Assembly: GCA_963833985.1 (NCBI GenBank)
Contig: CAWIAD010000001.1
Coordinates: 2,880,001-2,944,000, forward strand
DNA from: an uncultured Planctomycetaceae bacterium
GTDB lineage: Bacteria; Planctomycetota; Planctomycetia; Isosphaerales; Isosphaeraceae
DNA length: 64,000 nt
Direction of reading: 5' to 3'
Under the pieces are notes generated by a model. The model was not told the DNA's origin and ran no database searches. It saw only the letters and a list, made by a program, of their open reading frames with translations. Every line of letters begins with the position of its first letter. Position 1 is the stretch's first letter. The position numbers and the translations under genes were made by a program. Shown piece by piece: positions 1 through 64,000 of the stretch.

Positions 1-201
1 GTGCGCGATGGGTTGTGTGAAATACGCCCATCGTCGCACCGCAAAGGGCTGGAGCCACCGTCTTTTCGACGCAAAGACCGGATGCGGATCAGTCCGCCGG
101 GTGCCGCATGGACATTGGCCGGTCCGGAGGGGAAGATGACGGGCCGTGGGCCGATCGATGAGCCATCGACGGTGCCACGGTCACCGCGCTCCGAGGCTGC
201 C

Positions 202-1702
202 ATGGAATCCTCTCCCCGGTTCCGATCCCGCGCCCGTGTGCCGCACCCGCCCGGTTCGTCTTCGTCGCGCTGCGGAGCCCGCCGCCGGGCGGGCCCGGGC
301 GCGGCCCTCGCCGGGCTGGGGACCGTCTGGGCCCTTGCCTGCGTGGGCCTCGTTGCCATGGCTGCCGCAGGGGAGCCCGTCCGCGAGCGGCCGCTCCGGG
401 CGCTCGCCATCGGAATCGGCGAGGACTACGCAAGCAATAGGCGCACCGCCGACGCCGCGCGCAGGACTTTGACGCCTGCCGACGCGCCGGGGTGTCGGTG
501 CTGAGGATCAGCTTCAGCTGGTTCGAGATGGAGCCCGAGCCCGGGCAGTACGACTTCGCGTTCTGGGACAAGGTCATACCGATGGCCGTCGACGAGTACG
601 GCCTGCGGCTCATTCCGTACGTCTGCTACACGCCGAGCTGGGCATCATCCAGACCCGAGAGCGACGCGGTCTGGACCACGCCACCGAAGGATCTCGCCGC
701 CTTCGGGCGGTTCGTCAGGGCCCTGGTCCAGCGCTACAAGGGCCGGATCCACTCGTGGGAGATCTGGAACGAGCCGGATATCCCCGAGTTCTGGACGGGC
801 TCGACGAAGCAGTACGCCGCGCTGCTCGCCGAGGGGTCGCGCGCCGTGCGCCAGGCCGACCCGGCGGCGCGGGTCGTCCTCGGAGGGATCGCCCGCCGCC
901 CGGAGTTCCTCCGCGAACTGCTGCGGGACGAGGGGGTGTCGCCGTTGATTGACGTGGTCAACTGCCACAACTACTTCGAGACCTGGCACGACGGCACGCT
1001 CGAAGGGCTGCCGACCTACCTCGGCCTCATCGCCGGCGTGATCGACGATTACGGCCATGGCCAGGAGCTGTGGATGGCCGAGGTCGGGTACAGCAGCTAC
1101 CGGCCCAAGGGCTCCGGGCGGGTCTCGGACCGCTACATGGCCCGCCACGTATTCGAACACACTCCGGCGTACCAGGCCGAGGCACTGCTGCGAGCCATGA
1201 CGCTGATCCGGTCGACAGATCGCGTGTCGCTCGTGACGTGGTACCGGATCAACGACCTCCCGGCCGGGCAGGAGGTCATCGGCGACCTGAATAACCGGCA
1301 CCTCGGCATCGTGGACCTGCAAGGGCGGCCCAAGCCCGCGCTCGAGGGGCTCCGCGGCGCGGTCGAGCTCTTCTCGCGCCCCTGCGGCTGGCCGATGACC
1401 GCGTGCAGGCGACCCGACCGATCGCCTCGCGCGCCGAGGTGCACAGCTTCGAGGCCCCTGACGGCTCCCTGACGATCGTGGCCTGGCAGCGGACGGTCGT
1501 TCTCGGCGACGGCCCCCGGCCCGCCGCCGGCCAGGATCCCCCGCGGCCGGCCGAGGTCTTGACGCTCACCGTCCCCGGGCGCCGGCTGCGCACCGCACCC
1601 GACGCTCCGTCGCTTGAGGTCGCCAACCGCAACGAAGGGACCTCGATCCGTTTCAGCGTCACCCAGGACCACACCCTGGTCTTCCGCCTCATTCCGGATT
1701 AA
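202..1702 (+). CDS. Secreted clan GH-A glycoside hydrolase (GH39/GH5/GH42-like), frameshifted near 480 and 1385
   Basis: Hydrophobic N-terminal segment in ORF 1..504. Core in ORF 492..1472 has WFEMEPEPGQYDF, WEIWNEPD (acid/base) and LWMAEVG (nucleophile). Tail is in ORF 1403..1702. Confidence 0.7.
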
Positions 1703-1741
1703 CCGAAGGTCTGTTGCTCGTTCCACGCAGAGCCTGGGTAC

Positions 1742-1894
1742 AGGTTTGTAACTCTTCCCTCGTTCCCACGCTCCGCGTGGGAATGCCGTCTGCGACGCTC
1801 CCGCGTCGATCGGGCCAGCGCTGAGGCCAGGAAATCCGTGGGACGCCGAGCGTCCCGATCGCTGTACCCTCGCAGAGCGCTGGTACAAGTCTGT
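1742..1894. repeat. REPIN-like palindromic repeat, copy 1
   Basis: Hairpins GTTCCCACGCTCCGCGTGGGAAT and GGGACGCCGAGCGTCCC; homologous to the reverse complement of 26664-26808. Confidence 0.8.
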
Positions 1895-2203
1895 AACACT
1901 TCTCTCATCCCTTTCTGGTGAACGTTCTCTCAACATTAATAGGTCTTATTCGGCGCCGTTCTCCTGATCGGCCCCAGAGGCGTGGTGAACAGGCGCCAGC
2001 CCATGATCACCTGTGACTCGATTCCTCTCCCTTCCTCTCCGCGAGGATTTCGGGGCGGGAGAAGACTGGAATCGCCGGGCGGGGTCGACTACGTTATGCA
2101 TGGTGAGCGGCGGAAGGCTGGCTCGGAACGGCCGTGGCGGTTGGCAGGATCCCGGTTCCGAACGCATGGTCAAGCTCCAGAGACTCGGAGAACAGAGTCG
2201 CCG

Positions 2204-3601
2204 ATGCATGACGTTGCAGTGATCCCATGGAAGCTCCGCGCAGTGCTGGCCTCTGCCCTGGGTGTTCTATCCTTGGCATCTGGCGGCTGCGAGGGGGGGC
2301 GCACGGCGACCACGAAACCGGCCGCACCGGCACCGGCGGTCACCGTGGTCCGTGCCCGCAAGATGGACATCCCGATCGTCGTCCGCCGCGACGGTACCAC
2401 CCGGGCGCTCAACGAAGTGACCATCCGGGCGCGCGTGAAGGGGTTCCTGGACGAGATGCACTTCAAGGAGGGCTCGAACATCAAGCAGGGGGAGCTGCTC
2501 CTGGTCATCGAGGAAGAGCCGTTCCAGGTCAAGGTCGCCCAGGCGAAGGCGGTTCTTGCCGAGGCCGAAGCGGAGCTCAAGAAGGCCAGGGCATCGAAAT
2601 CACGCGAGATGGCCAAGGCCCGGGTGTCGCTGGACGAGACGCAGCTCCAGCTCGACCGCGTGGAGGAGCGCAGGGAACGCAGCCTGTTCGCGCAAGGCCG
2701 CTTCCCAGGACGACTATGACCAGGCCAAGGCCAAGGCGGACAAGAGCGTTGCCCAGGTGGAAGCCGACACCGCGGCCCACCAGCAATCGCTGGCCGACTA
2801 CGATATCAACATCCTCTCCGCCCAGGCCAAGATCGAACAGGCCAGGGCCGATCTTCGTTCCGCCGAGATCGACCTGAGCTACTGCCGCATGACCGCTCCG
2901 ATCCGCGGGCGGATCGGTCAGCTCCAGGTGAAGCTGGGGAACCTGGTCGGCTCGGCGACGTCCTCGGGTGACTCGACCTCGCTGGTCACCGTCCAGCAGC
3001 TAGACCCCATGGGCGTCGACCTCCGGCCGCCCTCGCGCTATCTGCCCATCATCACCCGGCTCGTCAAGCAGGGGCTCGAGATCAAGCTGCGGGTGGAGGG
3101 TCAGCGGGACCACCCCTATACGGGCAAGATCACCTTCCTGGACAACACGGTCGACGCCACCACATCGACCGTTCTGGTCAAGGCCGAGGTGCCCAACCCA
3201 GAGGAGCTCATCCTGCCCGGCGAGTACGTGAAGGTCGAGCTCACCATCGGCGATTACTCCGGCGGGCTGGTCATCCCCGACGCGGCCGTCGTCGAGGCCC
3301 AGGAAGGCTCGCGCGTGCTGATTGTTGACGATCAGAACAACGTCAAGCTGGCCGTCATCAAGGTCCTGGACGTCTACCAGGGGCTGGCGGTCGTGGAATC
3401 GGGCCTCGCGGAGGGGCAGAAGGTGATCGTCAAGGGGGTCCAGCTCGCCCGCCCGGGACAGACCGTGAAAGCCGAGGAAGCCGAGCTGGAAACCTTCTCC
3501 CGTCCCGACTCCGACAGTGTCGCGCCCGACGCGCTGGACAGCCCGCTCATGCGCTGCGCAGCTCCGACACCCCGAAGCAACACCCAGCAGGTTCGCCATA
3601 A
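2204..3601 (+). CDS. RND efflux periplasmic adaptor (MFP), frameshifted near 2690 and probably near 3552
   Basis: Lipoprotein-like signal (LASGGC), EVTIRARVKGFL, APIRGRIG and PGEYV motifs split across ORFs 1982..2719 and 2556..3833; directly upstream of an RND permease. End at 3601 is inferred. Confidence 0.85.
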
Positions 3602-3819
3602 TTCTTTAACAGGCATTCATCCGTTTGATGCGATCCTGGATGACCGGGAGGCCGCTCTTCGTGGAGCACGATTCCATTCGTGTCACTTCTTTTATCTGAT
3701 GGACCAGGAAGAATGGCACGATTGGAAGCGTACCTCACGGGCAGAGCGGCGAGGCAGGGCACTCAGCCACGGGCAAGCGAACGGCAATCCTGTCCGAAGA
3801 CTTCTGGGGATCTGCTTGG
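3583..3819. mobile_element. MITE/REPIN-like element, short copy
   Basis: Homologous to the reverse complement of 53762-54256; imperfect terminal inverted repeats (CCCAGCAGGTTCGCCATAATTCTTT ... AAGACTTCTGGGGATCTGCTTGG). Confidence 0.7.
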
Positions 3820-3907
3820 CCACGGTGGATTGAGCCAGAAATGGCCCATGTTGTCTCACCGAGTTCTCCGTGGCCTTGTTTCCACCTGGTATTGAGCGAG
3901 ACGTGAC

Positions 3908-6900
3908 ATGGTCAATTTCTTCATCGGCCGGCCGATCTTTGCCACCGTACTGGCGCTCATCCTGGTGCTGATCGGCGGCATCTGCATGGGCGTGCTGCCG
4001 ATCTCGCTCTACCCGGATATCGTTCCGCCCCAGGTCCAGATCACCGCGACCTACACCGGCGCCGACGCCCAGACCGTGGCCGACTCGGTGACCACCCCGA
4101 TCGAGCAGAAGGTCAACGGGGTGAACAACATGATCTACATGTCGTCGGACAGCACCAGCAACGGCGTGTCGCGCATCCTGGTGACGCTCGACGTCGGCGC
4201 CTCGCAAGATATCGGCGCCATCGACGTACAGAACAAGGTGGATACGGCCAAGCCCACGCTGCCGCCCGAGGTCACGCAGGTGGGCGTGGAGAGCAAGAAG
4301 ACCACGACCAACATGGTCTGCGTGGTGAACCTGCTCAGTCCCGGGGGCACGTACGACTCGAGCTTCCTGGACAACTACGTGCAGATCAACGTTGTGGACG
4401 TGCTCAGGCGCATCCGCGGCATCAGCGATATCAACGTCTTTGGCCGCAAGTACGCCATGCGCGTCTGGCTCGACCCGGATCGGATGTCGAACCAGCAAAT
4501 CTCGCCCGATGAGGTGATCCGGGCGATCCAGTCGGAGAATCGCCAGGCCGCCGCCGGCAAGATCGGCGCACCGCCGGTCCCCTCCGGCCAGCAGTTCGAG
4601 TTTCCCGTCACGGCCAGGGGCCGGCTCACGCAGGCCAGTGAGTTCGAGCAGATCATCGTCCGCGCCCGGTCGGACGGATCGAAGGTCTTGCTCAGGGACG
4701 TGGCCCGCGTGGAGCTCGGCTCCGAAACCTATGAGCAAACGGGCTTCCTGAACGGCAAGCCCGCCGCGACCATTCCCATTTACCAGTACTCCAATGCCAA
4801 TGCGCTGTCCATCGTTGCCCAGGTTCGCCAGGAGATGGACCGCCTGGCGCGGAATTTTCCGCCCGACGTGCAGTACCGGATCGCCTTTGATACCACGCGC
4901 TACGTCGATGAGAACATTCAGGAGGTCAAGCACACCCTGCTCGAAGCGTTCGCGCTGGTCCTGATCGTGGTGTTCGTCTTCCTGCAAGGGCTGAGAACCA
5001 CGCTCATCCCCATGGTGGCAATCCCGGTCTCGCTGGTGGCCACCTTCGCGCTTATGGCAGTCTTTGGCTTCTCGATCAACACCCTCACGCTCATGGGGCT
5101 GGTGCTGGCGATTGGCCTTGTTGTGGACGACGCGATCATCGTGGTCGAGAACGTCGAGAAGTTCCTGGAGCGCGGGTACAACCCGCACGACGCCACCCGC
5201 GCGGCGATGGCCGAGATCACCACGCCCATCGTCACGATCACGCTGGTACTGGGGGCGGTATTCGTGCCGGTGGCGTTCATCCCGGGGCTCACGGGCCGGC
5301 TTTACAACCAGTTCGCGCTGACGATCGTCTTCTCGTTCCTTTTCTCGGCGATCAATTCGCTCACCTTCAGTCCGGCCATGTCGCGCCTCTTGTTGAAGGC
5401 GAAACCCCATCACGGCGAGGCGAAGTTCTTCTTCTTCCGCTGGTTCAACCGGGGGATGACCTGGCTGGAGAACTCGTACGATTCGTTCCTGGAGTACACG
5501 GCCCATCACTGGTGGACCGTCGTCATCCCCTCGCTGGCGCTGCTGGCCTTGACCGGCTGGATGATCATCGATCGCCCCAAGTCGTTCGTGCCGGTAGAGG
5601 ACCAGGGATACCTCGTGGTCACGGTGCAGACGGCCGATGGCACCACCCAGGAGCCGACCGCGCGGGTGATGGAGCGGGTCGAGCAGATCGCCTTGAAGAT
5701 GGACGGCGTGGCCGACACGATCCGCTTTGACGGTCTCAACCCGCTCACCCAGGTGAACCAGTCCAACAGTGGCGCCGTGTACGTGGTGCTCAAGCACTGG
5801 AAGGAACGCGGAGCACCGGAGCTGCGCGCCCGGGCACTGGTCGCGCGGCTCCAGCAGGCACTGGCGGCCGAGGTCCAGGACGCCATCGCCCTGGTCTTCC
5901 CGCCTCCGCCCATCCAGGGGCTGGGAACCACCGGCGGATTCGAGTTCCTGATCGAGGACCGCGAAGGGCGCGGGGTGCAGGCCCTGGCGGACGTCGCCGA
6001 CGCATTCATGGCCGAGGCCCGCAAGCGGCCGGAGCTCTCCGGCCTGTACACGCCGTTTTCGGTGCGCGTGCCCCAGCTCCGGTTCGAGCTCGACCGCGGC
6101 AAGGCACGCAACCTGGACGTTCAGGTCTCCTCGATCTTCGAGACGTTGCAGGTGTACCTGGGCGGTTATTACATCAATGATTTCAACCGCTTCGGCAAGA
6201 CCTGGCGGGTTTACGTGCAGTCCGAGGGCGACCACCGCCGGCTCACCGACGATATCCTCAAGCTGAAGGTGCAGAACGCCCGGGGAGAGTCGGTTCAACT
6301 GGCCGCCCTGGGCACGGTGAGGACCATCGTCGGGCCCATCGACGTGCCGCACTACAACCTCTACAACGCGGCCAAGATCACGGGCAACCCCGGCGGCGGA
6401 TACAGCTCGGGCCAGGCCACGCAGGCCATGGAAGAGGTGGCGGCCGCCACGCTCCCTGACGGCTTCGGCTTCGAGTGGACCGGCTCGACCTACCAGGAGC
6501 AGAAGACCGGCAACCAGGCCACCTCCATCTTCGCGCTGTCCATCGTCTGCGTCTTCCTGTTCATGGCCGCACTGTACGAGAGCTGGGTGCGGCCGATCGT
6601 GATCATCCTGACCGTTCCGCTGGCGACCTTCGGCGCCGTCGCCGGGCTCTGGATCTTCAACTTGCCGCTGGATGTCTTCGGCCAGATCGGCCTGGTGATG
6701 CTCATCGGCCTGGAGACGAAGAACGCCATCCTGGTGGTGGAATTCGGGGTGGAGCTCATGCAGAAGCACGGCATGAGCATCATCGACTCTGCCAAGGAAG
6801 CCGCCCGGCAAAGGCTGCGGCCCATCCTCATGACCTCGTTCGCCTTCATCATGGGCGTGCTGCCCATGGCGCGTGCCACCGGGGCAGGGGCCTATAGCCG

Positions 6901-7105
6901 CAACTCGCTGGGCATCGTCATTGCCTCGGGCATGCTCATCAGCACCATCCTCGGCCGTTTCGTCATCCCTGTCTATTACGTCCTCGGCGAGCGGATCATC
7001 CAGGCCTGCTCGCGTCCCGGACCGGCTCAGCCGGCTGACGCCAGCCCGGACCACGCACCGGAGCAGCCGCCCGAATCCGATGACGACCGCATGGACCACG
7101 CCTGA
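3908..7105 (+). CDS. RND efflux permease (HAE1, AcrB/MexF-like)
   Basis: 1065 aa; FFIGRPIFA, GLVVDDAIIVVENVE, KNAILVVEF and RLRPILMTS motifs. Confidence 0.95.
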   Translation: MVNFFIGRPIFATVLALILVLIGGICMGVLPISLYPDIVPPQVQITATYTGADAQTVADSVTTPIEQKVNGVNNMIYMSSDSTSNGVSRILVTLDVGASQDIGAIDVQNKVDTAKPTLPPEVTQVGVESKKTTTNMVCVVNLLSPGGTYDSSFLDNYVQINVVDVLRRIRGISDINVFGRKYAMRVWLDPDRMSNQQISPDEVIRAIQSENRQAAAGKIGAPPVPSGQQFEFPVTARGRLTQASEFEQIIVRARSDGSKVLLRDVARVELGSETYEQTGFLNGKPAATIPIYQYSNANALSIVAQVRQEMDRLARNFPPDVQYRIAFDTTRYVDENIQEVKHTLLEAFALVLIVVFVFLQGLRTTLIPMVAIPVSLVATFALMAVFGFSINTLTLMGLVLAIGLVVDDAIIVVENVEKFLERGYNPHDATRAAMAEITTPIVTITLVLGAVFVPVAFIPGLTGRLYNQFALTIVFSFLFSAINSLTFSPAMSRLLLKAKPHHGEAKFFFFRWFNRGMTWLENSYDSFLEYTAHHWWTVVIPSLALLALTGWMIIDRPKSFVPVEDQGYLVVTVQTADGTTQEPTARVMERVEQIALKMDGVADTIRFDGLNPLTQVNQSNSGAVYVVLKHWKERGAPELRARALVARLQQALAAEVQDAIALVFPPPPIQGLGTTGGFEFLIEDREGRGVQALADVADAFMAEARKRPELSGLYTPFSVRVPQLRFELDRGKARNLDVQVSSIFETLQVYLGGYYINDFNRFGKTWRVYVQSEGDHRRLTDDILKLKVQNARGESVQLAALGTVRTIVGPIDVPHYNLYNAAKITGNPGGGYSSGQATQAMEEVAAATLPDGFGFEWTGSTYQEQKTGNQATSIFALSIVCVFLFMAALYESWVRPIVIILTVPLATFGAVAGLWIFNLPLDVFGQIGLVMLIGLETKNAILVVEFGVELMQKHGMSIIDSAKEAARQRLRPILMTSFAFIMGVLPMARATGAGAYSRNSLGIVIASGMLISTILGRFVIPVYYVLGERIIQACSRPGPAQPADASPDHAPEQPPESDDDRMDHA

Positions 7106-7339
7106 ACCTGTCCCCGTGTCCCATTCTCCGGCGCGTCATCTCCTTTTGCCACATTTGGTTGTCACGCGGAATCGTGGCCTACGTTTAGATAGACAAAGTG
7201 CTTTGATGAATCAATGCACGTGGCAGGAAAAATCCATTTCCGGATTCGGAGTTGCGGTTCTTTTGAAACTGGCATGGCGGTTGCATTCTCTTCACCATCG
7301 TGCCCCGAAGGAACTGGTAAACGACAGCGAGGAGTGACA

Positions 7340-7519
7340 ATGGACGCGACTTCTCAGGTGATGGTGACGCTCTCAGACGACCTGCTCAGGCAACTTCGGA
7401 AGGAAGCACGCGAACAGCATGTTCCGCTGCGCTGGGTCGTGGCCGGTCTGGTGTGCGATACGCTGGAATCTGGACAGAAATGCGTGGAGAAGCGGCAGCC
7501 CGCTTTGGCCGCACGTTGA
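7340..7519 (+). CDS. Small ribbon-helix-helix (CopG-like) protein, 59 aa
   Basis: GAGGAG RBS; VMVTLSDDLLRQLRKEAREQHVPLRWVV fits a beta-alpha-alpha pattern. Confidence 0.55.
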   Translation: MDATSQVMVTLSDDLLRQLRKEAREQHVPLRWVVAGLVCDTLESGQKCVEKRQPALAAR

Positions 7520-7596
7520 TATGGGACCACGTTCCGGTCCTGCCGGCTTCCTGGCGCTGGCACGCTCGGGCGCGGTGATGCCCGACGGAAACGTCG

Positions 7597-8124
7597 ATGC
7601 TCGTGATCATGATGCTGGCGACCTGGTGTCTGGGCCCTCAGTCATCTCTGGGCGACGAGATCGTCGCCTATGCCCGAACCAGAATTGGCCAGAAGGTAGG
7701 CGATGGCCAGTGCACGGCGCTCGCCGAGGCAGCGCTCCGCCATTGCCACGCACGTCGGCCAGAGCCTGCCGCCGGACTCTGGGGCGACGAGGTGAAGGCC
7801 TTGCGCGAATTGCAGCCCGGCGATATTCTGCAATTCGAGAGTGCGGTGTTCGTGCAGCACAAGGTGATCCAGGGCGGAGGACGCCTGACCCTGACCACAC
7901 GCTTTCCCCACCACACGGCCATTGTGCAGAGCATCCGCAAGCGCAGTCCCAGGCCGGTGCTGGTGATCCTGCACCAGAACGCCGGCGCGGCGGGAAGCAG
8001 TGACGCCGAGGCGAAAGTGGTCCACGAGTGGACACTCGAGATGGCAGGCCAGCGCGGTGGAACCGTCAAGGCGTATCGGCCGGTGCCCGAGCGCGCCGCG
8101 GTGCCGAAGCCTGCCGATCCGTGA
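7597..8124 (+). CDS. Secreted papain-fold (CHAP-like) cysteine hydrolase
   Basis: Signal-like N-terminus; VGDGQC, PGDILQF, PHHTAIV and LHQN motifs. Confidence 0.55.
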   Translation: MLVIMMLATWCLGPQSSLGDEIVAYARTRIGQKVGDGQCTALAEAALRHCHARRPEPAAGLWGDEVKALRELQPGDILQFESAVFVQHKVIQGGGRLTLTTRFPHHTAIVQSIRKRSPRPVLVILHQNAGAAGSSDAEAKVVHEWTLEMAGQRGGTVKAYRPVPERAAVPKPADP

Positions 8125-8219
8125 GCGCCCCTGAGATTTTCAGAACGACTTCGCAAGCCACCGAGCACTGTCCTGGCGCGGTTTTCTGACGCGTTGCAGG
8201 CAGTTTCTGATTTCTGGAA

Positions 8220-8297
8220 GGGGGGCAGACATTCCTGTCTGCCGATATTCCTGTCTGACAGGGCAGGCCTGCTCCAGTGGCAGGAATGACTGCCCCG
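8220..8297. repeat. REP doublet between convergent genes
   Basis: GGGGCAGACATTCCTGTCTGCC hairpin with inverted partner GGCAGGAATGACTGCCCC. Confidence 0.6.
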
Positions 8298-8330
8298 CGG
8301 TCTCAGTCTGCGATCTGAGTGCAAACCGCT

Positions 8331-8816
8331 CTAGTTCGGAACGGTTTCTCCCGGTGCCTGCGCAAGCTTCTCGAGCATCTCTTGCACGTGCCGGCTGGTC
8401 TGGAGTTGCGACGAGAAGACGTGGCGGACCACGCCGTTGCGGTCGATCAGGTAAGTCACGCGACCGGGCATGAGACCCAGGGTCCGGGGAACTCCGTAAC
8501 GTGCGCGGACCGCGCCATCGTGGTCCGAGAGCAGTGCGAATGGCAGCTTGAAACGCTCCGCGAAGCGGCGGTGCGAATCTGCCGAATCCGAGCTGATGCC
8601 AATGACCTGCGCACCGGCCTCCTGGAACACCTCATAGCTGTCGCGGAACGCACACGCTTCGGCCGTGCACCCCGGCGTGCCGTCCCTGGGATAAAAGAAG
8701 AGGACCACCTGCGACTTGCCGCGAAACCCGGAGAGGGTCACCGGATCGCCGGCTGCCGCGGGCAGTGTGAAATCCGGCGCGAGGTCGCCAGTACCGATCG
8801 GTCGCTGTGCGGGCAT
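8331..8816 (-). CDS. bcp: Peroxiredoxin, BCP/PrxQ family
   Basis: APDFTL and VLFFYPRDGTPGCTAEAC motifs. Confidence 0.9.
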   Translation of the reverse strand: MPAQRPIGTGDLAPDFTLPAAAGDPVTLSGFRGKSQVVLFFYPRDGTPGCTAEACAFRDSYEVFQEAGAQVIGISSDSADSHRRFAERFKLPFALLSDHDGAVRARYGVPRTLGLMPGRVTYLIDRNGVVRHVFSSQLQTSRHVQEMLEKLAQAPGETVPN

Positions 8817-8993
8817 GGTTCTCATCACTGACTGCGCAGAGTGTTCTGTCAGACATCAAAATACAGTGGACTGCCGGGCAACGCAATTCGCAGCAGAGCG
8901 ATCAAGGAGATTGAAGGTTCGCGCGCCTCTCGCTAGAGTTCCTGTTGTTCAACATCTGTTGTTCGCGCTCTGAACCTCAAGCGGGACGCTCTG

Positions 8994-10410
8994 ATGCTGC
9001 GTATCGTCGGCCCCGGTGTTCGCCTCTGTGACGGCTGGAACCGCCGCGAGGTGATGAGGATTGGCGGGCTGGGCTGCCTGGGAGCGGGTCTCGGCCTGGC
9101 GGATCTGTTGCAACCGGGCGCGCAAGCCCGAACCACCGCGGCCGGGGCCTCGTCGTTTGGCCGGGCGCGTTCGTGCATCGTCCTGTTCCTGATGGGCGGC
9201 CCGCCCCAGCATTCCACCTGGGACCCCAAGCCGGACGCCCCCGCGGAGGTGCGCGGCGAGTTCCGGCCGATTGCCACCACGGTCCCGGGCCTGTCGCTCT
9301 CCGAGCTGCTGCCCCGCACGGCTCGGGTCGCCGACAAGCTCTGCATCCTGCGGGCCATGTCGACGGGAGACAATGCCCACTCATCAAGCGGTTATTACAT
9401 GCTCACGGGACGGCCGCATCAACCGATGAACTTCGAGAATGCCAATCCCGGCCCCCCCAACGACGTGCCCAGCACGGGTGCGGTGCTCTGCGGCATCGAG
9501 ACGCCCAGGGGAGGCCTGCCCACCTCGGTCACCTTGCCGCACCGGATCTTCAACACCGACGGCAGCGTCTGGCCGGGACAGGACGCCGGCTTGCTGGGTC
9601 GGGCCTGCGATCCCTGGCTGTTGAACGCGAAGCTGACCTCCCAGGGCTACCACATCCAGGAGGCTCGATCTCCCCGCCGAGATCGATTCCAGCCGGCTGA
9701 GCCGCCGCGAGGGCCTGCTGAACCAGTTCCGGAACCGTCTTGATGAGCTGGACCGGAGCAAGATCGCCCGGACGTTCGACGCCCAGACTCGCCGCGCCCT
9801 GGATCTGCTGGGGTCCTCGCGGGCACAGCGGGCGCTGCGGCTCGACGAGGAGCCCGAGCGCAATCGCGACCGCTACGGACCGACCCCGTTCGGCCAGAGC
9901 GTCTTGCTGGCGCGACGGCTCGTCGAGAGCGGCGTCCGGCTGGTCCAGGTGAACTGGTACCGGGGCCCGGACGAGCCCCCGGCGAACCCCTGCTGGGACA
10001 GCCACACGGGGGAGTCGTCGAGACTGAAGACCGCGCTCGCGCCTCCCTTCGACCTGGCATTCTCGGCGCTCGTCGAGGACCTGACGCGCCGCGGCCTGCT
10101 CGAGGAGACCCTGGTGGTCTGCATGGCCGAGTTCGGCCGCAGCCCGCGCCTCGACGGCAATGGCGGACGCAATCACTGGGGCTCGGTCTTCTCCGTGGCG
10201 CTGGCCGGCGGGGGCGTCCGGGGCGGGCTCGTGCATGGCGCATCCGACCGCATCGGCGCGTATCCCGTCGAAGGAAAAGTGCGCCCGGAGGATTTGCTCG
10301 CAACCGTCTTTCACTGCCTCGGCCATGCTCCCGAAACCGTCTATCATGACCCGCTCGGCCGGCCGCAGCCGATCAGCCGGGGTGAGGTGCTGCACGCCAT
10401 CCTCGGCTGA
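8994..10410 (+). CDS. DUF1501 domain protein, frameshifted near 9662
   Basis: Tat-like RREVMRIG, GGPPQHSTWDPKP, LARRLVESGV, WDSH and EFGRSPR motifs across two frames. Confidence 0.85.
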
Positions 10411-10510
10411 CAAACGCTCTTCCGCACCAGAAACAGAGGCGAGAACTGCGGAGTGGCGGCCGCATTCCAGGCCGAGACCCTGGTTCCCACAAAGGGTTGA
10501 ACGAAACCTC

Positions 10511-11542
10511 ATGCCGGCATCTGTTTTTTCGATGGGCAACGTTGCACGCCCACTCACGGCTGTTCTCCAGTTGCTTCTTGTCCTGGTTCCAAGCGGTACA
10601 TTCGTCAAGGAAGTGCGGGCCCAGGAGGGAGCCGTGCGGGGCGTGCACGACCCTTGCGTGATTCTGGAGAACGGCGTGTACTACCTGTTCTCCACGGGAC
10701 CCGGAATCCCCGTCCGGCGCTCGCGTGACCTGTATCACTGGGAGCGAGCGGGGCAAGTCTTCGCCAGCAACCCGGCGTGGTTCCGGGACGCCGTGCCGGG
10801 TGCCACCTGGATCTGGGCGCCGGATGTCTCGCGCGTCCACGGCCGCTTCTTCCTCTATTACTCGGTCTCGACTTTCGGGTCCAATCGATCGTGCATCGGC
10901 CTGGCCACGAACGCGACCCTCGACCCGGCTCGACCCGACTACCATTGGGTGGACGAGGGCCCGGTGATCTGCTCGCGCAAGGAGGACGACTTCAATGCCA
11001 TCGACCCGAACCTCGTGGCCGAGGCCAGCGACCGGCTCTGGCTGACATTCGGCTCATTCTGGAGCGGGATCAAGCTGGTGCGGCTCGACGCTCGTACCGG
11101 CAAGCTCGAGAGCGGTCCCAGGCAGCTCATCGCACTGGCCTCGCGCCCCGGTTCGCACGCCCTGGAGGCACCGTTCCTCATCCGGCACGCCAGTGATTAC
11201 TTTCTCTTCCTGTCGTTCGACCGATGCTGCCGGGGTGCTCAAAGTACTTACAAGGTGGCGGTCGGCCGATCGCAGAGCCTCGCGGGCCCCTACGTGGACC
11301 GGCTCGGCACACCCCTTCGAGACGGGGGCGGGACCGTCATCCTCTCAAGCCAGGGAAGAGTGCGCGGGCCCGGGCATAACGCGGTCTTGCAGGACGGCGA
11401 TCACACCTGGTTCGTGCACCACTTCTACGACGCCGAGCAGCGCGGCGCCCGGACCTTGCAGATCCGTCCCTTGAGCTGGGATGAAACCGGCTGGCCAGTC
11501 GTCGGAGCGCCGATCACGGCCGGTCAGCAGCCGTCCCGATGA
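10511..11542 (+). CDS. GH43 endo-1,5-alpha-L-arabinanase-like protein
   Basis: VHDP, WAPDV, NAIDPN, SFWSGI, EAPF and GPGHN motifs. Confidence 0.9.
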   Translation: MPASVFSMGNVARPLTAVLQLLLVLVPSGTFVKEVRAQEGAVRGVHDPCVILENGVYYLFSTGPGIPVRRSRDLYHWERAGQVFASNPAWFRDAVPGATWIWAPDVSRVHGRFFLYYSVSTFGSNRSCIGLATNATLDPARPDYHWVDEGPVICSRKEDDFNAIDPNLVAEASDRLWLTFGSFWSGIKLVRLDARTGKLESGPRQLIALASRPGSHALEAPFLIRHASDYFLFLSFDRCCRGAQSTYKVAVGRSQSLAGPYVDRLGTPLRDGGGTVILSSQGRVRGPGHNAVLQDGDHTWFVHHFYDAEQRGARTLQIRPLSWDETGWPVVGAPITAGQQPSR

Positions 11543-11582
11543 CCTGTCCGCCTCATCATCCGATTCCCCTGGGTTTTCGACC

Positions 11583-12887
11583 ATGCGCCTCTTCGACCTG
11601 ATCGCCGTCTTCACCGTGATCGCGGCGCTCCTGAGCTACATCAATCTGCGGCTGCTCCGTCTTCCCATGACCATCGGCCTCATGGCCCTGGCCCTGATGC
11701 TTGCCCTCTCACTCTTCGCCCTGGAACAGGTCGTTCCGGCGCTGACCGGCGAGGTCCGGGCCCTGGTGAAGCTCTTCGATTTCGACCAGGCGCTCTTGCA
11801 TGGCATGCTGGGATTCCTGCTGTTCGCCGGCGCACTGCACGTCGACCTCGAGGACCTGATGGTGCAAAGGTGGCCGATCGCCATCCTGGCCACGGTCGGA
11901 GTCCTGACCTCGACCCTGATCATCGGCGTGCTGATGTATGGACTTCTCGGCTGGCTTGGCCTGCCCCTCCGCTTCATCGACTGCCTGCTCTTCGGGGCCC
12001 TGATCTCGCCCACCGACCCGGTGGCCGTGCTCAGCCTGCTGAAGCAGATCGGGGCCCCGAAAGCGCTCGATGTGCAGATTGCCGGCGAGTCTCTGTTCAA
12101 CGACGGCGTGGGGGTCGTGCTCTTCATCGGGCTGCTGGAAGTCGCCACGGGACACGTCCCCTTCGATGTCCGCCATCTCGCGCGTCTGTTCCTGCAAGAA
12201 GCGGTTGGAGGTGCGCTTCTTGGCCTGGCCGCGGGTTACCTGGCCTACCGGATGATCAGGTCCGTCGATCATTATCAGGTCGAAATCCTGCTCTCCCTGG
12301 CGCTCGTCTTCGGCGGCTATTCTCTGGCCGAGAGGCTGCATCTTTCCGCGCCCATCGCCATGGTTCTCGCCGGGCTCCTGATCGGCAACCACGGCCGCCG
12401 CCTTGGCATGTCGAGCACCACCATTGAACACCTCGACCTGTTCTGGGAACTGATCGACGAGTCCCTCAACGCGGTGCTGTTCGTGGCGATCGGCCTGGAA
12501 TTGCTGGTGGTCACTCTGTCTCCGAGCTATCTGGTCGCGGGAGCCTTTGCCATCGTGATCGTTCTGACCGGACGATTCGTCTCCATCGGCTTACCGGTGT
12601 GGCTGTTTCGCCGCTCGGAACGATTCGATCCCTCGATGATTGGAATCCTCACGTGGGGCGGTCTGCGCGGGGGCATCTCGGTGGCCCTGGCGCTGTCAAT
12701 TCCCGCCATGAGTTCAGCCGGCGTGGTCGCCAGCCGCGACGTGCTCCTGGCCACGACCTACGTGGTCGTGGTCTTCTCGATACTGGTTCAGGGCCTGACC
12801 TTCGGCCCGCTCACCCGGCGCTGGGTCGCGCGCGTCGCAGCCAGGGCGGCCATAAGCCCATCCGTCCCCCTGGAGGAACGTCCCTGA
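11583..12887 (+). CDS. CPA1 Na+/H+ antiporter (NhaP-like)
   Basis: ISPTDPVAV, GESLFNDG and WGGLRGG motifs; many TM segments. Confidence 0.92.
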   Translation: MRLFDLIAVFTVIAALLSYINLRLLRLPMTIGLMALALMLALSLFALEQVVPALTGEVRALVKLFDFDQALLHGMLGFLLFAGALHVDLEDLMVQRWPIAILATVGVLTSTLIIGVLMYGLLGWLGLPLRFIDCLLFGALISPTDPVAVLSLLKQIGAPKALDVQIAGESLFNDGVGVVLFIGLLEVATGHVPFDVRHLARLFLQEAVGGALLGLAAGYLAYRMIRSVDHYQVEILLSLALVFGGYSLAERLHLSAPIAMVLAGLLIGNHGRRLGMSSTTIEHLDLFWELIDESLNAVLFVAIGLELLVVTLSPSYLVAGAFAIVIVLTGRFVSIGLPVWLFRRSERFDPSMIGILTWGGLRGGISVALALSIPAMSSAGVVASRDVLLATTYVVVVFSILVQGLTFGPLTRRWVARVAARAAISPSVPLEERP

Positions 12888-13340
12888 AGGCGAAAGCCCG
12901 GCGCGAGTCCGGCACGTTCCCGTTCTCATGAGTGCGGGACACCGGCGCGATCTGAGGCAACCTCGAGGGCGTCGAGCCGTCTTCCGCTGGCGAGCCTGAG
13001 CCGTTGACTCTCGAGCCTTTCGCGTAGGACAGGATTCCATTCTTGTCTCTTCAAACACCTCCATGACGCCCGGGCCGATCCTGCACCACCGGCGGATAGC
13101 CGGCGTAGGGAACCAGCCCCAGGGCGCCGGCCCACTCTCGCTCCGGGACCCGATCGTCGTCCCGAATGGCGGCACTGTGGTAAGGTTCTCGCTCCTGGCT
13201 CAGCTGCGCCGCAAGCGTACCTCCGCCCGCAAGCACCAGCCGATCCAGCAGCTCCCTGCTCGAATCCTGTGACGGCTTGACCCGCTCGCAGGGCGTCCCT
13301 CGATTGTCTCAGCAACCGAATCCCATGCTCGCCCCCCTGA

Positions 13341-13700
13341 CCAGAAGCGCGTCGAACTGGCACGGGGATTGGCCGCCCCGTAGGGTGGGTCGAGCGTCCC
13401 CGCGAGGCCCACCATTCGTGGAACCGGGGCCAGAAGCGCGTAAAACTGGCCCGGGGATTGGCCGCCCCGTAGGGTGGGTCGAGCGTCCCCGCGAGGCCCA
13501 CCTTTCCTGGAACCGTGGCCGGAAGCCCCTCGAACTGGCCCGGGGATTGGCCGCCCGGTAGGGTGGGTCGAGCGTCCCCGCGAGGCCCACCTTTCGTGGA
13601 ACCGTGGTCGGAAGCCCCTCGAACTGGCCCGGGGATTGGCCGCCCGGTAGGGTGGGTCGAGCGTCCCCGCGAGGCCCACCTTTCGTGGAACCGTGGTCGG
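13341..13700 (+). repeat. Tandem array of 4 x 89 bp units, each with a GTAG-type REP
   Basis: GTAGGGTGGGTCGAGCGTCCCCGCGAGGCCCACC at 13380, 13469, 13558 and 13647. Confidence 0.9.
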
Positions 13701-13890
13701 ATAGTTCTCGCGGTCATCCATGAACCTGAAATGACAGGCGACGAAGGGCTCGCCACGTGATCTCGTCATCTGCCTGGTACAGGGTGAGTGACCACGTCGT
13801 TCGGACGTGCGCGGCCTCCACTTCCGCCCAGGTCGGCGCCCGCGTACGTGAGCACGATGCTCGGATGGGCGATCCCGCCAGGCAGATACG

Positions 13891-13957
13891 CGTGACCACG
13901 TGCGTGAGCACGTGGTTCGGACGGGCGCAGCCTCCAACCTCGGCCGTGAGGCCGACC
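13891..13957 (+). repeat. About 67-bp terminal repeat downstream of the RAYT-like gene
   Basis: Matches 47373-47439, 47509-47575 and the reverse complement of 48168-48233; degenerate copies at about 13785-13870. Confidence 0.8.
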
Positions 13958-13966
13958 AGCACCTGA

Positions 13967-14888
13967 GAGGGAGTTCGGAAACTTGGGTGGGCTGGACAGA
14001 TTTTCTGAATTGAGCAGAATCTTCTCAGGGGAAGGGTAGTCATCGAACAAGGGCGGAGCCCGATCATGGACGAGCGCACGGCGCGGAAGGCGTATGAGAG
14101 CGATCTTACTGACGAAGAGTGGAGGATTGTCGAACCGCTCCTTCCTGCAGGGAAGTTCGGCGGCCGGCCGCGCACCACAAACATCCGCGAGGTGCTCAAT
14201 GCGGTCTTCTACTTGTTGCGAACCGGATGCGCCTGGCGACTCTTGCCCCACGACTTTCCACCGGCGGGCACAGTCTACGATTACTTTCGAGCGTGGTCCC
14301 GTGACGGAACTCTCCAACGAGTTCACGACATTCTTCGTCGACGGGTTCGTGTTGCAGCGGGCCGAAACGAGGAGCCCAGCGCGGCGTGCATTGACAGCCA
14401 ATCGGCAAAGACAAACGAGCAAGGGGGGATCGATGGATACGATGCCGGGAAGAAGATCATGGGGCGCAAGCGTCACATCCTGGTGGACACCATGGGGCTG
14501 ATTCTGGCTGTGGTCGTTCATTCGGCAGGTATCCAGGATCGGGACGGGGCGAAGGCAGTTTTCGATGCGATCAGGAACGACCTGCCACGGCTGCAGTTGG
14601 TCTGGGCCGACGGCGGCTACGCAGGCAAATTGGTGGAGTGGGTCAAGAGCGAGTGTGGTTGGGTCCTGGAGATCGTGAAACGAACGGACGACGTCAAGGG
14701 TTTTAAGCTCCTGCCCCACCGCTGGGTCGTGGAGCGAACCTTCGCCTGGTTGGGACGGTTTCGCCGAATGAGCAAGGATTATGAGTTCCATCCAGAAACG
14801 TCAGCGTCAATGATTCATCTTGCTATGATCAACATTATGGTGCGTCGGCTTGCTGCTGCCTAAACCGCGCAACTTTCCAAACTCCCTC
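13967..14888 (+). mobile_element. IS5 family insertion sequence (IS1031-like), 922 bp
   Basis: TIRs GAGGGAGTTCGGAAACTT / AACTTTCCAAACTCCCTC; TGA TSD at 13964-13966 and 14889-14891. Confidence 0.92.
14066..14863 (+). CDS. IS5 family DDE transposase
   Basis: [20 protein letters not shown] and [11 protein letters not shown] motifs. Confidence 0.95.
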
Positions 14889-14921
14889 TGAGACCAACAC
14901 GCCGCGCATCTCGCCGCGGCT

Positions 14922-15956
14922 TCACCGTGCAGGGCAGCCGCCCAGGTTCGCCAGGTGATGCCGGCCCAGCCGACCGGCCACGTCCCGCAGCCGTTCCCGG
15001 CTGGCGGCGAAGAACCGTCCCAGCAGCCGCCCACCCGCCAGCTTCAGCAGCCGTGCCTGCCAGCTCTCGGCGTTGCTCCCCAGCCGCTCCAATATCCCGG
15101 CCAGCTCCGCCGAGATCGCCGCCTTCCCTTCGCGGAGTAGTCGTCCCGTATAGTCCACCAGCAGCAGATAGCTGCCTAGCGAGAACCCGTCGACCATCCC
15201 TTCCCGCGCTGAGTCGAGCCGCCGGCGGTCCTCGATCGGACAGAGCCAGAGCTGCTCTTCCAGCCCGCTCGCCGCCTTCGACCCCGCCACACTGCCGACC
15301 TCGGCGGCCTTCAGATCCTCGGCGCGCTCCTGTTCCTGCACGTGCTCGACCCGCTGCTTGATCGACGTGTGCGGGCTGGCCTCCGGAACCTTGGCCATAC
15401 CCGCGGCCACCGGGTTCAGATCGATGTAGGCACAGGTCGCCAGCAGTGATTCCTCGTCCAGGATTGCCACGCTCTGGAACCGCCCCTCGAAGAATGCCCC
15501 GCGGGTGTTCTCCTCGCGGTTGGCCATCCGCGACAGCGGCTCCTTCAGGCACTTCATGAACCAGCTCAGGCTTTGCAGCCGCTGGCGAGCCATCGCCACC
15601 CACTTGGCGTCTTTCAGCCGTTCCGTGACCCACGCCTCCGAGACCGGCAATGCCTTTCGCGCCCTGTCGCGGGGCGGGAAGAGCCTCCCCCAGCGCCGCA
15701 CGACCTCTTCATTCGCCCACCCCGCCGCCACATCCGGGTCGAGCCGCACCAGCAGATGCAGATGGTTATCGAGGATCGCAAACCCGCCCACGGCCACGGA
15801 GAAGATCTCCGCAAGTTCCCGCAACCGCCGTTCGATCCATTCCTTGCGGTCGATCCCGCCCTCCCCCAGCAGAAACGCCCGCCGTACGCACCGCGTGATG
15901 CAGTGATACCAGCGGGTGACTGACGGATCAACCAGATGCGCACGCGCGATCGTCAT
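14922..15956 (-). CDS. RAYT-like Y1 HUH tyrosine transposase
   Basis: YHCITRCVRR, DNHLHLL (HUH), FFEGRF and YIDLNP (catalytic Tyr); AGGAG RBS. Confidence 0.9.
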   Translation of the reverse strand: MTIARAHLVDPSVTRWYHCITRCVRRAFLLGEGGIDRKEWIERRLRELAEIFSVAVGGFAILDNHLHLLVRLDPDVAAGWANEEVVRRWGRLFPPRDRARKALPVSEAWVTERLKDAKWVAMARQRLQSLSWFMKCLKEPLSRMANREENTRGAFFEGRFQSVAILDEESLLATCAYIDLNPVAAGMAKVPEASPHTSIKQRVEHVQEQERAEDLKAAEVGSVAGSKAASGLEEQLWLCPIEDRRRLDSAREGMVDGFSLGSYLLLVDYTGRLLREGKAAISAELAGILERLGSNAESWQARLLKLAGGRLLGRFFAASRERLRDVAGRLGRHHLANLGGCPAR

Positions 15957-16015
15957 GGCCTTTTCTCCTGGCAAGATCCGCACAACCTACCAGATCCACC
16001 CGGCCAGGGGAAGCC

Positions 16016-16115
16016 TGCATTGCATGTCCTTTTTTCCTCTTTTTCTTTGCATGTCCTTTTTCTCTCTTTTTCTCTTTCTCTTCTCTTTCTCTTTCCTTTT
16101 TCTCTTGTCCTTTTT
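16016..16115 (-). repeat. Purine-rich stutter array at the upstream end of the RAYT element
   Basis: Minus strand is made of partial copies of AGAGAAAAAGGACATGCA and ends in AGGACATGCAATGCA. Confidence 0.8.
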
Positions 16116-16186
16116 ACAACCTCTCCCCGCTGACGAGGAATCCCGGACTTGAACTATCCTACTGAGTAGGATAGGATTGGCCTTCG

Positions 16187-16552
16187 ATGAAAGCCCTCTT
16201 CATCGAGTCGAGCGAGTTCACGGAGTGGGTCAAGGCATACCTGACCGACGAGGCGCTCTCGGCGCTGCAACGTGACCTCATGAACGACCCCGAGATCGGC
16301 GCTGTGATGCTGGGCTGCGGCGGCTTGCGGAAGGTCCGCATCGCCGACCCCAGCCGGGGCAAGGGTAAGCGGGGCGGGGCTCGTGTGATCTACCTGCACG
16401 TCCCGGATGCCAACGTTTTCTACTTCATCACCGTGTACGGCAAGAACCAGAAGGACGACCTGTCGCCCGGCGACAAGAGGCTGTATCGGCAACTCGCAGC
16501 GATCTTGAAGCAGCAGGCACATCCCGACAACGAGCCGGGAGGGGGAGCATGA
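16187..16552 (+). CDS. RelE/HigB family toxin
   Basis: GCGGLRKVR, GKGKRGGARVIY and YGKNQKDDL motifs. Confidence 0.9.
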   Translation: MKALFIESSEFTEWVKAYLTDEALSALQRDLMNDPEIGAVMLGCGGLRKVRIADPSRGKGKRGGARVIYLHVPDANVFYFITVYGKNQKDDLSPGDKRLYRQLAAILKQQAHPDNEPGGGA

Positions 16553-16998
16553 AGGACACATCGAAGCGTCTGCCGGTCGCCGAGCAGATCCGCAAGGGGC
16601 TGGAAGAAGCGATCCGGCATGCCAGTGGCGAGATCACTCTGAAGACCACCGTTGTCGAACTGCCGGATGAGCCACCTGAGATCGACGCCCCGACTCTGGC
16701 GGCGATCCGGGACCAGTCGAGGATGTCTCAGGCCGTCTTCGCCCGGCTGCTCAACGTCTCGACCAAGACCGTGCAAAGCTGGGAACAGGGTCTCCGAACC
16801 CCCTCGCACGCCTCTCGACGACTGATCCAGATCTACAGCCAGCACCCCGAGACCGTCTGCCAGAGCGTCGGGTTGCCCCCGATTAAGCTCCAAGGCGTCA
16901 CGATCGAGGAGGTGGCGTCGGGTCACCGCAGGATCGTGGTTCAGTGCGCTGGGAACCCAAAGAAAGTGAAAGTCCCCCGGTCTCCTACCACCCGCTGA
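16549..16998 (+). CDS. HigA-like XRE-HTH antitoxin
   Basis: MSQAVFARLLNVSTKTVQSWEQG; overlaps the toxin stop codon (ATGA). Confidence 0.88.
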   Translation: MKDTSKRLPVAEQIRKGLEEAIRHASGEITLKTTVVELPDEPPEIDAPTLAAIRDQSRMSQAVFARLLNVSTKTVQSWEQGLRTPSHASRRLIQIYSQHPETVCQSVGLPPIKLQGVTIEEVASGHRRIVVQCAGNPKKVKVPRSPTTR

Positions 16999-17526
16999 GA
17001 CAGGCGACGACCAAGTTGGCCCGACAGCACCATGCGGCCGTCTCCCTCCCACCGAGGGATGAGCTATGACTCCTCGGTTCCCAAGGTTCGGTTGCTGGAA
17101 TCTCTCCAATGGTGTCCTAGCCAGACTCCAATGGGGCGATGTAGTTCGTTTGCGACTGAGCTAAGCAGGGAGTTCCATGAACACACAGGGAATTGTGGGC
17201 GTCCTCGGCTGCCTCTTGAACCGTGAGACGGGGACGGAGGAGGACACACGCGTTTTCGTGGGAGTTAAGCATGAGGAATTGGTGCGCAAGCTAATCAATT
17301 ATCCTAAAGGTGGTAGCGGGTGGCGGAGGGGAAGGCGGAAAAACGCAGGCGCTCTATCGGGGACGAAAGTCCGGTAACTCTGGATGGGTTTTTCGCCGCA
17401 GACGCCTGAGAGACAAGGACTTAGGAGTGCCACACCGCCGGCAACTCTGCACGTGCCGAGATCAACTTTTAATTCTTTCGGCCTTCCCCGTCTCTATAAA
17501 TCCTTTGGTATCAAAGACTTGTATAG

Positions 17527-17600
17527 TGGGCGATAGAGGACTTGAACCTCTGACCTCCTGCGTGTCGAGCAGGCGCTCTAGCCAGCTGAGCTAATCGCCC
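17527..17600 (-). tRNA. tRNA-Val(GAC), CCA not encoded
   Basis: GGGCGATTAGCTCAGCTGG...CCTGC-TCGACAC-GCAGG...GGTTCAAGTCC...ATCGCCCA cloverleaf. Confidence 0.95.
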
Positions 17601-17697
17601 TCAATGGTTCCTTTATAAGTGACCGGTTCGGGGGCGGTCAAGATGAGCGCGGATGCGGGGGCGAGCCGGCTCGCGCTGCTCTGCGCCCAGTTCGGCC

Positions 17698-18258
17698 TCA
17701 GATCTCCATGATCTCCGCGGATTTCTTTTCGCCCAGCTCGTTGACCTTGGCCTCGAACTTCTTGGTCAGCGACTGGATCTCCTCCTTGCAGGTCTCCAGG
17801 TCGTCCTCGGTGAGGATCTTGTCGGACTGCTCCACCTCGGCCTGCTTGTTGGCATCGCGGCGAATGTTGCGGATCGCCACGCGGGCCTCCTCGGCAAGGT
17901 CCTTCACCCGGTTGGTCAGCTTCTTGCGCTGCTCGACCGACAGTGGCGGAACGTTCAGGCGGACCACCTTGCCATCGGAGTTCGGGGTCAGACCCAGGTC
18001 GCTGGTCTGGATCGCCCTGACGATGTCGCCGACCACGGACGGATCGAACGGACGGATCAGGATTTGCTGCGGCTCGGGCGTGCTCAGGTTGGCCAGTTGC
18101 TTCAGCGGCGTGGAGGAGCCGTAGTAGTCGACACGGATCGAGTCCACGAGGCCCGTGTTGGCCCGGCCGGTGCGGACTCCGCGGAGCTGGTCGGTGAGCA
18201 GCGTGACACTCTTTTCCATGCGATCTTCGGCTTCCAGGGCGATCTCTTCGATGCTCAT
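17698..18258 (-). CDS. frr: Ribosome recycling factor
   Basis: VRTGRAN, VDYYGS and ARVAIRNIRRD motifs; follows pyrH. Confidence 0.97.
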   Translation of the reverse strand: MSIEEIALEAEDRMEKSVTLLTDQLRGVRTGRANTGLVDSIRVDYYGSSTPLKQLANLSTPEPQQILIRPFDPSVVGDIVRAIQTSDLGLTPNSDGKVVRLNVPPLSVEQRKKLTNRVKDLAEEARVAIRNIRRDANKQAEVEQSDKILTEDDLETCKEEIQSLTKKFEAKVNELGEKKSAEIMEI

Positions 18259-18446
18259 CGGATGCATCCTCTGCTGGAATGGTCGAGCGGTCGGACCAGG
18301 CAAGGGCTGGCGCCGGATCGTTCCGCCCCGCGACCGCCCGGCCCAGATATCGTATCACGACCGCACGAGGCCGCGACAGACGCCAAGCTCGAAGAACGCG
18401 ACGGCCGCCCAGGGTCTTGCACCTGCGACAGCCAGGCAGGCGGATC

Positions 18447-19220
18447 TCAGCATGTGGCCGCCTGGACGCGCGGCCGGGAGGCGTGGCTCACCCACGTACC
18501 GATGTTCTCGCCCATGACGGCGCGCTCGATGTTGCCTTCCTTCTTGAAGTTGAAGACGAGGATCGGCAGGTTGTGTTCCATGCACATGCCGATGGCCGTC
18601 ATGTCCATCACCTTGAGCTGGTCGCGCATCACCTGCTCGAACCCGAGGTGCGGGTAGAGCACCGCGTGCGGGTTCTTCTCCGGGTCTGCTGAATAGACGC
18701 CGTCCACCCGCGTGGCCTTGAGCAGCACGTCCACGCCGAGCTCCTTGCCCCGCAGCGCGGCCGCCGTGTCGGTGGTCACGAACGGGCTGCCCGTACCGCT
18801 GGCCAGGATGATCACGCGGCCGCGTTCCAGGTGGGAAAGGGCGCGGCGGCGGATGAACGGCTCGGCGACCTCCTCCATGCGGATGGTGGTCATGAGCCTT
18901 GTCTGGCATCCCATGCTCTCGAGCGCGTCCTGGAGTGCCAGGCCGTTGATGACGGTGGCCGTCATGCCCATGTAGTGGGCCGTCGCTTCCTTGATGACGT
19001 CCGAGCCGCGGCTGAGCTGGGCGCCTCGAAGGATGTTCCCCCCACCCACGACGATGGCCAGTTGCACTCCCAGCGATGCCACGCGGGACGCCTGGCGGGC
19101 GATGCGGCTGACCTCATCGACGCTGATGCCGCCCTCGCCGGGCCGGCAAAAGCTTTCGCCCGAAAGCTTCAGCAAGACGCGCCGGAATGCCGGGCCGCCG
19201 TCGATCACGTTGCCATCCAT
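18447..19220 (-). CDS. pyrH: UMP kinase
   Basis: [13 protein letters not shown] and TTDTAAALR motifs. Confidence 0.97.
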
Positions 19221-19407
19221 CGAGAATCCTCGGAACAGAGTGAGGTGCAGAGAGAACCAGCGGCCCGCAGAATGGCGGATCTCGGCCGGCGCCGGGCCAC
19301 TGAGGGACGGATCACGACCGGCACACGACGCATGAGCAACGCCTCATGCCGGCCGCCATGCCCCGCGTGCCAGTGGACCCGCCCCGAGGGAAACGTGCCG
19401 GACGAGA

Positions 19408-20004
19408 CTAGCGTCCCTCGCCCACGATGAACCGGGCAAAGCGCGCCACCGAGATATTCTCGCCGGTGCGGGCGTTCACCGCCAGAATCACGTCGCGTAC
19501 CGATCTGGTCTCATCCTTCACGAACTTCTGATCCATGAGCACGGATTCGGCGAACCAGGCGTCGACCTTGCCCTGGGCGATCTTCTCCTGGATGTTCGCC
19601 GGCTTGTCGGCGACCTGGCTCATGAAGATGCGCTTCTGCTCGGCGACGACGTCCTCCGGCACGTCCTCCCGCTTCACGTAGGCAGGATTGGAGGCCATGA
19701 TGTGCAGGGCCAGGTCCCTGGCAAGCTGCTTGAACTCGTCGTTGCGAGCGACGAAATCGGTCTCGCAATTGAGCTCGATGAGCACGCCCGACTTGGCGTC
19801 GTGATGGATATAGACGTCGACCCGGCCGGCCCTGGCGGCGCGGCCGGCGCGGAGCTCGGCCTGCTTCATCCCCCGCTCCTTGGCCAGGGTTTCCGCCTTC
19901 TTCAGGTCACCCTCGGCTTCCTGGAGGAGCTTCTTGCACTCCATCAGTCCAAGTCCGGTCTTCTTGCGAAACTCGTTCACCGCCTGAGCCGTGATCTCGG
20001 CCAT
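19408..20004 (-). CDS. tsf: Elongation factor Ts (short form)
   Basis: GLMECKK and ELNCETDFVA motifs. Confidence 0.96.
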   Translation of the reverse strand: MAEITAQAVNEFRKKTGLGLMECKKLLQEAEGDLKKAETLAKERGMKQAELRAGRAARAGRVDVYIHHDAKSGVLIELNCETDFVARNDEFKQLARDLALHIMASNPAYVKREDVPEDVVAEQKRIFMSQVADKPANIQEKIAQGKVDAWFAESVLMDQKFVKDETRSVRDVILAVNARTGENISVARFARFIVGEGR

Positions 20005-20343
20005 CGGCATTTCTCCTCAAAAGCGTTCCTGCGCACTCGATTTCCAGATTCGCGCTACTGATCGACTTTCCATGCTTGGCTCGACGCTCGCCGGTGCGCG
20101 CCTCGCTCGGTGCACCGGCCCAGCCCGTCGCCTGAAGGTCCATGCGCGCCTCCAGGGCATTCCAGGGGGAAGCGTTCGATGTTGGCTCTGCCGCGCTGCC
20201 GGGTAGCGCCTCTGGCCGCGAGCCCGCCCCTCCGCCGTGGTTGCAACGTTTGCGGGATGGGTCCCATGCCGGCATGACGTCACGAGCGGTCAACTCCGCC
20301 GGGCCGTTCCCTTTGAAAGGGGCACCCAGCGGAGTACCCGGCT

Positions 20344-21300
20344 TCAACTGGACGCCGGCTCGGGGGCGGCAGGTTCGGGGCTGGCGGCGACCGGCTCGGG
20401 GCTCGGCTCGGCCGGGGCCGTTTCGACGGGGGCCTCGCCAGGCTGCACCGCCGCCTCACGGGCCGGTTCGGCAGCGTTCACCGCGGAACGCGCGGAGACC
20501 GACGCGGCCAGTCCACCGACCCGGGTGATCGATTCCGGGCGGCCGGGCATCCGCTTGGGACCGCGATCCCGATCGCGATCGCCCCGGGGTCCCGGTTCGG
20601 GTGCCACGGGTTCGGGTGGGGCGGACGCCTTGCCTTCGATGATCGCGTCGATCAGCCGCTTGATCAGCAGATCGATCGACCGCATGCTGTCGTCGTTGCC
20701 GGGGATGGGCAGGTCGATGAGGTCGGGATCGCAGTCGGTGTCGAGCAGGGCGACCACCTTCAGACCCAGCTTCCGGGCTTCGGCCACCGCGATGTGCTCG
20801 CGCCGCGGATCGATCACCATGAGCGCCTCGGGCAACCGCGTCATCGACCGGATGCCGCTCAGGTTGCGCTCGATCTTGCGGCGCTCGCGGGTGAGCGTCG
20901 AGATCATCTTCTTCGAGTAGCTCAGCCCTTGCTCGCCGTCGAGGATGGTTTCCAGCTCCTCGAGCCTTTGCAAGCGGCTGCGAATCGTCCGGAAGTTGGT
21001 GAGCGTGCCGCCGAGCCAGCGCTCGGTCACGTAAGGCATGCCCCCGCGCTTGCACTCCTCTTCCAGCGTCTCGGCGGCTTGCCGCTTCGTGCCGACGAAC
21101 AGGATGAGACCCCCGGAGGACGCGATCCGGTTGAAGAACTTGGTGGCCCGCAGCAGCCCCCGCACCGTCTCTTTGAGGTCGATGATGTGGATCAGGTTGC
21201 GTTTGCCGTAGATGTACGGCTTCATCTTGGGATTCCAGCGGCTGGCCCGGTGGCCGAAATGCACGCCGGCATCAATCAGTTCCTTGACGACAATCGCCAC
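20344..21300 (-). CDS. rpsB: 30S ribosomal protein S2 with Pro/Ala-rich tail
   Basis: [21 protein letters not shown] and IPGNDD motifs; GTG start after GGAGG. Confidence 0.97.
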
Positions 21301-21457
21301 GAAAAAACCTCCGCGCGTCTTCGAGAAGTTCCGGCTGAGATCCCCTGGCGATGGGCCCGGGGCAGCCTTGCTGAGGGTCGAAGTCTTCACCAGCAGCCAG
21401 TATTGGCCCTACTTTATCGGTCCGGCGCCGCGGCGTCAAACCCGCAGGCAGGCCGGC

Positions 21458-22721
21458 CAGGGCCAATCACAGTTAGGAGATGCCCAACTTGGTGAAGAGT
21501 TCGCCGACTCGGGCAGCGTTTCTCCTCATGGCCTCCGCGATATTGTTCGCTTGCCACGAGCGCAGCAAACCGATGGCCAGGTTTCGGAACGCTGCCATGA
21601 CCTCTGGCCCAGAGTTCTTGCGGATGCGGCTGGCATCCTCTCCCAGGGTCACGTCGCGTACGTAGTGAGACTTGTTTTCGATCGTCCAATGGCCTCGTGA
21701 CCATTGAAGAAGCCGCTCAGCGCCGGCGACTGCACGCGGCACGCTCGTGATGAAATAGCGAGTCTCCGTCGTGCACTTGCCGTCGCGTTTGACAACCGAC
21801 TCGATCCGACCCACCTGGCTGACACCCGGCCAGTCGAGGTAAGTATTCAGCGCGGTCGTGGCCGTCAGCGTGCGGCGCTCATGGCGGCCGTGCCCTTTGT
21901 CGATCGTCGTCGCCGTGTCCATCGCCTCAAGCCAGAGCCGGCGCTGCCGAGGGGGAAAAAGACCCGTCAGCCTGCGGGGCCATCGCCGCTTGGATGTCGG
22001 CCAGGAGCGTCGGCTGATTGTCTTTGACAACCCAGAGATAATGGCCACCGCTGTCTATGATTTGTCGACTCAGGTCGCGCTGGCAGAACATGGCATCACC
22101 GGTGATCACGCGACCCTCCAGGACCAAGTCCAAGAGCAATTTGAGGGCGGCCTTATGCTCATTGGTCTTATCGACCCCGCCGCGCGGTACCTCGGCTTGG
22201 GCGACCGTCAGCCCTGACTCGTGCGCCACCAGCGAGAGTAGATGGACCGCCTTGCTCAGCCCATCGAAGCTGCCGCGTGCCGACTTGCCATCAAGGGCAA
22301 AAGCTTCAGGGGAACCCGTCTCGGCCGCCGGTAGTCGGCCCATCATGGCGTCGGCCCACCGAGTTAAGGCGGCCTCCAGCGCGGCTGGATCCAAGCTCAT
22401 GAGCACCTTGCGGATCCCGCCGGACTTGGGAGGGCGCCGCGTGAAGCCAAGCCGGTGCATCAGCGCGATGTCATGGTCCTGGGCCCATTGGGCGATCGCC
22501 GCATAGCTGCGGGCTCCGCACATGATGGCGCAACAGGTCAACGCCAGGATCGCTCTAAGCGGATGCTGGCGGCCATGACGGCTGCGAGGGTCCGGAATCT
22601 CGCCGAGGAAATGAAGCAAGCCTAGGAGTGGGGACGCGTCCATGCCATGGCCCTCGTTGGTGTCATCCTGAGCAACGAAGACTTAACTATCTACTCCAGG
22701 CTAAATCTGTCAATAGCCCTG
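21458..22721 (-). mobile_element. ISAs1 family insertion sequence
   Basis: Ends CAGGGC...GCCCTG; perfect 10-bp TSD GCAGGCCGGC at 21448-21457 and 22722-22731. Confidence 0.92.
21473..22643 (-). CDS. ISAs1 transposase in two overlapping frames
   Basis: IPDPR, ALDGK, ITGDAM and VKDNQP in ORF1; KGHGRHERR and RGHWTIEN in ORF2; frame change at TTTTTCCCCC (21951-21960). Confidence 0.9.
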
Positions 22722-22800
22722 GCAGGCCGGCCGGGCACCGGCGCGAAGTTTGTGGCGGAACCCCCGGGCAATTTCGCCCGGACGCTCTTACGATGGTTTC

Positions 22801-25035
22801 ATGGCCCATCATCACCCACTCACCTGGCCTGGGACGCCCATTTTCGGGCCGGCGTCCATCGTCGTGTTCCTCCTCTTGTTCGGATTATCCAGCCTGCCTG
22901 CCGAGGAGCCCGATCCGCCCGTGATCCCGGTCGGCCTGGACGCGATCCGCGAGTGGGAGCGCTGGCCCGTGCTGCGCATCGGCATGCGCACCGCCATGCG
23001 CAGCACCTATGACCGCTCCGGGGGCAACGAGGGAGCCGACGCCAGCCATTTTCTCTACCAGCAAAGTGACGACCGGAATGTCGTGCTTGACCTTCAAGGC
23101 CCGGGAATCGTCTGCTTCGCGCGGTTCAACCACTGGCATGGCAGCCCATGGACGCATGAGGTCGATGGCCAGGTCCATCTCGTTGGCGAGTCGAGCACGG
23201 CCGACCCCAACCATCCTCCGCTTGCGGCGACATTCCTTCCCGCCGCGCTCTTTCCCGAACCGCTCGCCTTCACCTGGGCCAGGACCCGCGGCGCGGACCT
23301 CTCGTGGGTGCCTGTTCCGTTTGAACAGACTTACCGGCTCTCTTACGGCCGCACGCACTACGGCACGGGCTATTTCATTTACCAGCAGTTCGTGCCCGGC
23401 GCTCGGCTCTCCCGGCCGATTCGCCCCTGGGACTTCCAGACCCCGCCGGCCGCCGACGTGCTCGATCTCCTGGCACACTCAACGGCCGATCTGGTTCCTT
23501 CGAGCAGGTCCGAGCAGGCAAGGCAGATGGGCATGCAAGACGTGACGGGCGTCTGCCTGCTCGCGCAGGGGACGAAGCTTGAGCTCAGCCGGCTGGCCGG
23601 CAAGCCCGGCATGATCCGGGCCATCGAGTTCAGCGCACCCCGAGCGCAGGCACTGGCGCTGGGCCGGACCCGGCTGCGGATCACCTGGGACGACCGCCCC
23701 GAACCGTCGGTCGATGCTCCGCTCGCGCTCTTTCATGGTGCCGGAACGCTCTACAACCGGCACGATCAAGAATTCCTGGTGCGTGCCTTCCCAGTGCACG
23801 TGAAGTTCGACCGCGAGCGCGTTCATCTGGCCTGTTATTTCCCGATGCCCTTCTTCGGCTCGGCTCGGGTCGAGCTGGCGGAAGCGCCCGAATTCTTGAA
23901 TGACGTCAGGTGGTCGCTGCGCTGGACTCCGCTGACCGAGCCCGCCGCGCATCTCGCCTATTTTCATGCCACCTATCGCGATCACCCCACCCCGGTGCCC
24001 GGTGCCGACCTGCTGCTGCTGGACACGACCCAGGTTGAAGGCGGTGGCGACTGGTCGGGCCACTTGGTGGGGACGTCGTTCGTCTTCTCGCACCGGGCCG
24101 TTCTGAACACGCTCGAGGGCGACCCGCGGTTCTACTTTGATGACAGCCTCACGCCCCAGGTGCAGGGGACGGGAACCGAGGAGTGGGGCGGGGGCGGTGA
24201 CTACTGGGGCGGGCGCACCATGACCCTGCCGTTCGCCGGCCATCCCGTCGGGGCGCCCGACGAGCAACGTGCGCAGGGGCCGGAAGACCTCATCGAGTCA
24301 GCCTACCGGTACCTGCTCTCGGACCTGATGCCGTTCGGCAAGAACGCGCGCATCACCCTGGAACACGGCGGCACGAACCAGTCGACCGAGCATTACGAGA
24401 CCCTCGCCTTGTGGTATGGCCGGCCGGGAGCGACCCTGGTGCGAACCGACTCGTTCCAGGTTGGCGATGCCTCCAGCGAGACCGCGCATGGCTACCAGTC
24501 GCCCGTGGCAAGCCCGGTCTACGAGATTCGCTCGCGTTTCGAGTGGGGCGTGGACCACCTGGGAGGACGCGAGATCTTCCCGGCTCGGGTCGAGCGGGGC
24601 CGGACCACCACGGGCAGCTCCGAGTTCACGCTCAAGCTCGATCCGAAGAACGTGGGCGTGATGCTCCGGCGGCGGCTCGACTACGCCTTCCCGGACCAGC
24701 GCGCGGAGATCGACGTGGCCGATGTGCGCCCGGGCGAGCCGGACTGGAAACGCGCGGGGACGTGGTACCTGGCCGGCTCGAACACGTGCGTTTATTCGAA
24801 CCCGCGCGAAGAGCTCGGCCAGACGCAGCACATCGCGCAGACGTCGAACCGCCGGCTCCGTGAGGATGAATTCCTGCTGCCGCTCGAGCTCACGCGCGGC
24901 CGGTCCGTCATCCGGGTGCGGGCTCGGTTCACGCCTGTCGCGCGCCCCCTCTATCCAGGCCATCCCATCCCGCCCCTGGCCTGGAGCGAGATTCGCTATG
25001 ATGCCTATAGCTTTGTCATGCCACGCCCGGGATGA
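22801..25035 (+). CDS. DUF2961 (GH172-like) domain protein
   Basis: STYDRSGGN, CYFPMPF, LEGD, GTGTEE and LEHG motifs; signal-like N-terminus. Confidence 0.75.
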   Translation: MAHHHPLTWPGTPIFGPASIVVFLLLFGLSSLPAEEPDPPVIPVGLDAIREWERWPVLRIGMRTAMRSTYDRSGGNEGADASHFLYQQSDDRNVVLDLQGPGIVCFARFNHWHGSPWTHEVDGQVHLVGESSTADPNHPPLAATFLPAALFPEPLAFTWARTRGADLSWVPVPFEQTYRLSYGRTHYGTGYFIYQQFVPGARLSRPIRPWDFQTPPAADVLDLLAHSTADLVPSSRSEQARQMGMQDVTGVCLLAQGTKLELSRLAGKPGMIRAIEFSAPRAQALALGRTRLRITWDDRPEPSVDAPLALFHGAGTLYNRHDQEFLVRAFPVHVKFDRERVHLACYFPMPFFGSARVELAEAPEFLNDVRWSLRWTPLTEPAAHLAYFHATYRDHPTPVPGADLLLLDTTQVEGGGDWSGHLVGTSFVFSHRAVLNTLEGDPRFYFDDSLTPQVQGTGTEEWGGGGDYWGGRTMTLPFAGHPVGAPDEQRAQGPEDLIESAYRYLLSDLMPFGKNARITLEHGGTNQSTEHYETLALWYGRPGATLVRTDSFQVGDASSETAHGYQSPVASPVYEIRSRFEWGVDHLGGREIFPARVERGRTTTGSSEFTLKLDPKNVGVMLRRRLDYAFPDQRAEIDVADVRPGEPDWKRAGTWYLAGSNTCVYSNPREELGQTQHIAQTSNRRLREDEFLLPLELTRGRSVIRVRARFTPVARPLYPGHPIPPLAWSEIRYDAYSFVMPRPG

Positions 25036-25214
25036 GCCGTTGCCGCCGTGAAGAATGAACGCGTCGGCGGTAAGATCGTCTCGAGAGTGTCCTCGAGGCA
25101 CGTTCATTGCCCCGCTGGGCGAGAGTCGCTTGAATGAGCCGGGCCAATACGTCGAGCACGGAACCTGGCATGTCCCCAGACGCCTCCCGAACCACGGGAC
25201 CGGGCGCAATTATT

Positions 25215-25549
25215 GGTCTACCGAACGATACAACGCAGCTTGCGCCGCAGTATTCGCAGCCGCCGGGCAAGGCAAGGATGAACCGCAACCCGATGACGCA
25301 GCAAGGGCGAAGCTACGCCAGCAGGCATTGGGCTGGCTGAAGGCCGACCTGCTGGCACTGCCCGAATTACCCCGGCGATCAGTCCCACAAGAGGTGCGCT
25401 GGCCGAATCAGTGGAAGCGAGACCCCGACCTCGCGGGAGTTCGTGACGCCGATGCGCTGGCGAAGCTGCCTGCCGACGAGCAGCGTGAGTGGCGGGCACT
25501 CTGGGCAGAGATTGATTCGGTCCGGAAGCGCGCGGAGAGTTCGCAGTAG
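25215..25549 (+). pseudogene. Orphan C-terminal fragment of a kinase/TPR-type protein
   Basis: RYNAACAA...LRQQALGWLKADL...DPDLAGVRD...WRALWAE resembles planctomycete kinase-TPR tails; no N-terminal part is present. Confidence 0.55.
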
Positions 25550-25650
25550 GAACGTGAAGATGACCATGGCTTTCCGTCCGACCTTTGAGATCGGTGATGC
25601 CCGTCAGGGGCAGGAGACATGTTTCCCAGGCAAGGAGAGGCAGATCCCCC

Positions 25651-26425
25651 ATGCTCGGAGCCATCGCCGGGGACATCATCGGCTCGGTCTACGAGGCGCG
25701 CCCCATCAAGACAACCCGTTTTCGCCTCTTCCACCCGTTGTGCCGGTTCACCGACGACACGGTGCTCACGGTTGCCCTGGCGGACAGCTTGCTGCATGGT
25801 GCCGCCTTACGTCGGGCTTTTGAAGCAGTACTACCGGGCTTACCCACACGCCGGCTACGGCGGCTCCTTCCATAAGTGGGCGCAGTCGGAAGATCCGCGG
25901 CCTTACAATAGCTGGGGCAACGGCTCGGCGATGAGGGTCAGTCCGGTCGGCTTCGCTTGCGCCACCCTGGACGAGGTGCTGTCGCAGGCGCAGCGAAGTG
26001 CCGAGGTGACACACGATCACCCGGAGGGGATCAAGGGAGCGCAGGCGATCGCCTCGGCGGTCTTCCTTGCCCGCACCGGTCAGAGCAAGGATCAGCTCAA
26101 GGCTTACGTGGAGCAGACCTTCGGATACAACCTCGACAGGTCGCTGGATGAGATCCGTCCCAGGTACCAGTTCGAGGTCTCTTGCCAGAAATCGGTGCCG
26201 CAGGCGATCCGGGCGTTCCTGGAATCGGAAGACTTCGAGGACGCCGTGCGCAAGGCCATCTCGTTGGGCGGCGACAGCGACACCCTGGCCTGCATGGCCG
26301 GAGCGATCGCCCAGGCGTTTTTCGGCGGCGTTCCGGAGGCAATCAGCAGTCGCGTCTACGAGCTGCTCGACGACCGGCTGGGCACAGTGACCCGCAAGTT
26401 TACCGAGTCGTTCGGCTGCTCGTGA
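25651..26425 (+). CDS. ADP-ribosylglycohydrolase family protein, frameshifted near 25800
   Basis: GAIAGDIIGS, FTDDT, SWGNGSAMR and GGDSDT motifs. Confidence 0.9.
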
Positions 26426-26663
26426 GGATAGCGTTCCTCGCAGGGACTCTCGTGCACGAAGGGCGATCCGGGGCAAAGCTCTCGCCCTGGTGCGGACTCA
26501 ACAATTCACCTGTGATCCACAACGTCTTGAAAGAGTTCTCCATCTCCGCCAGGACGTGGTGTGCCTTCCGGGGCCATGGGAACGGGCGTTGACGCCAGGC
26601 AATGACAGCCTTAGGCTCAGTACCGTTGAAATAGCACTAACGAAAAGGGGCAAGAGGCTTGCG

Positions 26664-26808
26664 ACAGACTTGTTCCCACGCTCTGCGTGGGAACACTGGT
26701 CGGGACGCTCGGCGTCCCATGGATTTCCCAGCCTGAGCACGGGCCCAAACCACGCGGAGCGTGGCGGACGGCATTCCCACGCGGAGCGTGGGAACGAGGG
26801 ACAAACCT
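26664..26808. repeat. REPIN-like palindromic repeat, copy 2
   Basis: TTCCCACGCTCTGCGTGGGAA and TTCCCACGCGGAGCGTGGGAA hairpins; inverted homolog of 1742-1894. Confidence 0.8.
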
Positions 26809-26862
26809 ATGCCTGTACTCAACTTATCTCTATTCCAACGGTATTGGCTTTAGGCTGCATCC

Positions 26863-27432
26863 ATGGGCTTTGAAGTCGAGGTCAAGTATCGTGCGGTCGA
26901 TCATGACCGGCTTGCTCGCCAGCTGGCGGAGCTGGGCGCGGTTGCCGGGCCGGTGATCGACCAGGAAGACGTCTATCTCAGCCACCCGGCGCGGGATTTC
27001 GCACGGACCAACGAGGCCTTTCGCATTCGCAGGATGGGCGACGACAACCGGATCACGTACAAGGGACCCAGGCGGGCCGGGCCGACGAAGACGCGCGAGG
27101 AGATCGAGATCGGCTTCACATCGGGTCATGAGCCGTTCCTCGGGCTCTTGAAGCTGTTCGAGAACCTGGGTTTCAGCCCCGTGGCCACGGTTCGCAAGCG
27201 CAGGGAGAGCTTTCAGGTGACTTTCCTGGGCCACCACCTGGAGATCGCCCTGGACAGCGCCGAAGGGCTCGGGGCGTTTGCGGAGATCGAGACATTCGCC
27301 AGGGACGAGGCCGACCTGGCTGCCGCGCAGGATGCCGTGCTGGTGCTGGCCGGCCGGCTCGGTCTGACCGAGATCGAACCCCGCTCGTACCTCAGGATGG
27401 TCCTCGATCGTAAGCACGCACCTCCAGGATGA
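26863..27432 (+). CDS. cyaB: CYTH domain protein (class IV adenylate cyclase-like)
   Basis: EVEVK, QEDVY, ITYKGP and AEIE motifs. Confidence 0.85.
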   Translation: MGFEVEVKYRAVDHDRLARQLAELGAVAGPVIDQEDVYLSHPARDFARTNEAFRIRRMGDDNRITYKGPRRAGPTKTREEIEIGFTSGHEPFLGLLKLFENLGFSPVATVRKRRESFQVTFLGHHLEIALDSAEGLGAFAEIETFARDEADLAAAQDAVLVLAGRLGLTEIEPRSYLRMVLDRKHAPPG

Positions 27433-27438
27433 TTGACC

Positions 27439-28449
27439 ATGCTCGTCGTGATGCAAAGCCATGCCACGCCCGTTCAGATCGATCGCGTGCTGGATGTGAT
27501 TCGAGAGATGGGACTGGCGCCGCACGCCATGCCCGGGCCCACGCGAACGGCCATCGGCATCACGGGCAACACCGGCGCGGTGGATCCGCACGTCCTGGCG
27601 GTGCTTCCCGGGGTCCTGGAGCTGATCCGGGTCACCAAGCCCTACAAGCTGGCCAGCCGCGAGATGCACCAGCATGACACCGTGATCTCGCTGCCGCAGG
27701 GAACGATCGGCGGCTCCCGCCCGGTGATCATCGCCGGCCCCTGCGCGGTGGAGAACGAGGAGACGCTCTTGCGGACGGCGGACTGGTTGATGGAGCGCGG
27801 GGTCCGGTTCCTGCGTGCCGGCGCGTTCAAACCGCGGACCAGCCCTTACGCCTTCCAGGGCCTGGGACTGGAAGGCCTGGAAATCCTTCGCAGAGCGCGC
27901 CAGAAGACCGGGATCGCCATCGTCACCGAGCTCATGGACACCGAGCACGCCGACGCGGTGGAAGACGCGGCCGATATCATCCAGATTGGCACGCGCAACA
28001 TGCAGAACCATAGCCTGCTGCGGCGAGTGTCACGCGCCCGCAAGCCGGTCCTGCTGAAGCGCGGGATGTCGGCCACGCTCGAGGAATGGCTCATGTCCGC
28101 CGAGTACGTCCTGGCCGGTGGAAATTACGAGGTGATGCTCTGCGAGCGCGGCGTGCGCACGTTCTCGGATCACAGCCGCAACACGCTCGACCTGTCGGTG
28201 ATTCCGCCGGTCCGGAAGCTCTCGCACCTGCCCATCCTGGTCGACCCCAGCCACGGCACGGGCAAGCGCGAGGACGTTCCGCCGATGGCTCTGGCCGCCC
28301 TGGCCGCTGGCGCGCACGGACTGCTGATCGAGGTGCACCCTGACCCCGACCATGCGCTCTCCGACGGGGCCCAGTCGCTGGATTTCCCCAGCTTCGAGCG
28401 CCTGCTGGAACAGCTCCGGAAGCTGGCGGACTTCCTGCTCAGTCCGTGA
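27439..28449 (+). CDS. aroF: DAHP synthase (type I-beta)
   Basis: IAGPCAVE, FKPRTSPY, LLKRG, CERG and DPSH motifs. Confidence 0.93.
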   Translation: MLVVMQSHATPVQIDRVLDVIREMGLAPHAMPGPTRTAIGITGNTGAVDPHVLAVLPGVLELIRVTKPYKLASREMHQHDTVISLPQGTIGGSRPVIIAGPCAVENEETLLRTADWLMERGVRFLRAGAFKPRTSPYAFQGLGLEGLEILRRARQKTGIAIVTELMDTEHADAVEDAADIIQIGTRNMQNHSLLRRVSRARKPVLLKRGMSATLEEWLMSAEYVLAGGNYEVMLCERGVRTFSDHSRNTLDLSVIPPVRKLSHLPILVDPSHGTGKREDVPPMALAALAAGAHGLLIEVHPDPDHALSDGAQSLDFPSFERLLEQLRKLADFLLSP

Positions 28450-29683
28450 GTTCGGGCAGTTCCAGCGCCTCGTGCTCGCGAGCGCCTGCCTCGTGGGGGC
28501 CCCGATAAACGGCCTTGCGCCCGCCCTGCGAGTTCAACCAGGCCACGATGCTTTCCGCGGCACGCTGGCTGGCGCCTGGACGGGCCACGCGATGCCGCAG
28601 CGCGGCGAGGTTGGCCGTGGTCCGTGCGCGCGCCAGCGGGTCGTCGAGCCAGGTCTGCGCCCACTGCGCCAGCTCGCCGGAGACGTCATGCACGGTGAGG
28701 TACTCGGGCATCAATTCGGCGTCCGCCAGCAGGTTGACCAGGGTGATGTACCTGGCCTTGATGAACGGCCGGGCGATCCAGAGATCGAACCGGTTGAGCT
28801 TGTAGAGGATCACCGTGGGCAGCGCATCCATCATCAATTCGAGGCTCACCGAGCCGGAAACGGCCCAGGCGGCGTCGGCCAGGCGGATGAGCTCGCCGGT
28901 GCGGGCGGCAAAGACCTCGATCCTGGGCGCCGTCGAGTCCTCGCTCTGGAGGCCGGCAGCCCGGATGACCTGCTCGGCCAGCTCGCGATGTCGTTCATGC
29001 AGGCAAGCCACGGCGAACCGCGTGTCCGGACGGGCCCGTGCCAGCCTGGCCGCGGCGCGGACCATGATCGGCAGATTCCGGGTCAGCTCCTGGGTCCGCG
29101 AGCCGGGCAGAATGGCCACCAGCGGACGCCCGGCGCACTGGGACTTCATTGACTCCATGAACGTCTCATCGAGCTCCCGCTCGGAAAGCTCGTCGAAGTA
29201 AGGGTGGCCGACGTATTCGGCTTGCGGCACGCCGCGCGTGGTACCAGGCGGGCTCGAACGGCAGGCTGCACAGCACCAGGTCCACATCGCGCTGGACTTT
29301 CTTGACACGCCAGCCGGCCCAGGCCCAGATCTGGGGAGGAACGTAATAGAACACGGGCACGCCGCGCGCCGGGCGCGTCTGGCCAGCCACCAGTGCAAGC
29401 CCGGGTAGTCCACAAGCACCAGCGCATCGGGCTTCTGGTCGCGGAAAAAACGATCCGCCAGCATGATCAGACGGATGAAGGTGATGATGTTCAGGAGCAC
29501 GTTGAGAAACCACATCACCGCCAGGTTCACCAGGGGATAGAGCAGCCTGGCACCCCCCGCGCTCATCTTGGGCCCGCCGAAACCGACGAACTCGGCATCG
29601 GGGATGCGCATGCGCAGGGCTTCCATCAGGTTCGCGGCGTGGAGGTCGCCGCTCGGCTCGCCAGCCGAGATGAAGATCGTCAT
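28439..29683 (-). CDS. lpxB: Lipid-A-disaccharide synthase, local frameshifts at about 29230-29370
   Basis: AGEPSGD, DYPG, YVPPQIWAW (alternate frame), VGHP and LPGSR motifs. Confidence 0.9.
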   Translation of the reverse strand: MTIFISAGEPSGDLHAANLMEALRMRIPDAEFVGFGGPKMSAGGARLLYPLVNLAVMWFLNVLLNIITFIRLIMLADRFFRDQKPDALVLVDYPGLHWWLARRARRAACPCSITFLPRSGPGPAGVSRKSSAMWTWCCAACRSSPPGTTRGVPQAEYVGHPYFDELSERELDETFMESMKSQCAGRPLVAILPGSRTQELTRNLPIMVRAAARLARARPDTRFAVACLHERHRELAEQVIRAAGLQSEDSTAPRIEVFAARTGELIRLADAAWAVSGSVSLELMMDALPTVILYKLNRFDLWIARPFIKARYITLVNLLADAELMPEYLTVHDVSGELAQWAQTWLDDPLARARTTANLAALRHRVARPGASQRAAESIVAWLNSQGGRKAVYRGPHEAGAREHEALELPELTD

Positions 29684-29890
29684 GGTCAGGCCTCGCTTCC
29701 GTGCTGGGAGAAGTTGAACCGCGCGCGGAGACCCCGTCATCGTGGCCGGTCTTGAACTGCGGCCAACCTGGCATCCTCAATCTGCTGCGGCGAAACCTAG
29801 CAGAAAGGGTGAGGTCTGAGAAGGCAAATCGGCCCTCCGACGGGGGGCCGGCCAGAGGTCTCTACCGCGTGCTTGCTCTGGGGCGGCCCG

Positions 29891-31359
29891 TCACGGAGTG
29901 ACTGGAGAAGAAGCGGGTGCGGACACAGCGCCGTTCTCCGGATCGGCGTCGTCCGGCAGGTTCAATTCCTTGATCCTGCGGTAGAGCCGGGGACGGGAAA
30001 TACCCAGCAGCTCCGCGGCCCTGGATTTGTTCTGCCGGGCGCGGGACAGTGCGTTCTCGATCATCCGGCGCTCGATCTCGGTCAGGAGGTTGTCCAGGGG
30101 CTTGACGGGCGAGTCGGGAACCGGAGGCAGGTAGGCCGCGCCCCGGTGTCCGCGGATGGTTGCGGGAAGGTCGTCCACGTCGAGCAGGTCCATCGGCCCA
30201 TCCTCGCGATGGCGCGCACGCACCAGCTCGTGCGCCGTGTCGATGGCACGGGCCAGCTCGCTCAGGTTTCCCGGCCAGTCATACTTCTCGAGGACCGCGG
30301 ATGCCTCCGGAGTGAAGCCCCCGCAGGTCGCGCCGGTGCGCTGGTTGCGCGCTCGAGAAACCACTGCGCCAGCAGGGGCACGTCCTGGCGTCGATCGCGG
30401 AGTGGCAGGGTGCGCAGAACCAGGGCGCTGAGGCCGTAGTAGAGTGCGGGATGAAGCCGCTCTTGCGCCATCGCGGTTTCGGGGTCTCCCGAAGTGGTGG
30501 CGATCAGCCGCACGGGACCGTCGAGCACGCTGGCGAGCCGGGCCTGGAGGTCGCGTGGCAAGGCCAGCACGTCGCTGATCAGGAGCGTCGAGCCCGCAGC
30601 CAGCGACAGCCGGCCTGGCAAGGAGGCTGTCGGGGCGCCATCGTGGTCCTCACCGGCCTCTGGTGGGTGTGTCCCAAAGAGCTGCCGCTCGATGACCCCG
30701 GCCGGGAGGGCCTCGCAGTCGATCGCCACGAGCGCATGGCCGCGGCTGGCTCCCAGGTGATGGATGACGCGTGCCAGGTATTTTTTCCCGGTTCCGGGCT
30801 CACCCACGATGAGCACCGCGGCTGAAGAATTCGCGGCCAGGCGAACCTGGTCAAGAATCCGCAGGTGCGCCGGGCCCGTGCCGACGAGCGACTCGCTGCC
30901 GTGCGACGCCTGGAGCCTCTGCCGCAGTTCCATCAGGCGGACCCGCAGCGCGGACGCTCGTGAGTCGGCCACGCTTGGGGGTGCGGCTGCCTCGCGAACC
31001 TGGCCCAGCAGGCCGATGAGCGCACCGGAGCGGTCGCGCACCGGCCAGAACTCGACCCGCTTCCAGAGCCGCTCGCCACTGGCCTGGACAATGGTGGTCA
31101 AGCTTCCCGTCGGCTGGCCGTCGATCGCCTCCGGCGGTGGAACGAAGCTGGCGGCCACATCGGCGGGTTCCGTACCATCCGCAGGGGCATACGCCGCACA
31201 GGTCTGGCCAAGAATGACTTCCGCCGGGTGTCCTGTCAGCTCTTCCCAGGCGCGGTTCACCCAGGCGAAGCGCAGCCCCTGGTCGAGCCAGAACAACGGC
31301 TCTTGCGCGTGCTGCCAGAGCTGATCCGGTTTGAAGGCCGTAGCGCGTGGAGGCGCCAT
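29891..31359 (-). CDS. PAS-AAA+-Fis HTH transcriptional regulator, frameshifted near 30355
   Basis: GEPGTGK, LPLRDR, WPGN and AAELLGISRPRLYR motifs; no GAFTGA. Confidence 0.8.
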
Positions 31360-31523
31360 GAAATGTGCCTTAACCTGGTAGTAAGGGAGAGGCGGCCCGG
31401 GCTTCAGCCGCCGGATCGATCCCGCATCGGGTCGTGATTCGACGATCCTCACCAACCTCGGGACTTCCGTTCCGCTCAACATCGCTCTGCCGGCTGCCGA
31501 AGGCAAGAAAAAAGCGAGGAACC

Positions 31524-32633
31524 ATGAACAAGCCCCGGACCAATCGCGTGATCGATCGCCCCCCCGGGCGGATGGTCGCCCTGGATGGCGGTACATCGAA
31601 CACCCGTGCCCGGTTGCTCGTTGACGGCCGGATCGTGGCGACGGCCCGGCGCGCGATCGGTGTGCGGGACACGGTGCTGGACGCCGGATCGGCACGGGGA
31701 AGGCTTGCCGATGCGGTCAGGGAGGTGATCGCCGAGGTCTTCGCTCACGCCGCGGGGCAGGGAGAGGGACCGCCTTCACCCGATGATGACTGTCTCATCG
31801 TCGCGGCCGGGATGCTCTCGTCCGAGGCCGGGCTGCACGAGGTGCCGCACGTCGTTGCGCCGGCGGGAGTGGCCGAGCTCGCCGGCGGCGTGGTCACGCA
31901 CGATTTCCCGGAGATCTGCCCCTGGCCCATTCACTTCATACCGGGAATACGCACCCCCGCGGAGGCGGGCGCTCTCGGCTGGACCCACGCCGACGTCATG
32001 CGCGGCGAGGAATGTGAAACCCTGGGCGCCCTGATCGGGCTGAACGACCAGGGGTCTGCCGTGACGGACGGCGCTGCGAAGGTGTTCCTCTGGCCGGGCT
32101 CGCACACCAAGGTCGTGGAGGTGGACGGACAAGGCCGGATCACCCGGAGCCATACCACGCTCACGGGAGAGATCATCCAGTCAGTTGCCCGCCATACGCT
32201 GCTCGCGGGCAGCCTCCCCGAGGAATTGCCCGAGACCCTGGATCTTCCCGCTGCCGACGCCGGCGCAACGGCCGCACGGGAGGAGGGGCTGGCGCGCGCG
32301 GCGTTTCTGGTCCGGCTGTCCGCTCTGCTGAGCACGCTGGGTCCCGCGCAGCGTGCGTCGTTCTGGATCAGCGCGGTGGTGGCCGACGATGTACGGCACC
32401 TGGTCCGCCAGCCCATGCTGAGCGCTCCAGGGCAGGTGTGGGTGGGCGGACGCGAACCGCTCCGCACGCTCTACGCGCGCATGATTTCCCGGCACCACGA
32501 CGGCCGCGTCCACACGCTCGACCAGGCACTCGCGGAGGCGGCCTCCGCGCTCGGTGCAATGGCGGTGGTGCGGGCCAGTCTGGACAGGCAGCGAAGCGGC
32601 GACGGATCAATCGTCGCTGAACCGGCTCCATGA
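31524..32633 (+). CDS. dgoK: 2-dehydro-3-deoxygalactonokinase family protein
   Basis: DGGTSNTR, DVMRGEE and PGSHTK motifs. Confidence 0.8.
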   Translation: MNKPRTNRVIDRPPGRMVALDGGTSNTRARLLVDGRIVATARRAIGVRDTVLDAGSARGRLADAVREVIAEVFAHAAGQGEGPPSPDDDCLIVAAGMLSSEAGLHEVPHVVAPAGVAELAGGVVTHDFPEICPWPIHFIPGIRTPAEAGALGWTHADVMRGEECETLGALIGLNDQGSAVTDGAAKVFLWPGSHTKVVEVDGQGRITRSHTTLTGEIIQSVARHTLLAGSLPEELPETLDLPAADAGATAAREEGLARAAFLVRLSALLSTLGPAQRASFWISAVVADDVRHLVRQPMLSAPGQVWVGGREPLRTLYARMISRHHDGRVHTLDQALAEAASALGAMAVVRASLDRQRSGDGSIVAEPAP

Positions 32634-33410
32634 CCAGACCACCTGGCCAAGGATCATCGCGGCGCCGGCATCCTCAAGGTCGACCGGCACGAGGGGGTAC
32701 TCCCGGCTCTGCTGGTTGGGACGCAGGATCATGTGCCGGCCGCTGACCTCCAGCCAGCGTATGACGGGAACCCCGTCAGGGCAGGCGGCGACGATCCGGC
32801 CGTGAAGTTGCAGCGGGTCGGTCATCGACCGGTCGATGGCGGCGATGGAACCCGCCGGCAGGATCGGGTTCATGGAATCATCGGTCATGCGGACGCCGAC
32901 GGTCTGGGAGGGGTTGGGAAGCCATTGCCGGTAGGCCATGATGTATCCCTGGACCTGGGTGGGATCGATCGCGGTCTTGCTCAGCTCCGCAAGCGGAAAG
33001 AGCGCGACCGCCGCGAATTCCGAGGCCAGCGGCGACGGAAGGTTCTCCGGGGCCACAACGACCACCTCGCTGGAGGACCGCTCGAGTTTTTCGAGGCCGC
33101 GGCGAATCAGCTCGACGGGTGACAGTTCCGAGAGCATGCGTTCGTCGTGGGAATGGCGATACCTGCCTCCCTCACCAGAGATCAGGTACATGGGGTTCGC
33201 TCCGGTCTGCTCGATGAAGCCGAGCAGGACCTCGGCCGGAACGGTCACACCGGTTTCATAATTATACCAGGTTCGCGCGGGGAGATTGAGGCGGCGGGCA
33301 AGTTCCGGACCGCCGTGATCGCCGAAGAGTTCCTGGCGTATTTCTCGCAACCGGCGCGATAGCGAAGCCTTCACATTGACTCGAACTTTTGGGGTCTTCT
33401 TGCGAGCCAC
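32607..33410 (-). CDS. HTH plus S24 (LexA/CI-like) regulator
   Basis: N-terminal HTH (ELARRLNLPARTWYNYETG); C-terminal DDSMNP...ILRP...ILGQVVW. Confidence 0.75.
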   Translation of the reverse strand: MARKKTPKVRVNVKASLSRRLREIRQELFGDHGGPELARRLNLPARTWYNYETGVTVPAEVLLGFIEQTGANPMYLISGEGGRYRHSHDERMLSELSPVELIRRGLEKLERSSSEVVVVAPENLPSPLASEFAAVALFPLAELSKTAIDPTQVQGYIMAYRQWLPNPSQTVGVRMTDDSMNPILPAGSIAAIDRSMTDPLQLHGRIVAACPDGVPVIRWLEVSGRHMILRPNQQSREYPLVPVDLEDAGAAMILGQVVWSWSRFSDD

Positions 33411-33851
33411 GGCGCTCGATCCCGCAAGCGGGAACCTCCTGGGTTCAGATTACGAAAAGTCGTCTACTCTGTCCGAGGAGTTAGCCCTCATCAGGCGGAC
33501 CATGACCCCGATCCGTGGAATGGACCGCGGCCTCCGGCTCTTAATTGGCTTGATCCTCTTGATGCTCTGTGGTGCGTTTGATCAAGTTAGCATAAAGCTT
33601 GAACTACGTCACCACACACCCAGGCTGTTCTAAAAAACACCGGTAAAGCGGTGGATTTACTCAACAGTATGATGAATGCAAGCAAAGTTCAAGTACGAGC
33701 GCCATGAATAGCAAACATCCCTGCGCAGGCGCGGGCCGAACCCGCCATATCGGGTGCGCAGGCGCTGGGGCAGCCTGCCGGCGCGCCACGGCTTTCTGAG
33801 AAGCCAGGTTGCTGACGGGGGTGAAAGGTGGTCAGGAAGTGTGGCCACGAC

Positions 33852-34151
33852 TCAGAAGAAGCCCAGCTCGTCGCGTGCCTCGTCGGACATGCGTTCGGGC
33901 GACCACGGGGGAGACATGACAAGGCGGACATCGGCCTTGGTCACGCCCTCCACCTTTTCAAGGGCGGAGACGGCGTTGCGGAGGATCTCCGGACCGGCCG
34001 GGCAAGCTGGCGAGGTGAGCGTCATCTCCACCTCGACCCGGTCATCGTGGGTCTGGATGGAATAGACCAGACCGAGATCAACCACGTTGACATTGAGCTC
34101 CGGGTCCTTGACGGTCTTGAGGGCTGAAACGAGCGTCTCCTGGTCGATCAT
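33852..34151 (-). CDS. DUF59/SufT-like Fe-S assembly protein
   Basis: DPELNVNVVDLGL, TLTSPACP and PPW motifs. Confidence 0.9.
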   Translation of the reverse strand: MIDQETLVSALKTVKDPELNVNVVDLGLVYSIQTHDDRVEVEMTLTSPACPAGPEILRNAVSALEKVEGVTKADVRLVMSPPWSPERMSDEARDELGFF

Positions 34152-34244
34152 GGCACCGTACTCCTCGAAGATTGGTGGCCGCGGGGAAACGGAAGTGCGC
34201 CGGACTTGCAAGCCGCGGCCCGGCGTCTCGTTCGGGGGAAGACA

Positions 34245-34559
34245 TCACTCCTGGATCGCGACGAACACCTCGTCACCCTGGACGATGACTTCGTGAGTTG
34301 TGACCGGTTCGATGGCCGGCATGCAGAGCGCTTTGCCGGTGCGAACGTCGAACCGGGCTCCGTGACGGGGGCATTCAATCTCGCAGCCCGTGAGGTTCCC
34401 ATCGGCCAGCGGGCCGCCGTCGTGCGTGCAGACATCGTCGATGGCGTAGAGCGTCCCGGCCACATTGAACAGGGCGATGGCCCGGCCGTCCGCATCGACC
34501 AGCTTCTTCTCGCCAGGGGCCAGTTCGTTGCGGTTCGCCACTTTCACCATCACCGTCAT
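34245..34559 (-). CDS. Rieske-type ferredoxin
   Basis: CTH...CPRH Rieske ligands. Confidence 0.92.
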   Translation of the reverse strand: MTVMVKVANRNELAPGEKKLVDADGRAIALFNVAGTLYAIDDVCTHDGGPLADGNLTGCEIECPRHGARFDVRTGKALCMPAIEPVTTHEVIVQGDEVFVAIQE

Positions 34560-34653
34560 GCTCCGTCCCATCTGAAGAGCAGCCTGGTGCCCATTTTTCC
34601 GGACCCGACCAGCCGCACCCGCGGGCGCAGTCCGGCCCCCGAGCCATTCCAGC

Positions 34654-35082
34654 CTACGATTGAGCCGCGGCCGCGCGGGCGACCTCGCCCTTGATCCTGC
34701 GCAGCACGCCGGTCAACCCGCGGACCCGAAGCATGCCCAGAACTTCCTGGAGACCGCAACGGTCCACAAGGTCCGCGGGCACCTTGAAGATCTCCTCGGG
34801 AACGGCCCCGCTGAGGCCCTCGATGAGCAGCGAGACGAAACCGCGAACCGTCGGGGCCTCCACCGGCGCATCGGCATGAAGCATCACACGGTCTCCCATC
34901 ATCTCCACGAAGAGGTAGACCGGCGACTGACATTCCTCGACGCGGTGCGTGGCGTCCTTCAGCCTGGCCAGATGCTCTGGCAGAGGAGGCAGATTCCTGG
35001 CGAAGTCGATGAGCAGATCGATGCGCTCCTGACGATCGCAGTCACGCAGCTCGGCAATGATGTCGTCCAGTGCGGCCGGCAT
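34654..35082 (-). CDS. sufE: SufE family sulfur-acceptor protein
   Basis: VEECQSPV, APTVRGF and LRVRGL motifs. Confidence 0.85.
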   Translation of the reverse strand: MPAALDDIIAELRDCDRQERIDLLIDFARNLPPLPEHLARLKDATHRVEECQSPVYLFVEMMGDRVMLHADAPVEAPTVRGFVSLLIEGLSGAVPEEIFKVPADLVDRCGLQEVLGMLRVRGLTGVLRRIKGEVARAAAAQS

Positions 35083-35113
35083 GATTTCTATCCGCGACGC
35101 CGTGGCGGTCGCG

Positions 35114-35968
35114 TCAGGCTCCTCGAGCGATCGGTACCCGGACCAGGTTTCCCCATTCGGTCCACGACCCATCATAATTGCGCACGTTCGAAAAACCCAG
35201 GAGGTATGTGAGAACAAACCAGGTCAGGCTCGAGCGTTCGCCGATCCGGCAATAGGCCACCACATCGTCGTCGGGCTTCAGGCCCATCTCGTCGCTGTAG
35301 AGCGCCAGCAGCTCCTCGGACGATTTGAAGGTCCCGTCGTCGTTGACCGCCCGCGCCCATGGAACATTCTTGGCCCCGGGGATATGGCCCCCGCGAAGCG
35401 AGCCCTCCTGCGGATACTCTTCCATGTGCAGCAGCTCGCCGGTGAACTCCTTGGGGCTGCGCACGTCGATGAGCGGCTTGCCGGCCTTGATATGGGCCAG
35501 CACCTCATCGCGGAAGGCCCGGATGCGGGCCTCGTCAATACGGCCCACCTGGTACTTCGTCGCGGGGTACCGCGCGGGCTCCGTCGTGACCGGCCGGCCC
35601 TGGTCGATCCACAGCTTCCGGCCCCCGTTCATCACCCTGCAATCCTTGTGGCCGAACATCGTGAACGCCCAGAAGGCGTAACAGGCCCACCAGTTCGACT
35701 TGTCTCCATAGAACACGACCGTCGTGTCGCCGGCGATCCCGTTCCTCGCGCACAGCTCGGCAAAACGCTCGGGGTTGATGTAGTCGCGGATGATCTGGTC
35801 CTGGAGGTCCCCCTGCCAGTCGATCCGGACGGCGCCGGGAATGTGTCCCACGTCGTAAAGCAGCAGGTCCTCGTCACTCTCCACGATCCGCACCTGGGGA
35901 TCGTTCAGATGCTGCTCAACCCAGTCAACCGAGACCAGCGCCTCCGGATGAGCATAATCCCTGGACAT
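35114..35968 (-). CDS. Two-domain rhodanese/thiosulfate sulfurtransferase (SseA-like)
   Basis: GHIPGA twice, YCRIGERSS and YDGSWTEW motifs. Confidence 0.92.
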
Positions 35969-36028
35969 GGCCAAACTCCCGAATAAGGAAAGCAGATTCA
36001 TCTGCCCATGCAGTGTGCGATCGTTGCG

Positions 36029-37363
36029 TCAGCGCGAGCCTTCCAGCTTTTCCGCCACTGCTTGACGCAGGGTTTCCTGAACAGGTTCGAGAGTGATCCG
36101 GTCGTACACGTTGGCGAAGAAGCCCTCGACAATCAAGCGTATGGCCATCTTGCGGGGAATACCCCGCGCCTGCGCGGCGAAGATCATCTCCTCGTCCACC
36201 CTGCCGGCCGTGGCGCCGTGGGTGCAGCGCACGTCGTTGGCCTCGATCTCCAGTCCGGGAATCGAATCGGCCCGGGAGGTATCCGAGAGCATGAGGTTGT
36301 CATTCTTCTGGTAGGCGTCGGTGCGCTGGGCGTCCTTCTCAACCCGGATCATCCCCTTCCACACAATCCGCGAGCGATCCTTCAGCCCGCACTTGTACAG
36401 CAGGTCGCTGGTGGTGTGCGGGGCCTGATGGTCCTGGCGCGTGAAGTAGGCGAGGTGTGCCCGGCCGGTGGTAAACATCACGCCATTCACCTGCGCGTTG
36501 GCTCCCTGACCGGCCAGCACCACTTCCTGGTTCACCTTGGCCAGCCGCGAACCCAGGCCGCCGACGGTCCATTGCAGATCGGCGTCGCGGCCGACGATGG
36601 CCCGCTCGCGGCTGAAGTGCCAGGTTGAGGAGTCCCAGTTCTGAATGTTCACGAGGCGGAACCGCGAGCCCTCGCCCTGGATGACCTCCAGAGCGCCGAC
36701 GTGCAGCCCGGGAGCCTCGCCGCGACCACTGGAAGCCGTCTCGCGAACGAGGGTCGCCTCCGCCCCCTCCTCGAGCACCACCAGTGTGTGGCTGAAATCG
36801 ATGCGCCCTTCCTGAACGAGCCCCACCAGGCTGAACAGCGGTGCCGCGACCTTCACTCCGCGCGGCACGTACAGCAGTATCCCGCCGGTGCAGAAAGCCG
36901 CGTGCAGCGCGGCGAAGAAGTCGTCAGCGGGCGTCACGGCCTGCGTCAGAAGATAGCGGCGCAGCAGCTCGGGCTGGTCCTTGACAGCCTGGTTCAGGTC
37001 CATGAACACGGCCCCACCGGTGCGGGCGGCGTCCGGGAGGCGGACAGCCGTCCCGTTGACGTGTTCGATGCCCGTGGCGTAATGCGCGGCCAGACTGCTC
37101 CACAAGGGATCGAGCACCGCGGCCGCGCGGGCGCTGGGCTGAACCGGATCCAGAGTTCCGAACTGGTCCAGCTTGAGTGCCCGGATGTCGGTTCGCCGCC
37201 ACTCCTCGTCGCGAGCGCCGGGCCAGGGAAACGCCTGGTATCTCTCGAACGCGACCCGCCTCCGTTCGGTCAACCACGACGGCTCGTCGCGTTCTTTGAG
37301 AAAGGCATGGAACGATTCTTCGGTGAAACCGCGAGTCCCTGTGGAGAGTTCACTCGTTGGCAT
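36029..37363 (-). CDS. sufD: Fe-S assembly protein SufD
   Basis: EEWRRTD and PGLEIEANDVRCTHGAT motifs. Confidence 0.93.
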   Translation of the reverse strand: MPTSELSTGTRGFTEESFHAFLKERDEPSWLTERRRVAFERYQAFPWPGARDEEWRRTDIRALKLDQFGTLDPVQPSARAAAVLDPLWSSLAAHYATGIEHVNGTAVRLPDAARTGGAVFMDLNQAVKDQPELLRRYLLTQAVTPADDFFAALHAAFCTGGILLYVPRGVKVAAPLFSLVGLVQEGRIDFSHTLVVLEEGAEATLVRETASSGRGEAPGLHVGALEVIQGEGSRFRLVNIQNWDSSTWHFSRERAIVGRDADLQWTVGGLGSRLAKVNQEVVLAGQGANAQVNGVMFTTGRAHLAYFTRQDHQAPHTTSDLLYKCGLKDRSRIVWKGMIRVEKDAQRTDAYQKNDNLMLSDTSRADSIPGLEIEANDVRCTHGATAGRVDEEMIFAAQARGIPRKMAIRLIVEGFFANVYDRITLEPVQETLRQAVAEKLEGSR

Positions 37364-37826
37364 TAATAAAGTGTCCCGTTTCCTTTGCTGGCGGCCCCGG
37401 CTGGCTCGCTACCTTGCCGGACATCGGGCCGACGAGCCTTATGCCTTCGCCGCCTACCTGTACGGCCCGACCACAATCTTTTCCCTGTGCCTGATCCCGC
37501 TCCACGGCATGCTCCAGGAGGGCGTGCGCGAGCTGGCCGTAGACACCCTTGGAAATGGGATCTCCGGCGCAGATCCGGGCCCTGCGGATGGAGTAGCTGG
37601 TCCCCAGCTGACGGTTACCCTCGGACACCCCGTCCACAATTTCTTGCCAGATGGCGTCACCGGCGTCGGGTGTCAATGGCTCGATTGATGACCCGTCGCC
37701 AGAAATGCGCTCGAGAACAGGCGCTGCCGTCGCGATATCCGGTGTGAATTGAATGCCAAGATAGTTGTGGTGCGGGCCCGTGATCCGCGTCACCACGTCG
37801 AGGTCACCGATGCGCGTAAACTGCAT
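37350..37826 (-). CDS. Hypothetical protein, possible immunity protein
   Basis: 158-aa ORF starting 3 bp after the upstream ORF's stop and overlapping the sufD start. Confidence 0.5.
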   Translation of the reverse strand: MQFTRIGDLDVVTRITGPHHNYLGIQFTPDIATAAPVLERISGDGSSIEPLTPDAGDAIWQEIVDGVSEGNRQLGTSYSIRRARICAGDPISKGVYGQLAHALLEHAVERDQAQGKDCGRAVQVGGEGIRLVGPMSGKVASQPGPPAKETGHFINANE

Positions 37827-37829
37827 GGC

Positions 37830-38207
37830 TCAATCCCCAGGGTACTTCGGGAAAGGAAAGCGCCGTTGAGCGGCCGCATGAGCCATTCGATAGCCTGGAC
37901 CGTGTTTTCGCATGTACCAGGCCTCTGCGGCCTCGTGGCGGAGGAATCGAAGATCTTCAGAAGAGAATGTTCCGGCCCGGAGTCGATGCCATGCCTCCGC
38001 AATTCCCTTGTCGCTGTCAAATCGCGCAACCGTGGCAGGCACTCCGAGCGATACGTAGGAATCGAGGTAATGAGATTGAAGGAAAACATGCGCCTTGATC
38101 TTCTCAATACTCCGGGGCTTCCAGCCTGTCCGTCGTGCGATCTCGTAGACATCTCCGTCGTACTGTCTGATCGCTTCATAAAGAAGGTCGGCAGGTTCCT
38201 CAAGCAT
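37830..38207 (-). CDS. Hypothetical protein, polymorphic-toxin-like His/Glu domain
   Basis: AGGAAG RBS; IKAHVF...RFDSD...AWHRL...LRHEAAE...Y..AH pattern. Confidence 0.55.
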   Translation of the reverse strand: MLEEPADLLYEAIRQYDGDVYEIARRTGWKPRSIEKIKAHVFLQSHYLDSYVSLGVPATVARFDSDKGIAEAWHRLRAGTFSSEDLRFLRHEAAEAWYMRKHGPGYRMAHAAAQRRFPFPKYPGD

Positions 38208-38296
38208 CTTCCTACACGCCGATTGCCTCTCTCAGCATAACACGACGAGGAACCGAGCCAGCACCTTGAACCAGGCGCGGTCTGGGTCAGTTCTCC

Positions 38297-39712
38297 TCAG
38301 CCCACCGATCCTTCCATCTGGAGCTGGATCAGCTTGTTCATCTCCACGGCGTACTCCATGGGCAGTTCCTTGACCAGGGGCTCGATGAAGCCGCTCACGA
38401 TCAAGGTTGACGCCTCCGCCTCGGAGAGGCCGCGGCTCTGCAAGTAGAAGAGCTGCTCCTCGCCGATCTTCGAGACGCTCGCCTCGTGGCCGATCTTCAC
38501 GTCGTCCTCGTCGATCTCGATGTAAGGGTAGGTGTCCGACCGGCTGGCCGCATCCAGGATCAACGCATCGCAGACGACGTTCGACCTCGAGCCGTGGGCT
38601 CCGTCGGCAACCTTGAGCAGGCCGCGATAACTGGCGCGGCCGCCATTCTTGCTGATGCTCTTGGAAATGATCCGCGAGCTGGTGTAGGGCGCCCCGTGGA
38701 CGACCTTGCCGCCGGCGTCCTGGTGCTGGCCCTTGCCCGCGAAGGCGATCGACAGGATCTCGCCGCGTGCACCCTTGCCCATCATGTAGACGGCGGGATA
38801 CTTCATGGTCAGCCGGCTGCCGAGGTTGCCGTCAACCCACTCCATGAGCGCATCCTCGTGGGCGACGGCGCGCTTGGTGACCAGGTTGTAAATGTTATTC
38901 GCCCAGTTCTGGATGGTCGTGTAGCGGCACCGCGCCCCCTTCTTGACGATGATCTCCACGACGGCTGAGTGCAGGCTCTCGGTGGAGTACATGGGTGCGG
39001 TACACCCCTCGACGTAGTGGATCTGGGCGCCTTCCTCGACGATGATCAGCGTCCGCTCGAACTGGCCCATGTTCTCGGCGTTGATCCGGAAGTAGGCCTG
39101 GAGCGGGATGTCGACCTTCACTCCCGCGGGAACATAGACAAACGACCCGCCGCTCCAGACTGCCGAGTTCAGTGCGGCGAACTTGTTGTCCTGGATGGGG
39201 ATGATCGTGCCGATGTATTCCTTCACCAGGTCCGGATACTCGCGCAGCGCGGTGTCGGTATCGACGAAGATCACGCCTTTCTTTTGCAGATCCTCGCGCA
39301 GGCTGTGGTAGACCACTTCCGACTCATACTGGGCACCGACGCCGGCCAGGAACTTCCGTTCAGCCTCGGGAATGCCCAGCTTGTCAAAAGTGTTCTTGAT
39401 CTCGGCGGGCACGTCGTCCCACGACTTGCCCTGCCGGTCGGCGGCTTTCATGTAATAGTGGATGTCGTCGAAGTTCAGCTCCGAGAGCACGCCGCCCCAG
39501 TTCGGCAGCGGCTTCTGCTGGAACGCTGTCAGGGCCTTGAGCCGGAATTCGCGCATCCAGGCAGGCTCGCTCTTCATCTCGGAGATCTGCTGGACGACCT
39601 CGCGGGTGAGCCCCTTGCCGCTCTTGAACGCGTAGTTCGTGTCGGTGTCGCGGAATCCGTACTTGTAATCGTCCTTGATCCCCGCCACCTGAAGATTCAG
39701 ATCGGTTGCCAT
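38297..39712 (-). CDS. sufB: Fe-S assembly protein SufB
   Basis: [22 protein letters not shown] and HEASVSKI motifs. Confidence 0.97.
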
Positions 39713-39811
39713 GGTGTTCTGGTCCTCTGTGTTTGGTTCGATACGCTTCGTGCTGGCGATCGCTCGTGAGTCCGTGTGAGTGATGAAACCGCGGGTTCAG
39801 CCCGGTGCGGC

Positions 39812-40660
39812 TCAGGAGGCCGTGGCGACCCCGGCGGAGGCCTGCTGCTCCCGAGCGGCAAGCTCCATCTCTTCCTCGGTTTGTGCGGCTTCGGGATAAC
39901 GCTCGCGGACCCAGTCGTAACCCTCTTTCTCAAGTTTCTTGACCAGCTCCGGACCGCCGTTCTCGACGATCTGCCCGCCAAAGAGGATGTGGACGAACTG
40001 CGGCTTGATGTAGGTGAGGATGCGCTCGTAATGCGTGATCACCAGGACGCCCGTGCCATGCTTGCCCGCAACCCGGTTCACGCCCTCGGAAACGACGCGC
40101 ACCGCGTCGATATCCAGACCGCTGTCGGTCTCGTCGAGGATGGCGAAAGCTGGCCTGAGCATCGCGAGCTGGAGGATCTCAGCGCGTTTCTTCTCGCCCC
40201 CTGAAAAACCCTCGTTCAGATATCTGCGGGCGAACTCGTGATCCATGCCCAGCTCGTCCATCTGGTCGCGCAGCTCCTTGCGGAAGTCGCGCATCGGAAT
40301 CAGATCCTCGCCCTCCTTGCGCTCCGGGTTGCGAACGTTGGTGACCGCGTGCCGCAAGAAGTTGGCAACCGTCACTCCTGGAATGGAGGTAGGATACTGG
40401 AAGGCCAGAAAGAGCCCGAGCTTGGCGCGCTCATCGGGTTCCAGGCCCAGCAGATCCTGCCCGTCGAGCGTGACCGAGCCGCCGACGACCTCGTAGTTGG
40501 GATGCCCCATCAGGGCGTAACTGAGCGTGCTCTTGCCCGAGCCGTTGGGCCCCATGAGCGCGTGCACCTCGCCGTGGCGGATCGTCAGGTCGACCCCGCG
40601 CAGAATCTCCTTGCCCGCGATCGCCACACGCAAGTTCGCAATTCGAAGTTCCTTGGTCAT
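39812..40660 (-). CDS. sufC: Fe-S assembly ATPase SufC
   Basis: GPNGSGKST, FSGGEKKR and DETDSGLD motifs. Confidence 0.97.
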   Translation of the reverse strand: MTKELRIANLRVAIAGKEILRGVDLTIRHGEVHALMGPNGSGKSTLSYALMGHPNYEVVGGSVTLDGQDLLGLEPDERAKLGLFLAFQYPTSIPGVTVANFLRHAVTNVRNPERKEGEDLIPMRDFRKELRDQMDELGMDHEFARRYLNEGFSGGEKKRAEILQLAMLRPAFAILDETDSGLDIDAVRVVSEGVNRVAGKHGTGVLVITHYERILTYIKPQFVHILFGGQIVENGGPELVKKLEKEGYDWVRERYPEAAQTEEEMELAAREQQASAGVATAS

Positions 40661-40719
40661 CACTCAATCACCCTGAGCCGTTCGAAAAGATCAACAGGAA
40701 AGCGCGCCGATGCGTGCGA

Positions 40720-41385
40720 TCATGATGCGGAACCGGCGCACGGCTGGGCTGGCCCCAGCAGAGGAGCCGGCTTGGCCTGGAAGTCACACGAGCGGTCACC
40801 GTCCAGCCGGCACTGGCTGAGACGCAGACCGCGGCCGAGAACCTTCTCGAGCATCTTGCGCTCGAGGGCACAGATGGCCGGGTCGCTCTCGGCCAGTTCG
40901 TAGTAGGGGCAGGAATGCTGGCGCAGGATCAGGTCCGGGCCCGAGCCATCGCGTGCCACCTCGGCTTCGATCCCACGGTCGTGCAGCAGACCGCTAAGCT
41001 GAATCAGACGGCCTTCCCACTCCTGGCCGGTGATCCGCGTGCGATACAGCTCGGCAAGCCGGTCGGTAATCCGGGTGAACAACAGCCGTCTCAGCTTGCG
41101 ATCGGCGAGGCTTGCCATCATCTCTTCCCAGAGGGCAAGGGCCAGATCCGCGTAATTCTGCCCCAGCCGCTTGTGGGCTTCAACGCTGGCCTGGTAGCGG
41201 TGCCGGGGACGGCCGCGGGCGCCATGCTCGAAAGTCCGCTCCACCAGCCCCGTTGCCAGCAGCCGTGCCAGCCGGTTCCGCACCGCCGTGCCGGTGACGC
41301 AGAGATGCTTTCCCATCTCCGCCACGGTCAATGGTCCGCGGCGTCGAATGAGATCCAGCAGTTCGCGATCCGATGACTCAAACAT
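40720..41385 (-). CDS. SufR-like HTH regulator
   Basis: wHTH with RGRP; C-terminal CPY...C...C...C; heads the suf cluster. Confidence 0.75.
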   Translation of the reverse strand: MFESSDRELLDLIRRRGPLTVAEMGKHLCVTGTAVRNRLARLLATGLVERTFEHGARGRPRHRYQASVEAHKRLGQNYADLALALWEEMMASLADRKLRRLLFTRITDRLAELYRTRITGQEWEGRLIQLSGLLHDRGIEAEVARDGSGPDLILRQHSCPYYELAESDPAICALERKMLEKVLGRGLRLSQCRLDGDRSCDFQAKPAPLLGPAQPCAGSAS

Positions 41386-41659
41386 CACACGCCCGACACT
41401 CCAGAAGTCCTGGCTCGTTGCGGCAGCAGCACGGGCCATTGCGTGACACCGTGACGCCCCAATACGTTATGATTGTAAGGCTGTGTGCCAGGCGCGTCCA
41501 TGACCGCCGTCGCCCTTTTCACCTTTTTTACAAAAATAATTGTGAAAAATCAAGTGGGTCACTCCCGGAGCATCGTTCGCGGAACCGCAAGGGAAATCCC
41601 CGCACGGCGGGGACCTCGCGGGTCAGGGAGTGGCGATGCGCTCCGTGAAGGAGCCATGC

Positions 41660-44600
41660 TTGCCTGATATCCAGCGAGACTTGTTGCTCGCGACCCTGGC
41701 CTTGCTGACCGGCGCGGTGCCCCGGGATGCGCTCCACCGCGCGCTGGTCTCATGGACCAAGGCACCAGACTCCTCCGTGGCCGAACTTCTGCGCCAGCAG
41801 GGGGTGATCGACGACAGCCAGCTCCAGGCGCTTCAGTGTCTGGTCTCGGCTCATCTGCGCAACCACAATGGGGATATTAATTTAAGCCTGAGCGCCTGGA
41901 ATGCGGAGGCACTCACCCAGGACATGCTGACCGAGCTGGAGAATGCAGCGCCCGGAAGCACGATCGCGGCGACCATCGCCGGAAGCCTGACTCCGCAGAG
42001 AACCCGTGCGCCGCAGGGCGAGTCTGATCTGGGAGTGAATGCCAACCTGCCAAGCTACACGCCGGAGGAGAGATTCGAGCTCATCGAGCCGTATGCCAGG
42101 GGGGGTATCGGCCAGGTCTGGCGTGCCCGCGATCGCGAGCTTCAGCGTGAAGTCGCCGTCAAGGAGATCCAGCCGCGGCTCGTGGACCGTCAAGGACTGA
42201 GGAAGCGGTTCCTGCTGGAGGCCGAGATCACGGGCAATCTCGAGCATCCCGGAATCGTGCCGGTCTACAGCCTGGGACGCAACGCCGCGGGACGCCCGTT
42301 CTACGCCATGCGCTTCATCCGGGGCGAGAGCCTTTCCTCGGCGATCAAGAAGTTCCACGCCGCTCGTTCGGGCGCAAGCGAAGCCGCACGCCGGCATTCC
42401 CGGTCGGACTGGGGCATCGAATTTCAGCAGTTGCTGCGCCGGTTTCTCGACGTGTGCGATGCCATGGAGTACGCCCACAGCCGGGGCGTCATTCATCGCG
42501 ATCTCAAGCCGGCGAATATCATGCTCGGCGAATATGGGGAAACCCTGGTCGTGGACTGGGGCCTCGCCAAGCGCACCGGCAAGCATGACGTCGTGGCGGA
42601 GCACGAGGCCACCGAACTGGGGGAGGATGCCGGCGGGGAGTCAACCACGGCCGGCGAGACCCAGCCCGGAACCACCATTGGAACGCCTTCCTACATGAGC
42701 CCGGAACAGGCCCGCGGGACGATCGAAGAACTGGGCCCGGTGAGCGACGTGTACAGCCTGGGAGCCACGCTCTACGAGCTGCTCACGGGAAAATTCCCGT
42801 TCTCGGCAGAGAACGCCGCCGCCATCATCGCCAGGGTGAAAGCGGGAGACCTGGTGGCACCGCGTCAGCTCGTGCCGTCGGTGCCCCCGCAGCTCGAGGC
42901 CATCTGCCTCAAGGCCATGGCCTATCAGCCTGATCGCCGGTACCAGTCCGCCCGTGAGCTGGCGCTGGACCTGGAGCACTGGATCGCTGACGAGCCGGTC
43001 GCCGCATATCCCGAGCGGCCACCGCAGAAGCTGGCCCGCTGGCTGCGCCGCCATCGCAGCTGGACCTATGCCGCAGCCGCAGCCCTCATTGCCATCACGA
43101 TGATCGCGACCACGGCACTGGTGGTGGTGGACGCCGCCCGCCGCGGCCAGGAGATCGCCCGCAAGGAGGCGGAGGGCAATTTTGAAATGGCCCAGCAGGC
43201 CGTTGAAAACTATCTCACCAACGTCAGCGAGAACACGCTGTTCAAGGAACAGGACACGCTCGACATCCGCAACCTCCGGAAAGAGCTGCTCCAGTCAGCG
43301 CTCCCCTTCTACAAGAAGTTCGTCATCGAGCACAGCCACGATCCCCGGCTCCAGGAGCAGCTCGCCAAGGCCTACTTCCGGCTCGGCGACATCACCCGTG
43401 TGATCGCCAGCTCGCAGGACGCCCGCGAGTATTACCGCCTGGCACTGGAGACCTGGGAGCCCCTGGCCCACTCCGACCCCGCGAACCTCGAGCTGCAACA
43501 GCACGTGGCCGATTGCCATTTCGTCTTCGGACAGATCCTCCAGGCCGAGAACCTGCCGGAGGCGATCGCCTTCTTCAGCAGCGCGCTGGCCAGCTACCAG
43601 AAGCTGACCGAGCAGAAACCCTCCGAGGCGCGATACCAGTCCAGCCTGGCGGCATGCTGCTCGGAGCTGGGGCTGTGCTTCTCCCGGCTGGACCGGATCG
43701 ACGAGGCCCTCCAGTTCCTGAACAGGGCCCGCGGCATCCAGGAGCATCTGGTCGCGCTCAATCCCCGCAAGATCGAGTACAAGAAGAACCTGGCCGAAAT
43801 CATCAACCATGTCGGTTACCTCGATTTCACGCGTCGGGACTACCCCGCGGCGCTACAGGTCTACCGGCAGTTCCAGAAACTTTGCCGGGAGATCCTCGAT
43901 GAGCTTCCGGCCGGACCGAAGCCGCTGAACATCCTGGACCTGCTGGCGCGGAGCCATTACAACATCGCGTCCATCGAGCGTGACCAGGGCCATGCCGAGC
44001 TGTCGCTGGAGGCGTCCCGCGAGGCCGAGGAGAACTGGGCCCGGCTTGCCGAGTCGCATCCGTCGGTGAACAGCTACCAGAGCGATCTCGGCCTGGCCCT
44101 GTGGCTGCGAGCCTGGGCCGAGTTCACACTGGGCAAGAGCGCTGATGCCCTCACCTCCGTCCAGAAAGACATCGATATCTGTAATCGGCTGCTCAAGGCG
44201 GAGCCGGGTAATCTTGTCTACCTGATCGAGCTGGCCCACGCGTGGAACCTCAAGGGGGTGATCCATGACGAGGCCCGGCAGAACGATCTGGCGCGCCCGC
44301 CGTTCGAGGAAGCGGTGCGGTTGCGGCGGTCGATCCTGGAGCGTTCCCGCGGCATCGACGAGCACAAGAGAGATCTCTGCGTGAGCCTGGAAAACCTCGG
44401 AGAGGTTCATGTGGACGCTGGCGATGTGCGCGGAGGATTGCCCTTCTACCAGGAAGCCGCCCGCCTCCGTCAGGAGCTCGCCGCATCGCATCCGGGGGAC
44501 TGCCGCGACGCGGCAGAGCTCGTCGAGAAGCTGCTCCTGATCGGCAACATCCAGCGACAGAACGGGGACTCGAGTCTCGCCGCGGAGACCTGCGATCGCG

Positions 44601-45172
44601 CACAAGGCCGTGTGCAACCATTGCATTGCTCCGAGAGCGACAGTCACATTCGTGACCTCTGGCTTGCCGGGGTCCTGGAACGCAAGGCGGGCGCACTTGC
44701 CGACCAGGGCCGAAGAGCCGACGCAATCGGCCTGCTGAAACAGGCCGCGGATCACGCCAGGCAGGCCCTGCGGGCGACGGAAGACGGCACCCGGGCCCGC
44801 GAATTCCTCAGCGAATCGCTCTGGACCCTCGCGCGCCTGACCCGTGAGCAGGGAACCACCAGCACCCCCGACGTGCCCGATGGCAACTGGCGATCGGTCT
44901 GGGACAATCGCCCAGCCGGCGAGCTGGTCGACCTTGCGGTCCGGCTGGCCGCGCGGGCGAACCTCATCGGCTACGGGACCACCCCGGTTCCGGCGATCGG
45001 CAAGGAGATGCGCCGGCTCGATTGCGATCAGGCCGCAGACTGCCTCGAACTCGCGATCCGCCGGGGATACAAGGACTTCGAGCGGCTCAAGAAGAATCCC
45101 GATCTTCGCCCACTGCTGGAGCGCGAGACGCTCAAGCTTCTCATCGCTGGCAAGGAACAGCCTGGCCACTGA
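41660..45172 (+). CDS. Membrane Ser/Thr protein kinase with C-terminal TPR-like repeats
   Basis: GGIGQV, VAVK, HRDLKPAN, DWGLA and GTPSYMSPEQ motifs, then a TM segment (WTYAAAAALIAITMIATTALVVV) and helical repeats. Start codon is uncertain. Confidence 0.92.
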   Translation: MPDIQRDLLLATLALLTGAVPRDALHRALVSWTKAPDSSVAELLRQQGVIDDSQLQALQCLVSAHLRNHNGDINLSLSAWNAEALTQDMLTELENAAPGSTIAATIAGSLTPQRTRAPQGESDLGVNANLPSYTPEERFELIEPYARGGIGQVWRARDRELQREVAVKEIQPRLVDRQGLRKRFLLEAEITGNLEHPGIVPVYSLGRNAAGRPFYAMRFIRGESLSSAIKKFHAARSGASEAARRHSRSDWGIEFQQLLRRFLDVCDAMEYAHSRGVIHRDLKPANIMLGEYGETLVVDWGLAKRTGKHDVVAEHEATELGEDAGGESTTAGETQPGTTIGTPSYMSPEQARGTIEELGPVSDVYSLGATLYELLTGKFPFSAENAAAIIARVKAGDLVAPRQLVPSVPPQLEAICLKAMAYQPDRRYQSARELALDLEHWIADEPVAAYPERPPQKLARWLRRHRSWTYAAAAALIAITMIATTALVVVDAARRGQEIARKEAEGNFEMAQQAVENYLTNVSENTLFKEQDTLDIRNLRKELLQSALPFYKKFVIEHSHDPRLQEQLAKAYFRLGDITRVIASSQDAREYYRLALETWEPLAHSDPANLELQQHVADCHFVFGQILQAENLPEAIAFFSSALASYQKLTEQKPSEARYQSSLAACCSELGLCFSRLDRIDEALQFLNRARGIQEHLVALNPRKIEYKKNLAEIINHVGYLDFTRRDYPAALQVYRQFQKLCREILDELPAGPKPLNILDLLARSHYNIASIERDQGHAELSLEASREAEENWARLAESHPSVNSYQSDLGLALWLRAWAEFTLGKSADALTSVQKDIDICNRLLKAEPGNLVYLIELAHAWNLKGVIHDEARQNDLARPPFEEAVRLRRSILERSRGIDEHKRDLCVSLENLGEVHVDAGDVRGGLPFYQEAARLRQELAASHPGDCRDAAELVEKLLLIGNIQRQNGDSSLAAETCDRAQGRVQPLHCSESDSHIRDLWLAGVLERKAGALADQGRRADAIGLLKQAADHARQALRATEDGTRAREFLSESLWTLARLTREQGTTSTPDVPDGNWRSVWDNRPAGELVDLAVRLAARANLIGYGTTPVPAIGKEMRRLDCDQAADCLELAIRRGYKDFERLKKNPDLRPLLERETLKLLIAGKEQPGH

Positions 45173-45272
45173 TCGCCCGCACCGATCAGGCGGATTTATC
45201 GTGAGCGGCGCCATACGAAAGGACCGCTCTCCGTGCACTGAGTGCGGAATCTCAAGAAAAAAATGGGTTCTT

Positions 45273-45297
45273 GTAACATTCAGGCAGTAAACTCGTA
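45273..45297 (+). promoter_or_regulatory. Candidate ECF-sigma promoter
   Basis: GTAAC-N16-CGTA, 45 bp upstream of the peptide ORF. Confidence 0.35.
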
Positions 45298-45342
45298 TCT
45301 CTTTGTAGACAATTCTGCTTCCTATCTCGCAAGGAGCCCGTC

Positions 45343-45498
45343 ATGACGGAACCGAACAAGAATGAGAAATCGACGAGCCGCCCCGAGACCAAGACCGACA
45401 AGAAAGGCTCGGAGACGGTCCATCTCTCGGCTGAAGACCTCCGCAAGATTTCCGGCGGAGCCACAACCGTCCCCGGGACGAAGGGCCCGCACGGCTGA
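45343..45498 (+). CDS. Double-glycine leader precursor peptide, 51 aa (not in ORF track)
   Basis: AAGGAG RBS; MTEPNKNEKSTSRPETKTDKKGSETVHLSAEDLRKISGG|ATTVPGTKGPHG; next gene is an HlyD protein. Confidence 0.8.
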   Translation: MTEPNKNEKSTSRPETKTDKKGSETVHLSAEDLRKISGGATTVPGTKGPHG

Positions 45499-45585
45499 GA
45501 ACTGCGCGGGCGCCGCGGGCGGTCGTCGCCGGATAAGAAGCGGCCTCTATACTGTTCCACCCGCACCTGATGGTTCTCGCACGCT

Positions 45586-45625
45586 GCCCCTGAAATCGCC
45601 GCGCCGAGCGAACAGGGGCTTTTTT
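45586..45625 (+). terminator. Possible intrinsic terminator
   Basis: GCCCCTG...CAGGGGC stem followed by a T run. Confidence 0.45.
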
Positions 45626-45806
45626 GTTCGAGCAAGCTGAGCGCAGTGCAGCAGTTGCGGGCCGGTCGGCCCGCACTCGGCGTCTGAGCACGCGCCGTTT
45701 CGTCGCGCATGCCAATCACGCTGCACGAAGCGCGGCTAGTCTAAACTTCGGGGAACTCGACCGGTCCACCAAGGTGACCAGGGCAAACCTTGCAGGGAAC
45801 GAGCCC

Positions 45807-47143
45807 ATGAGCGACTCCGCGACCGAGTCGTCCGGACCTCCAATGGACCTCTCCGGAGTGGCCATGGAACAGCTGGACACGCTGGTCCACGTCACCAACA
45901 TCCAGGCCTGGATTTCGCTCGGCAGCCTCTTCGCCATCTGCGCGGGGGCCGTCCTGTTCGCCTTCGTTTACCGGGTTCCCAAGAAGGTGGTCGGAGAGGG
46001 CATCCTGCTGATCAAGAAAGATCGGCTCAGCCAGATACGCGCTCTGGGCACGGGCCGGCTCGTACGCCTGGACGTATCGCTGGGCGATACGGTCCAGCCG
46101 AACCAGCCCATCGGCGAGATCTACCAGGAAGATCTGCGAGACACCATCCGGGAGACAACCGCCCGGCTGGAACAGCTCAGGAACGAGAACGACCGGCTGA
46201 TCCGCTTCGAGGACGAGGAGCGAACCGCCCAGGACCAGGCGATCGCCCGGCTCAGGGACGCGGTCCAGCGCACCGTGGAGAATGCCACCGAAGGACTGAG
46301 GATCGCGCTGCGGATCGTCGAGGGCTCGGAGCGCTTGCGCCTGATCAGCCAGCTCAGCAACCTCGACTACCTGAAGGATCTTGAACAAAAATACACGATA
46401 CAGAACGACCTGAACAACGGCTACACCAAGCTTGCCGAGGTGGAGCTGACGCGCCTGACCTCGGAGAACCAGCGCCAGCGGCGCGGCTTCAGCGCCAGCT
46501 CGAGATCAGCAAGCTGGTGACGAAGCTTCGGCTGGACCGCGACAAGCTGGATCGGACCTCCCGGATTCTCAGCCATGAGACGGGCACGGTCACCCAGATT
46601 CTCACGGCTGCCGACGAGCTGGTGCGTGAGGGTGCTCCCGTCGTGCTGCTGTCGTCTCCCTGGCGGCCCATGCCGGGAACAGACGCCGACAAGCCCTACG
46701 ATTGCATCGCCTTCGTGCCGGCCGGCGAGGGGAAGAAGATCGACGTCGGCAATTTCGTCGAGGTGATGCCGGCGACCATCAAGCGCGAGGAGCACGGTTA
46801 CGTGCACGGCCGGGTGGTGTCGGTCTCCGAATTGCCCGCCACGCGGCTGGCCATGGAGGCAGCGCTCCAGCATCCCGACCTGGTGGAGACGTTCCTCAAG
46901 AAGTACGCGCCGGGCGTCTTGCTACGCGTGCACATCCAGCTTGTCCCGCGTGAGCCGTCCCCGGACCACGAGAGCGCGGCCGGCGATCCGGAAATCCTCA
47001 ATCGCTTCCGCTGGTCTTCCACCTCAGGCACTCGCCAGAAGCTGAAGACCGCCACGCTCTGCCAGGCCGCCATCGTGGTGGAAAAACAGCGCCTCATCGC
47101 GCTGGTCATTCCCTGGCTGAAGAAGTTCATGGAGCTTCAGTGA
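45807..47143 (+). CDS. HlyD-family peptide secretion adaptor (NHLP-system type), frameshifted near 46490
   Basis: EQLDTLVHVT...W-TM...VGEGILL, coiled coil, and GKKIDVG...VMPATIKREEHGYVHGRV...PAT. Confidence 0.85.
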
Positions 47144-47203
47144 TCTGCGGCCTGCCCCAGCCGTCTGGGTTCCGGCCATGGCGATCAGGCAACCATCTGC
47201 CCG

Positions 47204-47281
47204 GACAAAGACAGGACAAAGACAGACAAAGACAGGACAGACAAAGACAGGACATGCGACAAAGACAGGACATGCAACGCA
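47204..47281 (+). repeat. Stutter array at the upstream end of the second RAYT element
   Basis: Five head-to-tail copies of GACAAAGACAGGACATGC..., each with the same 5' start. Confidence 0.85.
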
Positions 47282-47372
47282 ATCCATCAGACACATCGCC
47301 GGGCCCCCGGTCCGCACGTCTCGGCGCTCGTGGCGCATGGCCAGGCTGCGCCAGCGCCCTGGATCCGCGGCG

Positions 47373-47575
47373 CATGGCCACGTGCGTGAGCACGTGGTTT
47401 TCACGGGCGCAGCCTCCAACCTCGGGCGTGAGCCCGACCTGCATATCGCCTCGTCACACCATCCCCCCGGCGCCGGTCCGCCAGTCCCGACGCTCGGCGC
47501 GTATGGCACATGGCCACATGCGTCAGCACGTGGTTTTCACGGGCGCAGCCTCCAACCTCGGGCGTGAGCCCGACC
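47373..47575 (+). repeat. Two copies of the 67-bp RAYT terminal repeat
   Basis: 47373-47439 and 47509-47575: CATGGCCACRTGCGTSAGCACGTGGTTTTCACGGGCGCAGCCTCCAACCTCGGGCGTGAGCCCGACC. Confidence 0.85.
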
Positions 47576-47605
47576 AGAACCCGGCTGACAGCCCTACGAT
47601 CTGGC

Positions 47606-48125
47606 TGATCTGAACCCGGTGGCCGCAGGGATCGCTGAAGTGCCCGAGGCGAGCACTCACAAGTCGATCAAGCAGCGGGTCGAGCACGTTCAGGAGCAGG
47701 GGCGAGTCGAGGACCTGAAGGCTGCCGAGGCGGGCAGCGTGGCGGGGTCGCAGGCGGCCGCGGGACTGGAAGAAGGCCTGTGGCTGTGCCCGATCGAGGA
47801 CCGCAGGAGGCTGGACTCGGACTCGGACTCCGGTCGCGGTCGCGAGGGGAGGGTCGAGGGGTTCTCGCTGGGCAACTATCTGCTGCTGGTGGACTACACC
47901 GGGCGGCTGTTTCGCGAGGGGAAGGCGGCGATCTCGGCGGAACTGGCCGGGATCCTGGAGCGGCTGGGAAGCAATGCCGAGAGCTGGCAAGCATGGCTGG
48001 CGAAGCTGGCCGGTAGCCGGCTACTGGGTGGGTTCTTCACGGCGAGCCGGGAGCGGCTGCGGGAGACAGCCGGGCGTCTGGGCCGGCATCATCTGGCGAA
48101 CCTGGGCGAGTGCGCGGCGCGGTGA
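47606..48125 (+). pseudogene. 3' half of a RAYT-like transposase
   Basis: DLNPVAAG...LWLCPIEDRRR...HLANLG is closely similar to the 14922..15956 product; the HUH motif and catalytic Tyr are missing. Confidence 0.88.
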
Positions 48126-48167
48126 AGTGGCGACGACGCGGTGATAAACGTGATGCGGCGCGGTGCT

Positions 48168-48430
48168 GGTCGGGCTCACGCCCGAGGTTGGAGGCTGCGC
48201 CCGTGAAAACCACGCGCTCACGCACGTGGCCATACGCCGCGGAGTCCATGGCGCTCGCGCACGTGGCCATGCGCCGCAGAGTCCATGGCGCTGACGCACG
48301 TGGCCATACGCCGCAGAGTCCATGGCGCTGACGCACGTGGCCATACGCCGCGGACGCCAGGACCGGTAGACCAGCGCGCGGCCTTGCGTGCGATGCCACG
48401 ACGTGCGGGTCGGGCTCACGCCCGAGACCC
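48168..48430 (-). repeat. Terminal repeat, 37-bp tandem repeat and partial terminal repeat
   Basis: 67-bp repeat at 48168-48233; CGCACGTGGCCATRCGCCGC units at 48221, 48258, 48295 and 48332; hairpin again at about 48408-48426. Confidence 0.85.
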
Positions 48431-49333
48431 CTGCGCCGCCAGCAGCTCGAGCACCTCGCGCGTGCACGGCGCCGCGCCACCGGAAGAGTCCAGGTCACGC
48501 TGAACCGACGAGATGAGCAGACGCATGGGGCACCTGAGGTGGAAGTGATAAGACCGCGCCGGCACACGCAGAGCACACCGCGGGGAATGTCGCAAACGCC
48601 CGCCGTTTTGATCGTAGACTGAATAAGACGGCACCATGCCGATGCTCTTTGACAACTCGGTCGATGGTTCAAATCAGCGCGACGCCCCGCAGCCAGGCGT
48701 CGCGCTGGCCGGAGGGATCTCCGGCAAGCCTCGCGGCCCACCACATGACATCCCGAGAAAGCAACGCGAAGATCGAAGCCAATCGAAAATGGAGGTTCAA
48801 GTTCAATCAGGCAAATGGTTAACGTCCGATGGCTTCGTTGCGCGATGGACAGAACGAAGCCATTTCGGGCAAGTCTTCGCCGGTGGGCGTACGAGCAGAC
48901 AAGCTGGTCCACCCGCACCGCTGTGAGCCAGGCAAGGCTGGAGGTGGTGGCGTCCTTCCGGAGCGGGCGTGCGAAGTTCTCGCCGCGGCCGGTGGGTGCC
49001 GATGGGACACGGAAACGGCTTCGGCAGCGAGATCGGGTACTGTGAGGGATCCGGCGGCCTGGGCGGCCCAGGCGAGGTCGCGAGGCGCACGTGATTCAGG
49101 GGCTTCCGTTCCAGCAATCGTTGAGGTTTGCGCGAGACGGACACACCGTGGGGATTGGGTAAACGAGGTGGGCGCTGGCAAGGCACTCCTTGACGCAGCT
49201 TGCTTGATTTGCCAGGCGCGACGGGGCGCGCATGCCGCGAGGCGGGTTGGGCTCATTCCAGCGCGCGATCGATCCGATACGAAGGTGGATGGAGCGGCGT
49301 GTGGCCAGCAGAGCAAGGGAGAGCAGGCCAGAG

Positions 49334-50245
49334 ATGGAAGCAATCCAGCTAGCAGTTTCCCAGGAAGCCTCAACATCCGTACGCGCGGCCGCGTCCCTGG
49401 AATCCGCACGCTCGGCCCCGCCGGTGAGTGTGCCGCAGCCCTTCACCGCGCCGGCGGCCGGCTACGCGGAGCCGCGGGACCGCGACGAGCTTGAAGCCCT
49501 GCGCCGGCAGATCGTCGCCCTGCAACGGATCAGCAGCCTGGGAGTGCTGGCCGGCGGCGTGTTCCATGAGCTGAACAACACCCTGACGCCCATCATCAAC
49601 TACGCGAAGCTGGGCCTGCGGAACTCCGACCCGGCCTACCGTGAGCGCGCCCTGGCGCGGATCCTTGACGCAGGCCAGCGCGCCGCGGCCATCACCGGCG
49701 GCATGCTCGGGCTCTCGCGGCCCGGACGCGAGCCGAAGGAACGCATTGCCATCGATCTCTCGCGGCTGGTCCAGGAGGTGGCCCTGCTGATCAACAAGGA
49801 CCTGGCGCGCCACCGCGTGCGGCTCGAGGTTCAGATCAAGGGCAAGCCCTTTGCGCGGGTGAACCCCGCGCAGATCCAGCAGGTGCTCATCAACCTGCTG
49901 ATCAACGCGCGGCAGGCGATGCCCGAGGGAGGCATGGTGACCCTCCGGCTGGCTCCCGACCCGAACGGCCGGCTGGCCGAGCTGAGCGTCACCGATCACG
50001 GCGTCGGCATCGCGCCGGGGAACCTGAGACGTATCTTCGAGCCCTTCTTCTCCACGAAGATTGGGCCCGATAGCTCCGGCCTGGGCGGCACCGGACTGGG
50101 GCTTTCCGTCTGCCGCGATATCGTCGAGGCCCACCACGGCCGCCTCCGCGCCGAGAGCCGGCTCGGCCAGGGCTCAACCTTCACCTTGCTGCTTCCCGCG
50201 TGCCCGGAATCTGCCGGCGCCATCGCACGACCGCCCGCCGCGTGA
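49334..50245 (+). CDS. Cytoplasmic histidine kinase (HisKA plus HATPase)
   Basis: FHELNN, NLLINA, DHGVG, FEPFFSTK and GTGLGL motifs. Confidence 0.92.
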   Translation: MEAIQLAVSQEASTSVRAAASLESARSAPPVSVPQPFTAPAAGYAEPRDRDELEALRRQIVALQRISSLGVLAGGVFHELNNTLTPIINYAKLGLRNSDPAYRERALARILDAGQRAAAITGGMLGLSRPGREPKERIAIDLSRLVQEVALLINKDLARHRVRLEVQIKGKPFARVNPAQIQQVLINLLINARQAMPEGGMVTLRLAPDPNGRLAELSVTDHGVGIAPGNLRRIFEPFFSTKIGPDSSGLGGTGLGLSVCRDIVEAHHGRLRAESRLGQGSTFTLLLPACPESAGAIARPPAA

Positions 50246-50391
50246 ACAGGCCATCCTGAACAAAACCTCCGTATTTGCATTTTTCTCCGGCTCCGCGAAG
50301 AGTCATGGATAGTTCCCCGCCGCTCCGGGCACTACTGGAGGATTCGGGGGAACGGATCCAGATTCTCATTCCATTCGCGGAGAGCCGACTC

Positions 50392-52308
50392 ATGTCCAGC
50401 GGTACGCCTGGCATGTTGCAGCGCGACCTGGGCGCCCTGTTTGAGTCCGGCAGCCTCACAGGGCTGACGGATCGCGACCTGGTCGAGCGCGTGACCGGTC
50501 CGCTGGACGCGGCCGCCGAGGCAGCGTTCGAGGCACTCGTCACGCGGCACGGGCCGATGGTCCTGCGGGTTTGCCGCAACGTTCTGGGCCACCAGGACGA
50601 TGCGGAAGACGCGTTCCAGGCCACCTTCCTGGTGCTGGTGAAACAGCGGGCGTCGATCCGCAAGCTCGATTCCGTGGCAAGCTGGCTGTATGGAGTGGCC
50701 AGCCGGGTTGCGGCCCGGTCCCGGGTCGATGCGGCACGGCGGCGCAAGTCCGAGCAAGGCGGCATGCGGCTGGTGACGGACTCGGCCGCCGTCGAGGATA
50801 CCGCGGAGGCTCTCGATCGTGCCGCTCATGGCCCGATCGTGCAAGAAGAGGTGCGCAGGCTGCCGGAGAAATACCGGTCCGTGGTCTTGCTTTGCTACTG
50901 GGAGGGTCTGACCCACGAGCAAGCCGCGCTCCAGCTTGGCCTGCCGATCGGCACGGTCCGCAGCCGGATTGCCCGGGCGCGCGACCTCTTGCGCAAGCGA
51001 TTGATCCGCCGCGGCCTGCCGGCAACGGCCGGAGCTGTCGCGGTCTTCGCCGCGCCGAGCGCTCCCGCGGCCATCGCTCTGCCGGCTCTGCCGCTGTCTC
51101 TGGTCCGTTCCTCGGTGCAAGCTGCGATGTGTATCGCGGCCGGGCAGTCCACCGCCGGGGTGGTCCCGGCGACGGTCTTATCGCTCAGTAAACGCGTGCT
51201 CTGGAGTCTGGCCATGATGAAACTGACAAAACTTGCAGCGGTTTTGACGATGACCCTTGTGCTTGCCTTCGGTGCCCGATCGTGGGCACAACGGCCGCAC
51301 CGGGAAGCACGACAACCGGCAAAGGCAGCCACGGCGAAACCGGGACAGGCCGTGAAGGGCTTTTCCCGGATCGCGCATATGATCGAACCGCCAGACCTGG
51401 TCCTGGTTGAAGTGCTGGAAGCGCTTCCAGGGCGCCCAATCTCCGGCGAGCGGCTTGTTCGCCCCGACGGCACGATCTCGCTGGGCTTTTATGGGGATGT
51501 CGAGGTCGCCGGACTGACCGTGGTCGAAGCAAAGGAGAAGATTGTCAAGCACTTGACGAAGTACCTGAACGACGATGTGCTTGGTCTCGAAATCCTTGAT
51601 CCCGAGACGGGGGAGCCGAAACGCGACGCGAAAGGCAACGAGTTACGAATCGAGCCTCGTGACAGCGACCGCGTGTTCGTGGACGTGACTGCCTATAACA
51701 GCCGAAACTACTACGTCGAGGGTGAAGTCTACGCGCCCGACAGGCTCCCTTCCACGGGCGGAGACCGAGTTCTCGATGCCATCCATTATGCCGGCGGACT
51801 TCGTCCCACGGCGGATCGAAGCGCGATCCGCCTGGTTCGTAGCTTCCCGCAAGGCGCCCCGGTGCAGGTGCTGCCCATCGACTACGAGGAAATCACGATG
51901 GGAACGGACGACTCCACGAATTATCAGATACTCCCGAACGATCGCGTCGTCGTACCGCGTATTGGAGCACTCGGCAGATCATCATCCAGCACCGGCACCG
52001 GCACCGGCACCGGCGCGGTCCGCAAAGACCCAGGGCCAGCGGATGGCGGCGCCGCGAACACTCAGTTCGGCAACAAAGACATACCCGCTTCTTATTATCC
52101 CACGGCAGGTAATGACCCAAGAAGTGCGGCGACCGACAAGCTCGAGCGAAAACTCAATGAGGTGGAAAAGAAGCTTGACAGTATTCTCAGTAAGTTGCAA
52201 GAGACCAAGCCCGCCGCGAACACCGAGGCCGACAAGGAGAAGAAACGCCGCCGACTCGAATCGCCAAGACTCGACGATGAAGATGTCAAGTCTCCCTTTG
52301 AGCGTTGA
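50392..52308 (+). CDS. ECF sigma factor with TM segment and polysaccharide-export/SLBB-like C-terminal domain
   Basis: [14 protein letters not shown] and [19 protein letters not shown]...[21 protein letters not shown]...YYVEGEV...[12 protein letters not shown]. Confidence 0.85.
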
Positions 52309-52404
52309 CCAGCGTTCAGCCCGCGGCGTGCCAACGTTCGGCGACCAAGACACGCCGCGGTCCTCGCAGCCCTGACGACGCTCGCATGCACATCATCACC
52401 CTGC

Positions 52405-53733
<1,329 letters not shown>

Positions 53734-53761
53734 TCCTTTTGCCTTTCACGGTCGAGAAACG

Positions 53762-54256
53762 CCGAGCAGATCCGCAGAAGTCTTTGAGCAGGATTTCCGT
53801 TTCCTTGCCCGGAGGCTGAGGGCCCTGCCTGGCCGCTCTCCTCGTGGGGTACGATTCCAATCGTGCCATTCGATTCTCGTGGGGTACGATTCCAATCGTG
53901 CCATTCCTGGTTCATCAGATGGAAAAAGTGACACGATCGGGGATCGTGGCCCACGAAAAGCGGCCGGATGCTCTCCTCGTGGGGTACGATTCCGATCGTG
54001 CCATTTCTGGTTCATCAGATGGAAGAAGTGACACGATCGGAATCGTGTCCCACGAGGTGATCGAAAAACTGACACGATCGGCGATCGTGTCCCACGAGGT
54101 GATCGAAGAAGTGACACGATTGGAATGGTGTCCAACGAGGAGATGGAAGAACTGACACGATTGGGTATCGCGTCCCACGAAAAGCGGCATTCCGGTCATC
54201 AAGGATCGCATCAACATGTTGAATGCCTGTCAAAGAACTATGGCGAACCTGCTTGG
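53762..54256. mobile_element. MITE/REPIN-like element, expanded copy
   Basis: Imperfect TIRs CCGAGCAGATCCGCAGAAGTCTTTGA / TCAAAGAACTATGGCGAACCTGCTTGG; internal repeats of GTGGGGTACGATTCCRATCGTGCC and its inverse. Confidence 0.75.
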
Positions 54257-55288
54257 TGGTTCATGTGCAGATGGTGCTTCAGCAGCAAGAGCATCTCGTC
54301 CCAGGTTCTCGGCTGCACTTCCAGCGCGTCCAGGGCCAGCCGGCGCGTCAGCACCTGCCCAGCCGGATCAAGATACTCGACCGGGCTCTTGCCATCGACG
54401 CGCGCCAGCAGGCAGGCGGCCGCGTGCTCGATGGCGCGCGGCACAAGGTTCTCGGGCCGCCACGGTCCCCCCGCGATCCGCTCCAGGTAAGAGGCCCAGA
54501 AGGCCAGCGTCAAGTCCAGGAACCGCTGCTCCAGCCCCGCCGCTGTCTTGCCGAGATGAATCGTCTTGAGCATCAGGTGGCTGAGGAAGAATCCGAGATC
54601 GAACGTGGCGTCGCCGGCATGGGCGCACTCGAAGTCCAGCAGGATCAGGCCCTCTGAGTGCACCAAAATGTTCTTGGGACTGAAGTCTCCCAGCACCAGT
54701 GTACGCTCGCGGACCGGCACGTCCATGGCGGCGATCAGGGCATCGATCTGTGCGGCCACGGCGGAATGTGCGCGGGCGATCGTGCGGTAGTAGGGATCGA
54801 CGCGAAGCTCATCAAAGAGCGTGGTGTCGGCGAGCGTCCCGCGGAGCTGCGGGTGATGCGGGGCCTCGGCGTGAATGGTTGCCAGAATCGTCCCCAGCCG
54901 GCCGGCAATGCGCGCGTCGGCCTGGCCGCTCATGAGCCGGGTTTTCCAGGTTTCCGAGTCGTCCGGCGCAGGTCATGGCGAAGAGGTAATTGGGGCGGTC
55001 TTCGAAGAGCACGCGCGGCACGGTGTTCGGAGGCAGCAGCTCATCCAGCACCTGGAGCGCGGCGTGTTCGGCCCAGATCCGGTCCAGCCGCGCCCGCCAT
55101 TCCATGGCCACGCGCAGCCGCTCGCGGCATTGCTTGATCACGAACGGCGGCTGGCCGGCCACATCGACACGCAGCACGACGTTGGAAACCCCGCCGGCCA
55201 GTTCGCGGACACTGACGCCCTGGCCGTCGGCGACCCGCCCGGTTGCGCGAAGGTAGGCGACGGTGTTCTCGCTGCGGATTTCCTGCAT
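54238..55288 (-). CDS. APH/methylthioribose-kinase-like phosphotransferase, frameshifted near 54965
   Basis: LAGGVSN, VIKQ, GDFSPKNIL and LDFE motifs. Confidence 0.8.
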
Positions 55289-55326
55289 CGGAGGGTTGTG
55301 CGCCGCGTGGGGAGGAGACCAGGCAT

Positions 55327-56097
55327 TCAGATCAACGTTTCCAGCAGCAGTCTCAGCTTGCGGACCTCGACCTCGCGTTCGAAGGCGTTGTCCGGGCGAT
55401 CGACGATGGCGACCGTGAGCGCGCGATTATAGCCGTGGCGCTGGAGCTGGTTCACGATCCGGGCGTACTCGATGAGCCCCTGGCCGACGCGTACCTGGAA
55501 CTCACCGGGCTGCTTGCCGCTATCTCGGAGATGGACATTCTGAACGTACGGGTAGAGCGGATCGAAGTCGGTTTCCTTGTACGGCCCCTGCAAGCCGTGG
55601 CTGGGGTCGAGCGTGAGAGCCAGGCCGGGGATGGTCTTGCACAGCTCCAGGGCGGCGCGGGGGTCGCCGGCGAGCGTGGCGGAGTCGGTCACGAGGGAAA
55701 GGACCAGGCCGTCGCGCATGGCGTTGCCCACCAGTTCCGTGAGCCGTTTGATCTCCTGATTGAGCGATGTTCCCAGTGAGAGTGACGGCATGGCAATGAC
55801 GGCGACACCGAGCGCCTTGGCGAACCGGCAATGCGCATCGAAGCGGCGGCGCACCGCGGGGTCGTTCCAGTCGACCGGTCCCAGGTCGATGGAGAGCGAG
55901 GAGGGGGTCAAGCTCGGTCCGCGGCGAACCTGGTGCAAGGCGGCCTCGAAATCCTCACCCACCTGGGACGGCCGCAGGTGCTGCCCATCGTCCACGATCG
56001 CCAGCTCGAACCTGTCGAACTCCAGCTCGGAGATGAGCTTGAGGGCCTTATCCAGCGGTTCCCTGGCAAAGCAGAGTGTGCTGCATGCGACGAACAT
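55327..56097 (-). CDS. Sugar phosphate isomerase/epimerase (TIM barrel)
   Basis: LTLDPSH, VHLRD and VGQG motifs. Confidence 0.75.
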   Translation of the reverse strand: MFVACSTLCFAREPLDKALKLISELEFDRFELAIVDDGQHLRPSQVGEDFEAALHQVRRGPSLTPSSLSIDLGPVDWNDPAVRRRFDAHCRFAKALGVAVIAMPSLSLGTSLNQEIKRLTELVGNAMRDGLVLSLVTDSATLAGDPRAALELCKTIPGLALTLDPSHGLQGPYKETDFDPLYPYVQNVHLRDSGKQPGEFQVRVGQGLIEYARIVNQLQRHGYNRALTVAIVDRPDNAFEREVEVRKLRLLLETLI

Positions 56098-56225
56098 CGA
56101 CCCCTCCTCACCTTGCCACGGCCCGTCGGACCGGGCACCTCGATGGACGGCATCGAGCGCAGGTTCTTGACCGGTGATGGTCTGATCCAGGCGTGAATTC
56201 GATCCTCCTGACCCGTGGGGCGATC

Positions 56226-59200
56226 TTACCGCACCGTGCGATCAGGCGAAAGGGCAGAAGCCTCGGCTGGACCGGGCCTCAGGGTCCTGGAGGTCTCGGT
56301 CAGGTCCGGGTGCCGTTTCTGTGCATTGGCGGCCAGGATTCCGGGATGCCGCGCCCAGTGCGAGCCGGCCAGCCGGGCGAACTCGGCGTAACGGTGAGTG
56401 CGATAGGCCTGGAGCGCAGCCAGAAGGGTCCGCTGGGCGTTCAGCCGGGCGGCCCTGGGCACCGTTTCGCCGAGCACGTGCACGTCGTCGATCCAGAGCG
56501 TTCCGGGTGTGACCAGCTCGAACCGCAACCGCGCCGAGTCGAGTCCGCCGGCGGGTAGATCGACGGCCCGCACCGCTTTCTGCTCCCACGTGGGAGAGAC
56601 CTTGAACTCGGACTGCCGGACGTAGGGCATGCCGCCGGCCTCGCCCCGGATCCAGAGGCGAACCTGGGCATCGGGCGCCTCGGCGCGGAGATACGCCTGG
56701 ATGATCACGCTCGAGCTTGCTGCCGGCACGAAGCTGCCGCTGGAGACCGAGACCGGGGCAGCCGGGGCGTTCAGCTTCAGGCTGGCCTGTCCCGAATGCG
56801 GATGAGAGGAGTCAATCGCGATCGAACTGTCCGGCCCGCCCTCGAGCGACCAGCCGCCGGGCAGATCACTCGCGGACGGCGCAGCGCCTGCTTTCTCGCG
56901 GTTGTTGGTCAGTGGTACGGGGTGGGAAGATGGCGTCTCGAAACCCGGGTTGGGCGGCTCTCCGGTTCCGCTACCCGGGCCGCGATTGAGCCGGGCGAGC
57001 TGGTTGGAAAGCTCCTGGTACTGCGCCTCCATTCCGGCCAGGACGGCGTCGGAGGGATACGGAGTGGTCTCCAGCAGTCGCGCTCCGGGTGCAGCCACCC
57101 GGATGGCCGAGACGCCGTGGGGAGGCAGGTCGATCACGAGCTGCCGCCCGCCCGCGACGGCCTGCGGAACCAGTCGCAGTCCGCGCCCAGGTCCTCCACC
57201 GAGGCAGTGGCCGGTGCGTCCAGCAGGCCGGCAAAGCGAATCGGGTAGGGCGTGTCGTTGGCGATTTCCAGGCACGTTTGCGACGCATCGCCGAGCGCCC
57301 GGGCCACGACTCCGCAGTCCTTCTGGTCCGCGGTGGCGGCAGGCAGCTCGATCGCCGCGGCAGGCAGCGACCGGAAGACCGTGGCGAACCTGCGGAGCTC
57401 CTCCTCGTGCCCGGCGACGGCCTGCGCCGCCAGGACCAGCCACTGGGCGTCGAGGGCGGCGACCGCATGTCCCAGCGGCTCGTCCAGCGTGATCCCATCA
57501 CCCAGCGGCACGGCCGCCAGCGCCAGGCCGGCCGCGCCGGTCTCCGCAAACGGCCCGGACACTGCCGCCGGACTGGCTTGCCCGCCGGCCGCTCTTTCCT
57601 CCGCCTCCTCGTCGTCATCGCCCGTGTCGGCCACCGACCTCCCGGCACCGATCCAGGGCCTGAGATCGCCTGCTCCCGAGTCCACGGTGAGACACAAGCC
57701 GCGGAGCGATCGACCGGCGATCTTGGCATCCAGGTCGGGGCTGGTGGCCAGGTCGTGCGCCAGTGGATCGGTGGAGAGCTCGACGCCCCGGAGCAACACC
57801 GGGGCATCCATACCGGCCGGCCAGGCCTGAAGGTCCAGCCCCACGTTCCGCCAGGCCTGGCTGGGGGCCAGCCCGGCCAGGTCCACGCGCCGGGCCTCGG
57901 CGTCCGCTGCGCCGCAGTGCAGCACAGGGGTGGAGAGCGCCAGCACAGCCCCGGGCGACACGGTCCGCGCCGCTTCCTGAAGCTCGTTGTACAGGTTTGC
58001 GATGGCACGCGAGCGCCACATCAGCCACGGCATGCGGCCCACGCCGGAGAGATACCTCGATCGGCTGGCGAACCGGTTGGCATCCCCGGTCTCCAGCCCC
58101 GGTATCTTGCTGGCCGTCTCCGGACCGAACGTATCATGCACGAACTGCGCGTAGGTCGCGTCGTCCAGGCCGGTGTCCGGGTTCCCCAGCAAGCTGGCGC
58201 CAGGACCGAGCTGGATCAAGAGTCCGGCCACCGTGCCACCGGCCTGGCGTGTCGCCAGCGCCTGCTCGACGCGCCGCTTCAGGGCCTGCCGCACGGCCGG
58301 GTGCAAGGGATGGTAGCAGCTCCCATCAGGCTGGCCCTGGCGGTCCACTCTCACGAGGCCCTGCCGCAACGCTTCCGCGGTGCCGGGCGGAGGCAAGCCG
58401 GGGAGATTCTCCGGCCCGTCCAGGTTCAGCTCGAGCCAGGCAGAGCAACCCTGGCGGCGGAGCAGGCGCAGGACCACATCCAGTGGGTCCGGGGCCGATG
58501 AGTCCTCTTCGGCCTGTCCCCGCAGCAGGCGGCGGTCGGCCCGGCCAGAGAGCCGCTCGGGGAGCACAACCAGCGATGCTCCGCAGTAGGAGACGTAGCC
58601 GACAAGATTCCTGGCCATCTGGAAGTCGTCGGTGAGGCCGGCTTCCTTTCCACCCCCGAATCGGTCAAGCGGGTGGCTGCCCGTCAGGTACAGTCCCAAT
58701 GCGCGTGTGGCCGGCGGTTTGGGCAGCCGGACCGACGGCCCGGCGGGCACCTTGTCCAGCTCCACCAGTTTCACGGTGCCCAGCCGGACGGGCCCCGAGG
58801 GGCTCCGATTGAGCAGCAGCAGCTGCGGTTCGGAACATCCGGGCCAGACCAGCCAGGAGAACGTGGCGGCAGGCCCATCCTTGAGAATGGGCGGGCCCGC
58901 GACGCAGGCATCGAGCAGGAGCCTGGGACGGCTGCCTCCGGTGCCCGGGTCCACCAGCGCCACCCCCAGCGCCCTGGGGTCTCCGGCAGCGACCGTGAGC
59001 GTCAAGCGGTGCAGTTTCTCGGGGTGGGGAGCCCGCAGGGCGACAGTCGACCAGGGAAGGCCGGAATCATCGGCGGGGCCAAGGTTGGCGAGCTCGGCCG
59101 GCGTACGGCCAATCAGGTTCCTCAGGCGGTCACGCTCGCGTTCCCTCCGCCCGTTGTCCAGAATGGCCTCCGCGGGAACAGACCAGAGACTGCTGCCCGG

Positions 59201-60241
59201 ACTGGCCACCGCCGCGCGGCCCCAGGCCGTGACGCGTGCGCCGCGGATGCGGCCGAACTCGACCGAATCGACCTCGGTTTCACGCGGCGGAACCTCCGCG
59301 TTACCCCCCGGTGCGGCCGCGAAGGTGGTCTGAGAGGAATCGGCCGAGGCCGAGGCGACGACCATCACCAGCCGCCGGGTTACTGAATTCGTCGCCGGTG
59401 CGGACTTGCGGCGCCGGATCAGCCGGGCCAGCCGCGAGCTGCTCCCCTCGCGCGGTCCGGCAGGCTCCCAGCTTGTCCGCAGCTCCAGGACATAGCTCCC
59501 CTCGACGGCCGGCGCGGGAATGGTCCACACCCGCGTTGGCGGGTCGAGCCGGTTGGCTGGTACCTGATCCTTCTGGTCGGAACGCCACAGAACCTGGTCG
59601 CTGCCGATGGCGCGCAGGGCGGCCGTGGTGCGGACGGTCGCTTCGGGCGCCTCGGGGGTGATGATATTGTACTGAAGAAAAAGCTGGACAGCGGTGGAAG
59701 GCTGCACCATCCCATGCTCCGCGCCTGGCCCCAGATGCGCGAGCAGTAAATCCCAGGGTAGGCGCTCGACGCCGATGACCAGCGGTGCGTGCGGCGGAGT
59801 CCGCTGCGGGCGGTCGACGATCGCCAGCACGGGAATCCGTACCACGTTGTCGCCCCGGCGAACGATCAGGTCCGCCCCGGCGGCAGCCTCGACCCGTGCG
59901 CGAATTCGTCCCGCGTCGGTGCTTCCCAGCGTCCAGCTGCCATCCTCCGCCTGGCGTGGAGAATTGCCCGCGGCTCGAGAGGCCGTCGGCCAGGCGACCG
60001 CCTCGATGACCTGGCCCTCACTCACCGACACAACGACCTCGGAGGGGGACCGCTCGGCACCCGCCGGCTGGGCATTCGCCCCGGCCGCGGGAGCCGACCA
60101 CGTCAGGTCGATGGTGATGCCTACCGGCTCGTCCGGGCCCGCCGGCTTGCCTTTCTCCCAGCGCGCAGCCCGAGTGCTGGCCATGGTTCCGAGCAGGAAC
60201 ATGGCCAAGCAGAACAGGACCTCGCGCCCTCCTTTGCGCAT
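56226..60241 (-). CDS. Large secreted protein with glycoside-hydrolase-like and CBM-like regions, frameshifted near 57185
   Basis: Signal peptide; YHPLHPAVR; C-terminal NPGFE...HSGQASLKL...WIDDV (CBM4/9-like). Confidence 0.55.
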
Positions 60242-60740
60242 GAGCCCCCAGACACCTTTCCGCCGCGATTCGAGCGCGTCATGTCACGTTGTGCCGACCG
60301 ACATCCGTGCCGGATCGAACAACCACTCGCACCCTGTCCGTCATCCAGCCCGCACGCCGAGACCGGCGAAGGGACCGGACAAGAAGAAATGATCCACAGT
60401 CTGCTATCGGCAGGACAGGAGCCTTACTTCACCCGAATCCGGAAAAATCGGCAAGGTCGACCTGACACGGCGAATCTCAATGAGAAGGTGCCTACCGCTG
60501 AAGCACGCGCCGGCTCGGGCGGCATTTCTCCTCATCACCCCGGCGATGTGGCTGGCTCGCGTCGATTGCCTGAAACGGATGGCGAGGTCCCGCACCGCCG
60601 CCATCGCCGCCGATCCGGATCCCGGCTGCGCACGAGGGCGCTGCAAGCGAGCGCCCGGAGGGCCGCCTGGATGGAGCAGGCTCATTTCAACATCGACGGC
60701 TTATCTATCTGATCCAATCGGCCAGCGCGAGGCAGTCCGC

Positions 60741-60884
60741 TCACAGTCCCTTGCCGCCCACGTGCTTTCTCTTCCTTGGGTTCCGCGTGCCGTGGATCTT
60801 GCGGTGGCGGCCCTTGGCCACGGGCGAGCTATCGGCGCGTTTCCGCCACTTATGTCCCTTGCGATGCCGTGTTTTCACTTTCAT
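60741..60884 (-). CDS. Small, very basic protein, 47 aa
   Basis: AGGAAAG RBS; MKVKTRHRKGHKWRKRADSSPVAKGRHRKIHGTRNPRKRKHVGGKGL. Confidence 0.6.
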   Translation of the reverse strand: MKVKTRHRKGHKWRKRADSSPVAKGRHRKIHGTRNPRKRKHVGGKGL

Positions 60885-61046
60885 GGTTCTTTCCTGAGTC
60901 TTCTCTGCGCAGTGCGATGCGGCAAGGCCGTTGCTGTGGCCGGTGAGCCGAAAGATCCGTATTATGAGATCTCGCCCACGCCGCGACAAGGTGAGTCCAC
61001 CGTTGTGGACCGATGGACACCCAGGGAGCGGGGTTGACCGCAAGCC

Positions 61047-63908
61047 ATGGTGGATCGGATTGGCGGGAACGCGCGCTCATGGCCGGACCGGGTGATTGTC
61101 GTCTTGCTCCAGACGATTGCGGTCCTGCTGGCCTTCCAGGTGGTTTTTGACACGGACGTCTGGTGGCATGTCCGCGCGGGGCAGTGGATTCTGGCCCACG
61201 CGCAGGTTCCCCGGCTAGATCCCTTCACCTTCGCCTCGGCCAGCCGGCCCTGGATCGACCTGCACTGGGGGTTTCAGGTGGCACTAGCCCTGGCGCACCG
61301 GCTGGGTGGAGTGCCGGGAATTGTCGGCCTCGCGGCGATCCTCTGCGGAGCGGCCTTCCTCACGGCCTTCCAGGTTCGACTTCGACAGTGGCCGGTCGCC
61401 GTGACCGGATGGTGCTGGGTACCCGCTCTGCTGGTCATGAGCAGCCGGTTCGACCCCCGGCCGGAGATCGCCTCGCTCTTGCTCATGGCCGCGTTCCTGG
61501 CGGTGCTCTTCCGCGCCGATCGGTCGCCGCGATGGTTCTGGTTGCTGCCTGTTCTCCAGGTCATCTGGGTGAACGTGCATTCGCTGTTCGTGCTCGGTCC
61601 CATCATTGTCGGATGCTACCTGGCCGACCGCCTGGCGCGCAGCCTCCTGGGAACGCTGCCGGCGCCCCGGAGCCTGAACTGGTGGAAGCATGCCGCGCCG
61701 GCGTGCCTGCTCCTGTTGCCGGCCTGCTGGCTGAACCCTTACGGATGGCGGGGCGTATGGTTTCCGGCCGAGCTGTTCGGCAAGATCGCTGCGCCTTCGA
61801 ACCCTTACAAGGCCTACGTGGCGGAGTTCATGAGCCTGGCCAGCATGGTTCAAAGGCAGGGGCTTGCCACAGCCGCGGCCAACCTGTACTTGCGGATGGC
61901 GACATTCCTGCTGCTCGTCTTGCCCTGGTCCATCCTGGTGCCCGCCGTCTGGGAGCAAGCGGGACCCGAGACCCGGCGTCGCGATCGCTTCTGGTGGGCG
62001 CTCTTTCTGGGTGGAGTCACCGCGTGCGCTCTGGGCGCCGTGGGACTTCCGGCCAGGGACATCCCCGGCGTGCTCGCTGATGTGGGCAGGTACTCGCCCC
62101 TTGGCTTCCTGCTGCTGGGCGTGCTGAGCATCCCTTTCGTCGCGCGTGCGTCCCGTTTCTCTCCGATGCTGCTGGGTCTTGGAGTTCTCGCCATGGCCGG
62201 ATGGTGCGACTTCCTGCGCGGCCATCTGTACGGGACCGACGTGGCCTGGAGCAAGGCATGGGGACCCGCGGTCGGGCCGGTAGCCGGAATCCTCGGCGCG
62301 ATCGTGGCCATGATGGCGATCGTCGCGGGAGCGAGGCCCTTCTTCATCCTGCTGTCCGTCGCCTTTGGCATGCTCGGACTCATGGCATGCCGCAACCTCA
62401 ATCTTTTCGGGCTGGCCGCCGGAGCCGTGATGACCTTGAACCTGGGCTCCTGGGCGGATGCACTGGGTGCGGAAGCGACACGCCATCGCGCGGCCGGGAC
62501 GCGGGTGGCGACGGCGTCGCTGATCGTGCTTCTCCTGGTATGGCTGGCCGCCATTCCGACCGATCGATTCTACGAGCTCTCCGGTGAGCTCAGACAGTTC
62601 GGCTGGCGGGAGCGGCGGTTCGGTTACGCCCACGACGCTGCGCGGTTCGCTGGCCAGCCCGGCATGCCGGATCGCGCCCTGGTGTACGACATCGGGCAGA
62701 CGGGCGTCTATCTCTACCACAATGGACCGCAACGCAAGCTATTCATGGATTCGCGCCTGGAGGTCCCCTCGCTGGCGACCTTCCGCGAGTACATCGGCGT
62801 GGAGCAGTGGCTCCAGCAGGGAGACGCGCGGTGGGTTGAGGCGGTCAGACGCATGGGGAATCCGCTGATCCTGGTCGGCCATGAGGAGAATACCGACGCC
62901 GTCGCCACGCTCATCGCCCACCCGCGCTGGCGTTGCCTGTATTTCGATGCGGTCGCCGCCGTGTTCCTGCACGAGGGCAGCGTGCGCCAGGCCGCGTCCT
63001 TTCCACCCGTCGATTTCTTCACTCGATTCCTGGAAAACGCCGCCGGTCCCGTCGGCGATCCGGGCGCTGCTCTGGTGCAGGCGAAACATCTCTCCGAGAT
63101 TGGCAGCCACCTGTCCAGGCGTCCGGGCTCGCGGTGGGAGGACCGCGCTCCGATCCTGCTGCTGGGCGCCAGTCATGCCCGCAAGGCAGTCTCCGCCCTG
63201 GGCCGCTCGGCCCAGGCGTGGACCATTCTCGGGCATTGCGCATGGGGCCTGACGACAGACCTCTCACGCGGGCCCCCCGCCCTGGACGGCCCCTGGGAGC
63301 CGGCGGAGGGGCTCTCATGGGTTCAAGCAACCGCGTGTTACCGCAAGGCTCTCAAGGAAAGCCCGGCGAATCTGGCCGCCAGGCTTTCCCTGGCGCGGAT
63401 CTACGAAGTGAGAGGCATGAACGACGCTGCCACGGCGTCCCTCCGCGCCATCGACAACCAGCGGGCCGACGAACTGGCTTCCTTTCTGTCCCAGCACGTT
63501 GCGGCGCTCGAGGCTGCCGGTCGCGCCTTGACCTGGAGCGAGGCCGAGCCTCGGGCACTGGCTCTCCTGAACCTGGGATCGCCGGTGCAGGCACGAACGC
63601 TCTTCGAACGGGCCACGAACCCGCCGTCGCCCGCATTGCGGACCTGCCGGAGGGCCGAGACCTACCTCGCGGAATGGAACCTGAACGAGGCCGAGGTCGC
63701 GTTCCAACGGGCGCTCGAGCAAGATGCAACACAGGGGCAGGCCTGGTACGGACTTTGTCTGACGCGGCTGCATGCAGGCAAACGTGTGGAACTTGTCGAT
63801 GCGTGTCATCACGCCCTGGCGGGCGCGCTCACAACAGCGCAGCGCCATGACGTCGAGAAGTTCCTGGTTCTGTGCCGCGTGGACCCGGATGAGCACCCGG
63901 CCGGTTGA
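61047..63908 (+). CDS. Multi-pass membrane protein (GT-C-like) with C-terminal TPRs
   Basis: DTDVWWH...DPF...W, RPE, WVNVH and NPYG motifs, many TMs, TPR-like tail. Confidence 0.6.
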   Translation: MVDRIGGNARSWPDRVIVVLLQTIAVLLAFQVVFDTDVWWHVRAGQWILAHAQVPRLDPFTFASASRPWIDLHWGFQVALALAHRLGGVPGIVGLAAILCGAAFLTAFQVRLRQWPVAVTGWCWVPALLVMSSRFDPRPEIASLLLMAAFLAVLFRADRSPRWFWLLPVLQVIWVNVHSLFVLGPIIVGCYLADRLARSLLGTLPAPRSLNWWKHAAPACLLLLPACWLNPYGWRGVWFPAELFGKIAAPSNPYKAYVAEFMSLASMVQRQGLATAAANLYLRMATFLLLVLPWSILVPAVWEQAGPETRRRDRFWWALFLGGVTACALGAVGLPARDIPGVLADVGRYSPLGFLLLGVLSIPFVARASRFSPMLLGLGVLAMAGWCDFLRGHLYGTDVAWSKAWGPAVGPVAGILGAIVAMMAIVAGARPFFILLSVAFGMLGLMACRNLNLFGLAAGAVMTLNLGSWADALGAEATRHRAAGTRVATASLIVLLLVWLAAIPTDRFYELSGELRQFGWRERRFGYAHDAARFAGQPGMPDRALVYDIGQTGVYLYHNGPQRKLFMDSRLEVPSLATFREYIGVEQWLQQGDARWVEAVRRMGNPLILVGHEENTDAVATLIAHPRWRCLYFDAVAAVFLHEGSVRQAASFPPVDFFTRFLENAAGPVGDPGAALVQAKHLSEIGSHLSRRPGSRWEDRAPILLLGASHARKAVSALGRSAQAWTILGHCAWGLTTDLSRGPPALDGPWEPAEGLSWVQATACYRKALKESPANLAARLSLARIYEVRGMNDAATASLRAIDNQRADELASFLSQHVAALEAAGRALTWSEAEPRALALLNLGSPVQARTLFERATNPPSPALRTCRRAETYLAEWNLNEAEVAFQRALEQDATQGQAWYGLCLTRLHAGKRVELVDACHHALAGALTTAQRHDVEKFLVLCRVDPDEHPAG

Positions 63909-64000
63909 CGGATCGCGAAGCAGACGGCACCGGTAACGAGCCAGGCTTGCGGCTCAGGAGATGGAACTGGCCTGGGAACCGCCTCGGTCGGGAGGAGGAG

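Follow-up and report, generated by a model that had tools for sequence, protein, structure and literature searches.

HUH enzymes hold a 5′ end on a tyrosine and join it to a 3′-OH; in TnpA-REP the attacking 3′ base must match the cut site (PMC8266576). For TnpA-REP of E. coli, Ton-Hoang et al. (2012) presented a model of BIME amplification in their Fig. 7B, where the exact mechanism is called unknown (PMC3333891). In that model a GTAG-footed hairpin guides the cut at both breakpoints, each at CT, and whole BIMEs serve as units. The names TIRtron and TIRYT are used by Di Nocera, De Gregorio and Rocco (2013); in a TIRtron the Y1 gene lies within inverted repeats unrelated to REPs (PMC3733652). 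Subclass 2.3 of TnpA-Y1, as described by Quentin et al. (2018), comprises proteins of about 325 aa that carry YVDLNP, WE and TS motifs, have two insertions (about 10 and about 55 aa) and end in a long tail. It occurs mainly in Chromatiales and Alteromonadales and is without identifiable flanking structure (PMC6006769).

The window analyzed here is a stretch of 64,000 nucleotides from an uncultured Planctomycetaceae bacterium (contig CAWIAD010000001.1, positions 2,880,001 to 2,944,000) and contains an intact and a rearranged copy of a related element. The intact gene (14922..15956, minus strand) encodes a Y1 HUH protein of 344 aa with H65-L-H67, Y177 in YIDLNP, and T197-S198. The protein matches PF01797 at 24.3 bits (cut-off 23). 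Its structure model, built on 97 sequences, has a pLDDT of 94; an earlier model from 25 close sequences (pLDDT 53) was set aside. The best fold match of the model is E. coli TnpA-REP 4er8 (Z 12.0, rmsd 3.3, 162 aligned). The HUH motif, the Y---NP motif and this predicted Y1 fold place the protein in TnpA-Y1 class 2 (RAYT-like HUH). No polymerase or helicase fold stood out in the model, which is a weak absence. A DnaA-like or other HTH domain at the C-terminus is expected of TIRYTs as subclass 2.1; no HTH family appeared among the Pfam matches of the 97 members, the C-terminal tail being searched as part of the whole.

By length and motifs the enzyme resembles subclass 2.3. Besides its 344 residues, YIDLNP and T197-S198, it has a helical insert at about residues 74–127, and the 97-sequence consensus carries FWEGRF and YVDLNP. 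The features in common with the published subclass are the length, the Y-DLNP and TS motifs, two core insertions, the long tail, and several copies per genome (PMC6006769). The HUH motif is NHLH here, whereas it is NHYH in subclass 2.3, and unlike the published description the planctomycete branch has inverted end motifs and arrays. The present genome (G000) has 13 near-full gene copies of 89–100% identity plus many fragments, and 12 of 13 same-genus genomes contain a match to the gene. Among named homologs, those nearest to it belong to Isosphaeraceae and other Planctomycetota; the Alteromonadales and Vibrionales proteins share 33–37% identity with it.

Judged by its layout, a predicted Y1 gene flanked by inverted repeats, the element is of the TIRtron type. 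It shares with TIRtrons the inverted repeats unrelated to REPs and the occurrence of end repeats at other places in the genome, singly, in pairs and in groups (PMC3733652). Its motif has a partial resemblance to the TIRtron motif GGGGWSAS: GGACAG matches the last six positions, A predominates at the two leading ones, and about half have T or C at the final one. Among 80 homolog loci the motif was found upstream in 66 and downstream in 46–47. Thirty-five loci are two-ended, and the 18 simple ones among them span 1.3–1.8 kb between the inverted motifs. In G000 the closing motif was present at only one of the 19 gene ends scanned, and at neither window copy.

The end motif of the intact element lies at 16016..16029 (minus strand), with a loose A-rich stutter array outside it (16030..16115, minus strand). 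An IS5-type DDE element (13968..14887, plus strand) is inserted 35 nt downstream of the gene. It has clean inverted ends, a 5-bp target duplication and no stutter, and serves as a single internal control. The remaining downstream region (13248..13967, minus strand) contains hairpin repeats and tandem repeats of about 89 bp, and no closing end motif was seen in it. The 89-bp repeats, at 13248–13612 in the tail of the element, are present in two to four copies in related elements. A RelE-type toxin and HTH antitoxin pair (16187–16998) lies directly outside the array of the intact element.

The array of the other copy is more regular. Positions 47204–47281 (78 nt) are five units, matching the earlier reading letter for letter. 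Four added units (47204..47257, plus strand) of 11, 10, 15 and 18 nt, at 47204–47214, 47215–47224, 47225–47239 and 47240–47257, have a common 5′ start and differing 3′ ends, and the fifth unit runs from 47258 onward. This innermost unit (47258..47284, plus strand) consists of a 10-nt tip and the end motif, which starts at 47268; it has no stable hairpin (folding z 0.6 and 1.5). The stretch reduces to a single unit via four exact tandem duplications of 18, 15, 10 and 11 nt, all of which can begin 10 nt before the motif GGACA[GTC]GC. The five-unit parse is confirmed. The 15-mer GACAAAGACAGGACA occurs four times in the 10.2 Mb genome, every time inside this array. Chance was controlled for in G000 with three reversed or scrambled versions of the end motif: an exact duplication of at least 7 nt, sought within 30 nt outside the motif, was found at 21 of 46 uncurated strict-motif sites and at none of 65 control-motif sites.

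The original prediction had placed a looser array at 16016–16115 and given the two arrays a shared core, AGGACATGCAA(T/C)GCA. The looser array, which lies on the minus strand at a distance of 73 nt upstream from the intact gene, is real and inexact, and does not collapse by exact duplications. The core is indeed shared, but the true motif is wider, namely GGACA[GTC]GC, mostly followed by A. Each array derives from the tip sequence of its own locus, as had been proposed. The label of upstream end fits the array at 16016. It is wrong for the rearranged end at 47204, because inverted downstream hairpins adjoin it on the inside, followed by only the 3′ half of the gene.

To judge from its parts, the copy at 47204 is a rearranged, dead copy of the element. 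The outer flank (47183..47205, plus strand) is probably host DNA, and the two bases that close it also open every unit. Hairpin repeats usually located downstream of the gene are present in inverted orientation (47285..47577, minus strand; hairpins at 47420 and 47556), followed by a Y1 gene 3′ half encoding aa 179–344 with 83% identity (47607..48125, plus strand). This fragment has no HUH motif and has lost the Tyr177 position, and the copy is predicted to be non-autonomous. Downstream hairpin repeats and a tail of about 760 nt, common to three other places, complete the copy (48126..48890, plus strand), and no closing end motif was found there. Elsewhere in the window, a frameshift at about 46517, which may be an assembly error, splits the gene for an NHLP bacteriocin secretion protein (45624–47143), and at 54016–54190 a unit of about 42 bp containing an inverted repeat is present four times in imperfect tandem.

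Assembled contigs of a single matching metagenome run (X1, share 0.11) include one of 271 nt (depth 3, about 96% alike) that tracks window 47044–47205, with six other letters and one gap, and then diverges. Its loose end has no match within the window, and none of the run's contigs spans the array. The contig is a candidate empty site for the 47204 array, and given its match through 47205 the notion that 47183–47203 represents an older element end was dropped. A sibling copy (G000 C2:495497) is preceded by the same 23 nt and has a single unit and an altered motif. Most simply, the sibling would have been copied from the 47204 locus before the array grew, and every unit would open with two host-matching bases; this draws on one contig, and a 2-nt match can arise by chance. 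Together the metagenome contig and the sibling suggest that the 47204 array grew in place. In the search for empty sites in relatives, six genomes matched the upstream gene alone (68–75%), and the five relatives' loci checked beside that gene showed no motif and are too distant for junction mapping.

Regions next to homologs were tested for arrays, which proved common there and rare in flanks and inside genes. Of the homolog ends, 24 of 66 on the upstream side and 16 of 46 on the downstream side carry exact tandem duplications, compared with 5 of 384 flank positions and 0 of 80 in-gene positions; related loci and events are not independent, and these counts overstate independence. In this genome, 9 of 17 gene-upstream ends have them. 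Relatives' elements show mirror-image arrays at both ends. Fixed-start duplications were also seen by eye beside homologs in complete replicons of cultured Gammaproteobacteria, where four of six loci (L154, L156, L157 and L159) have duplications of about 10–170 nt at a related motif. Five loci of G014 had no array at the motif. A loose motif count failed to separate real from control motifs (84 versus 24–62) and was replaced by the stricter tests. A genome-wide scan for irregular arrays returned 250 loci, of which 91 match none of the motifs studied here, many being GC-rich chance repeats or CRISPRs; the scan shows other families and is no test of specificity. CRISPR-like arrays lie at G000 C1:682053-684891 and C1:1217158, one with an apparently repeated spacer.

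Two further end families have arrays in G000. Nested arrays of GGGGCCACCCAC lie at C2:550943-551330 and C2:2518790-2518980, upstream of two homologs of about 470 aa, and arrays of GTGTCAGTTCATTTTTC, up to 470 nt long, at C2:3098441-3098910 and C2:2426965-2427215, upstream of two short Y1 genes. Each family sits beside its own divergent Y1 genes and stutters at the same offset as the main family. An abundant palindromic repeat, GACAGGCAAGAATGCCTGTC, has the same motif and stutter (C1:1958720, C1:2608997, C1:297110 and others). There are also mini-elements of 45–100 bp with two inverted end motifs and outward arrays, at C2:510432-510484, 3035175-3035227, 5023786-5023831, 5031483-5031528 and 3032794-3032893. 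Two mini-elements sit in Y1 gene copies, and one of these replaces about 500 bp.

Over all ends examined, 150 duplication events were found at 78 of 183 ends, and 105 ends had no exact duplication. Starts were searched from −30 to +3, and 114 of the 150 events, a set that includes hand-picked G000 ends, can start at −12 to −8 outside GGACA[GTC]GC; in an uncurated set 104 of 137 do so. Exact duplications are 7–117 nt long, and inexact or uncollapsed units with the same start reach 276 nt and about 557 nt. A common start with variable ends, as claimed for the window array, holds across events. The start had been described as a fixed site. Its position is indeed fixed, but it is set by a distance of 8–12 nt from the motif and not by sequence, since the dinucleotide across the start varies: among 68 microhomology-free events none was fixed at either the start or the end. 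Microhomology of 0, 1 and 2 nt occurs at 45, 33 and 13% of the junctions, versus 48, 31 and 11% for random joining. Among 64 clean events, 57 have a purine as the last base of the unit, where 68% would be expected. Outer units are shorter in the window array, and this trend did not prove general (30 versus 23 pairs).

Recent families conserve 8–10 nt of tip and diverge beyond it, with 62 matches versus 2 in controls in G001 and 27 versus 4 in G002. Alignment with an uninterrupted paralog, where one exists, puts the end of the shared sequence 8–14 nt beyond the motif in 16 of 26 rows; the remainder include self-matches and older layers. No target duplication above the null was found at the 18 simple two-ended loci of the 35. 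Acceptors are frequently the element itself. At L196 an open frame without a Pfam match enters the upstream end, and the far flank has no obvious continuation of it. Tips are low in complexity, though complex tips stutter too.

Arrays differ at every copy, and several bear traces of successive growth. Units start within an earlier junction at L031, L094 and L146, and some arrays contain repeated two-unit blocks. The 46 cores at one end in G007 have tips that form three ordered layers of 13, 31 and 2, and the present end agrees with the innermost layer. The element concerned (L207, G007 C1:1038500-1048500) has arrays of about 1.1 and 1.4 kb with 29 and 46 cores. At one of its ends, 23 of 29 cores break off from the inner sequence at a single preferred base, immediately before an inverted tip copy. 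Units inside earlier junctions and ordered tip layers need several rounds, and array growth looks internal and ordered, with layered tips. Growth had been called telomere-like; the likeness to telomeres is only an analogy, because there is no free chromosome end, no RNA template and no polymerase fold found.

We consider it probable that the arrays grow in place, by a nick at a ruler-set distance, extension by a host polymerase and re-joining by the HUH enzyme. The enzyme would bind the end motif and nick the strand with the outward-pointing 5′ end, 8–12 nt outside the motif, and HUH chemistry would have this 5′ end held on Tyr177. In a productive event the held end would join any free 3′-OH elsewhere, carrying its 8–12-nt tip and leaving no target duplication; the junction positions and the missing duplication are seen in the genomes, and the chemistry is our reading of them. 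In an abortive event a host polymerase would extend the flank's own 3′-OH for a variable distance through tip and motif, and the extended 3′-OH would then attack the held end, giving an inserted copy with a fixed start and a variable end. Here the pattern is observed, and from it we infer the nick, the nicked strand, the polymerase step and the order of growth. Replication would fix the unit, and the cycle could recur at the innermost intact motif, so that older units are pushed outward and later units can copy earlier junctions. A slightly sloppy ruler and the purine 3′-end bias would let tips drift, purine-rich and specific to each locus.

A fixed 5′ start and free 3′ ends without homology are expected if the flank 3′-OH is extended before re-joining. 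In-place growth is also favored by the same offset in three motif families with divergent Y1 proteins (40/45, 14/18 and 8/8), and by the G001 and G002 copies, which have only the short tip in common. Against it, more than half of the ends lack an exact duplication, and some clear arrays, including 16016–16115, do not collapse exactly; mutation, homopolymer error or untemplated bases therefore also act. The host bases in units are supported by 1–2 nt at three ends. The base-match rule of TnpA-REP (PMC8266576) would force 1 nt of microhomology, and 45% of the junctions here have none. Where the acceptor of an end is known, the units in most cases begin at the transferred tip or within it, a pattern that would likewise agree with chaining during insertion.

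Such chaining would use the same enzyme and nick and make units only while the element inserts: the donor end would be nicked repeatedly, and the short Tyr-linked pieces set free would be strung together before their joining to the target. At L111, L082 and C2:510431 the units begin exactly where the acceptor junction lies, and the differing arrays at each copy would agree with it. We nevertheless regard this as unlikely, for copies of earlier junctions, two-unit blocks, tip layers and the single-unit sibling need more than one round of growth. Alternatively, a cut in the other strand might leave a fixed template end, and a polymerase that jumps or joins ends, such as LigD or PrimPol, might restart on it time and again without homology. 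This predicts the same fixed start and the lack of microhomology, and would suit the purine bias at unit 3′ ends; Ku and LigD were found in G000, G001 and G002. Yet G017 (99% complete) and G011 (92%) carry arrays although neither Ku nor the LigD polymerase was found in them, so that Ku/LigD end joining seems not to be required. Ku was likewise not found in the array-bearing G007 and G016, and fixed-start duplications also flank the homologs of Gammaproteobacterial isolates. We judge a jumping polymerase to be quite unlikely.

The low complexity of the tips could invite ordinary replication slippage in purine-rich sequence, perhaps at a protein roadblock, and the repeated blocks of large arrays could be multiplied by slippage or unequal recombination. 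Junction microhomology equal to that of random joining, with none at all at 68 of 150 junctions, argues against slippage. Moreover, only one of the two breakpoints varies freely, units can be hundreds of nucleotides long, and complex tips stutter. As the primary cause slippage is already contradicted and very improbable; it may add secondary expansions. A sequencing or assembly artefact, for which frameshifts in this assembly such as that at 46517 might speak, can hardly explain the arrays. Rates are similar in long-read and mostly short-read assemblies (upstream 11/32 versus 13/34, downstream 9/23 versus 7/23, read type being deduced from contig names), and the complete replicons of isolates have arrays as well.

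Growth in place has a precedent in the BIME model, in which a nick is made, a host polymerase extends the 3′-OH, the Tyr-held 5′ end is attacked and one unit is gained (PMC3333891). The present ends differ in having no hairpin and no CT rule, a start set by distance, and free 3′ ends. Hairpin recognition of the end is not supported, since the motif folds no better than shuffles; no GTAG foot was seen, and the hairpin repeats sit inside the element and not at its ends as in REPtrons. Among the 68 microhomology-free events the starts included CT twice and AG twice, and the ends AG seven times, so CT breakpoints of the REPtron kind are not the rule. IS200/IS605 elements have subterminal hairpins, precise ends and a fixed short target. 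The present ends do not behave like these, as junctions have no common target sequence and tips vary; unlike precise IS200/IS605 ends, one mini-element replaces about 500 bp of a gene. IS91, ISCR elements and Helitrons transpose in a one-ended, rolling-circle manner, in which a fixed end is joined to a 3′-OH and the far end is variable; IS91 and Helitrons use a Y2 enzyme and have ori and ter ends that differ from each other. The present elements likewise have one fixed end, a variable far end, no target duplication and flank capture. They differ in the single catalytic Tyr of a Y1 fold, in two similar ends that both act as fixed ends, with the same motif and mirror arrays, and in products mostly of 7–30 nt that land on the element's own tip.

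Both the class of enzyme and the layout with TIRs were known from publications. The original prediction knew of no description of the pattern, and the pattern is apparently unpublished, but its chemistry has a precedent as a model (PMC3333891) and the class of element has been named (PMC3733652). Among the works found, just two use the names TIRYT or TIRtron. The main-text passages of the TIRtron paper describe single, dimeric and grouped TIRs and no nested truncated units, nick position or junctions, though Figure 9 and the supplements may differ (PMC3733652). Tandem arrays are not mentioned in the main text of the subclass 2.3 survey, supplements apart (PMC6006769), or in the main passages of Bertels 2017 (PMC5581495). 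In the accessible literature, figures, supplements and closed journals apart, no description of nested end arrays, a ruler or such junctions was found, and the literature searched contained no test of these enzymes.

The end signature is real, widespread and apparently new to the literature, in an element class that already has a name. The present analysis adds a lack of microhomology tested against a null, an offset common to three families, a purine bias, layered tips and a candidate empty site. The arrays point to the likely binding motif, the nick distance, the strand and the acceptor bias, in a subclass for which the 2018 survey lists no flanking signal in its main text (PMC6006769). They would also be a trace, left in genomes, of the amplification by nicking, extension and re-joining that was put forward in 2012 for REP/BIME arrays. 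We put forward, tentatively, a TIR-associated Y1 route in which ruler-nicked ends each independently capture a free, preferably purine 3′-OH, and in which reaction with the own flank yields an inward-growing, ordered array of up to 1.4 kb that records activity in layers. If the ends do capture free 3′-OH groups, these elements would drive deletions and rearrangements rather than clean insertions, and the enzyme would be a candidate tool with which a chosen 5′ end could be linked to any 3′ end.
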